The position numbers and the translations under genes were made by a program. The notes beneath the pieces were generated by a model. That model saw only the letters and a list, made by a program, of their open reading frames with translations. It was not told the origin of the DNA and ran no database searches. A stretch of DNA of 59,296 bases, from positions 1 to 59,296 of the IMG/VR virus record IMGVR_UViG_3300017745_000006; one strand, 5' to 3'. Positions 1-59,296 of this stretch are shown piece by piece; position 1 is the first letter of the stretch; each line of letters starts with the position of its first letter. The DNA comes from a virus. Lineage: Duplodnaviria > Caudoviricetes.

Positions 1-3000
1 CTTGATGGACAGGAAGGATCTTATTATACTGGTTATACAGATACCGCAATTGCTAACCTTATTGATTCATCACCTGGTACTCTTAATACTCTTAATGAGT
101 TAGCAGCGGCTCTTGGTGATGATGCAAGTTTCTCTACAACAGTAACTAATAGTATCGCTACTAAGTTACCAAAATCTGGTGGACAGATGACAGGGAACAT
201 AACGTTCTCTGGGTCCCAAACAGTAGATGGTAGAGATCTTTCTGTTGATGGTTCTAAGCTAGACGGCATTGAGACTGGTGCTACAGCAGACCAAACTGCA
301 TCAGAAATCCTTACGGCTATTAAAACAGTTGATGGGTCGGGTTCAGGACTAGATGCTAATCTACTTGATGGGATTAATAGCGGTAGTTTCTTAAGATCTG
401 ATGCTGATGACACGGCAACAGGAACCCTTACATTTGATGGTCGAGTAAACATTAGAGGTCACATAGACCTATCTGATGGAGAAAACCTAGACTTTGGAAG
501 TAGTGATGATGTAAGAATAAACTATAATTCCAATAACTGGTTATATTGTGATTTTAGGACTGGTAACGGCATTGCTTTTAGGGATAATGGCGTAGACACA
601 ACTATATTAACAGACTCAGGAGTTTTCAGACCACAAGTTAACGGCACAGGGTCTCTTGGTACTAGTAGTATAAAATGGGGTAATGTTCATGCAACTACAT
701 TTACTGGAGCTTTGACTGGAAATGCTACTACTTCTACTAGAGCTACAACTGCTAGTAGACTATCTCCACTGTCTGATGGTAGTTCGACAGTTTCAGTTCA
801 AGGCATGTATACCCAGTGGAATCGCGCTTCTGGAACTGGATCATCTTATTTCATCAACCAAAAAGGCACTGGAGGAGGTGGTTGGAGATTTCTATCTACA
901 ACTACATCAAATGTGGATACTGCTGTCCTATTAATAGAAGAGGATGGTCGCGTCACAATCCAAGGTTCTGATAAAACTGTTGTTGCAGATACATTTACTG
1001 GCACGGCATCTGGAAACCTTCCACTAACTGGGGGAACGTTAACAGGTGATCTCACTACGACTGGTGCGTTAACCATTGATGTTGATAACCAGGCAGCTGG
1101 TGCTCTACGTATTAATGCTAACCAAACGAATCCTCAGCAGGATTTCTATTTTGCACAAGAGATTGTATCAACACTATCCGGTGCAACACCTGCCACAACA
1201 GCCGATCGTGAACAGGGTGGACTTTGGATTGATGTCAACTCCACTGCTACTGCTGGAGATACTACCCATGAACACCGCGCATACGGAGTGTACGTTGACC
1301 TTGATGTCACAGGTGATGCTGATGTTGCTTACGGAATATATGCTGACTCTACTGTCACCCCTACTACGGGAACAGTTTCATTTGTAACTGGAGTTTATGG
1401 TCGTGCAGAAGACAACGGAGGTGCTGGTTCTGTAAGTACTGTTATTGGTGTAAGAGGTGAAGCTTCTTCAGATAATTCTACTTCAGACATTAATAATATG
1501 TACGGAGGTTACTTTAGATCTACTAATGCTGCAGATACTGGACAGATTGCTGCTACTCATGGATGTTACGGTGAAATAGAAGTAGTAAATAATACTGGAG
1601 ATAAGTTCGATAAAATGTACGTATTCCGAGCGGAATTTGATGATAATGATACTTCTGACGATAGTACTCCAATAACTGCTACATCTTACTTATATTATGG
1701 TAACTATGCCGGAACTAAACCGACAACTGCTTTTGGTGTTCATATAGCTGATGATGTACCAAATTATTTTGGTGGTGACATCGGCATCAGCACGGTTAGT
1801 CCTGCATCAAAGCTCCATATATACGGAACACAAAATGCTGGAGGGATTTTAGTAGAAGATAGTAACATCTCCACCCAGGCACCAGCAATCAAAGTCATCG
1901 GAAAGAGATCTGACGCAAACATCGGACATAGTTTCTCTGGGAAGTTACTATTAGCAAGGAATTATACAGGTGGTAAGATAACTTCTAATATTACACTAGG
2001 CACATTAGGATTCGGAGGGAATCATACTGATGGCACCATGGCCAACATCTTGTATGCCGCTTCGATTCATGGCATTGCAGAAGACAGTTTCGATAGTGCC
2101 ACTGACATGCCAACGGCGTTAACATTCCATACTGGTGCCATCGGACGAAGTGGAGATACAAATAACGTGACTATTGGTACAGAAAGACTCCGTATAGATT
2201 CAAGCGGCAACGTCGGCATCGGGACTAATAATCCAGCCGCAAAACTAGACGTAAATGGAAACATCCATGGTACAAAACTTGCTGTTGGAACAGCATCTAA
2301 CCCTGGAACTAACGTAGATATTTGTTTAGGTGCTGATAACGATACTGGATTCTCATGCCCTTCTGACGGTAATTTGAAGTTTTGGTGTAACAATTCTGAA
2401 GTTGCTTCATGGACAGCTAGTACTCTGACTTTTGCCAAGGACACAGTATTTAATGGTCGTGTCAATATTCGTGGGCACCTAGACTTTGCTGATGAGGAAT
2501 ATGCTTACTTTGGTGACAATGACGATACAAGCATCAGACATAACAGCAACGGTTGGACATACGTTGACTTCAAACAAAATGGCATTGCCTTCCAAGACAA
2601 TGGTGTAGACACAACTATATTAGAAAACTCAGGGATTTTTAGACCACAAGTTAGTGGCACAGGGTCTATTGGTACTAGTACAAGATACTGGGGCGATTCT
2701 TACTTTACTTCAGGAACATTCTCAACTAGTGGCAACCAATTATTGATCCACAATCCAGATGATGAAACTGTTATTCATAGAAATGATGGAGGTATTTACT
2801 ATATATTGTTGAGTGCTGCAGGAGCAAATCCATCAGGAACATGGTCCACCATGAGACCATTTTTCATTAACCTACAGGATGGTAAGTTAAATTCACAAAA
2901 CGGTCAAACGTTTAGAGGTGGCACATTAATTGAAGATTCTAATTTAACTGTTGAAGGCAACGTTGGCAACTCTATTACATTAAGCACAAAAGTTGGCAAT

Positions 3001-3723
3001 GGTAATGATTCAACATTTATAATCCAAAAATCCAGGGGTGGATCTGGTGGCCCATCACAAATCACAGCTGGTGATTCTCTGGGTCAAATCTTATGGAAAG
3101 GATATGATGCAGATTCGTACAATGGTGCAGCATCTATCACGTGCGTTTCTACTTCTAATACTGGTGATTTTAATGCAAACCTTAACATCGGTGTAGGAGG
3201 CACTACATCTACATTCTCATCTAGTGGGCTTGCAGTTGGAGGTAATATATATTTAGCAGATAACGAATATCTCTATTTTGGAACTGATAACGATGTTGAG
3301 CTCCACTGTGATGGATCCCATATGTATATGGACCTTAAGAGCGGAATTGGAAACTTCTACATTAGAGACGGTACGACAACGCGATATACGTTTGACGATG
3401 ACGGTAGTTTCACTGCAACTGGAAACGTTACTGCATATTCTGACATTAAATTAAAAGAGAACATTGAACCTATTGCAAACCCTCTTGATAAGGTCAATCA
3501 GATCAATGGCGTAACATTTGACAGAATAGATACTCCAGAACTCGGAAGACAGATGGGAGTTATCGCTCAAGATGTCGAAAAAGTCTGTCCCGAACTTGTT
3601 TCTACTAACGACGAAGGAACTAAGTCTGTTGCATATGGAAACATGGTTGGTTTGCTTATAGAAGCAATTAAAGACCAACAAAAACAAATCGACGAACTTA
3701 AATCAAAACTGGAGGAGAAGTAA
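1..3723 (+). CDS. Long tail fibre protein with C-terminal intramolecular chaperone (Peptidase_S74-like); 5'-truncated by window edge
   Basis: Frame is open from base 1 (LDGQEGSYY...TLNTLNELAAALGDD, a typical fibre motif), so the real start lies upstream of the window. G/T/S-rich repeats, GNVGIGT motifs, C-terminal YSDIKLKENI...GVIAQDVEKVCPELV followed by a coiled coil. Confidence 0.9.
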   Translation, partial: LDGQEGSYYTGYTDTAIANLIDSSPGTLNTLNELAAALGDDASFSTTVTNSIATKLPKSGGQMTGNITFSGSQTVDGRDLSVDGSKLDGIETGATADQTASEILTAIKTVDGSGSGLDANLLDGINSGSFLRSDADDTATGTLTFDGRVNIRGHIDLSDGENLDFGSSDDVRINYNSNNWLYCDFRTGNGIAFRDNGVDTTILTDSGVFRPQVNGTGSLGTSSIKWGNVHATTFTGALTGNATTSTRATTASRLSPLSDGSSTVSVQGMYTQWNRASGTGSSYFINQKGTGGGGWRFLSTTTSNVDTAVLLIEEDGRVTIQGSDKTVVADTFTGTASGNLPLTGGTLTGDLTTTGALTIDVDNQAAGALRINANQTNPQQDFYFAQEIVSTLSGATPATTADREQGGLWIDVNSTATAGDTTHEHRAYGVYVDLDVTGDADVAYGIYADSTVTPTTGTVSFVTGVYGRAEDNGGAGSVSTVIGVRGEASSDNSTSDINNMYGGYFRSTNAADTGQIAATHGCYGEIEVVNNTGDKFDKMYVFRAEFDDNDTSDDSTPITATSYLYYGNYAGTKPTTAFGVHIADDVPNYFGGDIGISTVSPASKLHIYGTQNAGGILVEDSNISTQAPAIKVIGKRSDANIGHSFSGKLLLARNYTGGKITSNITLGTLGFGGNHTDGTMANILYAASIHGIAEDSFDSATDMPTALTFHTGAIGRSGDTNNVTIGTERLRIDSSGNVGIGTNNPAAKLDVNGNIHGTKLAVGTASNPGTNVDICLGADNDTGFSCPSDGNLKFWCNNSEVASWTASTLTFAKDTVFNGRVNIRGHLDFADEEYAYFGDNDDTSIRHNSNGWTYVDFKQNGIAFQDNGVDTTILENSGIFRPQVSGTGSIGTSTRYWGDSYFTSGTFSTSGNQLLIHNPDDETVIHRNDGGIYYILLSAAGANPSGTWSTMRPFFINLQDGKLNSQNGQTFRGGTLIEDSNLTVEGNVGNSITLSTKVGNGNDSTFIIQKSRGGSGGPSQITAGDSLGQILWKGYDADSYNGAASITCVSTSNTGDFNANLNIGVGGTTSTFSSSGLAVGGNIYLADNEYLYFGTDNDVELHCDGSHMYMDLKSGIGNFYIRDGTTTRYTFDDDGSFTATGNVTAYSDIKLKENIEPIANPLDKVNQINGVTFDRIDTPELGRQMGVIAQDVEKVCPELVSTNDEGTKSVAYGNMVGLLIEAIKDQQKQIDELKSKLEEK
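586..2680 (+). repeat. Internal direct repeat in the tail fibre gene (586-667 vs 2599-2680)
   Basis: 82-nt segments identical at 72 positions by manual alignment; part of a duplicated ~85-aa module (GRVNIRGH...NGVDTTIL..SG.FRPQV.GTGS.GTS...WG). Confidence 0.85.
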
Positions 3724-4553
3724 TGGCATTACAGTCATCCGGAGCAATCTCTCTAAACGACATCGCTGGGGAATTTGGTGGATCTACTCCCCATAGTTTA
3801 AGTGAGTACTACGCTGCCGCTTCTGGTGTACCATCCAGCGGTGCTATAGATTTTGCTGATTTCTATGGCACTGCTTCAGGTCCAGCAACAAATGGACTAA
3901 TATTTAATCTCGATGCCAGAAATAGTAGCTCCTACACAAGTAATGCTACTACATGGTATGACCTCACAAGTAATAATAGAGATTTTAGTCTTTATGGTTC
4001 ACCTACTGGTGTCACTAATGCTATTTCATTTAGTGGGTCTAGCCAACATGCCTACATTGCAGATGGAACTTGGATTCCAGAAGGAACATCTGCAAAATCC
4101 TTTGAGATGATGATACAAATCGGTAGTCCTAGATGGGGAAGTTATGATTTGTTTGTTTCAAAAACTTCTGCAAATAATCAAAGTTTTAGTTTCGGACTTG
4201 ATCATACCACAGCTAATCCGAAGCTAGTTTGTGGAACTCAAGGTGGTGGTTCTTTTATAGGCTATTCGAGCGCAATATACACTCTTCCTTCAAGTTTTAA
4301 TTCTACGACTGCATTCCATCATTACGCTTTTACATACGACGGAAGTGTCCTCAAAATGTATGTTGATGCAAGCCTTGTATACACATCTGGGAGCGGAAAA
4401 TCCCTCCATTCCAATACTGCAAATTTACGACTGATGTGTTTCAATCCATTGATTGGATATTACTACTGGCCCGTGGATGGAGATGTGAGGTTCGCTAGGA
4501 TGTATAACAGGGCACTAAGTGCTTCAGAAATAACTTCAAACATGAACGCATAA
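3723..4553 (+). CDS. Fibre-tip adhesin-like protein with LamG/concanavalin-A-like lectin domain
   Basis: Coupled to the fibre gene (TAATG). N-terminus MALQSSGAISLNDI..EFGG..PHSLSEYY is common downstream of S74 fibres. C-terminal HHYAFTYDG..LKMYVD...RMYNRALSASEI is a LamG signature. Confidence 0.75.
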   Translation: MALQSSGAISLNDIAGEFGGSTPHSLSEYYAAASGVPSSGAIDFADFYGTASGPATNGLIFNLDARNSSSYTSNATTWYDLTSNNRDFSLYGSPTGVTNAISFSGSSQHAYIADGTWIPEGTSAKSFEMMIQIGSPRWGSYDLFVSKTSANNQSFSFGLDHTTANPKLVCGTQGGGSFIGYSSAIYTLPSSFNSTTAFHHYAFTYDGSVLKMYVDASLVYTSGSGKSLHSNTANLRLMCFNPLIGYYYWPVDGDVRFARMYNRALSASEITSNMNA

Positions 4554-4573
4554 TTTTTATTTAATAAATCACA

Positions 4574-4891
4574 ATGACACAACTTACAACAACTTGGACG
4601 GTTAATTACCTTACCCGCAGATTATCCGATGGATGGGTATTCTTTGCTGAATTTAATGTAACAGCCACTAAAGATGACACAACAGTAAGCACTAAGGGTT
4701 CAGTTACTTTTAAACAACCAGATGATCTAATTCCCTACGAAGACCTAACTGAAGAAACAGTTTTGGAGTGGATTAAAACTGAATTAAATGATGTTCCAGG
4801 TGCTGATGCAGTTATAAATATTGAAAATGAACTGCACAAAAGAATCGAAATGGCTCTGAATCCCACGGAAGCTACTGGCTTACCGTGGTAA
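4574..4891 (+). CDS. Small tail-fibre-associated protein
   Basis: TWTV...IPYEDLTEETVLEWIK...GLPW pattern, typical of small fibre-linked proteins of marine phages. Confidence 0.6.
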   Translation: MTQLTTTWTVNYLTRRLSDGWVFFAEFNVTATKDDTTVSTKGSVTFKQPDDLIPYEDLTEETVLEWIKTELNDVPGADAVINIENELHKRIEMALNPTEATGLPW

Positions 4892-4938
4892 AACAATATC
4901 AGAGTTCCAAATCATATACAATTTACAAAAATCCTATT

Positions 4939-5220
4939 ATGACAATTACTTACACAGCACCAGCAGCATCAGAAATCGCATCTGAAGACAACACTGTAGA
5001 AGTTATCTACACTAATGATTCTGGATTTACTTATACTCGTAATATTAACGTTCCACGACTAGAAAATGGTTCTGTTGATGAAGAGTACTACCAAGAGATC
5101 CTAGAAGGTCAGCTTCGTGGAGTCGAAAATAAAATAGTAGTTGGTGCGATTAGCTTTACTGACCCTAACGCTGTGTCGGAAAACGCTGAAACTTCAGGCG
5201 AAGAAGCTCCTGTAGAATAA
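4939..5220 (+). CDS. Hypothetical acidic protein (fibre module)
   Basis: ORF; ATG at 4939 (MTITYTAP) preferred over the overlapping 4885 start. Confidence 0.65.
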   Translation: MTITYTAPAASEIASEDNTVEVIYTNDSGFTYTRNINVPRLENGSVDEEYYQEILEGQLRGVENKIVVGAISFTDPNAVSENAETSGEEAPVE

Positions 5221-5242
5221 TGCGGGTTTCCGCATGTAGGGG

Positions 5243-5271
5243 TGTACAAAATCTATCTTTTGGTTTAAAAT
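5243..5271 (+). promoter_or_regulatory. Putative sigma70-type promoter TGTACA-17-TAAAAT
   Basis: TGTACA 5243-5248, 17-nt spacer, TAAAAT 5266-5271, upstream of ATG 5299; overlaps a GTTTAAAA variant of the late motif. Confidence 0.5.
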
Positions 5272-5298
5272 ATAGATGTACATATTTAACGTTAACGT

Positions 5299-5535
5299 AT
5301 GGAACCCACTGAACTTAAGACTAATTTCACCGAGCAACTCGAGAAGCTCAACAAGGAGATCGGGCAGCTACGCCAGGCCCTGGCCCAACGCCAAGAACTA
5401 GCTGTGAAACTCACAGGGGCTATTGAGGCTATGCAACTCCAGCTTGGCGAAGAGCCGGGTGCAGAGCCTGAGCCTGAGGCAGTTGCCGCAGCAACCGAGG
5501 TTGTAGAAGAGACCGCAGAAGTCCCTGCAGCCTGA
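5299..5535 (+). CDS. Small coiled-coil protein with acidic tail
   Basis: 78 aa; heptad pattern LKTNFTEQLEKLNKEIGQLRQALAQRQELAVKLTGAIEAM. Confidence 0.7.
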   Translation: MEPTELKTNFTEQLEKLNKEIGQLRQALAQRQELAVKLTGAIEAMQLQLGEEPGAEPEPEAVAAATEVVEETAEVPAA

Positions 5536-5582
5536 TAGCAGATAGGGCTCAGGGAGCCCATCTGATCCAGCTTATATAAAGA

Positions 5583-5619
5583 AAGGCGGGCGGGGAACTT
5601 AATCCTTACCCGCTTTTTT
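5583..5619. terminator. Probable bidirectional intrinsic terminator
   Basis: aaaggcggg...cccgctttttt hairpin with an A-tract upstream and a T-tract downstream, between convergent genes. Confidence 0.7.
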
Positions 5620-5881
5620 ATTGCTTAATTACAATCTCTGGTGTTCCAAGTTTAGGGCTTAGCCTACCTCCTATTACCCATATCCTTTTAACTTTCTTGC
5701 CGGCGTCATGGTAGAGATCAAAAATGTCTACCATAGTATGCCCTCTGGCAACATCTGTGTACACAGTTAAGTTCTCTTCTGAAACATACTCGACTCCGTG
5801 GCAGTCTGTAGTTAACTTAGAAAGATCAAGGCTGGGTATCTCAACCATCTCGCCAACGATCTTTACTTTTGCTTTTCCCAT
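5618..5881 (-). CDS. Hypothetical protein
   Basis: 87-aa ORF coupled to the upstream minus-strand gene. Confidence 0.65.
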   Translation of the reverse strand: MGKAKVKIVGEMVEIPSLDLSKLTTDCHGVEYVSEENLTVYTDVARGHTMVDIFDLYHDAGKKVKRIWVIGGRLSPKLGTPEIVIKQ

Positions 5882-6210
5882 TAAGATACTCGTTCTGACT
5901 GTATTATATCAGAAATCTTAGAGATATTGTCAATTGTGAGCTGAGTCCATCTTCGATCTTCTTTATTTGCTCCTGCTAAGGCCATCATTTCTCCTAAGTC
6001 AAAGCTTGCCTCAGAAGGGGTCGGCCAGCCATCTTTAAGATAGTCAAGAAACCACTCTCTTACTTCCGGTTTTAAGAATCTGCCTCCGACTATCGTCCAG
6101 ATTCCCCTGCACCAAGCAAAAGCGTCGCCGTTAGAAAGAACAACAAGATCTCCTGGGTCCCTTTCTGAGGGAAACTGAGCATTGCCTCTTGGTAATCTTG
6201 TTATTTTCAT
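5881..6210 (-). CDS. Hypothetical protein
   Basis: 109-aa ORF in a tightly packed three-gene minus-strand unit. Confidence 0.65.
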   Translation of the reverse strand: MKITRLPRGNAQFPSERDPGDLVVLSNGDAFAWCRGIWTIVGGRFLKPEVREWFLDYLKDGWPTPSEASFDLGEMMALAGANKEDRRWTQLTIDNISKISDIIQSERVS

Positions 6211-6211
6211 G

Positions 6212-6382
6212 CTATTCTGTAATCTCTACCTGAGGTGTTTCCACAGTATCTTCTGGGAAAATTTCGTTAAGAACTGCTTCTAGTTGCCTGATCATTGTAT
6301 GAATAAGGACTTTATTTTTGCTAGCTTTTGCATCTGCGTAAGCGTCAATAATTTCTGCAACGCTTTCTTTATTGATTGCCAT
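6212..6382 (-). CDS. Small hypothetical protein (56 aa), not in the ORF track
   Basis: MAINKESVAEIIDAYADAKASKNKVLIHTMIRQLEAVLNEIFPEDTVETPQVEITE*; AGGA upstream; stop is 1 nt from the next ATG. Confidence 0.7.
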   Translation of the reverse strand: MAINKESVAEIIDAYADAKASKNKVLIHTMIRQLEAVLNEIFPEDTVETPQVEITE

Positions 6383-6395
6383 AAATTCCTATGAT

Positions 6396-6403
6396 GTTTA
6401 AAG
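6396..6403 (+). promoter_or_regulatory. GTTTAAAG candidate late promoter
   Basis: Exact motif 42 nt before ATG 6446; a GTTTATAG variant at 6414-6421 on the minus strand points to the 6382 gene. Confidence 0.65.
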
Positions 6404-6445
6404 TTACATAGACCTATAAACTAAAAACCTGGGGTTTATTTCTCG

Positions 6446-6754
6446 ATGGCGTCTAATATTAAAGACTTTGAGATTTCAAAAACGTTTAGTAACGTTATTC
6501 TCACAACAGTAACAGGATCTCCTGACACTGACGGAGTACCCTCGCTTTCTATTCCGTCTACCTTAACGGGGTACACGGCTCTTCGTGACCAAGGCCGTTT
6601 ACAAGATGGCTTCGGAACTGAAATTCCTCTTGTGCTTTCCCGTAACCTTGTAGAGGTAGAAGCAGAACCCAACTCTGTTATTTCCGTAATCAGACGGCAG
6701 GATATTCGTGCTTCAAGGGCACAACAATTTATCTCAAATATAATCTGGAGCTAA
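6446..6754 (+). CDS. Hypothetical protein, probably virion/tail
   Basis: 102-aa ORF heading a structural cluster. Confidence 0.7.
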   Translation: MASNIKDFEISKTFSNVILTTVTGSPDTDGVPSLSIPSTLTGYTALRDQGRLQDGFGTEIPLVLSRNLVEVEAEPNSVISVIRRQDIRASRAQQFISNIIWS

Positions 6755-6762
6755 CATAAAAA

Positions 6763-7179
6763 ATGGCGAACGTTCTTTTACCTGAAAATATTTCCAAAAA
6801 CACTTTATTTCCTAATATCCCTAGAGAAATAAATCTTAGCGGAACAAACTACGCGGTAGTAGTTCCTGCGGCTACTAATGTCATTAGAGAGTCGCAAAAA
6901 AACTTTGCTCTTGTTACTTCTATTATTGTTACCAATAAGTCTTTAAGATCTATTCCTATTTTTGCTAAAGTAACAAACGACGTTGATAGCAAGACTGCTT
7001 TCCTTCTTTACGGAGTAAACATTCCTCCCGGCACTGCTTTTGAAGTGATCCAAGGAAATAAGTTTATCTTGTCTGAAAATGACAAGTTATATGTTTACCA
7101 CACAGATACTGCAGAAGGCGTAGCAGACGCAATGGTATCTTATGTAATTCATAAGCCAGAGGCTGAGTACACAGTTTAA
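6763..7179 (+). CDS. Small beta-rich tail-associated structural protein
   Basis: SIIVTN...NIPPGTAFEV..GNKFILSENDKLYV pattern, typical of small fibre/baseplate proteins of marine phages. Confidence 0.65.
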   Translation: MANVLLPENISKNTLFPNIPREINLSGTNYAVVVPAATNVIRESQKNFALVTSIIVTNKSLRSIPIFAKVTNDVDSKTAFLLYGVNIPPGTAFEVIQGNKFILSENDKLYVYHTDTAEGVADAMVSYVIHKPEAEYTV

Positions 7180-7382
7180 TGGTTTCTAATTTATTAGACG
7201 GGGTATACTTGTTTGACGGGCTAATACCTGATCCCGACCAAGTACTAAAAAACTTTAACTCTGCGTCTGCAGAGGACAAGAAAAGATTTTTTGTTGAATT
7301 ACAAGACTCAGGATTATTAGGTAATCCTATGATACGTAATGCGATTGAAAAATACGAGCGCGGTATGGCTTTGTATTCCTGA
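7179..7382 (+). CDS. Hypothetical protein
   Basis: 67-aa ORF coupled by TAATG. Confidence 0.6.
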   Translation: MVSNLLDGVYLFDGLIPDPDQVLKNFNSASAEDKKRFFVELQDSGLLGNPMIRNAIEKYERGMALYS

Positions 7383-7387
7383 AAAAA

Positions 7388-7395
7388 GTTTAAAG
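7388..7395 (+). promoter_or_regulatory. GTTTAAAG candidate late promoter
   Basis: Exact motif 22 nt before ATG 7418. Confidence 0.7.
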
Positions 7396-7417
7396 TAATA
7401 AAGACATATTGCTAGAC

Positions 7418-9757
7418 ATGAGATACGTACCCTCTACAGGCAGTCGATTTGTACTTCAGGTTCCTGAGGATAAAAACTCTTATATTAACGTAAAGAACCT
7501 TGATGCAAGAGGACTTTCAACAGTATTTGAAGGAAAAATTTCTAACGGAGTGGCGAGTGGGTCTGAAAACCAACTCACTATTAATGAAATCCAAGACGAC
7601 GCCGGCTTGACTTTTGATCAATACAGACCTGTTTTATCTGCAGGAATTGAAATTCAGATGTTTGCCTACGCCAATGTTGGCTTAGGATCAGGCTCTGAAT
7701 CTACCTCGGTAGGAGTTAACAGCTTAGATGCTGTAGGAATTAATTTTTCCGATAAAACCTCAACCTCAACCGAGTTTGTTGGGCCTTTAAAATATTATAT
7801 TTTTGGCTACGACGTAGAAACAGGAAAGATGCCAAATGCAGTTACTATTGTGGGCGAGGACCCAGAGTATAATGCAATTCTTGACCCTTCTAAGTGGAAC
7901 GAAGACCAGTACTTTGAAATAGGGCTTACCAGAACAAGTACCACCACTATACCAATAATATATAGAGTATGGAATGGAAATGTAGAATTTCTCGGCCTTA
8001 TAGGAAACAATAAAATTGGAACAGGATCCCTATCTTTTAAAGATTTTGGTAATAGGCAAATTCCTTCTTGGAACCAAAACGAAATCGCCTGGTCCCCCAG
8101 CTTTTTAGAAGACGTAATTCAGATTATTGGTGGAGTTCCTGTTCAAAGGAAAAAAATTATCGGAAAAGAGCTTTTAAAGATTAAGCCCATTACTGAAAAC
8201 TCGGCTCCTAACTACATAATCGCAGAAACCATAGCTGGAGGAAATCTAGCAAACGGCACAGATTATCAAATAGGAAACACTGTTAAGTTTATTATTGATG
8301 ATACGGCTCGCATTTTAGAAGGACTGTCTCTTGCTTCTGCAGGAAACATAAAAGAGCTGTTCTTTCCGGCAGGCACATATAATATTAGAGACATTGCTTT
8401 AGAAAACTCTTCTTTTGTAGACTATAGCAATATTTCTCTTAGAGGAGTGGGAGAGAGTTCTGTTATTAAAAGATTACCTTCTCACGGATCAAATAATACT
8501 TTCCCTTGCTTACTTAGCTTCTCCGGCACGAGCAGCAAGCCGGTTCAAGGTTTGAGGTTTAGAAGTATTGTATTTGATGGAAATAAAGAAGATAACGCGT
8601 CTGTTAGTCCAGCCGGTGGAGGATACGAGGATGGAAGATATATCTCTGAGGGTTTAGTTTTCTTATCCAGAGCCGAAAATATCACGGTAACAGAATGTAG
8701 ATTTATAGACGCTGCTGGCCCTGGTGTCCATTCAGAGTTTTCAACTTCTGTTCTTTTAAACCAAAACATATTTTCAAGGCTAGGAAGAAACTACGAGACG
8801 ACCGTAAGACCGGTTGAAGTCTTTGAAACAGACAATAACATTGTTCAAGGAAACATATTTGAGTTCTGTACCGCAGGTCCTTATTTCTTTGGCGTTGAGT
8901 TCTCTACAATTAACAACAACATTGTTAGATCTTGTGGAGATGACGGAGTTGTTCTAGAAACTTCTTATCAATGGAGCGCAACTAATAATCTTTCTTATTC
9001 CGATAGTGACTCGCTGATTAAGAGCGTGGATCAATACAATAACGAGTATTCAAAAGCTCCTATAGAAGTAAGAAGAGGAACGGCTCTAGAGCCCATATTC
9101 TTTACCGTTACAAATGGCGGTGAGGCTGTAGGATTGGCCGCGGATTCCATACAGGCCGACATCTATAAGTTAAATGTAAACGGTTCAAAGTCTTCTACCA
9201 AAGTAGGATCTTTTAAAGTAAATCAAACTTCTGATCAATTAGAAGCAGGGATCTTTTCTGTAACTCTTCCAGGTAATGACTCTGGATTAACTACTACGGC
9301 TGGGCTTTTTATCCCCGGAACTGGCGGGCTTTCCTTACTAGATCCCGATAATAACCAATATGGTTACATGTACGAGATATCCGCCACAGCCTTTTTAGGA
9401 GGAGGTGGAAGGGGATTTGTCCCAGTGTCTGTAGCCGAAACAACCATCGGAAGTACTGAATATCTTTCTATTAAGTTAAGAAACACTTCTGATATGCTTT
9501 CCTTTATAGCAATAGAAGAGGGATTTAGTGGTAATGATTTCATTACTATTACGGACTTTACAAATGCTAACGAAGGTATTAATACCTTAAAGGACAATGC
9601 TTATCAAATATCTTCTATAGACACAAACACAAACTCAGTGCTAATTCTACCTGTGACCGGCGTTACTCCTGGAAGTGGTGTTGACTTTAGCGGAGGCAGT
9701 CTATTCATCCGTCGCGAAAACTACCAAATTGCCGACGGCAATATAATCGTTCACTGA
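7418..9757 (+). CDS. Tailspike-like protein with right-handed parallel beta-helix (pectate-lyase-3-like) domain
   Basis: DDT...LFFPAGTYNI...NISLRGVGESSVIK and repeated N..I..N.F/N.V beta-helix rungs. Confidence 0.75.
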   Translation: MRYVPSTGSRFVLQVPEDKNSYINVKNLDARGLSTVFEGKISNGVASGSENQLTINEIQDDAGLTFDQYRPVLSAGIEIQMFAYANVGLGSGSESTSVGVNSLDAVGINFSDKTSTSTEFVGPLKYYIFGYDVETGKMPNAVTIVGEDPEYNAILDPSKWNEDQYFEIGLTRTSTTTIPIIYRVWNGNVEFLGLIGNNKIGTGSLSFKDFGNRQIPSWNQNEIAWSPSFLEDVIQIIGGVPVQRKKIIGKELLKIKPITENSAPNYIIAETIAGGNLANGTDYQIGNTVKFIIDDTARILEGLSLASAGNIKELFFPAGTYNIRDIALENSSFVDYSNISLRGVGESSVIKRLPSHGSNNTFPCLLSFSGTSSKPVQGLRFRSIVFDGNKEDNASVSPAGGGYEDGRYISEGLVFLSRAENITVTECRFIDAAGPGVHSEFSTSVLLNQNIFSRLGRNYETTVRPVEVFETDNNIVQGNIFEFCTAGPYFFGVEFSTINNNIVRSCGDDGVVLETSYQWSATNNLSYSDSDSLIKSVDQYNNEYSKAPIEVRRGTALEPIFFTVTNGGEAVGLAADSIQADIYKLNVNGSKSSTKVGSFKVNQTSDQLEAGIFSVTLPGNDSGLTTTAGLFIPGTGGLSLLDPDNNQYGYMYEISATAFLGGGGRGFVPVSVAETTIGSTEYLSIKLRNTSDMLSFIAIEEGFSGNDFITITDFTNANEGINTLKDNAYQISSIDTNTNSVLILPVTGVTPGSGVDFSGGSLFIRRENYQIADGNIIVH

Positions 9758-9780
9758 TCTATTAATCACTATCTACTACC

Positions 9781-12700
9781 ATGGCAAATAAAAGAACCAT
9801 TATAGGAAAAACGGCGCCTGTGCCCCTAGGTCAACAAAAGTCCGTTAACTCTTTACCCGTAGTTTTCGCAGAAGATCAACCTGCGATTCCTGTAGAAGAG
9901 CAAAATAAAATTCAATCAGAAGTTGCTTTATCGCTCTTAGGCATTCCTAGAGCTGAAGTCGCACTGGGCATTTTTGCAGACGTTAATACTTATGACATCA
10001 ACCCTTCTGAGTGGTCTCAGTTTCCTATTGAAAATGCACTTGATTCTAGCAAAGTCACCACTACTGGGTTAAACCATCTTAAAGAAGAAGCCGGTGCTGA
10101 ACTAGTAGCTGCCACAGGCAAAACCACCATTCTTACCTCTAAGAGATTCTTCCGTTATCAGCCTGGTCGCGTATCTTCTTCCACCATGGGTGTGAAGATG
10201 AACTTGACCGCCAATACTCAAGAATTATCAGAGAAAGATGATGCTGTTAGTATTGCAAGGTCCGCTAAGATGAAAGGCGCTCCTTCTATTAAGAAGTGGG
10301 GTATTTTTGATAAGTTTGATGGGTATTATTTTGAAGTAGCTAATGGTGGCCAAGAAAATGACTTTAGATGCGTAAGAAGAACCCAGGCTCTTTCTTACGA
10401 CGAACCGGCGGGAGTTGATAGCACAAGCGACGCTTGGAACGCGGTTGCACCTGGCCTAGAAGACGGAAAAGAATGCAATATAAAAAGCGGTAACTGGGGA
10501 GTATTTGGCGAAGATCCAGTGATTTTTAGAAACGGACTTTGTTACATTTCTGCGGCGATCAACGATCCTTCTCTTGTGTATAGCCCTGCAAACGTAAAGG
10601 CTATACAAGACGGAGAGGACGTAAACGACTATGAATATGACGAACGTTTTGCTCTTAGATTGGCTTATAGGGACGGGTCAAGTATTGTAGAGCACATGAG
10701 TGGTAGACATTATCAGTTCCCGTTTGACCAAAAAGAAATTGATAAGTCTTCTTCGGAGTACATCGGATGGGAAACCGCCGAAAACGGAGGGACTTCAAGA
10801 TTTTTAAAACCTGTTGGAGTTGCAAACGGTACCGATTACATCAGGTTGGATGCCCATTGCAAATGGCAAGACATTTTAACAAACCTTAGCAGAGGAGGGG
10901 ACTCAGGCTCCGGTGCCGGAAAGTCAGACGACTTTACCGCGGAGCTAAAGATCAAGAACTTCGGTGATATAACCAGAGTTATATACGAGGATACCGAGGC
11001 TCAGATTGAATCTAGTAATGCTAGATGGGGCATGGATCCTAAGCCCAGCCCGGATTTTAGCTCTTCAAAAGTCTGGAATTTATTAGTAACTACACAGGGC
11101 GGAGAGTATCCCTCTACAGCAGACTTTACTGGTCTTGCAGGAAACCATAGAGCCACTGGTTTTGGGTACGATGGATCCGACACAACTGCTTCTAACATAG
11201 GACAATATAACTTAACTCTAAAAGAATGGTTTAAATGCTGTGTACCTAAAGAGTACCGCAAAGTATACGAGTGGAGACCCGTTAGAGCAATGTTCTCTGG
11301 TGACCAACTAAACGGCTCTAGTGATAACGTAACTCGTTGGAGTGATGTTTCAACTGCTAACGTTGATCCTACTTTAATTGGTACTAAGAGACCCGGAGAT
11401 CCAGTTGAGCTAGATGGAGACAATCTTAAGTCTAAGTCAGAGTACAATGTAGATTTCTCCAAAGTAACCATGTGGAAGGTAGATTTCTCTTGGTACGGAG
11501 CTGTTGGTGCTTTATTCTTATGCTATGTACCAGTTGGTAACGGAGAGGCCAGATGGGTGAGAGTTCACCACATGCGCGCATCAAACCAATTAGACGTTGC
11601 TTCTCTAGGTAATGCTACTTTGCCCATCACTTACCTCACCCACGGAGGTTTGGAAAACGGTTTAAGTAATGGCAATAGGCTCGTTAAGTACGGCGCTTCT
11701 TATTATATTGATGGTGGGGACAAAGGAACCGTAAAGCTATTATCTAAATCTACTGATTATCCTAAGCCTGTTACTTTCGGACAGTTTGTTGGGACTGTAG
11801 TGGCAACTCCAACCGTAAACTCTATTACAGTAGATCTTGGAAGTGCTGCACCAGCTCAAAGAGAAAGAGACCAATTTATTGGATCGTACTTAAAGTCCGA
11901 TACAACAAAACAGGTAATTTGGGCGAAGTTGGATACTAGTAATACTGTGGAGTTATTCTTTAATGCAGAGCACGGTTTGTCAAGTTCAGACGTTTTCTCG
12001 TTGATTGTTCCTAGAAAGCAAAGAGCTCAGTTAGCCTTAAGGGCAAAAGATAACGTTGTTAATACTACGGGAGATTCTATAAGGAACAGAATTCAGCTTT
12101 ATCCTTTAAAGTACGGAGTTGGACTAACCGATAATAGTCCTGATTACGAAAACATTGTTTCTCTTAACTTTATTAAAAATCCGCTTTTAATCACTAACAA
12201 CTTAGCAAATGGTAATCTAGGTAATGATTCCACATATTATGGAGGCTTGAACGTAAAAATATTTACTGATAATACTAACGCCACTTCAAAAGATAAAGGC
12301 CTAGAAATGGGTAGCGGAACGGTTCCTGTGGAAATAGTAGACACAACTAACGTAGATGATATCGGAGACTTTAATACCTTACTAGGAGCTAATGGTAAAT
12401 ACTTCTATGCCTACGCTAGAGGATTAATTACAACAGAGGTTCCAACCAGCGGCTTCCCAGGCGAAGCCAGTATATCGGTTCAAGAGTTTCCGGCCCTTGT
12501 AAGAGTGTATAAAGACTCAGTGGAGAATAAATTTTATATACAAAATTACGAGTCGTATGCCAACAATATTTCTATTCAAGGTCCGCTAATGTTTGTTAAC
12601 ATGTACGAATACAGCACCACCGGCGAACTCACAAGATTTGCAGGAGAGATAGGAGCCGGTACAACCAAGCATAATAAATTTGAAAACCAAAGAAAGTGGG

Positions 12701-13020
12701 ATACAGCGGAAGTAGGAACTTGGGAATCTATAGCGGCTCTATCGGGTGCAAAGGTCTCTCAGGACTTTAAATTAGCTCCTGTCGCAAATACGGGATCGAA
12801 CGTCTTCTCTATCTACGCAAATAAGGGAGGTAGCTCTTATGACCTTTCTGATTATTTTGCATATAACAAAGAATATATTTCTTTCCCTCTTACAAACGAA
12901 GTTGATCTCTTAGGAGTTTATGCAAATTGGGAATCAACGAGTAAATCCATTAGTGCTCCAGGTGATGTCCCGACTAGTACCATAGAAATTGTGAACTCTT
13001 TAACCTGGGAGGAGCAGTGA
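9781..13020 (+). CDS. Large virion structural protein (paralog A)
   Basis: 1079 aa; FRYQPGR, WYGAVGA, YGASYYIDG.DKGT and terminal LTWEEQ motifs shared with the next gene. Confidence 0.8.
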   Translation: MANKRTIIGKTAPVPLGQQKSVNSLPVVFAEDQPAIPVEEQNKIQSEVALSLLGIPRAEVALGIFADVNTYDINPSEWSQFPIENALDSSKVTTTGLNHLKEEAGAELVAATGKTTILTSKRFFRYQPGRVSSSTMGVKMNLTANTQELSEKDDAVSIARSAKMKGAPSIKKWGIFDKFDGYYFEVANGGQENDFRCVRRTQALSYDEPAGVDSTSDAWNAVAPGLEDGKECNIKSGNWGVFGEDPVIFRNGLCYISAAINDPSLVYSPANVKAIQDGEDVNDYEYDERFALRLAYRDGSSIVEHMSGRHYQFPFDQKEIDKSSSEYIGWETAENGGTSRFLKPVGVANGTDYIRLDAHCKWQDILTNLSRGGDSGSGAGKSDDFTAELKIKNFGDITRVIYEDTEAQIESSNARWGMDPKPSPDFSSSKVWNLLVTTQGGEYPSTADFTGLAGNHRATGFGYDGSDTTASNIGQYNLTLKEWFKCCVPKEYRKVYEWRPVRAMFSGDQLNGSSDNVTRWSDVSTANVDPTLIGTKRPGDPVELDGDNLKSKSEYNVDFSKVTMWKVDFSWYGAVGALFLCYVPVGNGEARWVRVHHMRASNQLDVASLGNATLPITYLTHGGLENGLSNGNRLVKYGASYYIDGGDKGTVKLLSKSTDYPKPVTFGQFVGTVVATPTVNSITVDLGSAAPAQRERDQFIGSYLKSDTTKQVIWAKLDTSNTVELFFNAEHGLSSSDVFSLIVPRKQRAQLALRAKDNVVNTTGDSIRNRIQLYPLKYGVGLTDNSPDYENIVSLNFIKNPLLITNNLANGNLGNDSTYYGGLNVKIFTDNTNATSKDKGLEMGSGTVPVEIVDTTNVDDIGDFNTLLGANGKYFYAYARGLITTEVPTSGFPGEASISVQEFPALVRVYKDSVENKFYIQNYESYANNISIQGPLMFVNMYEYSTTGELTRFAGEIGAGTTKHNKFENQRKWDTAEVGTWESIAALSGAKVSQDFKLAPVANTGSNVFSIYANKGGSSYDLSDYFAYNKEYISFPLTNEVDLLGVYANWESTSKSISAPGDVPTSTIEIVNSLTWEEQ

Positions 13021-13021
13021 T

Positions 13022-16000
13022 ATGCCCGGTCCATCAGAAAGACCCGAAATTCAGCAGGCAAGACCTGCTGCTCAAGCAAGATCTTTTAGTGCCGATGACG
13101 TAGAGTACGTCTCTGGTTCTTCTATAAGGGCAGAAGAGACAACTCCTAGGAAGTCTAAGTCTACAAAGCGAATGGTAGACTTCAAGGGCTTCCCTTTGTC
13201 TACCGAAGAAGGAAACCCCCTATCTACAGATAAGCAAGTATATCCAAAGTACGAGTACGGCGCCGATCAGGCTCCGTCTGTTGTCTTAAATTCAGAAAAC
13301 TATCTTAAAGAAGGAAGATCAACACAAAATAAATTTAGTAAAAAGAACCCAGCAGCACTGCCTATCGAAGAGCAATTTCAAGATACGTCTGAAGTTGCAA
13401 GGTCGTTATTAGGCATAAACAGAGAGACTACTCAGCAAGGCCTATTTGGCAACGTTAGTACGTACGGACTAGACGAAAAAGATTGGATGGTTAGCGGAAC
13501 GGCAGAAGAAAGACCGTTTTATTGGTATAGCCGGCCTTCTTCTTCTGGGAACTATTTTATAAACAGGTTTACTGAAGATACCGAAAACTCAGCCCTGGCA
13601 ATCAATAGCATGCCTAGCCCTTTCACACCCCCCGGCAAGCCTGATTTACAGTCTCAGCTTATTAACCCCGGAGAGGCCGTGATTACGGGCTGGGGGCAAT
13701 ATTTAAACTCCATAGTAGCTTTGTACTTGATGAAGTACATGGTAGAAGAGTTTACTCCTGCCCAACGCACAGAATATAACCTAGATTTTTTACTTTCAAA
13801 GTATCCTCTTAAGATAGCCACAGACGGCACAGTAAGTTTTGATGAGCTTTATTGGGATAAAATTTGGTTGGATATCGAGCAAAATAGATTCGGTGCAGAA
13901 GAAAACTATCCTCTGCTCCCCGTAGGAACCGCATACAATTTTATTGAACCTGCTGATGGAGCACCCACCCTTGTGTTACCGATAGGAAACGGAGTCGGTG
14001 CCGCGGACCTTTGGGCGGAACCTGGCCAAGAAGCCAATGTACTTATATCAGCAGCGGCGGCGTCTCTTCCTGCGTTGATCAATGTGCAATGGGACAGATT
14101 TTTCTTTAATACTAGAGTTTACTATCCTCAAGGAGATGATGATAACTATGGCCACTATAGACTTCAAACAAACCCTTCACGAGAGCTCTGGGAAGAGTAC
14201 TTTGGGCTTAATTGGGACTACGTAAGAACCGATTTAAAAAACTGGAAGTTTACGATTCATAAAGATGCTTCTACAGTAACTCAGGTAGAAAAGGACTTAA
14301 AGCTTCCGTACTTTGTACTATCTAGCAATACGAAAGCCGACTCAAATAACATATTTAGTACGACCTGGCCGCAGGCTTTGATTGCAAGTACAACTAGGCT
14401 CCCGACGTCTAAGAACAAAATCGGTGGTAGACCGGGAATAAGATCTCAGATTAGTATCTCTTCGGTAAGGTCTTTTAGATACCAGCCGGGCAGAATTAGT
14501 GGATTTACTTACGGATCCAAAGCCTCTGAGATAGGAGCGGGCCCTGGAACAACTATCGAGTGGGGAGTTGAAAATGACACAGACGGGTATTTCTTTAGGC
14601 TGGCAGATGGCGCCGATTTCCAGATAATAAGAAGGTCTATAATTCCATTAGATGAGACTCAATTTTTGGAAGATGCCGGGTACTTAGGCAACGCTACTAA
14701 AGTAGTTACTCGCAATGGATACAAACAATATGAGACTATAATAGAACAAAAGAATATGAACGGCGACCCTCTTAACGGCGAGGGCAAAAGTGGTTATATA
14801 CTTGATCCTGATACAGTTACCATGTATAAGATTGAGTTTGGTTGGTACGGTGCTATTGGAGCCAGATTCTATGGCTACATTCCTCAAGAAAACGGGGAGT
14901 GCAGATGGGTAGCTTTACATACCTTGGTAATTGAAAACCAATTAGGCGCGCCGTGCTTAGGAGACCCGTTCTTCTTCTTTAAGTATAGATTAATTATTGG
15001 AGATTCCTCTAAAATCAGAGTCAATCAATTTTTATACAAATTTGGTGCTTCTTACTATATTGATGGCTACGATAAGGGTACGTTGTACTCATCAGCTGCA
15101 AAGTCTAAAGTAAGACTATTAAACGATCCAAAATTTTCTAGTGTTGCACCAATTAAGAATTACTTGAATGCTATTGACTATACTACTTTAATTGGAGTAA
15201 AACCTAAGCAATATCTATATAATAGGTTTGGCGAAGAAGTTTACAATAAAAAAGAAATTTTTCCAAAGAGCATATCTATTTTTTCTCAAGAAGATGCAGA
15301 AATAAAAATTATACGTCAAGAGGCCTGCCCAGAGTTTGCTTACACCCACCAAGAGGGCTATAAATGGGAACTACTACCAGAGACAAGGAGAATTAAAGGT
15401 TTATTTACTGTTAAGAACTGGGAAGATGAAGATGACACAGACTTAGGCATTTCTAAAGATGATGCTGCTACGCATAGCGCTACTATGGCTCAGACGGGCG
15501 TAATCGACGGGGAATGGAGAAGCCCAGCAGAGTACTTGATAAGTAGCGGAGAAAGTGACTGGAGAGGATCTTTAAATATTTCTGATGGAAGTGACGCTAA
15601 TACAGATAGCAAAAATATTGTTAGACTCGCAGGAGATCAACTATATCAGTTAACTTATGGGGAAACTGACTCTACCTCCAATAAATTTAAATTACTTAGG
15701 ATAGAAGACACAGGAGAAAGGATGCTTACTACCTCTGTAAGACCCGTGTTAGATAGGACACAAGTTTACTTACCATTTACTTACGCCCCTAGAGGCTCAT
15801 ATGTAAATGGCTACGCGGTAGAGTTTGATTATTTTAGAAGAGACCAGACTTTAATTTCCGACATTGACATTATCTCTAGCGAATTTTATTTATTTTGGGT
15901 GGGAGGAAATGCACGTGGTGTTGATGCCGATCACGACGGAACAATGAGAATCGGTTTTGCGTGGCCAAAAAACAATGCCGGAATTTTAGATAAAAGCAGA

Positions 16001-17341
16001 AAGGCTGGTGGGAAGTGGGGTATTCAAACTTATGCTGATGGGAACGTATATGGTACTACAGTGGGTACTAACAACGGGGTAGAGTATATTAACTACGACG
16101 ACGAAAAATTCTATGAAGGACTACCTGTAGATTTTGCTAACCACTTCCCCGACAATTGTCTCTGGATCGAAACAAATACTCATTTAGAGATAGACACTAA
16201 GAGCGTAGAACAAAAACATTACAATTATCACAACGATCTGTGGGATTTCGTAAACGCTGATTTAAGTGTACCAGGAGCAGAAGGTGGGAACTGCCATGGC
16301 TTAGGATTTAAAGCTGGCCGTGAAATCAGAGAAGGAATTGTTGCTAAGTACGATATAGAAAATAGCGAAGGAATCCCTAAGAGCGGTTGGTATATAAGAT
16401 CAACAGATAATTCTCCCTGGCCTAATCTAGGCAGCGGTTCGTTTAATATCACTGTTGCTAAAGACGGGGATTCTAAAGATTTTCCTGTTACTGCTTCTGT
16501 TTCTGTCTCGTCAGACGGCGGAGAAACAGAATACTTATTGTATATAGGATCTGCTGAAGAGGAAGCTGACCCGCCTGCTCCACTTGAAGAAGGAGGCTTG
16601 GTCGATGTGGTATATAGCGTAACCTACATTGCATCAATTGGTACAAAAAATCAAATTAGGGCCATATTTGTAAGCAAAGTGGGATCTGCAGACTTTGATT
16701 TTGCTAGAATGTTTGTTCAAGCAAAACAAGGCGCAAGAATGGGGGGGATGTGGATTGGCCAAAAAACAGCTCAGGGGATTGTGTTAGACCCATTTACTCC
16801 CAACGGATCGGTTGTTAATTTAAGAGACGGAGGCCAAACCGAGACAAGTGGCCAAAATCTTGTCACTAATACCCCAACAGACGGGGCGCTTAAAGTTATT
16901 ACCACAATAACCCAAGCAGACGAATATGGCCTCTCAACCGCACCTACAGAGTCAGTGGACGGTCTTGGAGTAACCAACTCTCTTAAATCTTCAGATAGTG
17001 ACAATAGTCTTAACTTAACTTTTGCACCAGAGCGGGCAAAATGCGGTAGTTTCTTATCCCAAAGAGGGACTGATCCTGCGGGCATTTTAACTCCTTCTGA
17101 CTATCCTATTAGGTACTTAACAAACAAGAATTCAGCGTTGCCATTAGGCACTTTTTACATCTCAAAAAATGAATCAGTTGAAATTTCTTTAGAAGGTATT
17201 TTTAATGTAAATGCTGAGTCGATTATCAACTCCGCCAATGCAAATCTAGCGACGATATTTATCGCTAGAAGTTTAAATACGCACAATCCAGCCGATTCTA
17301 AAAAAGAAATCTACTTGACACTTAACTACGACGAGCAATAA
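13022..17341 (+). CDS. Large virion structural protein (paralog B)
   Basis: 1439 aa; FRYQPGR, WYGAIGA, FGASYYIDG.DKGT, terminal LNYDEQ. Confidence 0.8.
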   Translation: MPGPSERPEIQQARPAAQARSFSADDVEYVSGSSIRAEETTPRKSKSTKRMVDFKGFPLSTEEGNPLSTDKQVYPKYEYGADQAPSVVLNSENYLKEGRSTQNKFSKKNPAALPIEEQFQDTSEVARSLLGINRETTQQGLFGNVSTYGLDEKDWMVSGTAEERPFYWYSRPSSSGNYFINRFTEDTENSALAINSMPSPFTPPGKPDLQSQLINPGEAVITGWGQYLNSIVALYLMKYMVEEFTPAQRTEYNLDFLLSKYPLKIATDGTVSFDELYWDKIWLDIEQNRFGAEENYPLLPVGTAYNFIEPADGAPTLVLPIGNGVGAADLWAEPGQEANVLISAAAASLPALINVQWDRFFFNTRVYYPQGDDDNYGHYRLQTNPSRELWEEYFGLNWDYVRTDLKNWKFTIHKDASTVTQVEKDLKLPYFVLSSNTKADSNNIFSTTWPQALIASTTRLPTSKNKIGGRPGIRSQISISSVRSFRYQPGRISGFTYGSKASEIGAGPGTTIEWGVENDTDGYFFRLADGADFQIIRRSIIPLDETQFLEDAGYLGNATKVVTRNGYKQYETIIEQKNMNGDPLNGEGKSGYILDPDTVTMYKIEFGWYGAIGARFYGYIPQENGECRWVALHTLVIENQLGAPCLGDPFFFFKYRLIIGDSSKIRVNQFLYKFGASYYIDGYDKGTLYSSAAKSKVRLLNDPKFSSVAPIKNYLNAIDYTTLIGVKPKQYLYNRFGEEVYNKKEIFPKSISIFSQEDAEIKIIRQEACPEFAYTHQEGYKWELLPETRRIKGLFTVKNWEDEDDTDLGISKDDAATHSATMAQTGVIDGEWRSPAEYLISSGESDWRGSLNISDGSDANTDSKNIVRLAGDQLYQLTYGETDSTSNKFKLLRIEDTGERMLTTSVRPVLDRTQVYLPFTYAPRGSYVNGYAVEFDYFRRDQTLISDIDIISSEFYLFWVGGNARGVDADHDGTMRIGFAWPKNNAGILDKSRKAGGKWGIQTYADGNVYGTTVGTNNGVEYINYDDEKFYEGLPVDFANHFPDNCLWIETNTHLEIDTKSVEQKHYNYHNDLWDFVNADLSVPGAEGGNCHGLGFKAGREIREGIVAKYDIENSEGIPKSGWYIRSTDNSPWPNLGSGSFNITVAKDGDSKDFPVTASVSVSSDGGETEYLLYIGSAEEEADPPAPLEEGGLVDVVYSVTYIASIGTKNQIRAIFVSKVGSADFDFARMFVQAKQGARMGGMWIGQKTAQGIVLDPFTPNGSVVNLRDGGQTETSGQNLVTNTPTDGALKVITTITQADEYGLSTAPTESVDGLGVTNSLKSSDSDNSLNLTFAPERAKCGSFLSQRGTDPAGILTPSDYPIRYLTNKNSALPLGTFYISKNESVEISLEGIFNVNAESIINSANANLATIFIARSLNTHNPADSKKEIYLTLNYDEQ

Positions 17342-17346
17342 AATCT

Positions 17347-20300
17347 ATGGCCAATGAATTTTACGGATTTGGACAACTTACACGTCCTGATATTGGTCTG
17401 CTTGCAGACAACGTTCAGAACCTTGCGGAAATATACACGTCAGATCAACCTGACGCTTTAAGAAATATCTCTTTAACCCCCGAAGTTCTGGACATTATTC
17501 ATGAAGTTTCAGAGACCATAGGAGCCGAAGACCTTAGAGCTACAAGTGACTTATCTACGCTACTTTTAACTACTCTTCATTTACAGTTTGAAACTCTCGA
17601 GCGCATCGAAGAAAATATATTTTATGACGGTATTTATGCAAGTACTTTAGATCGAATTGGAGTTGATTCTAGTAACACCAGTCTTACTGGCAATCAGGCC
17701 AGGGCCGAGCATAGCATTATTTTTAACGGAGCTATTCAATGCTACGGAGCAAAGTACAGAGAAAATAAAATAGACGAAGGCCAAAACTTATTTACTGCAA
17801 AAACAGTAAACTCTTTTCTTTCTACGTCTAGAGCTAGTCTATTAAGTTCAGAACTAGACGACTCAGGTCACTTTGCATCTGCCGAGTTTCCTGGATCGAT
17901 CAGAGTAAGAAAAAGATCTCATGTAAATACTATAAAAGTAAATCCTCTATCTTTCACTCCAGCTCCTGCAGTCGTAGAACAGCCATCTAAAAGAATTAGA
18001 TGTAATATTAAAAATGGAAGCACAGAGATCCCAGCTTGGCTTTTAGCAACTGCAAATTCTCCTCTTAAAATTCCTTGCGCTTTGAATAAAGGAAAGATTA
18101 TCTTCAAATTTAATACTTCCTCTGTTCAGAGCTTTTATGGCGTTCAGATACAGCCCCAAACTTCAAAACCGGGCTCTCCTCCTATTTTTCTTGCTCAGGA
18201 CCCCCAGCCGCAGAACCAAATCAAGCCGGGTAATTTTGACCTCACTCACACTGTCAATATAGATATATCAGCCACTGGATACCAAGATACATACGACTTA
18301 TATATGTATTTGTACGTGAATCCCGAGGCCGTTACAAGCATAACTTTTCAAGGCATAGAGATAAAAGACTTCTTTGACAAGAAAGATTTTGGGCTAATTG
18401 GGTTTAAAAACTTAGAAAATTTTTCTTTTTTAATAAATAATCCTGGCGGGCGCTCGAGCTCTTTTACGATCCTGCCAATTTGGCTTAAGACTTTAGATAA
18501 CAAATTAAAAACTTTCGATATTGCTAATACTGGCGACGTCTGGGCCGCTAAAAGCCAGATGAAGTGGTTTGATTACAGAAAAAATAACATTGTTTCGGCT
18601 GCTTTTGCTAACCTACCCTACTACACTATGTCGGGGTATTTGAGTATCCCTAAAAGGGGAGTTACCGTTAATATTCTTGGCGATGGCTTCAATGGCGGAG
18701 AGACTGAAAAATTTGCAAAATATATCCAGTCTGCGGTCCCCTCAGGTGCTGATATTCCTACATCAGGTGGAGCCAAAGCCAGCGGATGGTACCGAACGCC
18801 AGGAGCTGAGTTCAGAGAGTTCGATGCTATGAAAACGTTAAACTTGGGAAGTAGAGTCTATGGCTACAACGCAAGGCTCGATGATGTGTTCCCACAACTA
18901 ACTAGTTTGACGTGGACGGGGCACAAATATCGTGTTCCTTTAATTGGCACACCCCCTAAAATTTCTAACCATGGCGGGCAAATTGATGTATACAACATAT
19001 CACAAAACTCTTTTTTAAGTAGTGTGTCTATATACGATATAGGAACAGCTGCAGCAAATGCCTCTGTTGACAAAAACAGTACGGGTACTAATAGCCTGTG
19101 CCATATATCTAAGTACAATATTAAAAGTTTTAATATAAGTGGAAGAACGGGGAGACATAGCAAAATATCCGGGTGTATTGGCGGTAGACCTGGGCAAGAA
19201 ACGGCCACAAGCTCTCCTCTAACGGAAAGTGAGTGGGCGACATGGTACACTAATACAACGACAGTTAATTTGGGTCACTGCGACAACCTCGAGTTTAATT
19301 TTCAACCTGCTGCTGATCACTGGAAATTATTAACCACTTTAGGCACTAGACACACAAAAGTTTACTTTAGAGCCGCAACAGGGATCACCGCCTCACCATT
19401 TAAAATGCCTCGAGTCGGAAGCATAGACCTAGACTACGCACAAGTACAAAGTGGAGTTCTGCCTAGCATGAAGAAAAGTACAACAGGCTCAGACTTTGTA
19501 AACTTTAGAATTGAAGGAATAAAGAACTTAACTTTATTTACGGAACGTGGCGAAAGTTATCTTTTCCCACAGGACTTCGCAACAGAAGGCGGGTCTTCTG
19601 GGTACTTACTTTCTAGAATCGAAGCACATCACACAACTTCTTACGCGCCGGCACACGGGGTGAGGATGAGAAAAGGAATGTTTGATGAGTGCCCAGAGTT
19701 GAGCACTATAGTGCTCTCTGATAGTAACTTTACTGGGGAGTTTGTCAATATACCGCCAAGACCTAACACGGATGAACCTGAAGGCGAAAAAGAAATAAAC
19801 GTGTCTATTTACGAAGCAGACTTTCATAGCCTTACTAACCTTAGCATTAACGGATCTAGTGGCCACCTTGCTCGCGATTTAAAATCATTGATCGCTCACA
19901 ATCAAAATAAATCCCAGGGCGGGTGTTTATTACCGGATTATCAAGGAGCTGCTAACTCGAAAATACAAAGTGTTCATTTAAATAATAATTTGCCCACAAC
20001 CTACCCGAGTAGCTGGGAGATCGGCAGTTACGCCTCGGGTGATATTATCGAAGATAGCCACGCTTCAACTACTCTTTCGGGCATGGATTATCATAAAGTA
20101 CCTAATACAGGCGACGAGTTTTATTACTTATCTTTATCTGGTTCTTCTAATCCTAATCTTAAAAGAAAAGTGCTAGTTAACGACAAGATCGAAATAGGAG
20201 GAAAGACTGCAACAGTGATGAGCGTATATAATGATAGAGTATACGTTGACAAAGACCTTGCCCTTCCTTCTTCTGGCAATACCATTACATTTGTAAGGTC

Positions 20301-21096
20301 TACTAAAGATATCGGGACGTGGTTCCAAGAAGGATTTAGCAAGTTACAATATTTTAGGGCCGCAAATTGCAGACTTTCAGGAACATTAAATATAAGAGCA
20401 AATTTGAAGTTAAAAAACGCGCCCAGCACCAACGCTCTTGAGTTATCAACAAATAACATCGGAGGAGTTACTGAAGGTACTTGGAAGAAGATATTTAGTG
20501 GAGGAAACAGAGCTCTTACTGTAAATCTGGCTATGAATAACTTAAACGTTGATACTATAAGGGCAAGCATTCGTACTTTATACGAAATTGCGGGAACTAC
20601 TGGATGGTCGAGAGGGAAAGTGATTCTTTCTGGTAATAAAAAAGTTAATAGAAGATATCAGTCCTGGTCTCAAAACGAGCTTTTCCCCGTGGGTACAAAA
20701 AATCTCCCCGATCAAGAAATAAATCTAACAAGGCGGGAAGAAATTAAGGTCTATAGAACAGTAACAACAGTAGACGAAGACGGAAACGAAACCACAAGTA
20801 GGGTGCAAGAAGGTACAAGATTTGTTGTTGTACCTGGCAAAAAAGTTGGGACTGAATACTTTGGTAAAAAGACTTTGTCTAGGACCGGTTCGTCAGAAAA
20901 CGAGCTAGGGCTTAAATTTAGAAGGATGAGACTAGTGATAAGCTTAGGATTTACTTATAGGGTACCCCCAAGTGGATCAACAGTTACAGGAGAAACTCTT
21001 GGTGACTCTTACGGAACAGGGGACACCGGAAGACTAGCATCTGCGCAAGTAGCTCTTGGTAGTTCTTTTGCCCTCTCTGACTTTGCCGATTCTTAG
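17347..21096 (+). CDS. Large virion protein with leucine-rich-repeat-like segments
   Basis: 1249 aa; LSTIVLSDSNFTGEF, LQYFRAANCRLSGTL, LELSTNNIGG, VNLAMNNLN. Confidence 0.7.
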   Translation: MANEFYGFGQLTRPDIGLLADNVQNLAEIYTSDQPDALRNISLTPEVLDIIHEVSETIGAEDLRATSDLSTLLLTTLHLQFETLERIEENIFYDGIYASTLDRIGVDSSNTSLTGNQARAEHSIIFNGAIQCYGAKYRENKIDEGQNLFTAKTVNSFLSTSRASLLSSELDDSGHFASAEFPGSIRVRKRSHVNTIKVNPLSFTPAPAVVEQPSKRIRCNIKNGSTEIPAWLLATANSPLKIPCALNKGKIIFKFNTSSVQSFYGVQIQPQTSKPGSPPIFLAQDPQPQNQIKPGNFDLTHTVNIDISATGYQDTYDLYMYLYVNPEAVTSITFQGIEIKDFFDKKDFGLIGFKNLENFSFLINNPGGRSSSFTILPIWLKTLDNKLKTFDIANTGDVWAAKSQMKWFDYRKNNIVSAAFANLPYYTMSGYLSIPKRGVTVNILGDGFNGGETEKFAKYIQSAVPSGADIPTSGGAKASGWYRTPGAEFREFDAMKTLNLGSRVYGYNARLDDVFPQLTSLTWTGHKYRVPLIGTPPKISNHGGQIDVYNISQNSFLSSVSIYDIGTAAANASVDKNSTGTNSLCHISKYNIKSFNISGRTGRHSKISGCIGGRPGQETATSSPLTESEWATWYTNTTTVNLGHCDNLEFNFQPAADHWKLLTTLGTRHTKVYFRAATGITASPFKMPRVGSIDLDYAQVQSGVLPSMKKSTTGSDFVNFRIEGIKNLTLFTERGESYLFPQDFATEGGSSGYLLSRIEAHHTTSYAPAHGVRMRKGMFDECPELSTIVLSDSNFTGEFVNIPPRPNTDEPEGEKEINVSIYEADFHSLTNLSINGSSGHLARDLKSLIAHNQNKSQGGCLLPDYQGAANSKIQSVHLNNNLPTTYPSSWEIGSYASGDIIEDSHASTTLSGMDYHKVPNTGDEFYYLSLSGSSNPNLKRKVLVNDKIEIGGKTATVMSVYNDRVYVDKDLALPSSGNTITFVRSTKDIGTWFQEGFSKLQYFRAANCRLSGTLNIRANLKLKNAPSTNALELSTNNIGGVTEGTWKKIFSGGNRALTVNLAMNNLNVDTIRASIRTLYEIAGTTGWSRGKVILSGNKKVNRRYQSWSQNELFPVGTKNLPDQEINLTRREEIKVYRTVTTVDEDGNETTSRVQEGTRFVVVPGKKVGTEYFGKKTLSRTGSSENELGLKFRRMRLVISLGFTYRVPPSGSTVTGETLGDSYGTGDTGRLASAQVALGSSFALSDFADS

Positions 21097-21130
21097 TTGA
21101 TTTAAAGTTATTATAGTATAGCATGTAATT

Positions 21131-23377
21131 ATGGCCGGACTTTATATTAAAAATAATTTAGGAGAAGACAACCTAAATCTAACAGATGCCGTTCAAAAAC
21201 TTTACAAAACAGGCATTAACAACGACATCAGGCTCTTTAGATTTGCCAAATCTTTATTTTCAGAGATCCGCTCGCCTTACGTTTTTGACGGGACAAGCCC
21301 TCAAACTGCAGAAATAAAGGGATTTTTTAATGAGTCTTTTACCACAAGCGATAATATTTTAATTAACAGGACAAAGTTTTTAACAAACAAATACACTTTT
21401 TCCTCTGATAACTTTGTTTGGTTTGAAAGAATTAATAACACTGGTTCTTTTCAATTAGACAGGAGACCTTCTTTTTATTCTGTTAATTTTAGCGGGGACG
21501 TTGTTGTTGGTGATGACGCTAACACAATAAAGTTAGACCCTAACGATTCTAGAGTTCTAGAATCTTCTGTAAATAGACTGATAGGAAAAAGTGCAGACTT
21601 AGTAACTACATACACTTATTTTGTACTAGGTGGAACAATAAGTTCTGGAGCGTCTTTTAAAATTAGTGCTTCTTTAGACGGCCCTGAGATAACAGGTGGT
21701 AACTTAACTACGGCTATTGCGAATCTTGGTACAGACAGGCAGGCCTCAGTTAAATACCTAAGGCCCGAAGGTTCTCCTGTTATTGTTTCTCAAAATGGAT
21801 CTATAGTCTCTCTTGAGATAGCATCTATAGGGAGTAACTATAGTATAGAAACTTTCCATGAAAATAACTCATTTATAAACGGCAGAGCCTACACGATCTC
21901 TTTTGTAGGAGATATGGACTGGAACTCAGTTGGTGTTGCTTCTGGAGTTGATCCAATAAAAGGTTTGTCTTTTACCGCAAATGCTACTGGCGACGGTGAC
22001 GCCACCAAAACTGGTAGAGCCTCTACAATATTGCAAGATAGCGATTACACAGGCGATAATGATACTCTGCCGATCCAAATAAACTTACTAGGAGAAGACT
22101 CTTCGGCCTCAAATGCCATTGCAGAGGTGTATCTTAATAAAGGAGGAAGCCTAGATGTCACTAAAAAACCTAAAATAATTGCCGGAGGTTCTGGGTACTT
22201 TGAAGACGAGAGATTAATTATATTACCTCATTGTAAAGAAAATAGGTACGGAGAGTTTGAAACTTCATTTACCACCCAATGCATAATTTATCCAGAATCG
22301 GGCAGCAGACTTATTTACACTAACTTTAAATACGATGTAATTGCGGATGGCCTTGGAACCCCTGATGAAAGTACTATCGAGGTGGGACGAGAAGCCGCAT
22401 TGTACGGCCAAAAATATACCTACGAAGTTAAATCGGCCACCGAAGAAGGATTCTTTTTATATAACGTTGACAACGAAGAGTTTGTATATCTAGGAAACTT
22501 TTATGACACTCAGCAAGACATACCTTCGGCCTCTGACGATCAACCGCTTCTTTTGATGAAAAGGAGCGATGTTATTACAGACACAAATCTTTTAAACATC
22601 GCCTCTCTTGACTCTCAGTCATTTATTTTTACTCACGACAACGCGGAGGGCTTTCAAAGTGGCTCTAATTTAGCAGATAAGCTAAGAAGCCAGAGTCTTA
22701 ATGTAAAGGAGGTAAGAAATAGCTTTAAATACGTTGTTCAAAATACCACCAGACAGAGAAAAGTTGAAGACGCTTTAAACCCTCTCCCAACGCAATATAA
22801 CATTTTTGAAGGGAAAAATTTTGACAGCACTTTTAGGTATATTCTTAGGGACCCCGACGGAGTTCTAGACGCGACAGGCGCAAACGAAGTTACCTTCAGC
22901 GATTTGGGAGCGCTCGTTGCCGATGATCAGATAGAAGTTGAACGGGGCGGGGAGAAAATTATTTGCCCTGGCATTTATTTAAAGTCTGGTGATAAATTTA
23001 AAAGGACTTTTTCTACAGACACCAAGCCCTTCTATAGCCAAAAAGGCGGGTTTAGAGTTCTTAGCCCATCAATATACGAAAAAACGGATGGGGATTACAA
23101 CACAGGAACTTTTGGGCTAGTAATCGCGGGAGGGGGAAGATACTCCCTTAGCGCCTCGTATTACAAAGGCGGAGCTTCAGATATTATTAAAGGCTTTGAT
23201 TCTTATGTAGGCAGCCTTGTACAAAACCTAAGCGTTGCAACAAATCTCGGAGGCTTTGCTTTTTCTAGCGAAAAACCCATCGTAGACATTGTCGGAACAA
23301 CTGTTAAATCGTTCCCTCTAATATCTTACGACTTCGAAACAACCACTTATAGCCCTAGATTTTTGTACGTGCTGTAG
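21131..23377 (+). CDS. Virion structural protein
   Basis: 748 aa; N-terminal GL..KNNL.E and IIAGGSGY motifs; ATTTAAAG motif variant at 21100-21107. Confidence 0.75.
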   Translation: MAGLYIKNNLGEDNLNLTDAVQKLYKTGINNDIRLFRFAKSLFSEIRSPYVFDGTSPQTAEIKGFFNESFTTSDNILINRTKFLTNKYTFSSDNFVWFERINNTGSFQLDRRPSFYSVNFSGDVVVGDDANTIKLDPNDSRVLESSVNRLIGKSADLVTTYTYFVLGGTISSGASFKISASLDGPEITGGNLTTAIANLGTDRQASVKYLRPEGSPVIVSQNGSIVSLEIASIGSNYSIETFHENNSFINGRAYTISFVGDMDWNSVGVASGVDPIKGLSFTANATGDGDATKTGRASTILQDSDYTGDNDTLPIQINLLGEDSSASNAIAEVYLNKGGSLDVTKKPKIIAGGSGYFEDERLIILPHCKENRYGEFETSFTTQCIIYPESGSRLIYTNFKYDVIADGLGTPDESTIEVGREAALYGQKYTYEVKSATEEGFFLYNVDNEEFVYLGNFYDTQQDIPSASDDQPLLLMKRSDVITDTNLLNIASLDSQSFIFTHDNAEGFQSGSNLADKLRSQSLNVKEVRNSFKYVVQNTTRQRKVEDALNPLPTQYNIFEGKNFDSTFRYILRDPDGVLDATGANEVTFSDLGALVADDQIEVERGGEKIICPGIYLKSGDKFKRTFSTDTKPFYSQKGGFRVLSPSIYEKTDGDYNTGTFGLVIAGGGRYSLSASYYKGGASDIIKGFDSYVGSLVQNLSVATNLGGFAFSSEKPIVDIVGTTVKSFPLISYDFETTTYSPRFLYVL

Positions 23378-23378
23378 G

Positions 23379-26300
23379 CTATTGTAACCCGGCCATTTTG
23401 CCAGAGCTCGGGTTCGTTGCTGTTACATACCCGTTTACAAATAAAGAGTAAGTGCTTTTAACGAGTTCTAGGTTTCCTATGTGCTGTAGTACATCCTCGT
23501 CTTTGCCGGGAGTAAGCGGGAATCCTACCTTGTACCTATGAGAGAAGTTCTCTGCCTTTAAAGCTGGGCCAGTGTAGTCTTCTATTATATCACTCTCTTG
23601 AATAGCACCGCCGCTCTCAGCTCCTGAGAGGTCGTCTGTTGAGTAAGAGAAATCTATCTGCCGAGTAATATTCAAACTCTTTCCTCCTAAATCAGACTGA
23701 GTGCTATCTCCCCAGAACACGTCGTAGTCTGTGCCCGATGCCTGGTACAAGCCGCTCCCGCCAGAGTCGCCAATTGCGGTGTTTTTTAACAACGAATCAG
23801 CCGTGGTGTATGGAGGGTAGCATAAGTCGGCGCCAAATAGCGGATTGTCTTCTCCAAATGGAGTCATTCTAGCCGAGGCCGGTTTCGGAACTTCGCTAGT
23901 TCCGGCTACAAAATTACCGCCATCATAGGTAATCTTAAGCACATCAGAGAAAGAAATTGACTTTCCAGAATCAACGTTCGCGTATTGGAAGGCGATGTCT
24001 TTTGCATCGTCGTAGTACTTAATAAATTCTCCACCGAGCCCACCAGTGTAGTCATTACCATCTGCGCGTGGGGTGCCTACCGGAGTATTAGCACCAGCCA
24101 CCTCATTTACTTTCTCTATACCAGAAGAGAAAGCAATAAGCCATATCTCGTCCCCTATAAGAGCGCTCGTTTGGTCAGTTGGGAAGTTATTAGCGGTTTT
24201 ATCCCATTTAACTCTTTCCACTGCTAAGGAAATAGGAGCAGCGAATCCTTGCTCAAAACCAGGAGACCCAGCACCGCCACCTGAAGTTAAACTTCTACTC
24301 ACAGCCGATGCACTAATAGAACCTAGCCAAAAATCAGAAGTAAGAGCTTCGTATACTCCTTGGAATCCAGTAGTAGTGTCATCAGAAGCCGTAACAGCAT
24401 TAAGATCAACATGAAGATAGAACTTATCGGCTAATGGGCTATCTCCTTTATTACTTCCGCTTCCGGCCACTAGCCCTCCTCTCCAGAACATCTGTTTAAT
24501 TATAGGTGTAAGACTTTGAACAACTGTTTTGTTATTTGTTCCGCCTCCTAAATCATTTGCCTCAAGGGCCTTGTTTCTTATATCAGTAGAGCCACTGTAA
24601 TCCTCCAGCGCGTTATTAATAGGCATTGCGGACGAAACAAATTGTCCGCCATCACCCAAGTCGTTTGGTTCTAGTCTAATTCCTATATAATTTTCTGAAT
24701 TTTTATTAGCTGTGCTATACTTTGCTTCTCCGAGGATTAAATTTTTTCTTGTTGTGTAGGTATAAGATCCGTTGCCATAAAGCCCTACTTGGTAAGCATT
24801 AGATTTTAATGTGTCTTTAAAATAATTACTTTCCCATCCGTCCAAAGGGTTATTTTTAGCTGTTATGTCTTCAATAGCGCCATCGCTGTAGGCAATGTAT
24901 CTTTGACCCTCTAGCGTTTTCCAATAATCTTCTTTATCCTCAAAAGCTTTTTTAAAGACGCTAGGTTCAAATGTAGTTTCTGAAACTTCAACAAGATCTT
25001 TATACCCTCCGTAGCCTTTTTTCGGAGAGACTATTCTAGAGGACCACAATAGCGAAGAGTCATCATCAAGGTTTGCATAGACAGACCTTTTAGGTTTAAT
25101 TCTTAACTTAAATTTTGCTAACGGATTGTCGCCGATCCAAGGCAAACTTCCATCAGCAGTATCAAATACTGTGGTGTACGCGTCGTCGTTTGTATAGGCT
25201 ATTAGATCGGTGCTGTTATCTCCAGAGGTAGCATTCTGTAATTGAATAGTCTGTACACTACCCCCTTCTAGTACTACCTCTACTTCCCTTGTAAGGTTTG
25301 TTTTAAGTACGTACTTAACTTTAGGATCTGCGTTTGATCCGTTATTACCCAGCTTATTTCCTTTATACTCAAACTCTGCATCTTCTGTTATATTTTCTCC
25401 GCTTGCAAATTCTTCTATACCGGTTACGTTTCCGCCTGCTTCCACCGTGACTGTAAATGTAGGGAGTTTTGACGGAACCTGATCTGCGTCTCCTGTACCT
25501 TCTACCCAAGAAAACTCTATATTTTCATAAACACCCGGCGTAAAACCTGAACCGAACGTTTGAGGGTCATATATAAAGCCTTCTAATCCTGCTAGATTTT
25601 TATAGTAAGAGATTATTTCATAAACGATATCAAAAGACTCGGCGCTTGTGGCCATACCATTTGCCGTCTTTTGTATGGTTGAGTCATTTTCAAACTTAGT
25701 GGCACCATCTGGCTTTTTAATAATCCCTGATGTGGTGGTTATGTTTATATCGAACTCTTCGCCAAAAAACTTGCTAACTTTAGTATCATCTACAACACTA
25801 CCAGTCTTTATAAAAATATTTGGCTCAAACGGAGTAACCTCCTCTAAATTAGCTTTATCAGCTCTTCCGTGCCAGATCCTCAGGGAAATTGGTACATATC
25901 TATAAGATGCCCCTGACGCTCCGTCTGTAGTTCTATAGTAGATAAACTCTTCTGGTAAGTCATCTAGAGTAAAAGATTCTTTGGAGAAATATCTAAGTCC
26001 TCTCTCTCCTTGATCATCGTCGGATAAAAAGCTCGCAGAGTTAGCTGAGTCTAACGTGTCTATTACGTTAGTCCATACAGGAGAACTTACGGATCCGTCC
26101 GTTAAAACATCAATTTTTACTCCGATATTTGTTTGTACCTCAAATACGTATTTAAGATCATCGGTGTCCCGGTCCATCCTTAGATATCCATCCCATCTAA
26201 CCCCCCAGTTATCAATATTATCCCTTAGAACTCTAGGAGCTCTTTCCCACACCAGGTTGGAGTCTTTTACAATGTTATCTCCGTCGTAATCATTTTGGTG

Positions 26301-27290
26301 GATTACAGGGATTCTGTAAGAAATGTATTGATCTGCGTTATAATAATCTTCTTCTATATAGAAACTTGAGACTCCTCTTTCATAAGAAAGTATTGCGTTG
26401 CTTGTTTCTGGGTTTTTATCGTCTGGACCATCGGCTCCTGTTAATTCGGCAGAACTAGCTCCGGGGCTAGTTGAGTACCACTTTGGTAAGTTAACAGAAG
26501 AGTACTCTCTTTCAAGTTTAAATACTATACTCTCAAAGTTTGTACCGTAATTAAGTTTTAAATTTTTTAATTGTGCTACAGACTCAACGTCTCTTGCGGT
26601 CCAAGTGGCCGCATCGTAGTCAACAAGCACAAAGACATTAAGCCCTGCAAGGCTCAGTGTTTGGCTTGCAATAGCCGGGTTTTCAAACTCAGTTAGTACA
26701 TAAGCAACTACTCCGGTAGTTGGCAAAGTAAAATCGCTATCTTTACTAAAAGTAAATCCTGCGGTTATCTCTCCAGAAACGTCATTAAATCCGTTGGTTA
26801 ATTTTAAGGTCCCTACTAATTGTCTTTTGCTAGGTGCAATGCTATAAAATATTGCATTAGCGCCTTGATGAAGATTATTTAACTGGCCTCTTCCAGTTAG
26901 CCCGTCAATATCTTTTAGCCTATCTTCTATTCTTATTCTAGGAAAAATATCAATTTCTGAGCCTTCATCAGTAACACTAACATCCTTCAGAGGAGTTAAA
27001 AAGCTTGTTGTAATGTCGTTTTCAACAAATTCTTTTGTGATATTAAAGTCATCAGTGGAGTATATGCCATAGATAGACCTTTCTGCTCTATCTGTAACTC
27101 TTGTTAAGTAATTTAGTACGTTTAATAACGCCTCGCCCCTGTCCGTAAGATCACTTAGAGCGTTATTTCTAACAGCTCCAGTGTATCTAATCTCATTAGA
27201 CTTCCTTCCTCCCCTCCTCTTTAAGTAAGAAAGAAGGTTCGTACTATCGAGGTTTAAGTTATGTACTTTTTTATCAATTCTTGTTGCCAT
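23379..27290 (-). CDS. Large virion structural protein with PA14-like carbohydrate-binding segment
   Basis: 1303 aa; DNWGVRWDGYLR...YVFEVQTN is PA14-like; NNALSDL.D...AL.N motif; GTTTAAAG upstream. Confidence 0.75.
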   Translation of the reverse strand: MATRIDKKVHNLNLDSTNLLSYLKRRGGRKSNEIRYTGAVRNNALSDLTDRGEALLNVLNYLTRVTDRAERSIYGIYSTDDFNITKEFVENDITTSFLTPLKDVSVTDEGSEIDIFPRIRIEDRLKDIDGLTGRGQLNNLHQGANAIFYSIAPSKRQLVGTLKLTNGFNDVSGEITAGFTFSKDSDFTLPTTGVVAYVLTEFENPAIASQTLSLAGLNVFVLVDYDAATWTARDVESVAQLKNLKLNYGTNFESIVFKLEREYSSVNLPKWYSTSPGASSAELTGADGPDDKNPETSNAILSYERGVSSFYIEEDYYNADQYISYRIPVIHQNDYDGDNIVKDSNLVWERAPRVLRDNIDNWGVRWDGYLRMDRDTDDLKYVFEVQTNIGVKIDVLTDGSVSSPVWTNVIDTLDSANSASFLSDDDQGERGLRYFSKESFTLDDLPEEFIYYRTTDGASGASYRYVPISLRIWHGRADKANLEEVTPFEPNIFIKTGSVVDDTKVSKFFGEEFDINITTTSGIIKKPDGATKFENDSTIQKTANGMATSAESFDIVYEIISYYKNLAGLEGFIYDPQTFGSGFTPGVYENIEFSWVEGTGDADQVPSKLPTFTVTVEAGGNVTGIEEFASGENITEDAEFEYKGNKLGNNGSNADPKVKYVLKTNLTREVEVVLEGGSVQTIQLQNATSGDNSTDLIAYTNDDAYTTVFDTADGSLPWIGDNPLAKFKLRIKPKRSVYANLDDDSSLLWSSRIVSPKKGYGGYKDLVEVSETTFEPSVFKKAFEDKEDYWKTLEGQRYIAYSDGAIEDITAKNNPLDGWESNYFKDTLKSNAYQVGLYGNGSYTYTTRKNLILGEAKYSTANKNSENYIGIRLEPNDLGDGGQFVSSAMPINNALEDYSGSTDIRNKALEANDLGGGTNNKTVVQSLTPIIKQMFWRGGLVAGSGSNKGDSPLADKFYLHVDLNAVTASDDTTTGFQGVYEALTSDFWLGSISASAVSRSLTSGGGAGSPGFEQGFAAPISLAVERVKWDKTANNFPTDQTSALIGDEIWLIAFSSGIEKVNEVAGANTPVGTPRADGNDYTGGLGGEFIKYYDDAKDIAFQYANVDSGKSISFSDVLKITYDGGNFVAGTSEVPKPASARMTPFGEDNPLFGADLCYPPYTTADSLLKNTAIGDSGGSGLYQASGTDYDVFWGDSTQSDLGGKSLNITRQIDFSYSTDDLSGAESGGAIQESDIIEDYTGPALKAENFSHRYKVGFPLTPGKDEDVLQHIGNLELVKSTYSLFVNGYVTATNPSSGKMAGLQ

Positions 27291-27322
27291 AATAGGGGCA
27301 CTAAATACGATCTATAATTGTA

Positions 27323-27330
27323 CTTTAAAC
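27323..27330 (-). promoter_or_regulatory. GTTTAAAG candidate late promoter
   Basis: ctttaaac on the plus strand, 32 nt before ATG 27290. Confidence 0.7.
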
Positions 27331-27331
27331 C

Positions 27332-28063
27332 CTACGCGGCGTATAAATCTGCGTATTCTCTGATGACTGATTTTACAAAGCCAGATCTCACGATCTCGTT
27401 AAATCCAAATTCAACGTGACCAACTTCATTAAGCTTGGATAACCTTTTTGCTGCATCAGATAATCCATCTCGTCCAAACTTTCCATCAAGATCACGTTGT
27501 ACAACATCACCAAGTAAAGCAACTTTGCTATCATTTCCTAACCTTGTAAGTACTGTGAGTACAGAGTGGGGTATCGCATTTTGCATCTCGTCTGCAATAA
27601 TAAAACACTTGGCCAGACTCCTCCCTCTGAGATGCTCTAAAGGCACGAACTCAATGACTTTCTTCTCAATAAGGTAATCTGCCTTGCCTTTGGGCATAAA
27701 TACCGATAAAGCGTCTTTTAGTGGTGCAATATGCGGAGCAGTCTTCTCATCTATTTCTCCTGGCAAGAAGCCAAGCCCTTGTTCTCCCACCACATCCACG
27801 ATGGGTTTTACATAATAGATTTTGTCGATTTCTCTTTTTTGAAGAGCTTGACATGCGGCGTATACAGAGAGGAGTGTTTTTGCAGTGCCGGGTGGCCCTG
27901 TTAAAATTGTTAGAGTCTTTGTTTTAAGGTAATTGAGCGCATCCACTTGAGATGGGTTACGGGGCATTACTATTCTGACCTGGTCCTGTTCTCTATTTTG
28001 TGGCATATAAGATTGTTCTGTGCGGATTTTTTGTCTACGGGTGTTCTTTACTTTACGTGCCAT
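27332..28063 (-). CDS. phoH: PhoH-family ATPase
   Basis: PRNPSQ, GPPGTAKT, GLGFLPG, LRGRS, IIADEMQN, LTRLG, GDVVQRD, IVRS motifs; GGAG SD before ATG 28063. Confidence 0.95.
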   Translation of the reverse strand: MARKVKNTRRQKIRTEQSYMPQNREQDQVRIVMPRNPSQVDALNYLKTKTLTILTGPPGTAKTLLSVYAACQALQKREIDKIYYVKPIVDVVGEQGLGFLPGEIDEKTAPHIAPLKDALSVFMPKGKADYLIEKKVIEFVPLEHLRGRSLAKCFIIADEMQNAIPHSVLTVLTRLGNDSKVALLGDVVQRDLDGKFGRDGLSDAAKRLSKLNEVGHVEFGFNEIVRSGFVKSVIREYADLYAA

Positions 28064-28079
28064 AGGGTCTCCATATAGC

Positions 28080-28115
28080 AAAAATCCCCAGAGCACATTT
28101 CTGCGCTTAGGGGAC
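28080..28115 (-). terminator. Intrinsic terminator-like hairpin just upstream of phoH
   Basis: Minus strand gtcccctaagcgca-gaaatg-tgctctggggattttt. Confidence 0.55.
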
Positions 28116-28182
28116 TCTGCTCAAACTAATTATAAAGTGACGAAACATTAAGCGAGGGATCTTAATTAATGTTCGTATAACT

Positions 28183-28755
28183 TTAAACCCACGTGCTAAT
28201 AGCGGCTCTTTTCCAAGTATTGTTTGCTACACAAATATAAATAAATCCGATATCCCAAGCAACATCACCCACTACTCCTGCGGAACCCGCGTTAGCTGGA
28301 GGTTGAGAAGGTAGGTTTACTTTGCCTGCAACTGTAAGATCACCAGCTTTAGATAGAGAAAGCTTAGAAGACCCATCTACGGCAACCTCTAAGGGTTTTG
28401 ATCCTGCGCCCGAGGAAGTATCGGTTATGGACAGTTTTAAGGCATACTGGTCTACGGTATTGTCGTTCCAAGTAGTTGCGACCTCTAGAGGAGATGTAGG
28501 GGCAGAGAGTCCAATACCCACCTTACCTGCAGAGTAATAAGCGTCTGAACCGGTCTTAGCCCATACTCCCGCGAGCTTCTTAGCAGTATCATCAGAATGA
28601 TCTACATAGTATACTTCTTGGAGGTTCTCGTTGAGGAACAACTCTCCTGGTTGAGCAAAATCATTATCGTTTGTGTACTGCGTTTGAATATATGCTAGGT
28701 TCTTGGCAGAATCGGACGAATATCTAATCCCCCACCTATGATTCGGAGTTGTCAT
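28183..28755 (-). CDS. Short tail-fibre-like structural protein
   Basis: PGELFLN, GKVGIGLSAPTSPLEV and C-terminal G..GDVAWD..FIYICVANNTWKRAAISTW, a common fibre C-terminal module; GTTTAAAG at 28783-28790. Confidence 0.75.
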   Translation of the reverse strand: MTTPNHRWGIRYSSDSAKNLAYIQTQYTNDNDFAQPGELFLNENLQEVYYVDHSDDTAKKLAGVWAKTGSDAYYSAGKVGIGLSAPTSPLEVATTWNDNTVDQYALKLSITDTSSGAGSKPLEVAVDGSSKLSLSKAGDLTVAGKVNLPSQPPANAGSAGVVGDVAWDIGFIYICVANNTWKRAAISTWV

Positions 28756-28834
28756 GTGACTATAACAAAATATCTAATCTAGCTTTAAACTCTAACTATC
28801 TGTGATATAATTATACATATAACGCTTGTAATTA

Positions 28835-29401
28835 ATGAAGCCAAAAATTTTTGCTGTGCTGGGGGCTGACCGTGTTGGAAAAAGCACCTTTATAGAAAAT
28901 TCTTTTCATATTATCAAACAATTTAATTCTAAAGTAGAAAAGCTTCATTTTTCTGGACCCAAGCCTAGCCATAATAACCCAATAGATCAGTATGTATTTC
29001 CGCTTAACGACTTAATGAGAGGAAGCTCTCCTGAGTATGTTCTTTGTGACCGAGGATTTTCAGAAGTTTGTTTCTACGAGAGGTTTAGGAGAAATATTAT
29101 AATTTCAGAAGAATGGGCTATAGCCGCAGAATCTTATTTCAAAGCAGTTAGCTCGGAAATTAATGTCTTGCTTATTAACCGAGACTGGGAATGGAGTCAG
29201 CCAAAACACGTTGAGGAAGTAGATCAGTTATTTCCCGAAGCCTCAAATTATTTTAAAAGGACTCAAATGCTTGTTAGGGAAAAAGAACACGTAAGTTACT
29301 ACGAATATATGCCAAAGTACCTAAAAAATATCTCTACCCTTCCCTATCAAATTATCCAGCCTAAGCTAGGAGAGTCTGTCTTGGATTACATTCTGGTTTA
29401 A
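28835..29401 (+). CDS. P-loop nucleotide kinase (thymidylate/dNMP-kinase-like)
   Basis: IFAVLGADRVGKST Walker A and VLCDRG motif; extended -10 TGATATAAT at 28803-28811. Confidence 0.7.
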   Translation: MKPKIFAVLGADRVGKSTFIENSFHIIKQFNSKVEKLHFSGPKPSHNNPIDQYVFPLNDLMRGSSPEYVLCDRGFSEVCFYERFRRNIIISEEWAIAAESYFKAVSSEINVLLINRDWEWSQPKHVEEVDQLFPEASNYFKRTQMLVREKEHVSYYEYMPKYLKNISTLPYQIIQPKLGESVLDYILV

Positions 29402-29431
29402 AGATAACTAGATTTGTTATAAAGCAATACT

Positions 29432-30160
29432 ATGGCTAATATTCTAAACGAGGGCTTATCTCGTACCCTGGGTATTGGATTTGAATTTAAACTCAAGTTA
29501 CAGACTCTTCTTGCAGAGTTTAAAGACGACCCGATTGTCCAAGCTGAAACAACTGAGGCTGCCGCTGCAGCCGCCGCTCTTACAAAATTTATTAAGTGTG
29601 GTCCATCGATGGGATTTGAAGCTAAGCGTAATGCCTACGCTTGCTTTGAGCAGATTGTAACTGCTCTTAAAAATTCCTCCTCTGTCCCCGCCTCAGACGA
29701 CACCGCGCTTACCACAGAACTTGTAAATGTTACTAAGTTTGTTGGTTTAGAAGGCGAAGAAGACTTCCACTTTATGGTTGCGGCCTTCAATCTCTGCGAA
29801 CTCATCTCTGGTGTAGTTGGCGAAGTTGAAACTGAAGTCGTTGAAGGAGTTGCCGCTACCGGCGGAATCACAACACTCGTCCTTCTCGATGGTGGATCTG
29901 AATACACTGTCGACGGCGCAGACGAAGACGAAGATCCTTACTCCGTGCTCCTTTCCGGTACAGAAGATACTGGAAACGGAACTGGAGGCAAAGCAAGCGT
30001 GGTTCTTGCCGGTGGTATTATCACCGCAATCAACTCTGTTACTGCTGCGGGCTCTGGATACTCTGTTGGCGACATCCTTACCTTGGAAGTCGATACAGGA
30101 GTACATGCTTCTGGAGATCTTGGAACACAGGCGCTCGTCGAAGTTACTGCAATTTCCTGA
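29432..30160 (+). CDS. Virion structural protein
   Basis: 242 aa; GTGGKASV...AGSGYSVGDILT motif; own GTTTAAAG (29396-29403) and a terminator downstream. Confidence 0.7.
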   Translation: MANILNEGLSRTLGIGFEFKLKLQTLLAEFKDDPIVQAETTEAAAAAAALTKFIKCGPSMGFEAKRNAYACFEQIVTALKNSSSVPASDDTALTTELVNVTKFVGLEGEEDFHFMVAAFNLCELISGVVGEVETEVVEGVAATGGITTLVLLDGGSEYTVDGADEDEDPYSVLLSGTEDTGNGTGGKASVVLAGGIITAINSVTAAGSGYSVGDILTLEVDTGVHASGDLGTQALVEVTAIS

Positions 30161-30183
30161 TAAAAAACTAAATAATACTTTAT

Positions 30184-30213
30184 CCCTCAGGAGGAGATCC
30201 CTTCTGGGGGTTT
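30184..30213 (+). terminator. Hairpin terminator overlapping the next GTTTAAAG motif (30210-30217)
   Basis: ccctcaggag-gagatcc-cttctggggg followed by ttt. Confidence 0.55.
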
Positions 30214-30241
30214 AAAGTATCTATAGCCATATCATACGCTC

Positions 30242-33235
30242 GTGAGTAGTTTGTACCGTTGCCGCGCAAGAGTGGCATATAAGCCAAAGAAAAGCAAGAA
30301 AATAATTATATTTGAGGAGCAGCAGATTGCCTCAATTATAACAAAACTTGAAGTTCCTTTTAGCGGAGCGGATCAAAACGTATCTGGTTCTTTAGAGGGC
30401 GCGTTTAATAGGGAGGGTAACACTTGCACCGTTGTCCTTAACGATCCCTTTTTAGACGGGGTGGTGTGGCGAGCTCTTAGGGATGTCGATAGAGCTGCAT
30501 CAATGAGCAACGTGGCCTCGTTGGAAGGAGTGTTGTTACCTCAGTGCAAAGAAGGAGAAAGCCCGGAAACTACAAAATGTGCAAAGTACTCATTTCTTGA
30601 CGATCCTGCTACAGGAGACGTGTATGACAACGAACCAATTTTAATAATTACTCTGTGGTACACTTTAGAAGGGATAAATGAGACAAACTCTATCACTCTT
30701 TACTACAAAATAGTAGGTGTAAAAGCTACTCATGGCGCCGGCGTTGATCCGCAGGTTACGTTAAACGGGAGAAGCGTTTACGAAGTTATTTTTCAGGAAA
30801 ACGTGAATCCTAAGTTTTTTGAAAAAGATGCAGTGCTTGTTGACGAACTTAATAAAAAAGTATTTAACCCACAAGGATTTAAAGTGGAAGATGTTTGTGC
30901 CACTCCTGCCGACGAGATAAAAAATGAAAGGACATATAGAGTTAACGGGCTAACAAGCAAAGAGATGATAAATAAATTTTTATCAGAAACAGAAGATTCC
31001 CAAGTTTTAAACCTTCCTACAAAAGAATTCGGAAATAATATCCAGATCTGCTCAAAGGGAGATAGCACTTGTTATGGCTCTAGGGTGTTTTATCTGGGCA
31101 AGGGGCTTTATAACAACTACAAGATTAACTCACAGATCCCCTCAAGTAAGGCAGAACGAGTCGTCTCTCAAGCAACTGTCCCTCCTTCTTTGCCTGGCGA
31201 GGCAAAAACAGGAGATAAGAGAGAGTACCAGCTAAGCGCCGGGATGGACAAAAAAACTACAAAAGAGAAGCTAAGTAAAGTATCTCCTCAGGCTTTTGTA
31301 AAGCCAGCAAATCTATTTAAAAACCTAGAGGATTATGGTACGGGAGACGGAGGAAATGGCTGGAAAGGCTCTGGTAAAGGTGACTCTTTTTCTTTAGAAA
31401 AGATAGAGAAGAAAAAACTATTTGGCTCTGTGGAAAGCTCGGAATCATTTCTAGGTGGTGAAGTAATCGAAGTTGGGGAAGCATTTATAAAAATACGCAC
31501 TGCATATTATATCCACTTATGCAACGAGAGCAGAAAATGTTTTAGGCTGAATGTGCACGAAGAGTACAGAAAACTCAAGTCGGTCTCTGTGAAAGAAAAA
31601 GATATAATAGAACCAGGTGGGTCTATAGGCGAGGCGAATACCGAAGACCCTCAGGAATCTACAGAATTCAGATACTTTGCCAACGCAAAGAGCGAAGGCT
31701 TTATTGTTCTAGACCCTGGGTCTTTAAAAGACGCAATGACTGTGTCTGAAAAGGGGTCAATAGACAACATTGAAGGGGCACCTACAAACAATTCTGCAGA
31801 CGGGGTTTTTGTTGGTAACGTTGGAAGTACAGGTAAATCGGAAGGGCCGCATCTTCACGCTGAGCTGGGTCCATTTACAAAACCTGGAGGAAGAGGACAA
31901 CCTCTAACAGCCGCTGATGTCGATCCTTATGTCCGCATTGGTGGCCTACCAGCAAGTAAATGGGGAGGGGTATATTCTCCGTATGGACCGAGAAGAAGCG
32001 GGTTTCATTACGGCATAGACATTTCTGGCCCCGGGCCCGGTGGCAAAAGCATTAATGGCCAACCGATAACTATCGGAGGAGGCGCAACTATTGTCGTGTC
32101 GGGGTCCGATGGCGGATACGGTAACAAGGTGATTATTAAAAGACCAGACGGAAGGGAGTTATTACTCGCTCACCTCCAAAACGATTCTATTCCTGCAGAT
32201 CTTCCTAAAAACTCTACAGGTACATTTTCAAATACCGGGAAACCGCAAGGTGGCGGGCCGGGAACTGCAGGGGTGGCAAAAGACGGCGTAAAGCTTGAAA
32301 CTGAATTTAAAGGAGTCCCTAAGTCCCTAGAGATACTACCAGGTCGTACTGTGCTCTCTTTTATCTCTAATTATGATAGTTGGATTGAGAACAATAAGTC
32401 TAACACGGTTGATCCTGGAGTCTGGATCCCAGAGCTCTATAAAAACTGGATGGTTACTGGTACGACCTTTAATTGGGACAACGGAGACTTAAAAGTCAAA
32501 CTCTCTTGTAATAGAAAATGGAATGTTTCAAGAGACACGTTTTTAAATAATATTCCTAGCTTTGCCCAGTATAACTCTGATGGCAAATATTCTGACTATT
32601 ATGACTATATAAGATCGAGTGGGGATCTATGTTACACAACTGCCGGCGGCAAGAACTCCTGCGCAGAATTTTGTAGGAAAAAAGAGAGCTCAAGTAGTAC
32701 CGGGGGCGGAAGTGGGTCACCAGACGTAACTACTTCTTATCCGCAAGGCAAATTTATTTACACATGCAATCAATACAACTCTGGTAAGGTCCAGGCTTTA
32801 TTAGATGCAGGATCAGCTCTAGGAGTGACTAATAAAGCAGGTCTGGCAGGTATCGTTAGCGGAGCGCTGCAAGAAAGTACTTCTGCTTTAGACCCTACGA
32901 TTATAAGTGGAGTATCTGGAGAAAGTAGCCAAGGTATATTTCAATGGAACCCAGCTGTTGGCCGCTTACAGGATCTTAAGAAGTGGGCGAGCGACAACGG
33001 ATTTAACTATCTAGACTTTAACACCCAGGTAAATTATTTTGTATATGACGTTAAGCGTGGCTATCCTAACTTAGTCCCAGCTTTAAATAGCGCAACTACT
33101 CCCTTCGGTGCTGCAAACGCGTTTGACGTAAATTACACTATCTCTGGGGATAGAGACAAGGGGCCTAACTGGCCACAAAACCAAAACCGGACCGCTTTTG
33201 TTAATAACATACTAGAGTGCATGACTGAACCATGA
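30242..33235 (+). CDS. Baseplate-hub-like tail protein carrying M23 peptidase and phage tail lysozyme domains
   Basis: GSTGKSEGPHLH and HYGIDI...GGYGNKVII (M23); C-terminal AGIVSGALQES..LDP...GIFQW...R (tail lysozyme type). Hub role inferred from size and context. Confidence 0.8.
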   Translation: MSSLYRCRARVAYKPKKSKKIIIFEEQQIASIITKLEVPFSGADQNVSGSLEGAFNREGNTCTVVLNDPFLDGVVWRALRDVDRAASMSNVASLEGVLLPQCKEGESPETTKCAKYSFLDDPATGDVYDNEPILIITLWYTLEGINETNSITLYYKIVGVKATHGAGVDPQVTLNGRSVYEVIFQENVNPKFFEKDAVLVDELNKKVFNPQGFKVEDVCATPADEIKNERTYRVNGLTSKEMINKFLSETEDSQVLNLPTKEFGNNIQICSKGDSTCYGSRVFYLGKGLYNNYKINSQIPSSKAERVVSQATVPPSLPGEAKTGDKREYQLSAGMDKKTTKEKLSKVSPQAFVKPANLFKNLEDYGTGDGGNGWKGSGKGDSFSLEKIEKKKLFGSVESSESFLGGEVIEVGEAFIKIRTAYYIHLCNESRKCFRLNVHEEYRKLKSVSVKEKDIIEPGGSIGEANTEDPQESTEFRYFANAKSEGFIVLDPGSLKDAMTVSEKGSIDNIEGAPTNNSADGVFVGNVGSTGKSEGPHLHAELGPFTKPGGRGQPLTAADVDPYVRIGGLPASKWGGVYSPYGPRRSGFHYGIDISGPGPGGKSINGQPITIGGGATIVVSGSDGGYGNKVIIKRPDGRELLLAHLQNDSIPADLPKNSTGTFSNTGKPQGGGPGTAGVAKDGVKLETEFKGVPKSLEILPGRTVLSFISNYDSWIENNKSNTVDPGVWIPELYKNWMVTGTTFNWDNGDLKVKLSCNRKWNVSRDTFLNNIPSFAQYNSDGKYSDYYDYIRSSGDLCYTTAGGKNSCAEFCRKKESSSSTGGGSGSPDVTTSYPQGKFIYTCNQYNSGKVQALLDAGSALGVTNKAGLAGIVSGALQESTSALDPTIISGVSGESSQGIFQWNPAVGRLQDLKKWASDNGFNYLDFNTQVNYFVYDVKRGYPNLVPALNSATTPFGAANAFDVNYTISGDRDKGPNWPQNQNRTAFVNNILECMTEP

Positions 33236-33837
33236 TACCAATAACAGCACTCGCTCAGTTTGTATTGGGTATGGCCTTAGATTCTGCTAAAGATGCTTTT
33301 AAAAATCAAGCCAAAGAGCTACAAAAAGACCTAGAAAGACGCCAGCAACTCCAAGTTGCCAAGGCACTAATCGCAGAGCAAGTTGCCCGAGCGTATTCCG
33401 ACCAAGTCAAAACAATATCTGAAGGGTACATAACTGCACTCCAAAACTCTACGCTAGATTTAGAATTTTCAGAAAATGAAGGAGATAAACTAACACTTTT
33501 AGCCGAGGGTGCCCTACGTAAACTCGAAGTATTTCTTGATAGGCAAAACCCTGAAGGCCCTATAATCCAGTTTCTTCAAAAGAGATACGAAGAAGAAAAT
33601 ATTAGGCGGATAACAGGAAGGTTATTTGCGGGACACTACGTAAACCGCAAAGGAACAGGGTTGTATAGCATATATAATAAGATGGGGTACGCTCCTATAG
33701 TCGATAAAAATAAGCCGTGGCTAAGCAGCGGGACAACCGCCCAAGGCATCGGGGAAATAGTAGCGGAAAAAGCAGACGAGCTATTTGAGCAAGCTTTTAA
33801 TATCGATCTTACAGAAGAAGAGGTCAGAAGAACTTAG
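33232..33837 (+). CDS. Putative neck/tail-completion protein
   Basis: ATGA-coupled; ITGRL...IYN..GYAPIVD resembles virion morphogenesis proteins (weak). Confidence 0.5.
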   Translation: MIPITALAQFVLGMALDSAKDAFKNQAKELQKDLERRQQLQVAKALIAEQVARAYSDQVKTISEGYITALQNSTLDLEFSENEGDKLTLLAEGALRKLEVFLDRQNPEGPIIQFLQKRYEEENIRRITGRLFAGHYVNRKGTGLYSIYNKMGYAPIVDKNKPWLSSGTTAQGIGEIVAEKADELFEQAFNIDLTEEEVRRT

Positions 33838-34544
33838 CCATAGTACTTAGATCCTTTCTTTAGGTTCTCTGTGGCGTTAAGAACTTGCAGCGAGGCATTC
33901 ATCATGTGGTAATCAAAGAAAGACTCCGCTAAGTCGGTGTCTTTGAAATAACATTTTGTTCCCCTACAATACACATCAACGTTTTCTAGGTCTATTTTAT
34001 AGTCTCTGCAAAACTCCTCTACAATGTTTTTAAAAGCGTACCTATGGTCAATATGAAATTCCCCCGCGTTAATTACTTGCCCTGAGACCGCGCATTTAAT
34101 TTTATGCCCAAGCGGCCCTTGAAGCTGACGCAAGACGCTTTTCCTATATGAAATTATTTGCGGCTCTATGATTTGTCTCATGGCCACTAGAGCTTCTTTC
34201 TTGTTCTTTTTATACTCGGGGATCTCTTTCTTTCTAGGAAACAGCTCCTCTACAATCTTTCCCTTACCGAGCCACACCTCTCTTTTAGAACGGGGGGTGA
34301 TCATCACTACACCTCTTACGGCTCGGCCTTGGAACTTCTTATTTCTTATTTTATATCTAAGCCCTTCTCTAGAATGAAGCGTTTTCCACTTCTCAATCTT
34401 ACCCACTACATCATGGATAAAATCAAGATCTGGAGGTTTTACAAAGTAGTTGCATTCCGTGCTTTTGACGACTTGGCTCCACTTTTCTTCAAACTTTGTT
34501 TTTGTATAGTCTTGTCCCAAGACTCGAACGACTTGTCTGCCCAT
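33834..34544 (-). CDS. Basic protein with HNH-like (beta-beta-alpha-metal) C-terminal domain
   Basis: CAVSG...FHIDH..F...FFDYH...LQVL...ENLKKG. Confidence 0.65.
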   Translation of the reverse strand: MGRQVVRVLGQDYTKTKFEEKWSQVVKSTECNYFVKPPDLDFIHDVVGKIEKWKTLHSREGLRYKIRNKKFQGRAVRGVVMITPRSKREVWLGKGKIVEELFPRKKEIPEYKKNKKEALVAMRQIIEPQIISYRKSVLRQLQGPLGHKIKCAVSGQVINAGEFHIDHRYAFKNIVEEFCRDYKIDLENVDVYCRGTKCYFKDTDLAESFFDYHMMNASLQVLNATENLKKGSKYYG

Positions 34545-35227
34545 AAGATGTAGTTGATTAGCTTTGTCGAGTACGACTTAATATCATCAATGTTTTTAAG
34601 ATGAGAGTTTTTACGAAGCAAAGTGGAAACCGACCTTTTCTTAACAAGATAATCTATTAAAAACGTCTCGTCGTTCTTCTCTAGATCTGTGATCCTAAAT
34701 AAAAGTTCTTTATGATTGGTTAGTAGTTCTCCAAAGCCAATTTCAGAATCTTCTGTTGAATCCATTACACAGTTTTGTTCTGTTACTGGATTAAAACTCA
34801 TGGTAAATGCAGTACGAACCGTGTCTACTTTTTTAACCGGTATTTGTAAGTCGTCCGCAATTTCTTGGTTTGTTATATTAGGATTCTTAATCAGATATTT
34901 CCTAATCTTTAAATATAAGTCAGAATAAGACCTAGGCATCTTTACTAACCTAGAGCTATCTCTGAGATAATTTAACATGTGAAACTGTAAGCATCTATTA
35001 ACCCAGGTGGAAAAGTTTGCTCCTTTACTCTGATCCCAGGTATCATAAATACGTACAATGTACTCTAAAGCTGCATCCCTGAGCTCTTCAAACGGCAACC
35101 CTGTAAAGTTAGAAATCTTTCTAGCAACCTGATCAGCCTTCCACATCTGTGATATGATATGCTCATCTCGAAGATCTCGGGCCCTTTTTGACCTAATTCT
35201 AGGCTTTGCTATAGGCACATCATTCAT
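34439..35227 (-). CDS. Phage RNA polymerase sigma factor (sigma70 family, group 3/SigF-like)
   Basis: Region 2 (LPFEELRDAA...YDTWDQSKGANFSTWVNRCLQFHMLNYLRD..RLVKMPR) and region 3 HTH (TNQEIADDLQIPVKKV); region 4 poorly recognisable. Confidence 0.9.
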   Translation of the reverse strand: MNDVPIAKPRIRSKRARDLRDEHIISQMWKADQVARKISNFTGLPFEELRDAALEYIVRIYDTWDQSKGANFSTWVNRCLQFHMLNYLRDSSRLVKMPRSYSDLYLKIRKYLIKNPNITNQEIADDLQIPVKKVDTVRTAFTMSFNPVTEQNCVMDSTEDSEIGFGELLTNHKELLFRITDLEKNDETFLIDYLVKKRSVSTLLRKNSHLKNIDDIKSYSTKLINYILWADKSFESWDKTIQKQSLKKSGAKSSKARNATTL

Positions 35228-35537
35228 TTTTAATTGCTTCCAGTATAAAAGTTTTGAGCTGACCCGCAGGCATAATGCCTTCAGTATTCAGCCCAAGAAG
35301 AGTTCCTTCGTTGTTGAAAATAGCAAAGTTAGGAGTGCCATCGCACTCGATTTTATCACAAAATTCCCAGTCATCGGAAGTAACATCCCATTCACCAAAA
35401 CCCGCGTTGTAATGCGGGAATTCTTCGCTAACTTCGTTAGCAACTTGAGCCCAGATAGGGCGCATAGCTTCACAAGCTGCACAGCTTGGTTGCTTAAAAA
35501 ATACTATTCTGTATTTAAATTTAGGTTTTTCTGACAT
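35220..35537 (-). CDS. Thioredoxin-fold protein
   Basis: FFKQPSCAACEAMRP CxxC and GTP cis-proline motif. Confidence 0.85.
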   Translation of the reverse strand: MSEKPKFKYRIVFFKQPSCAACEAMRPIWAQVANEVSEEFPHYNAGFGEWDVTSDDWEFCDKIECDGTPNFAIFNNEGTLLGLNTEGIMPAGQLKTFILEAIKNE

Positions 35538-35605
35538 AATTATTACTTATAAGTAAATAAACGCGTGCGCTCGTCGTTATTGTATAAAAACCTACGACTT
35601 TTCTA

Positions 35606-35614
35606 ATTATACCA
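35606..35614 (-). promoter_or_regulatory. Extended -10 sigma70-type promoter (TGGTATAAT) for thioredoxin-sigma-nuclease unit
   Basis: Minus strand catggTATAATtag, 68 nt upstream of the thioredoxin ATG. Confidence 0.55.
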
Positions 35615-35618
35615 TGCG

Positions 35619-37214
35619 CTAAAGATAACGCACACCCCCGGCGTTTCTTACATTTCTCTTATCTCCGAGCAAATTAGATAGAGAAGAAGACTTCCTAGGA
35701 TTAGAAGACGTAGAAGAGTCGTAGGCCAATTTAGGTAAAGAAGACCTAATACCACCAGAGCTTAATTTACCTCCCATAAGCTCGTCTCTATACACTGTGA
35801 CTCCGTATACAAATGCATCTACAAAATCATCATTTTTAATAAAAGGGAAAGAAGTTAGTTCGTTAATTCTATCTTGTAGATTGGGGATATTTTCGTAAAG
35901 ACTTACGGCACCTTCTTCTACAAGAGGAGCAACAGAGTTTGCTCTTAGTACTTTATCTTTAGACGGTATGATTTCTTTGATCTGGATAGATAGAGAACTT
36001 CTAAGCGATTGTATCAAAGGAACCCCACTAGCCCTTCCTTCAATGTACAAGCATCTAATTTTCCATTGTTTTACAACTTGAGGTATAAGTTTTTGAAGGT
36101 CTGGAAACTCCATTCTCTCCATAACAACGTGCAAGAGCCTTAAGCTCTTATCTTTTGCTAATCCCCAAACACAAATAGCAGTAAAGTCATTCATACTAGT
36201 TGCTTTATAAGCCGTGTCCACAGTTGCGTAGATATAGGAGTATCTCTCTTGTTTCTCATAGGTTCCTAGCCAGTGTTCTTTAAATATAGCACCGGCATCA
36301 CCTGCAGGTTGGCCTTGGTACAACGAGTTAAAATCCCTCTCCCCAATAGACTTTTTAATTGCGTTTAAGTTCTCTAAAGGGAAAAACTCTGGCCAATGAG
36401 ACTCACCTAACTTTCTGCCTAGCGAGTCGTTTTCCTCATCGACACAGATCGCTGGGACATTAAGCTCTCTCCAGTTATCCCTGTCGGCACTAAGCAGTCG
36501 GCCAATCACATCATCGCAATGAAACCTTGTGCCCATGGAGATGATCGCATGGTTTGGCAGACCTCGAGTCAAGAACTGAGCCTGAACCCAGCTAAATGTG
36601 CTCTCCATAATAGTCAATGAGTTACCATCAGCCAAAAGGTCATCAAGTAGACCGACACCAGGTAGGTCCTGGTCGTCGATGACTCCATATCCAAATCCGG
36701 TGACGCTACTTCCTGCAGAAGCAACCTTGATCAACCCTCCGTTTTCTGTCCTAAGAGCGGTAAGGTTGCACTTCTCTTTATTAACCTCGCATTCTGGAAA
36801 TATCCAAGCAAACTTCTCAGAAGTTATGTAGTCCATCACCGCCCTAGAGTTCTCTGTAGACAGACCTAAAGCGTAAGAGCTCATAATAAACTGAGCCGTA
36901 GGACTTCGCCCTATCTGCCAGGCCGGAAAAATCCGGCTAATAAGCATGGACTTACCCGTCCTTGGTGGGAGAGATATAGCGCTCCGCATGTAATCTTTAT
37001 TACCATCTCCAATGTTTTGAAGATAGGTACATATGAGTTCGTGGACTGGATAAGATTTAAATTGTAAGTCTGTAATTACTTTTGCAAAAGCAACAAAGTC
37101 TGTACGGCACTTAAGCCTAAGAAGCTCTTCTTTGTCTTTTGAAGAAAGGCTGTTGCCCTTCTTTTGCATATCAGCTACAATCTCCTTCTCCTTTTCTAGC
37201 TCTTTCTTGTTCAT
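35619..37214 (-). CDS. terL: Terminase large subunit
   Basis: SLPPRTGKS Walker A, LLDD Walker B, GTRFH.DD, LYQGQP and RNase-H-like VDTA...D.TA...DDFVDA; start at 37214 or 37241. Confidence 0.93.
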   Translation of the reverse strand: MNKKELEKEKEIVADMQKKGNSLSSKDKEELLRLKCRTDFVAFAKVITDLQFKSYPVHELICTYLQNIGDGNKDYMRSAISLPPRTGKSMLISRIFPAWQIGRSPTAQFIMSSYALGLSTENSRAVMDYITSEKFAWIFPECEVNKEKCNLTALRTENGGLIKVASAGSSVTGFGYGVIDDQDLPGVGLLDDLLADGNSLTIMESTFSWVQAQFLTRGLPNHAIISMGTRFHCDDVIGRLLSADRDNWRELNVPAICVDEENDSLGRKLGESHWPEFFPLENLNAIKKSIGERDFNSLYQGQPAGDAGAIFKEHWLGTYEKQERYSYIYATVDTAYKATSMNDFTAICVWGLAKDKSLRLLHVVMERMEFPDLQKLIPQVVKQWKIRCLYIEGRASGVPLIQSLRSSLSIQIKEIIPSKDKVLRANSVAPLVEEGAVSLYENIPNLQDRINELTSFPFIKNDDFVDAFVYGVTVYRDELMGGKLSSGGIRSSLPKLAYDSSTSSNPRKSSSLSNLLGDKRNVRNAGGVRYL

Positions 37215-40077
37215 TGTTAATTTGCTGTAGTAAAGAATCAAACTCGCCAGAGTTAAGTTGGTTTGTAGAAAGGGAGTTAATTATGCCTCCGGTTTTGCTT
37301 GTGAAATCTTGGTAGATGTAATTGACTGTATCTTCTTCTGGCTGATTTAAATTTAATTTCGCTGATAGTGAGTCGTTAAGCACTTTAGACTCATTATTTC
37401 TTGTTGTAAGATCGCTGAATGGGGCATCTAACGTGGGGTCAAGCGTAGAGAGTATTTTTAAAGCCTCTAGAATCGTTTTAATTAGGTTTAAAATTGCTTT
37501 TGTTCTAGATTTCTTATAGTAGGCTGGGATTGTTTTAGTATGGGTAAAAGTCTTTGCAAGAGCAGGTGTAATTACAGCCATACCCCTTCCCCCCTCTTTT
37601 TGCTTATCTAACTTCAAGACTATCTTGTAAAGATCTCTAATAGCCTGCGCCTGGGTAGCTGCGTCCGTGGTCACGTTTGTAAGTAACGCTTCCTTCCCCC
37701 CAGTTATCAGGTTGTTCATGAAATTCTTAGATCCTAATAGCTCAAGATTTTGTATGAGTTCCATCAAACTCATGTTGTTGTCCGCTACTTTAAATACTTT
37801 TTCAATCGCCTCCATTGAGTAGATTATCTCAGCGTCGCGGTCTTCTCCCTCAGCACCTCCCTTAAAGGCCGCTTCAAGTTTCCCACTTAAATCGTTAACT
37901 CTATCTACAGACTCGATTATGGAAGTAAGGTTAAATGGATTTTTAGGTATGAGTTCTCCTCCTATCCCAGTGGAAACCAACCCTAAGGCTTTTGCTAGAG
38001 GGTTATCTAGGTTATTTAAGATATCGTTGCCGGCTAAATACACATTAGAGTTATCTAGAGTAACATTACCACAAGGATCCAACAGCCTATTCCCGTCGCT
38101 ATCTACCCCGTGCTCTGTTTTTCTGCACTTAGGACTACATGGGCACGGATCACCGCCCCCACCACCAAACAAACCTCCAAGGGCTCCAAGAGCTCCTCCC
38201 CCGCCTAATATCGAAGCGAGCGGATTCTTTCCGCCTAGTAACGCGGTAACGGCAGTGAATCCTAAACCTCCTGGTAAGGCCAATGCCAAAGGTCCGCCCA
38301 GCCCGGCGGCTCCTAATAAGGAGGAGGCCGTGGTAGGAAGGCCGGGCACTAGTGATGCAAAGGTACCGATATTACTAAAGTCTTGGAAAAGTTTTCCTAC
38401 TTCGCCAAATGACCCAGAGCCGATCGCGCTTGTGAGTCCTTCAAGATCAACTCCTCCAAAATCTATACCACCTGCGATGCTATTTACAACTTCAGACAAA
38501 CCTCCGTTTGTTGCTGATTGAAGTATTGCATTTAAATCAGCCGGGGCGTTTCCTAAATCTAATCCACTAATAGCAAACTTAACTGCTTCGTTTACTGGGA
38601 AGGGTATTATGTCGCCGGCGTTAGCGACCGCAGCGTTGAGCCCGCCCAATGGTCCGTCTACCAATGTAGCATTAATTATACTACCTACCTGCGGAGGGAA
38701 AGAACCTATTGATTGGTTAGTCGCGCTAGACCCTGTTTTTTGTAAAATGCCTCCAAGATTTCCACCTGCAGAAACAATCTGAGCGATCTCTGGGCCAAGC
38801 TTATCAAGAAAGTTTTGAGCCGTTGCCACATCACCACTTCTAAGTATAGCATCAAGGCCGGATATATTTAAATCTTGGCTTTGGAGAAACCCGGCAGCTA
38901 CCTGCGTTGCTAAATCTACTGGAAGTTGTCCAGTAGCCAAGCCCTCCACGGCGTTAAACGCTTGAGCAATAGCTTCATTTGTAAACCCTGGGACCGCGCC
39001 AGAAAGAGCCTGTTCTATCATCCCTCCAGCTAAGTCCATATTTCCTATAATAGGACTCGTAACGGCGCCTGAAGCAAATTCCAACCCCAAATTTAAAAGA
39101 GTATTAGGTTTTACAGGGGATTTACCCCGCCCTAATATCTCTGTTTTCGCCATCACGGGGTCTTTATCTTCAAACTTAAGCGCGGTTCTTGTGCCGTACT
39201 TAACCCACTTCATCTTTCTATCTACCCTAAGGCAAATCGTCATCTCTGAGTTACCGCCATCGTCTGCAATAGATGTCATCCCATGAATTTTTTCTGTGCA
39301 CTTGGGCAGAGTACCTCTTGCGTTCCATGGCAAAGTACTGGCGCTCACCCAGGCCCAGTCTTTATTCTCGTCTCTGCGACAAACTAGGGTTTTCTGAGGT
39401 AAGTCTCTATCTTCAGAGTATTCGATCATCTCGCCCGACAGAGCCTCAGAACATGTCGGTTGTGGCCTTTTTTGGTGAACTACATCGCTCCCCTCTGCGG
39501 TTTTGGGGTCGGTTTCTCTTTCAATTATCAAGCCACGAGTTAAGTTCTTCCATTCCCAAACATCTTTATCAGGACCAGTTTGTCTGTTGTTTCTTCTAAT
39601 ACAAACTTTCAGATCTTGGGTGACGTTTCCAGAAAAAATATACGCCCTACCTTCGTTGTTCTTGTTGCATTTAGCACCTGGATCTTCTGTGTTTGTTATA
39701 TCAGAGACATCTATAGTCGGGATTGTAATAGGTGTCTGGGATATCACCTGATTATACGTTGTGTCGTTAAATAACCCGGCCACCACAGAGTTGTCTGGGC
39801 TCCCGCTTATCGCAATTACAATACATTTCGACCCTATATACTGAGTAGATAAAATGCCTCTTCCTACTCCAAGAACAGGGATCCAATCGGACTTAGCATC
39901 TACAGAGTCCTCTCCAAAAAGAACCCTGACTCTTCCTAAATTTTCTGGGTCTTCTACATCGGAAATAGTTGCAGGTAGGTTTAAAATCTCGGTATCCAGC
40001 CCTCCGGTACTCTTAACGTAGCGTTCAAGGGCCGCACTAACACCTACTAGATTAGAGGCTATTTGTGATTCACTCAT
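37171..40077 (-). CDS. Baseplate central spike (gpV/gp5/VgrG OB-fold N-terminus) with long C-terminal extension
   Basis: ISDVEDPENLGRVRVLF...SDWIPV...IGSKCIVIAISGSPDNSVVAG. Confidence 0.8.
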   Translation of the reverse strand: MSESQIASNLVGVSAALERYVKSTGGLDTEILNLPATISDVEDPENLGRVRVLFGEDSVDAKSDWIPVLGVGRGILSTQYIGSKCIVIAISGSPDNSVVAGLFNDTTYNQVISQTPITIPTIDVSDITNTEDPGAKCNKNNEGRAYIFSGNVTQDLKVCIRRNNRQTGPDKDVWEWKNLTRGLIIERETDPKTAEGSDVVHQKRPQPTCSEALSGEMIEYSEDRDLPQKTLVCRRDENKDWAWVSASTLPWNARGTLPKCTEKIHGMTSIADDGGNSEMTICLRVDRKMKWVKYGTRTALKFEDKDPVMAKTEILGRGKSPVKPNTLLNLGLEFASGAVTSPIIGNMDLAGGMIEQALSGAVPGFTNEAIAQAFNAVEGLATGQLPVDLATQVAAGFLQSQDLNISGLDAILRSGDVATAQNFLDKLGPEIAQIVSAGGNLGGILQKTGSSATNQSIGSFPPQVGSIINATLVDGPLGGLNAAVANAGDIIPFPVNEAVKFAISGLDLGNAPADLNAILQSATNGGLSEVVNSIAGGIDFGGVDLEGLTSAIGSGSFGEVGKLFQDFSNIGTFASLVPGLPTTASSLLGAAGLGGPLALALPGGLGFTAVTALLGGKNPLASILGGGGALGALGGLFGGGGGDPCPCSPKCRKTEHGVDSDGNRLLDPCGNVTLDNSNVYLAGNDILNNLDNPLAKALGLVSTGIGGELIPKNPFNLTSIIESVDRVNDLSGKLEAAFKGGAEGEDRDAEIIYSMEAIEKVFKVADNNMSLMELIQNLELLGSKNFMNNLITGGKEALLTNVTTDAATQAQAIRDLYKIVLKLDKQKEGGRGMAVITPALAKTFTHTKTIPAYYKKSRTKAILNLIKTILEALKILSTLDPTLDAPFSDLTTRNNESKVLNDSLSAKLNLNQPEEDTVNYIYQDFTSKTGGIINSLSTNQLNSGEFDSLLQQINNEQERARKGEGDCS

Positions 40078-42346
40078 GTATTATTTCGGGGTTAAAAAAT
40101 GCGTCACCTTGTCTCCATAGGTCTGCCGCAAGAAAAGCGTATTGTACTCTTGAATTTAACTTTGACTCTGTCCAATACTCAGAGATCGATTGAACTGCCC
40201 CCCAAGTTTTTCCGTTTCTGTTGTAGTAAAATGGTAACCTAAAAAATATGTTATTAGAGTCTTCTAGAGTTGCAATTGCGGTCTCGCCGGCAACTAGCTG
40301 GTTTCTAAAAGAAGCAGATCCGCTATCAACTCTGTTACCAAGACTATCTAGCTCCTCTGCTCCTACTTGGGCCAAAGTAAATTTTGTCGGCAATAAAGTT
40401 GGAGCATTAACTTCATTTCCCCTGAGCCCACTCTTTACTTTAAACGTTCCGTCAAGATTTTTTTCTATCTCTTCTTTTGTATGGGCCTTTACGTTAAACA
40501 AACTAAATAAAAACACAAGGGACAAAATACTACCTTTTGATTCCATCAGACCGTCCCACTCCGCTTTATATGCAGAAAAATTACCTGAGTAGCCTATAGA
40601 GGCCAAATCTACGTTAGAAAGATCTGTACTTCCGTCTGTTATTTCCTCTGTAGAACGCCAAGGACTAGAATCAAAAGGACTTAAGTCTAAGACTTCTCCT
40701 TTTATAGTCTTATACTCGGTCTCTGCAACGGTTTGACTAAGTTCTTTTTCAAACCACCCAAGCGCGTTTCTAATAAGAGTTCTTTTATATTTTTCGTTCC
40801 AATTCACGTTCCAAAAAGGCCTAGTAAGACCCGCGTGCTGTGCTAGCCAGTCTAAGTTTTTAGGGCTGCATTCATTAGGATCTAAATAGGTATAATAGAA
40901 CGATTCTATCTCATGTTTCTTTTCTCTTAAAAACTCATCGGCACCGGCTAAAATCCATTTGGCAATAGGAGCTCTAGGTAGCCTATCTTCTGGTAATTTG
41001 TACCAAGATTCTATGTCTTTTGGGGAATAAAGTTCAGATTTTGTTCTATCTGATAGCACAGGAGACATGCCTAAAGCCCTCCTTTCTTCTTCGTCAAAAA
41101 TAGTTCTAGGAAGAAACTGATAGGCAATTAATCGGTCGCTAGTTGCAACAACAGTGCCTACTTCTAGCGCAGAAATGGGTATATTAAGTCTTTCGCCCTC
41201 ATCCGCCACTAATAACATCTGCTCTGATTCTTCAGGGCGATAGCTTAGAGACGCTGATGGTAACCTTAAATAGATGGGGCGAGTATTTTCATCAGAGATA
41301 GATCTAATTTTTGATTGCTTTAACCCAGATCTAGTAATCTGAATACAGTTAGTAAAAAGCGACCTAAGTTCTCTAAATACAAAAGATATAAATTGCCTAT
41401 TTGTCTCGTGCTTTGCAAAACGATTTTCCCATCTTTGAGCCATTATTTCAGAAATTTTTTCTTTCCAAATCTCGTTAATTTTAAAAAGCGTGTCTTCTAC
41501 CGCAGTGTATACTTCTTCAGACAGATCTGTATCCGCAAGAGAAGAGTACCTAGGGCCAGTTTCGATATAAGGTAAGTTTTTATACGCTAACTTTAAAACT
41601 CTTACAATAAAGTCTTCTTCTGGAGTTATAATGCCGCTTAAAGTCTCTGGGCCATCTAGAGAAAAAGCGTTATTAAATATTTTTAAAACATCGTCCGAAA
41701 AAATATTTTCTAAATAGTTAGCAGGAGGAAGGAGAATTGTAGTTGCTTTACTGGCGGGCTTGTCTATTTCCAATACAGAGCCATCTAAATTTTTATATCT
41801 TCCTCTAATAATTGTTTTTAACTCTACTACCTCTTTACCACCAACAAAATACTCAACAGCAGCCCCGTTATAATTAGACTCAGAGGTGTACTTCCACTTA
41901 AAGTTGGAAACTTTCCTAAGCCTTCCTATAAGGCATTTTCCGGGCTTGCAGTTGGTGCTAGTGCCGTCTGTACAAATTAAGCCTTCTGTCGCGCAATTTT
42001 CATTACCTCCTAACAAGTCTCCTGGAACAGAAACGCCGTGAGAGAGTATCTTAAATTCCCCCGTAGCTTCTGCGTTTATTGCTTCTGGCTCTGGAGAGTA
42101 TACATTGCCAATGCTTTCGTACTCAAAGCCTGAAGAGTTTATCTTTTTAATATCCCTAGAAATAACTTTATTTCTGTTATCATTTAACTCTTTTTTAAAA
42201 TCAAAATTAATTTCTGCGAGGGTGTGCTCTGCTATTTTAAGTTTTTTCGTTCTAGCAAACTCTATAGTAATCTTTCCAGAAGAAAACCCTCTACGAATAA
42301 AGTTTCTATTTTTTTGGTCCCAGATAGATATGTTTTCCATCGTCAA
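40070..42346 (-). CDS. Baseplate wedge protein (P2 gpI-like domain)
   Basis: YLDPNECSPKNLDWLAQHAG...W....KRTLI motif; directly follows gpJ. Confidence 0.75.
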   Translation of the reverse strand: MTMENISIWDQKNRNFIRRGFSSGKITIEFARTKKLKIAEHTLAEINFDFKKELNDNRNKVISRDIKKINSSGFEYESIGNVYSPEPEAINAEATGEFKILSHGVSVPGDLLGGNENCATEGLICTDGTSTNCKPGKCLIGRLRKVSNFKWKYTSESNYNGAAVEYFVGGKEVVELKTIIRGRYKNLDGSVLEIDKPASKATTILLPPANYLENIFSDDVLKIFNNAFSLDGPETLSGIITPEEDFIVRVLKLAYKNLPYIETGPRYSSLADTDLSEEVYTAVEDTLFKINEIWKEKISEIMAQRWENRFAKHETNRQFISFVFRELRSLFTNCIQITRSGLKQSKIRSISDENTRPIYLRLPSASLSYRPEESEQMLLVADEGERLNIPISALEVGTVVATSDRLIAYQFLPRTIFDEEERRALGMSPVLSDRTKSELYSPKDIESWYKLPEDRLPRAPIAKWILAGADEFLREKKHEIESFYYTYLDPNECSPKNLDWLAQHAGLTRPFWNVNWNEKYKRTLIRNALGWFEKELSQTVAETEYKTIKGEVLDLSPFDSSPWRSTEEITDGSTDLSNVDLASIGYSGNFSAYKAEWDGLMESKGSILSLVFLFSLFNVKAHTKEEIEKNLDGTFKVKSGLRGNEVNAPTLLPTKFTLAQVGAEELDSLGNRVDSGSASFRNQLVAGETAIATLEDSNNIFFRLPFYYNRNGKTWGAVQSISEYWTESKLNSRVQYAFLAADLWRQGDAFFNPEIIHE

Positions 42347-43653
42347 GCTCTAAGGTACTGATCGTAGTCTGTATTCAAAAATGTGTATGTCAGCGGTGAT
42401 TGGGTGGATACGTCAATAAAGCTTACAGTTGTTTTATAAGTTCTAAAAGATCTGACAGGGTTCGTATTTTTAAAAATTGTTTCTACAGAATTAATTCTTT
42501 GCTCCAGCGTATTGATACAAACGTCGTTTACTTCTGTTGATTTAAATGGCAAGTTGCAATTTACTTCTCCGACGTCGTTTCCTCCTGTTAACTGAAGCAG
42601 GTCCATTGATAGAGTTTTTACTCTACTTACAACGTTTAAAGCGTATATGCTATTAAAAATACTCTGATAATTTAGTTCTCCTCCTAATCCAATAGCGCTC
42701 GGGGAAATCTCTTCCAGTAGTAAATTATTTATTACGTTCGCAAATGCTCCTATCCCGCCATTAAATTCTTCGCCATTGTACTCTACCACCACTGTGGTTT
42801 CTACGGGCGTAATTACAGGAGAGATAAGAGAAACATTAGTACCAATAGGAACTTTTTTTCTCAAGGCTTTTAGCACATTTGACCTAGTAACCTGCTCAAG
42901 CGCAGATCCGTCAGAGTCACCTACACAGACCACTACAACTCCAGAAGGTGCTGTTTCTTCTATATCGAATCTTTCTTCGTAGCTTAAAACTTTAATTATA
43001 GAAGAGCTAGGTGCTAGAACTCCCACCTCATCCTCATAGTCTTGTGCAGTAATCAAGCCTCTTCTTTTTAACAAAGAAAAAGCTTTTGCTTTCATACTCT
43101 CGATAGACTCCAAGTCTTTACCACCTTGGATAGGCGACTCATTTGTTACTCGGTCTAATCCTAAGATATTTACATTTATTTTTTCAATAGAATTAGAGTC
43201 TAGGTTGTAGGCCGCACCCCATTTTTCTGCCGTTACCATACCTTTGCCGGAAACTAGAGAGTCTCCTATTCTTACTTCAGACTTTAGTACAAAATTAAGT
43301 CTGTTTGCTGTGCTAACAATAGTTCCGGCCGGGATAATTACGGTACGATTAAAATTATTAGTTTTTATAAACGTGACGTCTGTTACAGCTTTTGCACCAA
43401 TGGACCTTTGAATACCTAACTGTCTGAGCCATTGAAGAGTATAAGCTTCTGGAAGAGCGTTCAAGTAATAAAGTAATTCGCTTTGTGCGTAAGCCTGCCC
43501 CTCCACAAGTGCAGAGAGAGGAGAAGCCGGACTAAAATCATTTAGTTCTCCGCCAGACTCAAGAAAAACTTTAGTCTGCATGTCTCGAACTAAAGCCGGA
43601 GTGTTTCTCGGGTCAAGCTGTAGAGGTAAAATTGGTCCGTAGATATCAGCCAT
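42343..43653 (-). CDS. Baseplate J-like wedge protein
   Basis: NDFSPASP, QLGIQR..GAKA, IPAGTIV, GAAYN, GGKDLES, LITAQDYE motifs. Confidence 0.9.
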   Translation of the reverse strand: MADIYGPILPLQLDPRNTPALVRDMQTKVFLESGGELNDFSPASPLSALVEGQAYAQSELLYYLNALPEAYTLQWLRQLGIQRSIGAKAVTDVTFIKTNNFNRTVIIPAGTIVSTANRLNFVLKSEVRIGDSLVSGKGMVTAEKWGAAYNLDSNSIEKINVNILGLDRVTNESPIQGGKDLESIESMKAKAFSLLKRRGLITAQDYEDEVGVLAPSSSIIKVLSYEERFDIEETAPSGVVVVCVGDSDGSALEQVTRSNVLKALRKKVPIGTNVSLISPVITPVETTVVVEYNGEEFNGGIGAFANVINNLLLEEISPSAIGLGGELNYQSIFNSIYALNVVSRVKTLSMDLLQLTGGNDVGEVNCNLPFKSTEVNDVCINTLEQRINSVETIFKNTNPVRSFRTYKTTVSFIDVSTQSPLTYTFLNTDYDQYLRA

Positions 43654-44543
43654 TAATTCGTACCAAGGTCAATTGTTGTAAAATCTATATTATAAATAGC
43701 CTGTTGTGTAGGAAACACATTAAAATCGTCTGACAAGTTACTAAGCGCAGAAGACCCTAGATAGTTAAGATCTACGTTTTCGTACCCATCTGGATTTAGT
43801 AAACTTTCACCTAATAGAGAGACTAGAGGGTATCCTACGTACCCTTGAACTACTGATTTTTTAATAGAGGATCCTTCATTTTTATAGGCTACACCTTTGT
43901 AGTAATCTACAGGAGAGATTGTTCCATAAACCCTATCTACTCCCCTTGAGTCTTTTGTAGATACGCCTTGCACATCTAGCCTTACTAAATTGTCAGGAGG
44001 AGCACTTGTAATTTTTGTGTTTGGGTTATTAATAACCAGTACTAAAACACTAGAAACGTCCTCCCCAACGTACCCAAATTTTATAAATTCTTCTTCTATT
44101 TTAGAAGATAACGTTATTGAGTCTATTTCTAAATCCGAATTAGCATTAAACCTATATACAGTTTTTTCTACACTATCAGAAAAAATAGTACTAGGAGAAA
44201 TAGAATATGTTGAGTATTCGTCTATGCTAGACAAAAATATTTCTAATAGCGTCGAAGAAAATGTACCAACGTCAGATGCGTATAAGTCGATAAAATCTGT
44301 TATAATCTCTTCAGAGTCGTACTCTGATTGAATTACAGACTTAAATACGTCTAAGACAAAGTTTTTTGTTCCTACAAAATCTAAGAAAACTTGAGAAGGT
44401 CTTTGGCTATCTATAGCCTTTGTCTTAGATCCTCTTTTTATCTGATCTGCTACTGTAGGAAAAAGAGAAGAAGACCCGTAGGCTACGGCCGCTAATCCTC
44501 CTGTTGTAGAGAAACTGTCAGTGAGAAAATTGCTTTTGGCCAC
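43653..44543 (-). CDS. Hypothetical protein heading the baseplate operon (GTG start)
   Basis: 296-aa ORF coupled to gpJ. Confidence 0.7.
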   Translation of the reverse strand: MAKSNFLTDSFSTTGGLAAVAYGSSSLFPTVADQIKRGSKTKAIDSQRPSQVFLDFVGTKNFVLDVFKSVIQSEYDSEEIITDFIDLYASDVGTFSSTLLEIFLSSIDEYSTYSISPSTIFSDSVEKTVYRFNANSDLEIDSITLSSKIEEEFIKFGYVGEDVSSVLVLVINNPNTKITSAPPDNLVRLDVQGVSTKDSRGVDRVYGTISPVDYYKGVAYKNEGSSIKKSVVQGYVGYPLVSLLGESLLNPDGYENVDLNYLGSSALSNLSDDFNVFPTQQAIYNIDFTTIDLGTN

Positions 44544-44569
44544 ATTTGAAATGTATCAATCTAATATAG

Positions 44570-44596
44570 CTTTAAACCGTGGAAAGCAGTTTAAAG
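44570..44596. promoter_or_regulatory. Back-to-back divergent GTTTAAAG motifs
   Basis: CTTTAAAC(44570-44577)-11 nt-GTTTAAAG(44589-44596), 26 and 31 nt from the divergent start codons. Confidence 0.75.
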
Positions 44597-44627
44597 GAAG
44601 TATAGACTAAGTACAATAGAATTGTAA

Positions 44628-45176
44628 ATGAGTCAAGCATCTATTCAAATTCTGACCTCTAACATAACTGGAGAGGAGCCTTTCATCGGGGACCTGGATG
44701 AAGGGGAACTTTTTGCCAATAACGCAGACGGCAGAGTCTGGATGGGAGATTCTATTGGATCTCCTATAGAAATAGGCGGAGCTGTTAAAAACAGTCCTAT
44801 GGGCTCATTACGCCTGGCTAATTATTTGTCAGTTGACGTAAGTAACGCCGAAAATCTGCCTATTTCAAATACTAATCCTTTACTCATACCTCAAGGATTT
44901 TATAGAGAAGCGAGAGTTTTAATTACTTTCCCGCAAGATCCCGTGTCAAGTGTAGTCTATTTTGATTACCCCGTAGACTGGGGCACCCGAGACTCCTGGA
45001 TTTTAAGATCGACAGGAGTTACCTGGGGAGAAGGCCTAGTAGCATTCGACGAAGATGCAAATAATCCTATTGATGCTTATAGAGCAAAAGATAGACAAAT
45101 GATGGTGGAGCTTAGCTCCTTTGGCCCTAATGATTCCTGGATGGGCAGATTACTCTGGATCAATAATATTTCATAA
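44628..45176 (+). CDS. Tail-fibre-associated protein
   Basis: IQIL.S...P..GDLDEGELFANNADGRVWMG is a fibre N-terminal module. Confidence 0.7.
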   Translation: MSQASIQILTSNITGEEPFIGDLDEGELFANNADGRVWMGDSIGSPIEIGGAVKNSPMGSLRLANYLSVDVSNAENLPISNTNPLLIPQGFYREARVLITFPQDPVSSVVYFDYPVDWGTRDSWILRSTGVTWGEGLVAFDEDANNPIDAYRAKDRQMMVELSSFGPNDSWMGRLLWINNIS

Positions 45177-45187
45177 TTTGAACTCCA

Positions 45188-48100
45188 ATGCTTGACAAGA
45201 TTACGTTCGTTAACGGAACAATCGTTACCAAGGAGTATCTCAATGAGGTACAAAACGGTACAGACTTCTCTGGCGCACCTGCCAGAGATAATTTCTATGC
45301 AGCAACAGACGCAGAAAAAGCTTCTTGGGGCATAGCTCAGAGAGACAAACTTAAAGACTACGAGATTGCTAATCCGCGCGAAGAAGGAGAAACAGCAATT
45401 GGTAGGCTAGCTCATGATGGAATTATCTTAGGGCATGGTGTAACTGACTTTACTGGCTGGTCAATTGCGGACGCAACTTTCACCGCTCCAGAGACTGTTC
45501 CTGTAAACATCGGCGACGATCAAACCATCACAGTTGACCTAAGTGGAACTCCTGAAAGTTATGCAGTTGTTGTAGAAGCCGGAAAGATTGTCCTTTCGAC
45601 AGGCGCTATCCTTAAGTGGTTTAGACAGTTTGTAGGGTTGGTTAACACAAGTGGAGATAACTATCTCTATGTTTTAGAAGAAAGCGCAGACCCTGCTGAG
45701 CCTAAAATTGCAATTAGTAACGCGTTCCCTTCTGCGTCTTCAGTACCTCATATTCCTCTTGCAAAAGTTAGTGTTTCTAACGGTCAGATAAACGTAGATG
45801 GAGTAGTAGACTACCGCCCCAGTCTATATATAGGTGCACTTAACAACTACTCAACGGGTGTATTAAAAAATACTCCAATCCTTAGTGCATCCGAAACTAT
45901 CAATTCTTGGGATAGAGCAATTCTTGATACCAGAAACGGATCAGTAATTGTCACTCTCCCTGCATCTCCTACAGATAGCGATAGAGTTGCTATTGTTGAC
46001 TTAGAAGGTTCGTTTGATCGTTATCCTGTAGTCCTAAGACCTTCTGACGGCACAAAAATTAACAACTCTGTTGATGACTGGATCATTAACATCCGCGACT
46101 CTAACATCGAGCTGTTCTACAACGAATCAACCGCAGAGTGGAGATTTGAAGAAACCCCCGGATCTGAATGTAACCCTAGACTGGGTACCTTCATTAGTTG
46201 TGGCGGTAGAGAATTTCTCGGAGTTAGAGAGGCAGGTGAATGCCCTGATGGCCAGGCTGTTCCTGGCGAGTATCCAAACCCTTCAGAAGGAGTATATCGT
46301 TTTGAAGCAGCTACTACAAAGTGCTATAAAGAAGTTAACACAACTGTCGCAATTTATTCAGACGGTGAAGGAGGCCTAATCAAGGTATTTGGTGCAGACA
46401 AATGTAAAAAAGTCGGTGCGGGCGGAACGTCTGCTGGGTCTGAAATTGCAAAAAATATAATTTACGTTGACCCTGCCGTGGGCGACGATAGAGTAATTAA
46501 TAGTGGAACAGACTCAAATAGACCTTTTAGAACTCTTGAAAGAGCAATTTTAGAGGCCGCGAGAGGAAGCAGAAGAACCGAGGGCCTTGATGCTTACGAC
46601 ACCACTGTTATTGAACTAGCACCCGGCGATCACTACATTGATAACTTTCCTGGATTAAATGCAGTTGGCGCAATTTCTTCAGGAGATTCGTACATTAAGC
46701 AGGTAACAACTGGCGCTACTTGCTTAAAAGACTGGACAAAAGAATCTCCTTATATCTCTATAACGACAAACAATAACGCTGCAACTCAGCCTCCCGTTGC
46801 TTTTTCTTTAGGAAGATCTCTATATACGGCCTCTGGAGCTGTTGGCACTATATACAAAATAGAGAAAGAAAGCATTAACTCTGTTGAGTGGAAAATCTAT
46901 CTACAATACGTAAATGGATCTTTCTCTCTAGGCGACGAAATCTTTATTAATAGACTTTCTGATGTCAACCCCTCGTCAGGTGGACTAATCGTCCCTAGAG
47001 GTATTTCTATCAATGGCGTTGACTTAAGAAAAGTTCGTGTCCGTCCGATGTACGTTCCGGCTTTAACACCAGGGCAAAATACCGCACAAGATAAAAGAAC
47101 TTATATATTCAAAGTAACGGGTGGTACTTATATATCCCTGCTTACTTTTACAGACAATCAGCAAATACCCAGGACTCACAACACAGTCACTTGCGTCGGA
47201 TACGCTTCTGAAGAAGAAATTAAAGGATCTCCTGCTGAAACTTCTTTCTACACTAAGATCTTTTCATTATTTTCTGGCATTGATGGCTGGGGATCTCAAG
47301 ATGGCATAAGCGAGGTAGGCGCGGAAACTACAATCGTTGCCCCTCTTGCAGCAAGTAAAGAAGATAGGTCTCAAGATACTGAGCAAAACGTAACAGGGGT
47401 CAAAACTCCTGATATTAATGCCACAGTCCCAGAGTATCCCGGTGGCATTGCTCTTTCTACAATAGACGGAGGAGCGGCAAGTACCTACAAACTTCCAGAC
47501 GTTAACTCTACAAGATCGTCTTCCCCGTACGTATTTAATTGCTCTGTTAGATCCATATTTGGTCTTAACGGAATGTGGGTAGATGGCTCTAGAGTCTCCG
47601 GCTTTAAGTCGATGGTGGCGGCAAACTATACGCAGGTTTCGCTACAAACCGACCCTAATTGCTTTGAAACTCCTACGGTAGAATACTATAACGACCCTCC
47701 TACTAACAAGCAAACTGGCTCAGGTAAGAGATACAGAGGAAGCACTGCTGATCCTTTCAAGTACCGCCACTGGGGCTTTAGATCAAGCAGCGACGCTCAA
47801 GTTCAGTTAGTTTCTTGCTTTGTTATCGGTAACGCAGATCATTTCATTTCAGAGTCCGGTTCTGACTTATCTATTACGAACTCTTGTTCTGACTTTGGAG
47901 ATATCTCGCTAAGAGCGCTGGGATACAAACCAGAAGCCTTCTCTCAAGATAAGGGCGTCCCCTCCGGTACATACGGCGGAACTAGAATTACTCAGATAAT
48001 CCCGCCTCTGCCTCTTTCTTACTCTCCTCTTGCTGACGGAAGTAAAGCAACATTAACAGATACATCTATTAACACGGGATTAGTCTTAGACTATCAAAAA

Positions 48101-50203
48101 ACTCTAGATTATGTCGTCGCAGCAAAAACTAGTAGTAATAACGCACCAAGTGTAATTAGAATCTATGTAAAAAATTCTAATAACGCTTCACCATTTACAT
48201 TAAAGAACGCCCCTAAGGCAAACGACGTTGCTTTTGGTCAGTTCTCTTACACAAAAAAGACAGAGAACGGGGAGTATATTTTAGCAGGTGGCAAGAAAAG
48301 AACAAACAGGCAGAGAATCTATATATCTGGTTTCGACGAAACAGGTACTTCTATTCAGTACACCGGAAACATCCAAGTTGTCGAGGAAGGCAACTCTGGG
48401 TACCAAGAACTAGATGACAGATCTAAAATCTTTATCTGGGACACCTCAAAGTCCGCGTGGTACATCTCGGTTAAGACCTCAGGGATTACAGAAGAGACAT
48501 ATAATAAAAACGCAGAAAATAAAGGAGATCTTGATGGCGACGGCTTCTTGCTTAAGAGATTCAACCACGCGTTTAGATTTAAATTAAATCCTGATAGTGG
48601 TAGTAATGCCACTTATGCGAACGTAGACTTTATATTTGATAAAGCGCCGGTCAAGCTCATAAGAGGAGTTGATGGCAGAACAGACCGCCAAAGGGTTTAC
48701 AAAGTCTTATTAGAAGGATTTAATAGAGACTTCGGCTTAAGAAAGCCTCAGAGTTACTATATTCTAGAAAAGCAAGTTGGACCTTTCTTGAACAGCGGAA
48801 CAGAGCTAACATCCGATCCTCTCACAGTAACTCAAGTAATTTCTTATAAAGACTTTTATAATGTAGAGGAGTCCGAATCTACTAAAGGAAAATATATTTC
48901 CTACCTAACTCAGTCTTCTGTTGCCAGAGACGTGTTTACCGGAGACTTTGTCCCCACACGAGACGCTGACGAGCCAGAAGCTACCGAAGATCCTGCAAAC
49001 TCAATCACTCGTACGGCTCTGGTCAAGATGAACAATCGCCCTGGAGTAACTTATGCTATTGACTCAATTGGTCCAGGCGTAAATCCGATTAACATCTTGG
49101 TTGATAGCAATTCAACCGTACCCGGTTTCCTAGTTGGTTTGCATAGACCTTCTGTTATTAGATCTTCTGGCCACACTTGGGAGTGGACAGGATACCTTAA
49201 TTACGACACTGCTTTCCCTAAATTCCAAGGCGATCCGCTAGAGCAAGACTTTGCTCTTGGTAAGACAATCGTAGAAGAAACCGGTGGTAGGGTTTATGCT
49301 ACAGGTATGAACGAAGAAGGTAATTACTACTTAGGCACAACTGTATTCGACCTTCGCTCCGGTGAGCAATTCTCCATCCCTCTAAAGGCAGAAAATGAAG
49401 TTGGAAATATATCTAACCAAGTACTTGCTAACGTAATTGTTAAGAACACTCTGTTAATGCAAGATGAGTCTTCGCTGGTGTTTGGAAACGGGACCTCAAT
49501 TCTGTTTGGAGCAGACACAGAACTAAAAGGAACAACTGCAGGTGTACTAAACGCAGAAAACGCTGGAAGCCTCTCTGTATATGCAACTGAGTCCACAGCA
49601 GGATTTGTTCAACTTGCGTCTGAAGATACAATTAGAGGAGCCTTTAATGAGGGTAGTATAGGTATCGCAGATAAGGTTGCAGTTACAGCAGCAAACCTTG
49701 CAACAGAACTACAATTTAGAGAGAGTTCAGCATTGCAAGCCGGAACAGGGGTCTCAATTATTACTTCTGCTGAAGGCATAGAAAGGCCCGGTGGCGATCC
49801 AAACGACGATTCTGATAATTTCTTTCCTCAGATCGTTTCTATTGGCCAAGATGTATCAACATCTGCAGATGTTAATTTTGCTTCCGTAAAAGCTACTGGG
49901 GACGTTATTGCTTATTATGTTGCAGGGTCATCTGACGCTAGACTAAAGAACAATGTTATTTCCTTGGATGGATCTCTGAGCAAAGTAGAGTCTTTACGTG
50001 GGGTATCTTTTGAATATAAGCAATATCCTGGAGTACCTAGGATCGGATTTATTGCCCAAGAGGTCAAAGAAGTTATACCAGAGGTTGTAAAAGCTGATAA
50101 AGACACAGACATGCTTTCTGTAGCTTATCAAGATTTAGTACCGGTGTTAGTCGAGGCTATTAAAGAGCTCTCTGACAGAGTTAAAAAACTAGAGCAAGGC
50201 TGA
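45188..50203 (+). CDS. Second long tail fibre/tailspike with C-terminal S74-like chaperone
   Basis: 1671 aa; IIYVDP...RPFRTLERA, GGLIVPRGISING.DLRK, SPYVFNCS.RS motifs typical of cyanophage fibres; SSDARLKNNV...GFIAQEV C-terminus. Confidence 0.88.
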   Translation: MLDKITFVNGTIVTKEYLNEVQNGTDFSGAPARDNFYAATDAEKASWGIAQRDKLKDYEIANPREEGETAIGRLAHDGIILGHGVTDFTGWSIADATFTAPETVPVNIGDDQTITVDLSGTPESYAVVVEAGKIVLSTGAILKWFRQFVGLVNTSGDNYLYVLEESADPAEPKIAISNAFPSASSVPHIPLAKVSVSNGQINVDGVVDYRPSLYIGALNNYSTGVLKNTPILSASETINSWDRAILDTRNGSVIVTLPASPTDSDRVAIVDLEGSFDRYPVVLRPSDGTKINNSVDDWIINIRDSNIELFYNESTAEWRFEETPGSECNPRLGTFISCGGREFLGVREAGECPDGQAVPGEYPNPSEGVYRFEAATTKCYKEVNTTVAIYSDGEGGLIKVFGADKCKKVGAGGTSAGSEIAKNIIYVDPAVGDDRVINSGTDSNRPFRTLERAILEAARGSRRTEGLDAYDTTVIELAPGDHYIDNFPGLNAVGAISSGDSYIKQVTTGATCLKDWTKESPYISITTNNNAATQPPVAFSLGRSLYTASGAVGTIYKIEKESINSVEWKIYLQYVNGSFSLGDEIFINRLSDVNPSSGGLIVPRGISINGVDLRKVRVRPMYVPALTPGQNTAQDKRTYIFKVTGGTYISLLTFTDNQQIPRTHNTVTCVGYASEEEIKGSPAETSFYTKIFSLFSGIDGWGSQDGISEVGAETTIVAPLAASKEDRSQDTEQNVTGVKTPDINATVPEYPGGIALSTIDGGAASTYKLPDVNSTRSSSPYVFNCSVRSIFGLNGMWVDGSRVSGFKSMVAANYTQVSLQTDPNCFETPTVEYYNDPPTNKQTGSGKRYRGSTADPFKYRHWGFRSSSDAQVQLVSCFVIGNADHFISESGSDLSITNSCSDFGDISLRALGYKPEAFSQDKGVPSGTYGGTRITQIIPPLPLSYSPLADGSKATLTDTSINTGLVLDYQKTLDYVVAAKTSSNNAPSVIRIYVKNSNNASPFTLKNAPKANDVAFGQFSYTKKTENGEYILAGGKKRTNRQRIYISGFDETGTSIQYTGNIQVVEEGNSGYQELDDRSKIFIWDTSKSAWYISVKTSGITEETYNKNAENKGDLDGDGFLLKRFNHAFRFKLNPDSGSNATYANVDFIFDKAPVKLIRGVDGRTDRQRVYKVLLEGFNRDFGLRKPQSYYILEKQVGPFLNSGTELTSDPLTVTQVISYKDFYNVEESESTKGKYISYLTQSSVARDVFTGDFVPTRDADEPEATEDPANSITRTALVKMNNRPGVTYAIDSIGPGVNPINILVDSNSTVPGFLVGLHRPSVIRSSGHTWEWTGYLNYDTAFPKFQGDPLEQDFALGKTIVEETGGRVYATGMNEEGNYYLGTTVFDLRSGEQFSIPLKAENEVGNISNQVLANVIVKNTLLMQDESSLVFGNGTSILFGADTELKGTTAGVLNAENAGSLSVYATESTAGFVQLASEDTIRGAFNEGSIGIADKVAVTAANLATELQFRESSALQAGTGVSIITSAEGIERPGGDPNDDSDNFFPQIVSIGQDVSTSADVNFASVKATGDVIAYYVAGSSDARLKNNVISLDGSLSKVESLRGVSFEYKQYPGVPRIGFIAQEVKEVIPEVVKADKDTDMLSVAYQDLVPVLVEAIKELSDRVKKLEQG

Positions 50204-50217
50204 GGAGGAAATAAACT

Positions 50218-51510
50218 ATGGGCAGCGCCACTATAACCCACGTATTCAACGACATTACCAACGCCAGGATCTCTGGTCCAAGCTCAAGCTCCACAGAAGT
50301 TGGTGTACAAGCATTAAACTTAGGGGCCACTGGAGGCGGAAATGGTCGTAGTGAAAAACATTATAGGCTTACTTTTAATATCCCCAACGTACCTATAACC
50401 GCTGCCAACGTCAACAAAGTTTCATTTAGCACAGGAGGCGCGACAGCATCTAACCCCCCGTCTGGAGTGGCTCCTGAGGGCAGCACGACCAGCGGACTTT
50501 CTTTCAGTAGCTACCACGAATTAGACGGTGACAATAAGGTACGCGTTTGGTTTTCTAACGGTGGTAGTAATAGCTTTGTAAGGTCTATAACTGTGAACTA
50601 CCCTAGCAATTCTGGTGATACACCTGGTGAACTCGATTGTGTTAATGGGCCTTGGATTCCTGCGCTCCCTCCCGCCGGATGCCCTTCTCTCCCTTCCTCT
50701 GGGTCTGGTGGGTCTGGTGCGTTGTTATTAACTCGGAATGGATCTAATGGCGTTACAGTAAACTTAGAAAATTATCCAAACAAACTTGTTACCCTGGAGC
50801 TTGTGGGCGATTTTGGTGGGTCATCTTGGTCGAACTCTTGTGAAGTTGTCGCCCCTAACTCTTCTGATATACTTGTTGGTGGCTCACCCGTTGGTGGTAG
50901 TCCTTACTCAAAGGCAAATCTTACACAAACTAGCAGTTTTAACGCAAAAATATATAATATAGATGGGGGAAGTAGTTTTACAGTAGAGAGCAGCTCAACA
51001 GACGGAATTCGGCCTGAAAGACTAATAAGTGAAGAAGTTTGCACCACATCTGCTCCAGACGCCGACGGTAACACAGTCACTTCATGCGTTTGCGTAGAGC
51101 GCACTGAATACTATTCCCCCTGGCTTCCTTGCACTAAGGGGGTACAAATTGGTACGTCTAGTGGCAGCACAGTGACTTGGGGATACACTGACGGCAACGG
51201 AGGGTCGACTCCAGCCCAGTCGTTTACACTTAGAGTCTTAAGTACTAAGGACGTTTTGCCATTTACAGGCCCAGTAGGTATGGAAGACGTACAAAACTAT
51301 TGTTGGGTTACTCCATCAGACGACGCTTACCTAGACTTGGCGTTAGATGATAACGGCGAACCAGGCCATTCTGCCGGCGATTACTACAGGCACCCTAACA
51401 AAGAAAGATTTAGGAGCCCGTCAGAACAAGCCTCCAGAACAAACATTAACGCAGGTGGTATAATATACCAGGAGTTTAGAGGAGTGGCAGGAGCCGAACC
51501 ACCTTCTTAG
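50218..51510 (+). CDS. Gly/Ser-rich, Cys-containing putative fibre-tip/adhesin protein
   Basis: GAGGAGG SD; follows the S74 fibre. Confidence 0.7.
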   Translation: MGSATITHVFNDITNARISGPSSSSTEVGVQALNLGATGGGNGRSEKHYRLTFNIPNVPITAANVNKVSFSTGGATASNPPSGVAPEGSTTSGLSFSSYHELDGDNKVRVWFSNGGSNSFVRSITVNYPSNSGDTPGELDCVNGPWIPALPPAGCPSLPSSGSGGSGALLLTRNGSNGVTVNLENYPNKLVTLELVGDFGGSSWSNSCEVVAPNSSDILVGGSPVGGSPYSKANLTQTSSFNAKIYNIDGGSSFTVESSSTDGIRPERLISEEVCTTSAPDADGNTVTSCVCVERTEYYSPWLPCTKGVQIGTSSGSTVTWGYTDGNGGSTPAQSFTLRVLSTKDVLPFTGPVGMEDVQNYCWVTPSDDAYLDLALDDNGEPGHSAGDYYRHPNKERFRSPSEQASRTNINAGGIIYQEFRGVAGAEPPS

Positions 51511-51524
51511 TAGTTAAATAGAAA

Positions 51525-51827
51525 ATGAAATTAACTTTAAAATCATCTAGTGGCAAGAAAGCAAGAGCTCCTAGATGGTGGCAAAACGCAGTATCTAAAT
51601 TACCTAAGGTTTCTTTGCCCTTCATTGGGCCTAAAGTTTGGAATAAAAAACTCGCTTATAAGTGGGTAAACTCAGTGCCAGATAAATGCCCGTTCGAGAG
51701 ACAGCTTTGGCTAGGAGAAACCCTTTTGCTTTATATACCGCCTTTATGCCCGTTTAATCCTGTGTCAGAGCAGCTCTATAGAATAAAGCTAGAAGCTAAG
51801 ACTTACCTCTACAACCTAGAGAAGTAG
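51525..51827 (+). CDS. Cyanobacterial 'Mo-dependent nitrogenase C-terminal domain' (Mo-nitro_C) family protein
   Basis: VPDKCPFERQLWLG...YIPPLCPFNP..EQL..IKLEAKTYL matches the family pattern IP..CPFER......HIPPLCKLNP.YEQL...RFRAL.YL. Confidence 0.8.
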   Translation: MKLTLKSSSGKKARAPRWWQNAVSKLPKVSLPFIGPKVWNKKLAYKWVNSVPDKCPFERQLWLGETLLLYIPPLCPFNPVSEQLYRIKLEAKTYLYNLEK

Positions 51828-51846
51828 GTTAAAGAGAGATGTGGGG

Positions 51847-51875
51847 TTGACATGACGTCTTTCCCATGATATAAT
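51847..51875 (+). promoter_or_regulatory. Consensus sigma70 promoter TTGACA-17-TATAAT with extended -10 TG
   Basis: TTGACA 51847-51852, TATAAT 51870-51875. Confidence 0.85.
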
Positions 51876-51933
51876 AATTAAGTGAGCTAAGAGAGATCTT
51901 ACTCCAAAGGACCTATTACTAAAAGGATAAAAC

Positions 51934-52860
51934 ATGTCTTTTCAAATCAACACGATTGATATTTCTACTAACGCGCCTTCTCTAGCACCGCTTGCAGGCC
52001 GTGAGTATACCAGTGAGTACACTTCTCTACCTAACGCCAACCTTCCAAAGGTGATGCGTAAAGACCTCGATACTGTCTTCCAGTACCTAACCAAAGAAGA
52101 GCTTCCTCTCGATGAGAATACCTTCTTGATTAAGTCTCGTGATAGCATCTACTTCCGTCTCTTTGGCCCAGTCCTTAAAGTCGGCACTGAGGGCGTAGAA
52201 GATACTAAGGACGGAGAGCTCTACATCCAGTGGGGTCCCCGATACATCCCCGTTAGCCTTGGCAAAGATGGCTTTAAAACCACCGATGGCCGAGAGATTG
52301 AAGCCGAGTTTGGGTCGTATAACTTCTCAGGCCGCGGCGAAGACGCAGCGCTCTTCATGGCAGTAGACGTAGAAGGTGGTCAAACTGTCCTTCCAGTTGC
52401 TGTTCGTTTCACAGACTGGGAAAACCCTCTTGAGCCTAAAGCAATGAACGCTTTGGCTAAGAAGAAGCCTGCTGATATTGTCGGCTTGCTTCAGAAGATC
52501 ACCGCTAAGGGTAGTGGAAACGGAACTCGAATCGAGCCAACCGATGAAATCGACTTCCGTGAACTTGAGATCAATACACCTTATGAGGTAATTGGATATT
52601 ACCCATGTAAGACTTCTTATGGCTTAACCTATCGCATCTTGATCAATAACTGCCCTGAAGAGGGTAAGATTGCAGGAGCCTGGGCTCATAGCTCTATCCG
52701 TCCTCTCCTTGCTACTAAGCCTGAAATCAATCAGGAAAAAGCTGCTACGCTAACCCTTCGTAGCAAAGAAGAAATGGACAATGGACGCATTCGCATCCGC
52801 TCCACTCTTCTCTTGGCTCAGCAAGAAACGTCTGAAGAAGATCTTAACTTAGATTTCTGA
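51934..52860 (+). CDS. Highly expressed early protein, possibly ssDNA-binding protein
   Basis: Consensus promoter, AAGGA SD, own terminator, acidic C-terminal tail ETSEEDLNLDF. Confidence 0.55.
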   Translation: MSFQINTIDISTNAPSLAPLAGREYTSEYTSLPNANLPKVMRKDLDTVFQYLTKEELPLDENTFLIKSRDSIYFRLFGPVLKVGTEGVEDTKDGELYIQWGPRYIPVSLGKDGFKTTDGREIEAEFGSYNFSGRGEDAALFMAVDVEGGQTVLPVAVRFTDWENPLEPKAMNALAKKKPADIVGLLQKITAKGSGNGTRIEPTDEIDFRELEINTPYEVIGYYPCKTSYGLTYRILINNCPEEGKIAGAWAHSSIRPLLATKPEINQEKAATLTLRSKEEMDNGRIRIRSTLLLAQQETSEEDLNLDF

Positions 52861-52889
52861 TATAGATATAAAAACTTAATAGTTCTATC

Positions 52890-52920
52890 TCCCTGTGACT
52901 ACAATCACGGGGATTTTTTT
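52890..52920 (+). terminator. Intrinsic terminator
   Basis: tccctgtga-ctacaa-tcacgggga followed by T7; GTTTAAAG starts immediately after, at 52921. Confidence 0.85.
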
Positions 52921-52952
52921 GTTTAAAGGAAAGTTACCGCACAAAATAAAAC

Positions 52953-53135
52953 ATGGAAGAAAAAGAGCTAATAGTCCCTGAGGGCTGGAGTGCTTACTCT
53001 GAAGAAAATGCCGGGATGGTAGACCCAGGACCACAAACAGGTGAGGATGAGTATCATTCTCAGTATGTAGATCCTGACGGCAAATACGGAGCAGCCAAGT
53101 CCGACAAGCCCGATGTCAGTTCTTATGGTGGCTAA
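52953..53135 (+). CDS. Small acidic protein behind a GTTTAAAG motif
   Basis: 60-aa ORF; motif at 52921-52928. Confidence 0.65.
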   Translation: MEEKELIVPEGWSAYSEENAGMVDPGPQTGEDEYHSQYVDPDGKYGAAKSDKPDVSSYGG

Positions 53136-53141
53136 TAGCTG

Positions 53142-53170
53142 TGTACACTTTGTCTAGGCCATGATAGAAT
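53142..53170 (+). promoter_or_regulatory. Putative promoter TGTACA-17-TAGAAT (extended -10)
   Basis: TGTACA 53142-53147, tgaTAGAAT 53162-53170. Confidence 0.6.
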
Positions 53171-53191
53171 AGCTTTATCTACAGGCCACTG

Positions 53192-53929
53192 ATGCCGGAA
53201 AACATCCTTTTAATCTCAGACATCCATTCACGAGATGATGCTCTCCCCCGGCTCATAGACAACCTCTCTGCCCAACTCAACAACAAAGCCCACCTTGTTT
53301 TTCTAGGGGACTTAAATGATTGCAGAGATAAATCCTATCAAGACAAGTGCAGCTTTCAGAAGATCTACACCTTAGTTCGTCAGTTATGCGACGAAGGCTA
53401 CGCCACCCTAGTCCATTCAAATCATTCACAAAATCTTTGTGACCACTATATTGGCCGAAGAAAAGTAAGAAAGAACATAATGGGGTTCAAGCACACCTTA
53501 GCAGAGCTAGACAAACTAGAAGATACATACAGAGAAGATATGATAGAGTGGCTGGATACCAGACCTCTCGGAGTAAGTTATACCCTAAATAACGGAAAGC
53601 ATTACCATATTGCCCACGCGTACCATGACCGAAATTTAGATTACACTAACTCTTCTTTATTATCTCTTGACGAAGTTAATCGTACCCTAAGAGGGATTAA
53701 AACTAGCTGGCTTTACCAAGGTAAAAAATATAGCAAACACATCGGCTTCTGGCGTAATCCCAAGAAACGAGGAGCAGTTGATAACCATGTTTTATGTGCA
53801 GGACATTGGGAACAAGTGATTGTTACTGATAATTGTGTAGTTAATGACCCTGGTGGCCATGAAACTAACGGAAGGATCGGAGTCTACAACGCTTTACAAA
53901 ATGATATTACTATTTACGAAAACAAATGA
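53192..53929 (+). CDS. Calcineurin-like metallophosphoesterase
   Basis: ISDIH, FLGDLND, SNH, AHA, GHW motifs. Confidence 0.85.
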   Translation: MPENILLISDIHSRDDALPRLIDNLSAQLNNKAHLVFLGDLNDCRDKSYQDKCSFQKIYTLVRQLCDEGYATLVHSNHSQNLCDHYIGRRKVRKNIMGFKHTLAELDKLEDTYREDMIEWLDTRPLGVSYTLNNGKHYHIAHAYHDRNLDYTNSSLLSLDEVNRTLRGIKTSWLYQGKKYSKHIGFWRNPKKRGAVDNHVLCAGHWEQVIVTDNCVVNDPGGHETNGRIGVYNALQNDITIYENK

Positions 53930-54921
53930 CGAGTATACTAGAACATGACCCTATGCTATTCAAGAAGGACGGAGGCTTTGACTTCCCAGAGTTCTACGAA
54001 TATTATGAGAAAGCAGTAGCCAGCGTCTGGCGCCACCAAGAAGTGGCCATGGAGTCCGATCTTCGCGATTGGCAGTTCAACTCAACTCCAGAGGAACGCA
54101 ATGTTATCGCCGGGATTCTCAAAGGGTTTGTTAGTGCAGAGTTAGGCATCGGTTGCTACTGGGCTGATAAAGTATGCTCTATTTTTCCTAAGCCAGAGAT
54201 CCAATCCATGGCCCGTGCGTTTAGTTTCTTTGAGACGATCCACGCCGGAGCCTATTCTTACCTCAACGATATCTTAGGCCTCGACGAGTATGATGAGTTC
54301 ATCAATGATGAAATCGCTCGGAGAAAGGTCGAGACATTCTTTAGTTCCTACTCCGATAAGGTCTCCCTAGGAGTGTTTTCCGGTGCAGGAGAAGGAGTAA
54401 GTCTATTTAGCTCTTTTTCGGTACTCTTAAGCTTTAATAAGGATGGCAGGTACAAGGGTTTGAGCCAGATCATTTCATGGAGCGCCATCGATGAACAGAT
54501 TCACTCAGAAGCTGGGTGTAAGCTGTTCAGACATCTCGTGGAAGAGACCGGGTTGTCCGCCGAGGAAGAAGCGGCGGTTTATGAGGGTTTTAGATTAGTG
54601 GTTGACAATGAAGAAGCCTTCATAGATAATATCTTTAATGGTTATAAGCTGACCACAATTGACGCCCAAGAGTTGAAGGCTTACATAAGGAATCGTGCAA
54701 ACGAACGCCTTCTTCAACTCGGCCTTGATCAAATTTTTAAATTGTCTACTGACGAGCTATCTAAAGCAAAGTCTATAGCCTCGTGGTTTGATCCTACAAT
54801 TCGTGGTGCTAGTAGCCATGACTTCTTTGCTCAGTCTAAAGATGGATCAAACTACACAGCTAAAGTCTCTCAAGATTTTATGTCAGTAGATTTATCTTCT
54901 TTAGAACTCGCAATACCATGA
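53926..54921 (+). CDS. nrdB: Class I ribonucleotide reductase beta subunit
   Basis: VWRHQEV, FETIHAGAY, EGVSLFSSF, DEQIH, C-terminal HDFF...NY. Confidence 0.95.
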   Translation: MTSILEHDPMLFKKDGGFDFPEFYEYYEKAVASVWRHQEVAMESDLRDWQFNSTPEERNVIAGILKGFVSAELGIGCYWADKVCSIFPKPEIQSMARAFSFFETIHAGAYSYLNDILGLDEYDEFINDEIARRKVETFFSSYSDKVSLGVFSGAGEGVSLFSSFSVLLSFNKDGRYKGLSQIISWSAIDEQIHSEAGCKLFRHLVEETGLSAEEEAAVYEGFRLVVDNEEAFIDNIFNGYKLTTIDAQELKAYIRNRANERLLQLGLDQIFKLSTDELSKAKSIASWFDPTIRGASSHDFFAQSKDGSNYTAKVSQDFMSVDLSSLELAIP

Positions 54922-55070
54922 TTAAAGAACCTATCTTTGAACCAAAGCTTCAGAAATGGATCGTAGATTGCGGCGACCACGTCCATTACTTCGGTGATGG
55001 CGAAACTGCCGACGACTTTTATTTACTTAATAACGCTAGACAAAATGAGACCAAGAACCCCCGAAGTTAA
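54918..55070 (+). CDS. Small hypothetical protein (50 aa), not in the ORF track
   Basis: MIKEPIFEPKLQKWIVDCGDHVHYFGDGETADDFYLLNNARQNETKNPRS*; ATGA overlap with the nrdB stop. Confidence 0.6.
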   Translation: MIKEPIFEPKLQKWIVDCGDHVHYFGDGETADDFYLLNNARQNETKNPRS

Positions 55071-55194
55071 CCAGAAGGTTATGCAGCAAGCTACTGGAAG
55101 TTTGTATTTAATTACTGACCCCCGAGCTGACATTTATATCAAACAATCTAAAGAACAAAATGAGCAACTACAACGTACCAGAGGGATGGTCTGA
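55045..55194 (+). CDS. Small hypothetical protein (49 aa)
   Basis: MRPRTPEVNQKVMQQATGSLYLITDPRADIY...; fills the gap before the HNH gene. Confidence 0.5.
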   Translation: MRPRTPEVNQKVMQQATGSLYLITDPRADIYIKQSKEQNEQLQRTRGMV

Positions 55195-55519
55195 CTTTGC
55201 TGAAGAATGGAAACAATGGAAAAAGTCTCCATATTATGTCAGCAACAAGGGTAGGGTTAAGAGAGACGGAGAAGTTCGTGCTTTGCGCGATGACGACCGC
55301 GGCCACTACAGAGTCAACTTAACCTACGATGGTAAAAGAGAAGAGCCTAAGGTCCATCAGATGGTCATGGATCTCTTCGGCCCTTCTAAGCCTTCTGGCA
55401 GCCCTGTCATCATGCATAAGAACAATAACGGGCAAGACAACAAGATCTCTAACCTCAAATGGGGTACTAGACAAGAGAACACTCAAGATGCCTACGATGA
55501 CGGCCTCATTGACAAATAA
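55160..55519 (+). CDS. Free-standing NUMOD4/HNH endonuclease-like protein
   Basis: EEWK...YYVSNKGRVK and VHQMV...HKNNNGQDNKISNLKWGTRQEN. Confidence 0.85.
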   Translation: MSNYNVPEGWSDFAEEWKQWKKSPYYVSNKGRVKRDGEVRALRDDDRGHYRVNLTYDGKREEPKVHQMVMDLFGPSKPSGSPVIMHKNNNGQDNKISNLKWGTRQENTQDAYDDGLIDK

Positions 55520-55580
55520 TCAATCTATCGATTAAAGATAGAAAAATTTTGATATAATAGACTAACAAGCCACTTTAAAT

Positions 55581-57491
55581 ATGACGCTACAGGTTCCTGA
55601 ATGGATGAGCCAGGAAGCCGTTGATACATTGTCACGCGGTTATCTTTGGCAGGCAGAAACCCCACGAGGTATGTGGGAGAGGGTGGCTAATAACGCCGCC
55701 CGCATTTTAAAAAGAGATGACATCGGAGCAGATTTATTTGAAGCTCTATGGAACGGGTATATTGGCCTTGCGACTCCAGTAGCTGCTAACTTTGGAGTGC
55801 CACGAGGTCTTCCAATCTCCTGCTATTCTGTCCATCTATCTGATTCTGTGCAGTCTATCTACTCTCATTTGAAAGAGGTGGCGGCCTTGTCTAAGAATGG
55901 TGGCGGGGTAGGAGTTTACTTCGGAGACATCCGTCCGGCCGGAGCTCCTATCACTGCCGGAGGTAAGAGCACCGGGACCGTACCTTGGGCCCAGCAGTAT
56001 GACCTTGCTGCCAGTGTCGTAAGCCAAGGTGGAGTTAGGAGGGGTAGCTTTGCTATCTACATCCCGATCACCCACCCCGACTTACCTGAACTCCTTCGTT
56101 CTAAAGATCATTCTCAGGGCGACCCTCGTAAGTTCATTGACAGCAACTTAGCAGTGACAGTAGATGATGAGTTTATCAACTCTATGCTTGCTGGTGATTT
56201 AGATAAGCAGAAGCTATTTGGCGAGGTGATGAAGATCCGCATGGTTAGTGGGTCACCTTATATAGTATATATTGACAATGCTAATAGACAAAACCCAGAG
56301 TGCTATGACCAACGAGGGCTGAAAGTCTCTACCTCTAATCTCTGTTCCGAGATCTTCTTACATACTGACGAGAGCCACTCTTTTGTCTGTGTACTTAGCT
56401 CTCTCAACCTAGCAAGATATGAGCAATGGAAAGATTGGAAAGCTCCTAATACAGGTAAGACTGTGCCGGAACTCGTAACCTACCTACTTGACGCCGTTGT
56501 GGAGGAGTTTTGCCATAAAGCCGATCGCTTGCCATCTATGGGACGAAGTGTACGTTTTGCCAGGAAATCAAGGGCGCTAGGCATCGGTACAATGGGACTT
56601 CATGCCCTCTATCAGTCAAAAGGATATGCTTTTGAATCTAAAGAAGCCAGGGAGCTGAATATCGAGTGTCATAAGTTTATTAAGGATAACGCAGAGAAAG
56701 CTTCTAGGCAGATGGCCAAGGAGTACGGTGAGCCTGAATGGTGCAAAGGCAACGGGATGCGGCACACTCATTTGATCGCTATAGCGCCGACTAGGTCTAA
56801 TTCTGTGATCAGTGGCGCGATCTCGCAGGGTATTGAGCCGATTGATGCAAATTACTACGTAGCAAAGCAGGCTAAAGGTACGTTTATTAGGAAGAATCCT
56901 TATCTTGTGTCCCTTCTGGACGATATCAGTAGAAACACAGATGAAGTGTGGGAAAGCATCCTAGAGATGAGGGGATCAGTTCAGCATCTTAAGTTCTTGA
57001 CTACAGACCAAAAGAAAGTATTCAGGACTGCAAGAGAGATCGATCAATTTGAGCTTATCAAACAAGCAGCAGAGCGACAACCATTTGTTTGCCAAGGGCA
57101 ATCTCTCAACTTATTTGTGGATCCTGAGGCCGACCCCGGATATATCTTCAAGCTCCATCTTAGCGCCTGGAAGAGTGGGCTAAAGAGTTTATATTATTTA
57201 AAGAGCTCTTCTATTCTTGTTAAGAAGAAGGCGCCTAAAGTTGCAGAACAAAGAGCAAAAATAATTACAAAGGATGACTGCCCTTACTGTGTAAGAGCAA
57301 AAGCACTTTTCTCGAAAAATGGAATTTCCTATCAAGAAGTCGATAGAAAAAATGTTGAGGACTTTCCTTACAAGACTGTTCCGCAAATATGGCTTGATGG
57401 GGATTACGTTGGCGGGTATAACGAGCTCGTTGAAAAGCTTGAAGGGGTCGCTGAACCAGAGTACAAAGAATGCGCGGCTTGTGAGGGATAG
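55581..57491 (+). CDS. nrdA: Class I ribonucleotide reductase alpha subunit, no ATP-cone, with fused glutaredoxin domain
   Basis: GLPISC, SNLCSEI, FVCVLSS, APT, SLYY; then CPYC...TVPQI..DG..VGG; terminal ECAACEG; extended -10 TGATATAAT upstream. Confidence 0.95.
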   Translation: MTLQVPEWMSQEAVDTLSRGYLWQAETPRGMWERVANNAARILKRDDIGADLFEALWNGYIGLATPVAANFGVPRGLPISCYSVHLSDSVQSIYSHLKEVAALSKNGGGVGVYFGDIRPAGAPITAGGKSTGTVPWAQQYDLAASVVSQGGVRRGSFAIYIPITHPDLPELLRSKDHSQGDPRKFIDSNLAVTVDDEFINSMLAGDLDKQKLFGEVMKIRMVSGSPYIVYIDNANRQNPECYDQRGLKVSTSNLCSEIFLHTDESHSFVCVLSSLNLARYEQWKDWKAPNTGKTVPELVTYLLDAVVEEFCHKADRLPSMGRSVRFARKSRALGIGTMGLHALYQSKGYAFESKEARELNIECHKFIKDNAEKASRQMAKEYGEPEWCKGNGMRHTHLIAIAPTRSNSVISGAISQGIEPIDANYYVAKQAKGTFIRKNPYLVSLLDDISRNTDEVWESILEMRGSVQHLKFLTTDQKKVFRTAREIDQFELIKQAAERQPFVCQGQSLNLFVDPEADPGYIFKLHLSAWKSGLKSLYYLKSSSILVKKKAPKVAEQRAKIITKDDCPYCVRAKALFSKNGISYQEVDRKNVEDFPYKTVPQIWLDGDYVGGYNELVEKLEGVAEPEYKECAACEG

Positions 57492-57512
57492 AAAATATAA
57501 TCAAATGGGGTC

Positions 57513-57540
57513 TGTACAAACCTCTTTTTTATGATATAAT
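57513..57540 (+). promoter_or_regulatory. Putative promoter TGTACA-16-TATAAT (extended -10)
   Basis: TGTACA 57513-57518, tgaTATAAT 57532-57540. Confidence 0.6.
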
Positions 57541-57565
57541 ATCCTGAGAGACTTTCTAAAAGGCT

Positions 57566-58027
57566 ATGTTTGACTACGTTGAGTTCATTAATGAAGGGTA
57601 CCTCCACCAACAAAAATATGCTAAGGCCGCAGGTCAACCCGGTCCTTTTGACTATATGGATAAGGAAGTGCGATACGCAAAGGTCATTGAGTACCTAAGC
57701 CATCTCATTGAAGAAACCATCGAGGCCCGTGTCTATGTTCCCCGGCGTAGCTGGAAGAACAACGAGCCCTCCTACATGGACAACAAAGAACTCCGAGAGG
57801 AGTTTGTAGCAGAAATGTTTGACATTCTTCTCTTCCATCGAGCTGCTCTTGCATATGCAGGGATCGACGGCAATGAGTTTGTAGAAATCGCAGAGAAAAA
57901 GATGAACTACAACTCTAAAAGGAAAGACCATAACGTAAATGGTACTGAATCTGCATCTCAAAACCCGGCTGAAGAGCTCCAAGGCAACTGCGCTTCGGCA
58001 GACTTTAGTAAAGATGAAAAAAACTGA
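57566..58027 (+). CDS. All-alpha NTP pyrophosphohydrolase (dimeric dUTPase/MazG-like)
   Basis: EETIE...RRSWK...EEFVAEMFDILLF...KKMNYN..R. Confidence 0.7.
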   Translation: MFDYVEFINEGYLHQQKYAKAAGQPGPFDYMDKEVRYAKVIEYLSHLIEETIEARVYVPRRSWKNNEPSYMDNKELREEFVAEMFDILLFHRAALAYAGIDGNEFVEIAEKKMNYNSKRKDHNVNGTESASQNPAEELQGNCASADFSKDEKN

Positions 58028-58196
58028 TAACAGTAACGAAACAGAGTACAGAGCATTTGGTCCAACCAAGTGCCACTACTGCGACGGCAGAGGATTTCAA
58101 ATAATCCAATGCACAACTTTAGAAGGAAAGATACTGCCCAACTTGGTAGAAGACTGCGAACGGTGTAATGAAACAGGCGTACTTAACCGAGATTAA
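58014..58196 (+). CDS. Small DnaJ-type zinc-finger protein
   Basis: CHYCDGRG...CERCNETG; ATG at 58014. Confidence 0.65.
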   Translation: MKKTDNSNETEYRAFGPTKCHYCDGRGFQIIQCTTLEGKILPNLVEDCERCNETGVLNRD

Positions 58197-58662
58197 TAAA
58201 TTAGCTAAAGAACAAATTCTCGTTCTTAACGCCTCATACGAGCCAATAAATATTACTTCTTGGAAAAGAGCATTTGTTCTCTTGCTCAAAGAGAAAGCTT
58301 TGGTTATTAGCCAGAAAGTCATTCGCCTAGTTAATTTCATTAAAATTCCTTTTAACAAGATGATGAGGGCCAAGCCAAGCAGAAGCTCCATTTACACAAG
58401 AGATAGCAACAAATGTCAATATTGTGGCTCTGCTAAAAGACTCACAATAGACCACGTTGTTCCTAAATCAAAAGGAGGGACAGACGACTGGGATAACCTA
58501 GTTGTTGCATGCTCCTCCTGTAATACAAAGAAGAGTAATAAACTGCTAGAGCAGAGCGGGCTAAAGCTAATTAAAAAACCGGCAAGGCCAAGAACGTATC
58601 TAGACCTTACTATTTTTCAAACTAAGTGCGAAGAATGGAAAGAATATTGCTTTATAGTTTAA
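58168..58662 (+). CDS. HNH endonuclease (McrA-like, VLNASYEP type)
   Basis: LVLNASYEP...RD..KCQYCG...LTIDHVVPKSKGG.DDWDNLVVACSSCN.KK. Confidence 0.9.
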   Translation: MKQAYLTEINKLAKEQILVLNASYEPINITSWKRAFVLLLKEKALVISQKVIRLVNFIKIPFNKMMRAKPSRSSIYTRDSNKCQYCGSAKRLTIDHVVPKSKGGTDDWDNLVVACSSCNTKKSNKLLEQSGLKLIKKPARPRTYLDLTIFQTKCEEWKEYCFIV

Positions 58663-58686
58663 ATACAAATATAGAGGAAGTGTAAA

Positions 58687-58745
58687 ACTTACTACGCTTC
58701 TTCCGTTCATCTCACTTTGTGAGACGCAAGTAAGTCGCGCAACGG
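58687..58745 (+). ncRNA. Glutamine riboswitch-like aptamer 1 (Downstream-peptide/glutamine-II type)
   Basis: P1 ccgtt/aacgg, CA linker, P2 tctcac-ttt-gtgaga, CGCAA, pseudoknot acttac(58687-92)/gtaagt(58730-35). Confidence 0.75.
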
Positions 58746-58926
58746 AACGTTGATCCCATGGTAGAATTTTTATTATATTCATCACTCACATGCGCTCAAG
58801 CCGACGCAATTATGCTAAGGATGAAAGCAAACGAGAATATCTCCGCCGCTTTTAAAATTGAGTTAGTAGAAACCGTAAAGGAATCTGTACCTGAGTGTTA
58901 TTGGGACGCAAACGACTGAAGGAACG
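58733..58926 (+). ncRNA. Glutamine riboswitch-like aptamer 2 with ~145-nt P2 loop
   Basis: P1 cgtt(58748-51)/aacg(58923-26), P2 tccca(58754-58)/tggga(58902-06), CGCAAA, GAAGGAACG, pseudoknot agtcg(58733-37)/cgact(58913-17). Confidence 0.65.
58758..58919 (+). CDS. 53-aa peptide nested in the riboswitch
   Basis: MVEFLLYSSLTCAQADAIMLRMKANENISAAFKIELVETVKESVPECYWDAND*; not in the ORF track. Confidence 0.7.
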   Translation: MVEFLLYSSLTCAQADAIMLRMKANENISAAFKIELVETVKESVPECYWDAND

Positions 58927-58961
58927 GGGCCTAAAAATCCAACTACTTCAGGAGTACCACA

Positions 58962-59126
58962 ATGAACACACTCGACATCATCAAGAAGCAGATCAACAAA
59001 GCATCTGCACTTCACGACGCACAGATCGCTCACACCGCATACCGCGGAGTAGAGTACGAACTATGCGGCAAGGCCGAAGAAACCCATGGCACATTCTGCT
59101 ATAGAGGTCGTACTTACAGCCGATGA
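58962..59126 (+). CDS. DUF4278-like small protein (54 aa)
   Basis: MNTLDIIKKQINKASALHDAQIAHTAYRGVEYELCGKAEETHGTFCYRGRTYSR*; two YRG..Y motifs; AGGAG SD at 58950-58954. Confidence 0.85.
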   Translation: MNTLDIIKKQINKASALHDAQIAHTAYRGVEYELCGKAEETHGTFCYRGRTYSR

Positions 59127-59131
59127 TAACT

Positions 59132-59154
59132 AAGGGCCTAACGGCCCTTTTTTT
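59132..59154. terminator. Intrinsic terminator between convergent genes
   Basis: aagggcc-taac-ggccctt followed by a T-run. Confidence 0.85.
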
Positions 59155-59296
59155 ATACGCCCCAGATAGGCTCCATTGTTTTCTTAGAGACTACGTTAGA
59201 TTGACGCAAGATCTTTGGAGTACCATCGTCCTTGAGCTCAGGCTCGATCCAATCACGGTTGCCATCGAGAGCCGCTGCGATTTCACTAATCCAGTC
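59153..59296 (-). CDS. C-terminal fragment of a minus-strand gene (truncated by window edge)
   Basis: ...DWISEIAAALDGNRDWIEPELKDDGTPKILRQSNVVSKKTMEPIWGV*; stop overlaps the terminator. Confidence 0.65.
   Translation of the reverse strand, partial: DWISEIAAALDGNRDWIEPELKDDGTPKILRQSNVVSKKTMEPIWGV

What the first reader, a model, noticed from the sequence alone, without database searches (positions are those of the whole stretch)
58687..59126. Interlocked tandem glutamine-riboswitch-like aptamers, one with a whole ORF nested in its P2 loop, upstream of a DUF4278-like gene
Seen: aptamer 1 is compact (P1 ccgtt/aacgg, P2 tctcac/gtgaga, pseudoknot acttac/gtaagt). Aptamer 2 has its 5' half (cgtt-ga-tccca) and 3' half (tggga-cgcaaa-cgact-gaagg-aacg) separated by a 53-codon ORF. 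The A of that ORF's ATG is the last base of the P2 5' strand, and its last codons (W-D-A-N-D-stop) are the aptamer's 3' half. The two pseudoknots share nucleotides 58733-58735, so they may be mutually exclusive. Established: Downstream-peptide (glutamine-II) riboswitches precede DUF4278 genes in marine picocyanobacteria. Inference: aptamer 1 gates translation of the nested peptide, and ribosomes on that peptide would melt aptamer 2, which gates the DUF4278-like protein. That would be a translation-coupled two-step nitrogen-status switch in a phage. The CA-to-GA change in the aptamer 2 linker and GC in place of GG before the P1 3' strand in aptamer 1 may alter ligand binding.
Basis: partly seen in the sequence, partly recalled or inferred. 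Interest (0 to 1): 0.85.

Follow-up and report, generated by a model that had tools for sequence, protein, structure and literature searches.

The report
Genes nested inside glutamine riboswitch
A marine cyanophage carries a glutamine-sensing RNA switch whose hairpin loop houses a whole small protein gene, and whose two sensor cores sit one inside the other instead of side by side.

Summary
Window 58704-58954 is a glutamine riboswitch leader in front of a DUF4278/IF17-like gene. It has homologues in 419 phage records.

A 53-codon gene (58758-58919, phrog_504) lies inside the second aptamer hairpin. That hairpin closes through a covarying long-range stem (58754-58758 with 58902-58906). The gene's last five codons and its stop codon are also aptamer sequence, and their synonymous sites are frozen. 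In other phages the first hairpin holds a probably related 66-codon gene. ORF-free compact forms also exist.

Three independent covariations show a nested fold:
- The first 5' half pairs with the last 3' half, giving a glnA-type three-way junction.
- The two middle strands pair with each other as a hairpin.

Rfam's glnA model scores compact homologues above threshold in exactly this arrangement (18 of 27 compact loci given), and RNAalifold predicts it unaided. Its acttac/gtaagt pseudoknot is lineage-specific.

The mechanism is inferred only. Glutamine probably frees the downstream ribosome-binding site from an anti-SD helix and may lock the nested gene's start. This is a new variant of a known riboswitch class.

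The parts
58704..58708 (+). CGUUC, 5' strand of outer P1 (ligand-core helix)
   Evidence: Pairs with GAACG 58922-26. In 142 distinct sequences the end pair is C:G in 135 and U:A in 2; the other 5 are mis-picked CGTT sites. RNAalifold pairs these strands in 58 of 58 compact homologues.
58710..58724 (+). Hairpin 1 (P2 of the outer core), TCTCAC/GTGAGA
   Evidence: 41 distinct stem sequences among homologues. In 27 other loci this hairpin encloses a 65-75-codon ORF.
58725..58732 (+). CGCA linker (C58727 is the linchpin base) plus AGUA (5' half of the E-loop)
   Evidence: Matches the Rfam glnA consensus CGGAAGUA. Position 19 covaries with the base after the distal GAACG: C:G in 244, G:C in 6, C:A in 1 of 251 distinct sequences.
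58733..58737 (+). AGUCG, 5' strand of P3
   Evidence: Complementary to CGACU 58913-17. Infernal aligns it as P3 in compact homologues. It is nearly invariant, with only G-U changes, so covariation is inconclusive.
58739..58745 (+). GCAACGG, proximal 3' module
   Evidence: Forms a hairpin with CGUUG 58748-52. The end pair is G:C in 114 and C:G in 21 of 135 sequences, and never unpaired. No mixed haplotype belonging to this element was found in IMG/VR.
58748..58753 (+). CGUUGA, 5' strand of the inner core
   Evidence: as for the proximal 3' module.
58754..58758 (+). UCCCA, 5' strand of the long-range stem of hairpin 2; A58758 begins the nested ATG
   Evidence: Pairs with UGGGA 58902-06. Four of its 5 pairs change on both sides (UA130/CG4/GC1; CG127/UG7/AU1; CG130/UG4/UA1; CG109/UA18/UG7). 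Compact homologues carry a small covarying hairpin here.
58758..58919 (+). Nested gene, 53 aa, two conserved Cys, phrog_504
   Evidence: ORF. It is kept open in 134 of 135 loci. Entropy by codon position is 46.6/23.1/61.4. PHROG hit E 1.7e-29. Predicted as three helices, pLDDT 76.
58902..58906 (+). UGGGA, 3' strand of the long-range stem (codons W49-D50)
58907..58910 (+). CGCA linker of the inner core (inside codons D50-A51)
   Evidence: Third-position entropy of codons 50-53 is 0-0.3, against about 1-1.9 elsewhere in the ORF. The same letters are kept in ORF-free homologues found with patterns that did not specify them.
58913..58917 (+). CGACU, 3' strand of P3; also part of the strand that can pair with the downstream SD
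   Evidence: for P3. The alternative pairing with 58946-55 is read from the sequence and appears in the RNAfold MFE.
58916..58921 (+). CUGAAG, containing the nested gene's stop codon UGA (58917-19) and the GAA of the E-loop; 5' strand of the SD-proximal helix
   Evidence: Pairs with CUUCAG 58946-51. 134 of 135 loci keep six standard pairs. CTAAAG goes with CTTTAG in 39 loci and never with CTTCAG.
58922..58927 (+). GAACG + G, distal 3' module (outer P1 3' strand and linchpin G)
58927..58940 (+). Small variable hairpin starting at the linchpin G (GGG...CC)
   Evidence: Homologues show GGG/CCC, GGA/UCC, GGC/GCC and GGUU/AACC. This is my reading of those listings; it was not tested statistically.
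58946..58954 (+). CUUCAG (3' strand of the SD-proximal helix) overlapping SD AGGAG 58950-54
58962..59126 (+). Downstream 54-aa gene, DUF4278-like (IF17-like), phrog_545
   Evidence: Pfam DUF4278 at 17 bits, below cut-off. PHROG hit E 5.5e-32. The short-type genes at the same place in homologues score 24.6-28.6 bits, and 4 of 6 reach the cut-off of 25.3.
59132..59156 (+). Intrinsic-terminator-like hairpin plus T run, ending the small operon

Best explanation
This is the 5' leader of a small cyanomyovirus operon. It is a glutamine riboswitch built from two copies of the glutamine-binding core, and the copies are nested, not tandem.

**Outer core.** It is a glnA-type (glutamine-I) three-way junction:
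- P1 is CGUUC 58704-08 with GAACG 58922-26.
- P2 is hairpin 58710-24.
- The linker is CGCA followed by the E-loop halves AGUA (58729-32) and GAA (58918-20).
- P3 is AGUCG 58733-37 with CGACU 58913-17.

**Inner core.** P3 opens into a second copy of the core in circularly permuted order. Its 3' module, GCAACGG, pairs as a hairpin with the following CGUUG. Then come a second P2-type stem and a second CGCA. The loop of that second stem has been expanded to hold a complete, translated 53-aa gene. Its ATG lies in the 5' strand of the stem. Its last five codons and its stop codon are the aptamer's 3' strands.

**Likely operation (inferred).**
- Without glutamine, ACGACUGAAG (58912-21) pairs with CUUCAGGAGU (58946-55) and covers the SD of the IF17-like gene.
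- Glutamine stabilises outer P1, the linchpin pair, the E-loop and P3. These need the same nucleotides, so the SD is released and the switch is ON, as in known glutamine riboswitches.
- The folded inner core buries the nested gene's ATG and, in most homologues, its GGAG. Glutamine would therefore lower translation of the nested gene.
- Ribosomes finishing the nested gene unzip both cores and the anti-SD helix. This couples the two cistrons.
For: **Shown**
1. Family. Compact ORF-free homologues score at or above the RF01739 gathering score as a single 86-101-nt hit that spans both units. This holds for L201 at 41.1 bits, 4 of 6 loci and 13 of 20 loci. The downstream genes are DUF4278.
2. Nested topology.
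 - The end pair of the middle hairpin is G:C in 114 and C:G in 21 of 135 sequences, never unpaired. By anchored extraction it is 121 and 21 of 142.
 - No mixed haplotype of this element exists in IMG/VR. The 13 pattern matches are unrelated high-GC DNA.
 - The end pair of outer P1 is C:G in 135 and U:A in 2 distinct sequences.
 - The linchpin pairs unit 1 position 19 with the base after the distal GAACG: C:G in 244, G:C in 6, C:A in 1 of 251. All 11 loci with CGGA have GGAACGC. In the 58 compact sequences it is 53 C:G and 5 G:C with none unpaired, against 5 mismatches at each linchpin in the side-by-side model.
 - RNAalifold run blind on the 58 compact homologues returns the nested fold.
3. 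Long-range stem around the ORF: 4 of its 5 pairs change on both sides.
4. The nested ORF is a gene.
 - It is open in 134 of 135 loci.
 - Entropy by codon position is 46.6/23.1/61.4.
 - It belongs to phrog_504.
 - GGAG lies 10-11 nt upstream of the ATG in 133 of 152 ORF-bearing distinct sequences, against 1 of 59 compact ones.
5. Dual coding: synonymous sites of the last codons are frozen.
6. SD-proximal helix: 134 of 135 loci keep six standard pairs, and the stop codon TGA/TAA covaries with its partner.
7. Generality: hairpin 1 hosts a 65-75-aa ORF in 27 loci. Its ATG lies in the 5' strand of the stem and its stop codon in the 3' strand. This includes the isolates Syn19, Syn2, S-CAM1 and S-TIM54.

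**From papers (passages read)**
- Glutamine riboswitches switch IF17/DUF4278 genes ON. Binding is proposed to melt a helix that holds the RBS (PMC6212724).
- The core pairs C1:G40 to C5:G36 and the linchpin C19:G41 are described in PMC6698751.
Against: - No ligand-binding or expression data exist. Every regulatory step is inferred.
- The window itself reaches no Rfam gathering score.
- P3 and the SD/anti-SD pairing show only one-sided (G-U) changes. In the two Prochlorococcus-phage loci P3 has a C-A mismatch.
- The inner core has no covariation at its own linchpin. Its core helix is closed by a loop of only 3-5 nt that contains the linchpin G, which may be sterically tight.
- RNAalifold instead pairs GCG 58737-39 with the CGC of the second CGCA.
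- All four core strands are almost invariant. The side-by-side pairing therefore remains chemically possible in most sequences and may be visited.
- Nearest-neighbour energies do not favour the nested fold in the window: MFE -59.9 kcal/mol with unit 1 folded on itself, against -54.8 for nested.
- Coupling through the nested gene's stop codon would blur a clean glutamine response.
- The e/f haplotype changes 14 times on a tree built from the ORF (shuffled labels give 19-21). That looks like recombination, so the number of independent double changes is unknown.
Confidence: 0.6

Rival explanations
1. Two ordinary aptamers lie side by side: unit 1 is 58704-58745, and unit 2 is 58748-58758 plus 58902-58927. 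They are linked by pseudoknots. Aptamer 1 gates the nested peptide, and ribosomes on that peptide melt aptamer 2, which gates the DUF4278-like gene.
For: - Each unit alone resembles Rfam models: window unit 1 scores 24.6 and 23.5 bits; P-RSM6 unit 1 scores 33.1 bits on RF01704, whose GA is 33; unit 2 of L110 and L241 scores 34.0 and 35.4 bits on RF01704.
- In the window, unit 1 can close itself with 7 base pairs, and this is the RNAfold MFE.
- Tandem glutamine riboswitches are common: 157 doublets (PMC9481103, passages read).
- The helix CUGAAG/CUUCAG sits where glutamine-II has its P2.
Against: - The end pairs of both side-by-side core helices are mismatched in 20 and 21 of 142 distinct sequences, while the swapped partners always pair.
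- Both side-by-side linchpins are mismatched in the CGGA lineage: 5 of 58 sequences and 11 of 11 loci.
- Only 2-5 nt separate the units, so unit 1 has no room for an expression platform.
- The acttac partner is absent from 145 of 147 upstream contexts.
Confidence: 0.12
2. Only the outer glnA-type core binds glutamine. The middle strands, the second stem and the second CGCA are a structured P3 extension or an OFF-state alternative. The nested genes are passengers that settled in insertion-tolerant loops to use the promoter, and have no regulatory link beyond having to leave the stem intact.
For: - Rfam's model needs only the outer elements.
- The inner linchpin and P3 never covary.
- RNAalifold pairs the second CGC with GCG instead.
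- The loop closing the inner core helix is very short.
- Different ORF families and ORF-free forms occupy the same loops.
Against: - The inner strands keep the exact core sequences (GAACGG, CGUUCA, CGCA) instead of drifting as the P2-type stems do.
- The second CGCA is kept in ORF-free forms and freezes synonymous sites in ORF-bearing ones.
- The nested ATG always lies in the stem, and GGAG appears in the hairpin loop only when an ORF is present: 133 of 152 against 1 of 59.
Confidence: 0.25
3. The second aptamer, or the whole element, is a decayed relic broken by gene insertion. It is conserved only because it overlaps coding sequence.
For: The window gets no Rfam hit at gathering score. 165 nt separate the two halves of the core.
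Against: - The stem around the insert covaries.
- Non-coding parts such as CGCAAGUAAGUCGCG are invariant in 135 loci.
- Synonymous sites are frozen where ORF and aptamer overlap.
- The same design recurs in hairpin 1.
Confidence: 0.03

Closest known systems
Glutamine-I riboswitch (glnA RNA, Rfam RF01739)
   Same: - The three-way junction has the same strands: CGUUC / hairpin / CG(G/C)A-AGUA / P3 / GAA-G-GAACG, plus a long-range linchpin pair.
- It lies upstream of a DUF4278/IF17-type gene.
- Compact phage homologues pass the family's gathering score.
   Different: - In most members the linchpin is C:G, as in glutamine-II, not G:C.
- P3 is not a hairpin. It opens into a second copy of the core and, in the window, a 165-nt insert with a gene.
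- The window itself cannot be found with the model.
Glutamine-II riboswitch (Downstream-peptide motif, RF01704)
   Same: - It has the CGCA linker with a C19:G41 linchpin.
- It is associated with short DUF4278 genes of marine picocyanobacteria (PMC6212724).
- A helix joins the strand just 5' of GGAACG to a strand close to the start site.
   Different: - Here the core helix is a nested P1, not a pseudoknot.
- The P2-like helix competes with P3 and the E-loop for the same bases, so it more likely belongs to the OFF state.
- Scores are below or at threshold.
Tandem (doublet) riboswitches, including glutamine doublets and glycine riboswitches (PMC9481103, passages read)
   Same: Two ligand-core copies sit in one leader, so a sharper or cooperative response is possible.
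   Different: - Described doublets are read as consecutive units.
- Here the strands are swapped, so one core encloses the other and the inner one is circularly permuted.
- The words 'nested' and 'phage' do not occur in that review.
Leader ORFs inside riboswitch or attenuator leaders, such as mgtL in the Salmonella mgtA Mg2+ leader (recalled, not read here); translated uORFs in M. tuberculosis riboswitches (bioRxiv 10.1101/2022.06.01.494293, search listing only)
   Same: Translation of an ORF inside the leader competes with RNA folding and can add a second input.
   Different: Those are short regulatory peptides in expression platforms. Here conserved 53-75-aa protein families sit inside the aptamer's own hairpin loops and share codons with ligand-core strands.
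Homing-endonuclease ORFs looped out of group I introns, such as the phage T4 td intron (recalled)
   Same: A whole gene is housed in a peripheral loop of a functional RNA fold. The loop is closed by a long-range stem, and translation and folding exclude each other.
   Different: The host RNA is a metabolite sensor, not a ribozyme. The nested genes are not endonucleases and show no sign of mobility.

Membership tests
Glutamine-I riboswitch (RF01739) | Covariance-model score at or above the gathering score (35 bits) | tested here: not met
   The window scores 24.6 bits, for unit 1 only. The model cannot span the 165-nt insert. Compact homologues do pass: L201 at 41.1 bits, 4 of 6 loci and 13 of 20 loci, always as one 86-101-nt hit.
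Glutamine-I riboswitch (RF01739) | P1 core helix CGUUC/GAACG | tested here: met
   58704-08 pairs with 58922-26. The end pair is C:G in 135 and U:A in 2. RNAalifold pairs these strands in 58 of 58 sequences.
Glutamine-I riboswitch (RF01739) | Variable P2 hairpin directly after CGUUCA | tested here: met
   58710-24. There are 41 distinct stems, with changes on both sides.
Glutamine-I riboswitch (RF01739) | E-loop halves AGUA and GAA flanking P3 | tested here: met
   AGUA 58729-32 and GAA 58918-20 are present and invariant. They are aligned to the consensus in homologues. Whether the non-canonical pairs form was not testable.
Glutamine-I riboswitch (RF01739) | P3 helix | tested here: inconclusive
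   AGUCG and CGACU are complementary. Only G-U changes are seen (GC132/GU3, AU50/GU7), with one mismatch in two Prochlorococcus-phage loci. No compensatory change was found.
Glutamine-I riboswitch (RF01739) | Long-range linchpin Watson-Crick pair capping P1 | tested here: met
   C58727 pairs with G58927. It covaries: C:G in 244, G:C in 6, C:A in 1 of 251; 53 and 5 of 58.
Glutamine-I riboswitch (RF01739) | Selective binding of L-glutamine | not testable with these tools
   Needs in-line probing or ITC.
Glutamine-II riboswitch (RF01704) | Covariance-model score at or above the gathering score (33 bits) | tested here: not met
   The window scores 23.5 bits. Among homologous units, P-RSM6 unit 1 scores 33.1, L201 unit 2 scores 32.1, L110 scores 34.0 and L241 scores 35.4.
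Glutamine-II riboswitch (RF01704) | Core helix formed as a pseudoknot, between the 5' CGUUC of a unit and the GGAACG in the loop of its own P2 | tested here: not met
   For unit 2 the own-unit end pair is mismatched in 21 of 142 sequences, and the own-unit linchpin in 5 of 58, while the swapped partners pair.
DUF4278 (PF14105; IF17-like) for the downstream protein | Pfam score at or above the cut-off (25.3 bits) | tested here: not met
   The window protein scores 17 bits, E 0.008, and has two YRG motifs. Short-type proteins at the same place in homologues score 24.6-28.6 bits, and 4 of 6 reach the cut-off.
Protein-coding gene (the nested ORF) | Conserved open frame, codon-position pattern, own translation signals | tested here: met
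   The frame is open in 134 of 135 loci. Entropy is pos3 > pos1 > pos2. It belongs to phrog_504. GGAG is present in 133 of 152 ORF-bearing sequences against 1 of 59 compact ones. Translation itself was not shown.

The most novel reading that the evidence does not exclude
Both cores bind glutamine. The inner one would then be a natural circular permutation of the glutamine aptamer, grown inside P3 of a canonical one. The pair would work as a two-site sensor with opposite outputs on one mRNA. Glutamine would lock the start sites of the small two-Cys protein genes housed in the aptamer hairpins (OFF) and release the SD of the IF17-like glutamine-synthetase inhibitor (ON). Ribosomes on the nested genes would in turn veto glutamine sensing. 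This would be the first case of complete protein genes living inside, and sharing codons with, a metabolite-binding aptamer.
Probability: 0.3. Interest if true: 0.9.

Novelty: new variant of a known kind. Interest (0 to 1): 0.82.

Why it matters
**For riboswitch biology**
- Riboswitch aptamers are treated as compact non-coding modules. Here the variable hairpins of a glutamine aptamer carry whole conserved genes, and ligand-core strands double as codons and as a stop codon.
- Standard Rfam annotation misses the element in the window. Most sampled relatives carry the same ORF insert: 103 of 109 distinct sequences from a scan that did not select for the ORF.
- The nested, strand-swapped arrangement of two cores is a topology I did not find described for glutamine doublets. 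Searches and the passages read did not show it.

**For cyanophage biology**
- It ties a phage-encoded IF17-like protein, a likely inhibitor of host glutamine synthetase, and a family of unknown small two-Cys proteins to the host's glutamine level.

**Testability**
- The same locus is present in cultured phages, including Syn19, Syn2, S-CAM1, S-CAM8 and S-TIM54.

Tried and rejected
**Analyses that were not decisive or could not be run**
The tools take only unaltered sequence and Infernal is not in the script box. I used natural ORF-free homologues instead.
- Thermodynamic folding of the window did not decide between models: MFE -59.9 kcal/mol, nested -54.8, side-by-side constraint -48.0.
- The pair counts for the first CGUUC strand (for example 'UG:14' and 'other' 8-25) are unreliable. 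In about 25 of the 135 loci that strand lies roughly 210 nt further upstream, outside the aligned stretch, because hairpin 1 holds an ORF. I recounted by anchored extraction. Five of its 142 rows picked a false CGTT site; I list them but do not count them.
- I tried to count independent origins of the C..G haplotype on a FastTree tree of the ORF interior. It gave 14 changes, against 19-21 for shuffled labels. That reflects recombination, so it was not used as an event count.
- The first own-genome pattern search used a badly designed pattern and found nothing. It is uninformative.
- The protein atlas gave only unnamed clusters.
- I did not search the AlphaFold model against structure libraries. 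A 53-aa three-helix model would give unspecific matches.
- RNA-library contigs cover 58555-58921 (run X16) and 58684-58929 (run X18). One contig in X15 shows a compact ORF-free relative. Contigs cannot show starts, strand or level, so this only says the sequence is present in RNA libraries.
- The simple promoter scan found no sigma-70-type site upstream of 58704 on the + strand. The window's promoter is unknown.
- Host genomes were not searched for the nested arrangement.

**Sources I could not see**
- Ames & Breaker 2011 and Ren et al. 2015 are not held. They may describe tandem or nested glnA arrangements that I could not see.
These include Table S7 of PMC9964418, which lists cyanophage glnA RNAs, and the supplementary tables and figures of PMC6212724. 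They may bear on which phage loci are already annotated.
Full report
**What is in the window.**
- The leader runs from CGTTC at 58704 to the SD AGGAG at 58950-54.
- It contains two '5' modules' of the glutamine aptamer, each of the form CGUU(C/G)A-hairpin-CGCA. They lie at 58704-58728 and at 58748-58758 plus 58902-58910.
- It contains two '3' modules' of the form G(C/G)AACGG, at 58739-45 and 58921-27.
- A 53-codon ORF (58758-58919) separates the two strands of the second hairpin. A 54-codon ORF follows at 58962-59126, and then a terminator-like hairpin at 59132-49.
- Rfam finds nothing at gathering score in the whole window. With relaxed thresholds only unit 1 is seen: RF01739 at 24.6 bits and RF01704 at 23.5 bits.
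- The downstream protein hits DUF4278 weakly, at 17 bits against a cut-off of 25.3.

**Conservation.**
- The stretch 58690-59130 matches 419 of 50,697 phage records, all cyanophages. 259 of them cover at least 80% of it.
- 259 of 266 candidate viral-contig stretches encode a relative of the nested protein.
- With further pattern scans and named phage records I held about 250 distinct versions of the element.
- Among 201 loci holding both units, 193 have an insert of 182-284 nt between the two linkers and 8 are compact at 41-56 nt.

**The nested ORF is a gene that shares letters with the aptamer.**
- Starting from the ATG in the 5' strand of the stem, an ORF is open in 134 of 135 distinct loci, mostly 53-66 codons. 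In 129 of the 134 it reads through the 3' module and stops at the TGA or TAA inside it.
- In 68 ORFs of 53 codons the summed column entropy is 46.6, 23.1 and 61.4 for codon positions 1, 2 and 3. In the last codons (D50 A51 N52 D53) third-position entropy falls to 0-0.3, against about 1-1.9 elsewhere. The RNA therefore constrains synonymous sites there.
- The protein belongs to phrog_504, of unknown function. It has two invariant Cys and is predicted as three short helices, pLDDT 76.
- An SD-like GGAG lies 10-11 nt before the ATG in 133 of 152 ORF-bearing distinct sequences, but in only 1 of 59 compact ones. The window itself has GGAA.

**The stem around the ORF is real, and the design recurs.**
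- Four of the five pairs of 58754-58 with 58902-06 change on both sides. Examples are UCCCA/UGGGA, CCCCA/UGGGG, UCCUA/UAGGA and GAUUAU/AUAAUC.
- Compact homologues carry an ordinary covarying hairpin at this place.
- In 27 loci the first hairpin also holds an ORF of 65-75 codons (phrog_6471). This includes Syn19, Syn2, S-CAM1, S-TIM54 and P-SSM3. Its ATG lies in the 5' strand of the stem and its stop codon in the 3' strand, for example UCUUAUG...CAUAAGA and UCUCAUG...CAUGAGA.
- Profile comparison suggests that the nested proteins are distant relatives. The hairpin-1 type against the long hairpin-2 type gives 84% probability, E 7e-6. The window type against the long type gives 80%, E 1.4e-5. 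The window type against the hairpin-1 type gives only 27%.

**Topology.** Three covariations say otherwise.
1. The base before AACGG of the proximal 3' module and the fifth base of the following CGUUN are G and C in 114 of 135 sequences and C and G in 21. They are never mixed. By anchored extraction the counts are 121 and 21 of 142. Patterns for the mixed forms match 3 and 10 IMG/VR contigs, all unrelated high-GC DNA without the element.
2. The fifth base of the first CGUUC pairs with the first base of the last GAACG: C:G in 135 and U:A in 2 distinct sequences. In those two, both own-unit pairings are mismatched.
3. The linchpin base of unit 1 (CG**C**A, or CG**G**A in one lineage) pairs with the base after the distal GAACG. 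It is C:G in 244, G:C in 6 and C:A in 1 of 251 distinct sequences. All 11 CGGA loci have GGAACGC. In the 58 compact sequences it is 53 C:G and 5 G:C with none unpaired. The side-by-side model has 5 mismatches at each linchpin.

Two unsupervised results agree with this.
- Infernal places the glnA model across both units, with P3 as AGU[38-48 nt]ACU, and scores it above the gathering score in 18 of the 27 compact loci I gave it.
- RNAalifold on the 58 compact sequences returns outer P1, hairpin 1, P3, the middle hairpin and hairpin 2.

The fold is therefore nested. The outer core is glnA-type, and its P3 (AGUCG/CGACU) opens into a junction that carries the middle hairpin and the ORF-bearing stem.

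**What the inner part is.** Read 5' to 3', the inner junction runs: P3 strand - G-(G/C)AACG-G - short loop - CGUU(C/G)-A - stem - CGCA - AA - P3 strand. That is the glnA order circularly permuted, without the E-loop.
- For: its core letters are as invariant as those of the outer core. The second CGCA is kept in ORF-free forms that were found with patterns not specifying it.
- Against: its linchpin never varies. The loop closing its core helix has only 3-5 nt including the linchpin G. RNAalifold prefers to pair the second CGC with GCG 58737-39.
- Whether it binds glutamine is open. I put this at about 0.3-0.4.

**Expression platform.**
- CUGAAG (58916-21) pairs with CUUCAG (58946-51) in 134 of 135 loci. 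The stop-codon variant TAA always has U opposite (39 loci), and CTAAAG is never found with CTTCAG.
- Read from the sequence, the helix can extend to ACGACUGAAG with CUUCAGGAGU, containing a tandem G-A step. That covers the whole SD.
- The same 5' strand supplies the P3 3' strand, the E-loop GAA and the G before GAACG in the outer core. The two structures therefore exclude each other.
- This matches the published logic for glutamine switches: they are ON switches, and ligand binding is proposed to melt a helix holding the RBS (PMC6212724, passages read; PMC6698751, passages read).
- In the CGGA lineage the anti-SD instead follows the linchpin C directly (CUCUUUAA with UUAAGGAG; my reading).

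**Mechanism: what is shown and what is inferred.**
- Shown: family relationship, nested topology, the coding status of the insert, dual coding, and conservation of the SD-proximal helix.
- Inferred: glutamine stabilises the outer core and frees the SD of the IF17-like gene. The folded inner junction hides the nested ATG and GGAG. Ribosomes ending at 58917-19 unzip both cores and the anti-SD helix, which couples the cistrons.
- The last point could blur the glutamine response, so the net logic needs experiment.

**Promoter context.**
- In 111 of 147 distinct upstream contexts a TTGAYN-16-18-TANNNT site ends 3-12 nt before the first CGTTCA. Most transcripts would then start at the aptamer.
- The window, like L014, instead has an HNH endonuclease gene upstream (58168-58662) and no such site.

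**Comparison with what is in print.**
- Glutamine riboswitches in phages are reported as Rfam hits. Examples are a 99-nt glnA hit of 44 bits in S-CREM1 (PMC9964418) and the statement that riboswitches are rare in phages (PMC9004378). I read passages of both.
- Tandem glnA RNAs are noted in PMC2864571. PMC9481103 counts 157 doublets and treats them as pseudo-cooperative tandem units. I read passages of both.
- I found no description of ORFs inside the aptamer hairpins or of the nested, permuted arrangement.
- Ames & Breaker 2011 and Ren 2015 were not available, and supplements were closed, so prior mention cannot be excluded.

**Verdict.** The element is a new architectural variant of the glutamine riboswitch. 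It is widespread in cyanomyoviruses and has clear, cheap experiments available.

Noticed in passing
L001-L200, directly upstream of the first CGTTCA (e.g. L003 about 40-75; L090 about 8300-8335): A sigma-70-like promoter (TTGACT, 17 nt, TATAAT) ends 3-12 nt before the aptamer in 111 of 147 contexts. Its -10 box sits in the loop of a covarying palindrome, for example GGTCTATAATAGACC, ATGGTATAATTACCAT and GAGTCTATAATGACTC. This may be a protein-binding site or a hairpin in read-through RNA.
   Followed up: partly
L022, L076, L086, L089, L129, L147, L206 and others, between the distal GGAACGG and the SD: A subset carries a roughly 30-nt structured insert in the expression platform (...ACGGAUCC-stem-GNRA-like loop-stem-GAGAAGGUU...). 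The inner stem covaries (CUGCG/CGCAG, CAUCG/CGAUG, CUCGG/CCGAG). Its function is unknown.
   Followed up: no
window 58168-58662: An HNH endonuclease gene (Pfam HNH, 64.4 bits) abuts the riboswitch, as in the S-TIM5 and S-TIM54 type phages. In this lineage it replaces the usual promoter region.
   Followed up: partly
L218, L240, L275, L302, L320, L324, L340-L344: This lineage has a glutamine-I-type linchpin (CGGA...GGAACGC), no nested ORF, and an obvious anti-SD directly after the linchpin C (CUCUUUAA with UUAAGGAG). Its downstream genes are longer and start M-S-x-A-T-Y-R-G-C.
   Followed up: partly
L202 740-925; L228 1351-1540; L090 1021-1116; L218 2684-2774 and 3805-4007; L340 6009-8696: Other known cyanophage RNAs lie near the riboswitch locus: manA RNA, PhotoRC-II, a group I intron, wcaG RNA and a tRNA array.
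   Followed up: no
window 58737-39 with 58907-09: RNAalifold pairs GCG with the CGC of the second CGCA and so extends P3 across an AAA bulge. This may be an apo-state alternative to the inner core.
   Followed up: no
window 58701-07 with 58741-47: Only in the window lineage, unit 1 can close on itself with 7 base pairs (UUCCGUU/AACGGAA). This is the RNAfold MFE and may shift the balance between alternative folds in this phage.
   Followed up: no
nested proteins (window 58758-58916; L099 3951-4148; L205 322-513): All three nested-protein types begin with a short hydrophobic stretch followed by a conserved Cys (for example LTC, MSC, LKC) and have a second conserved Cys near the C-terminus. They may be small secreted, lipid-anchored or disulfide-bonded proteins.
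   Followed up: partly
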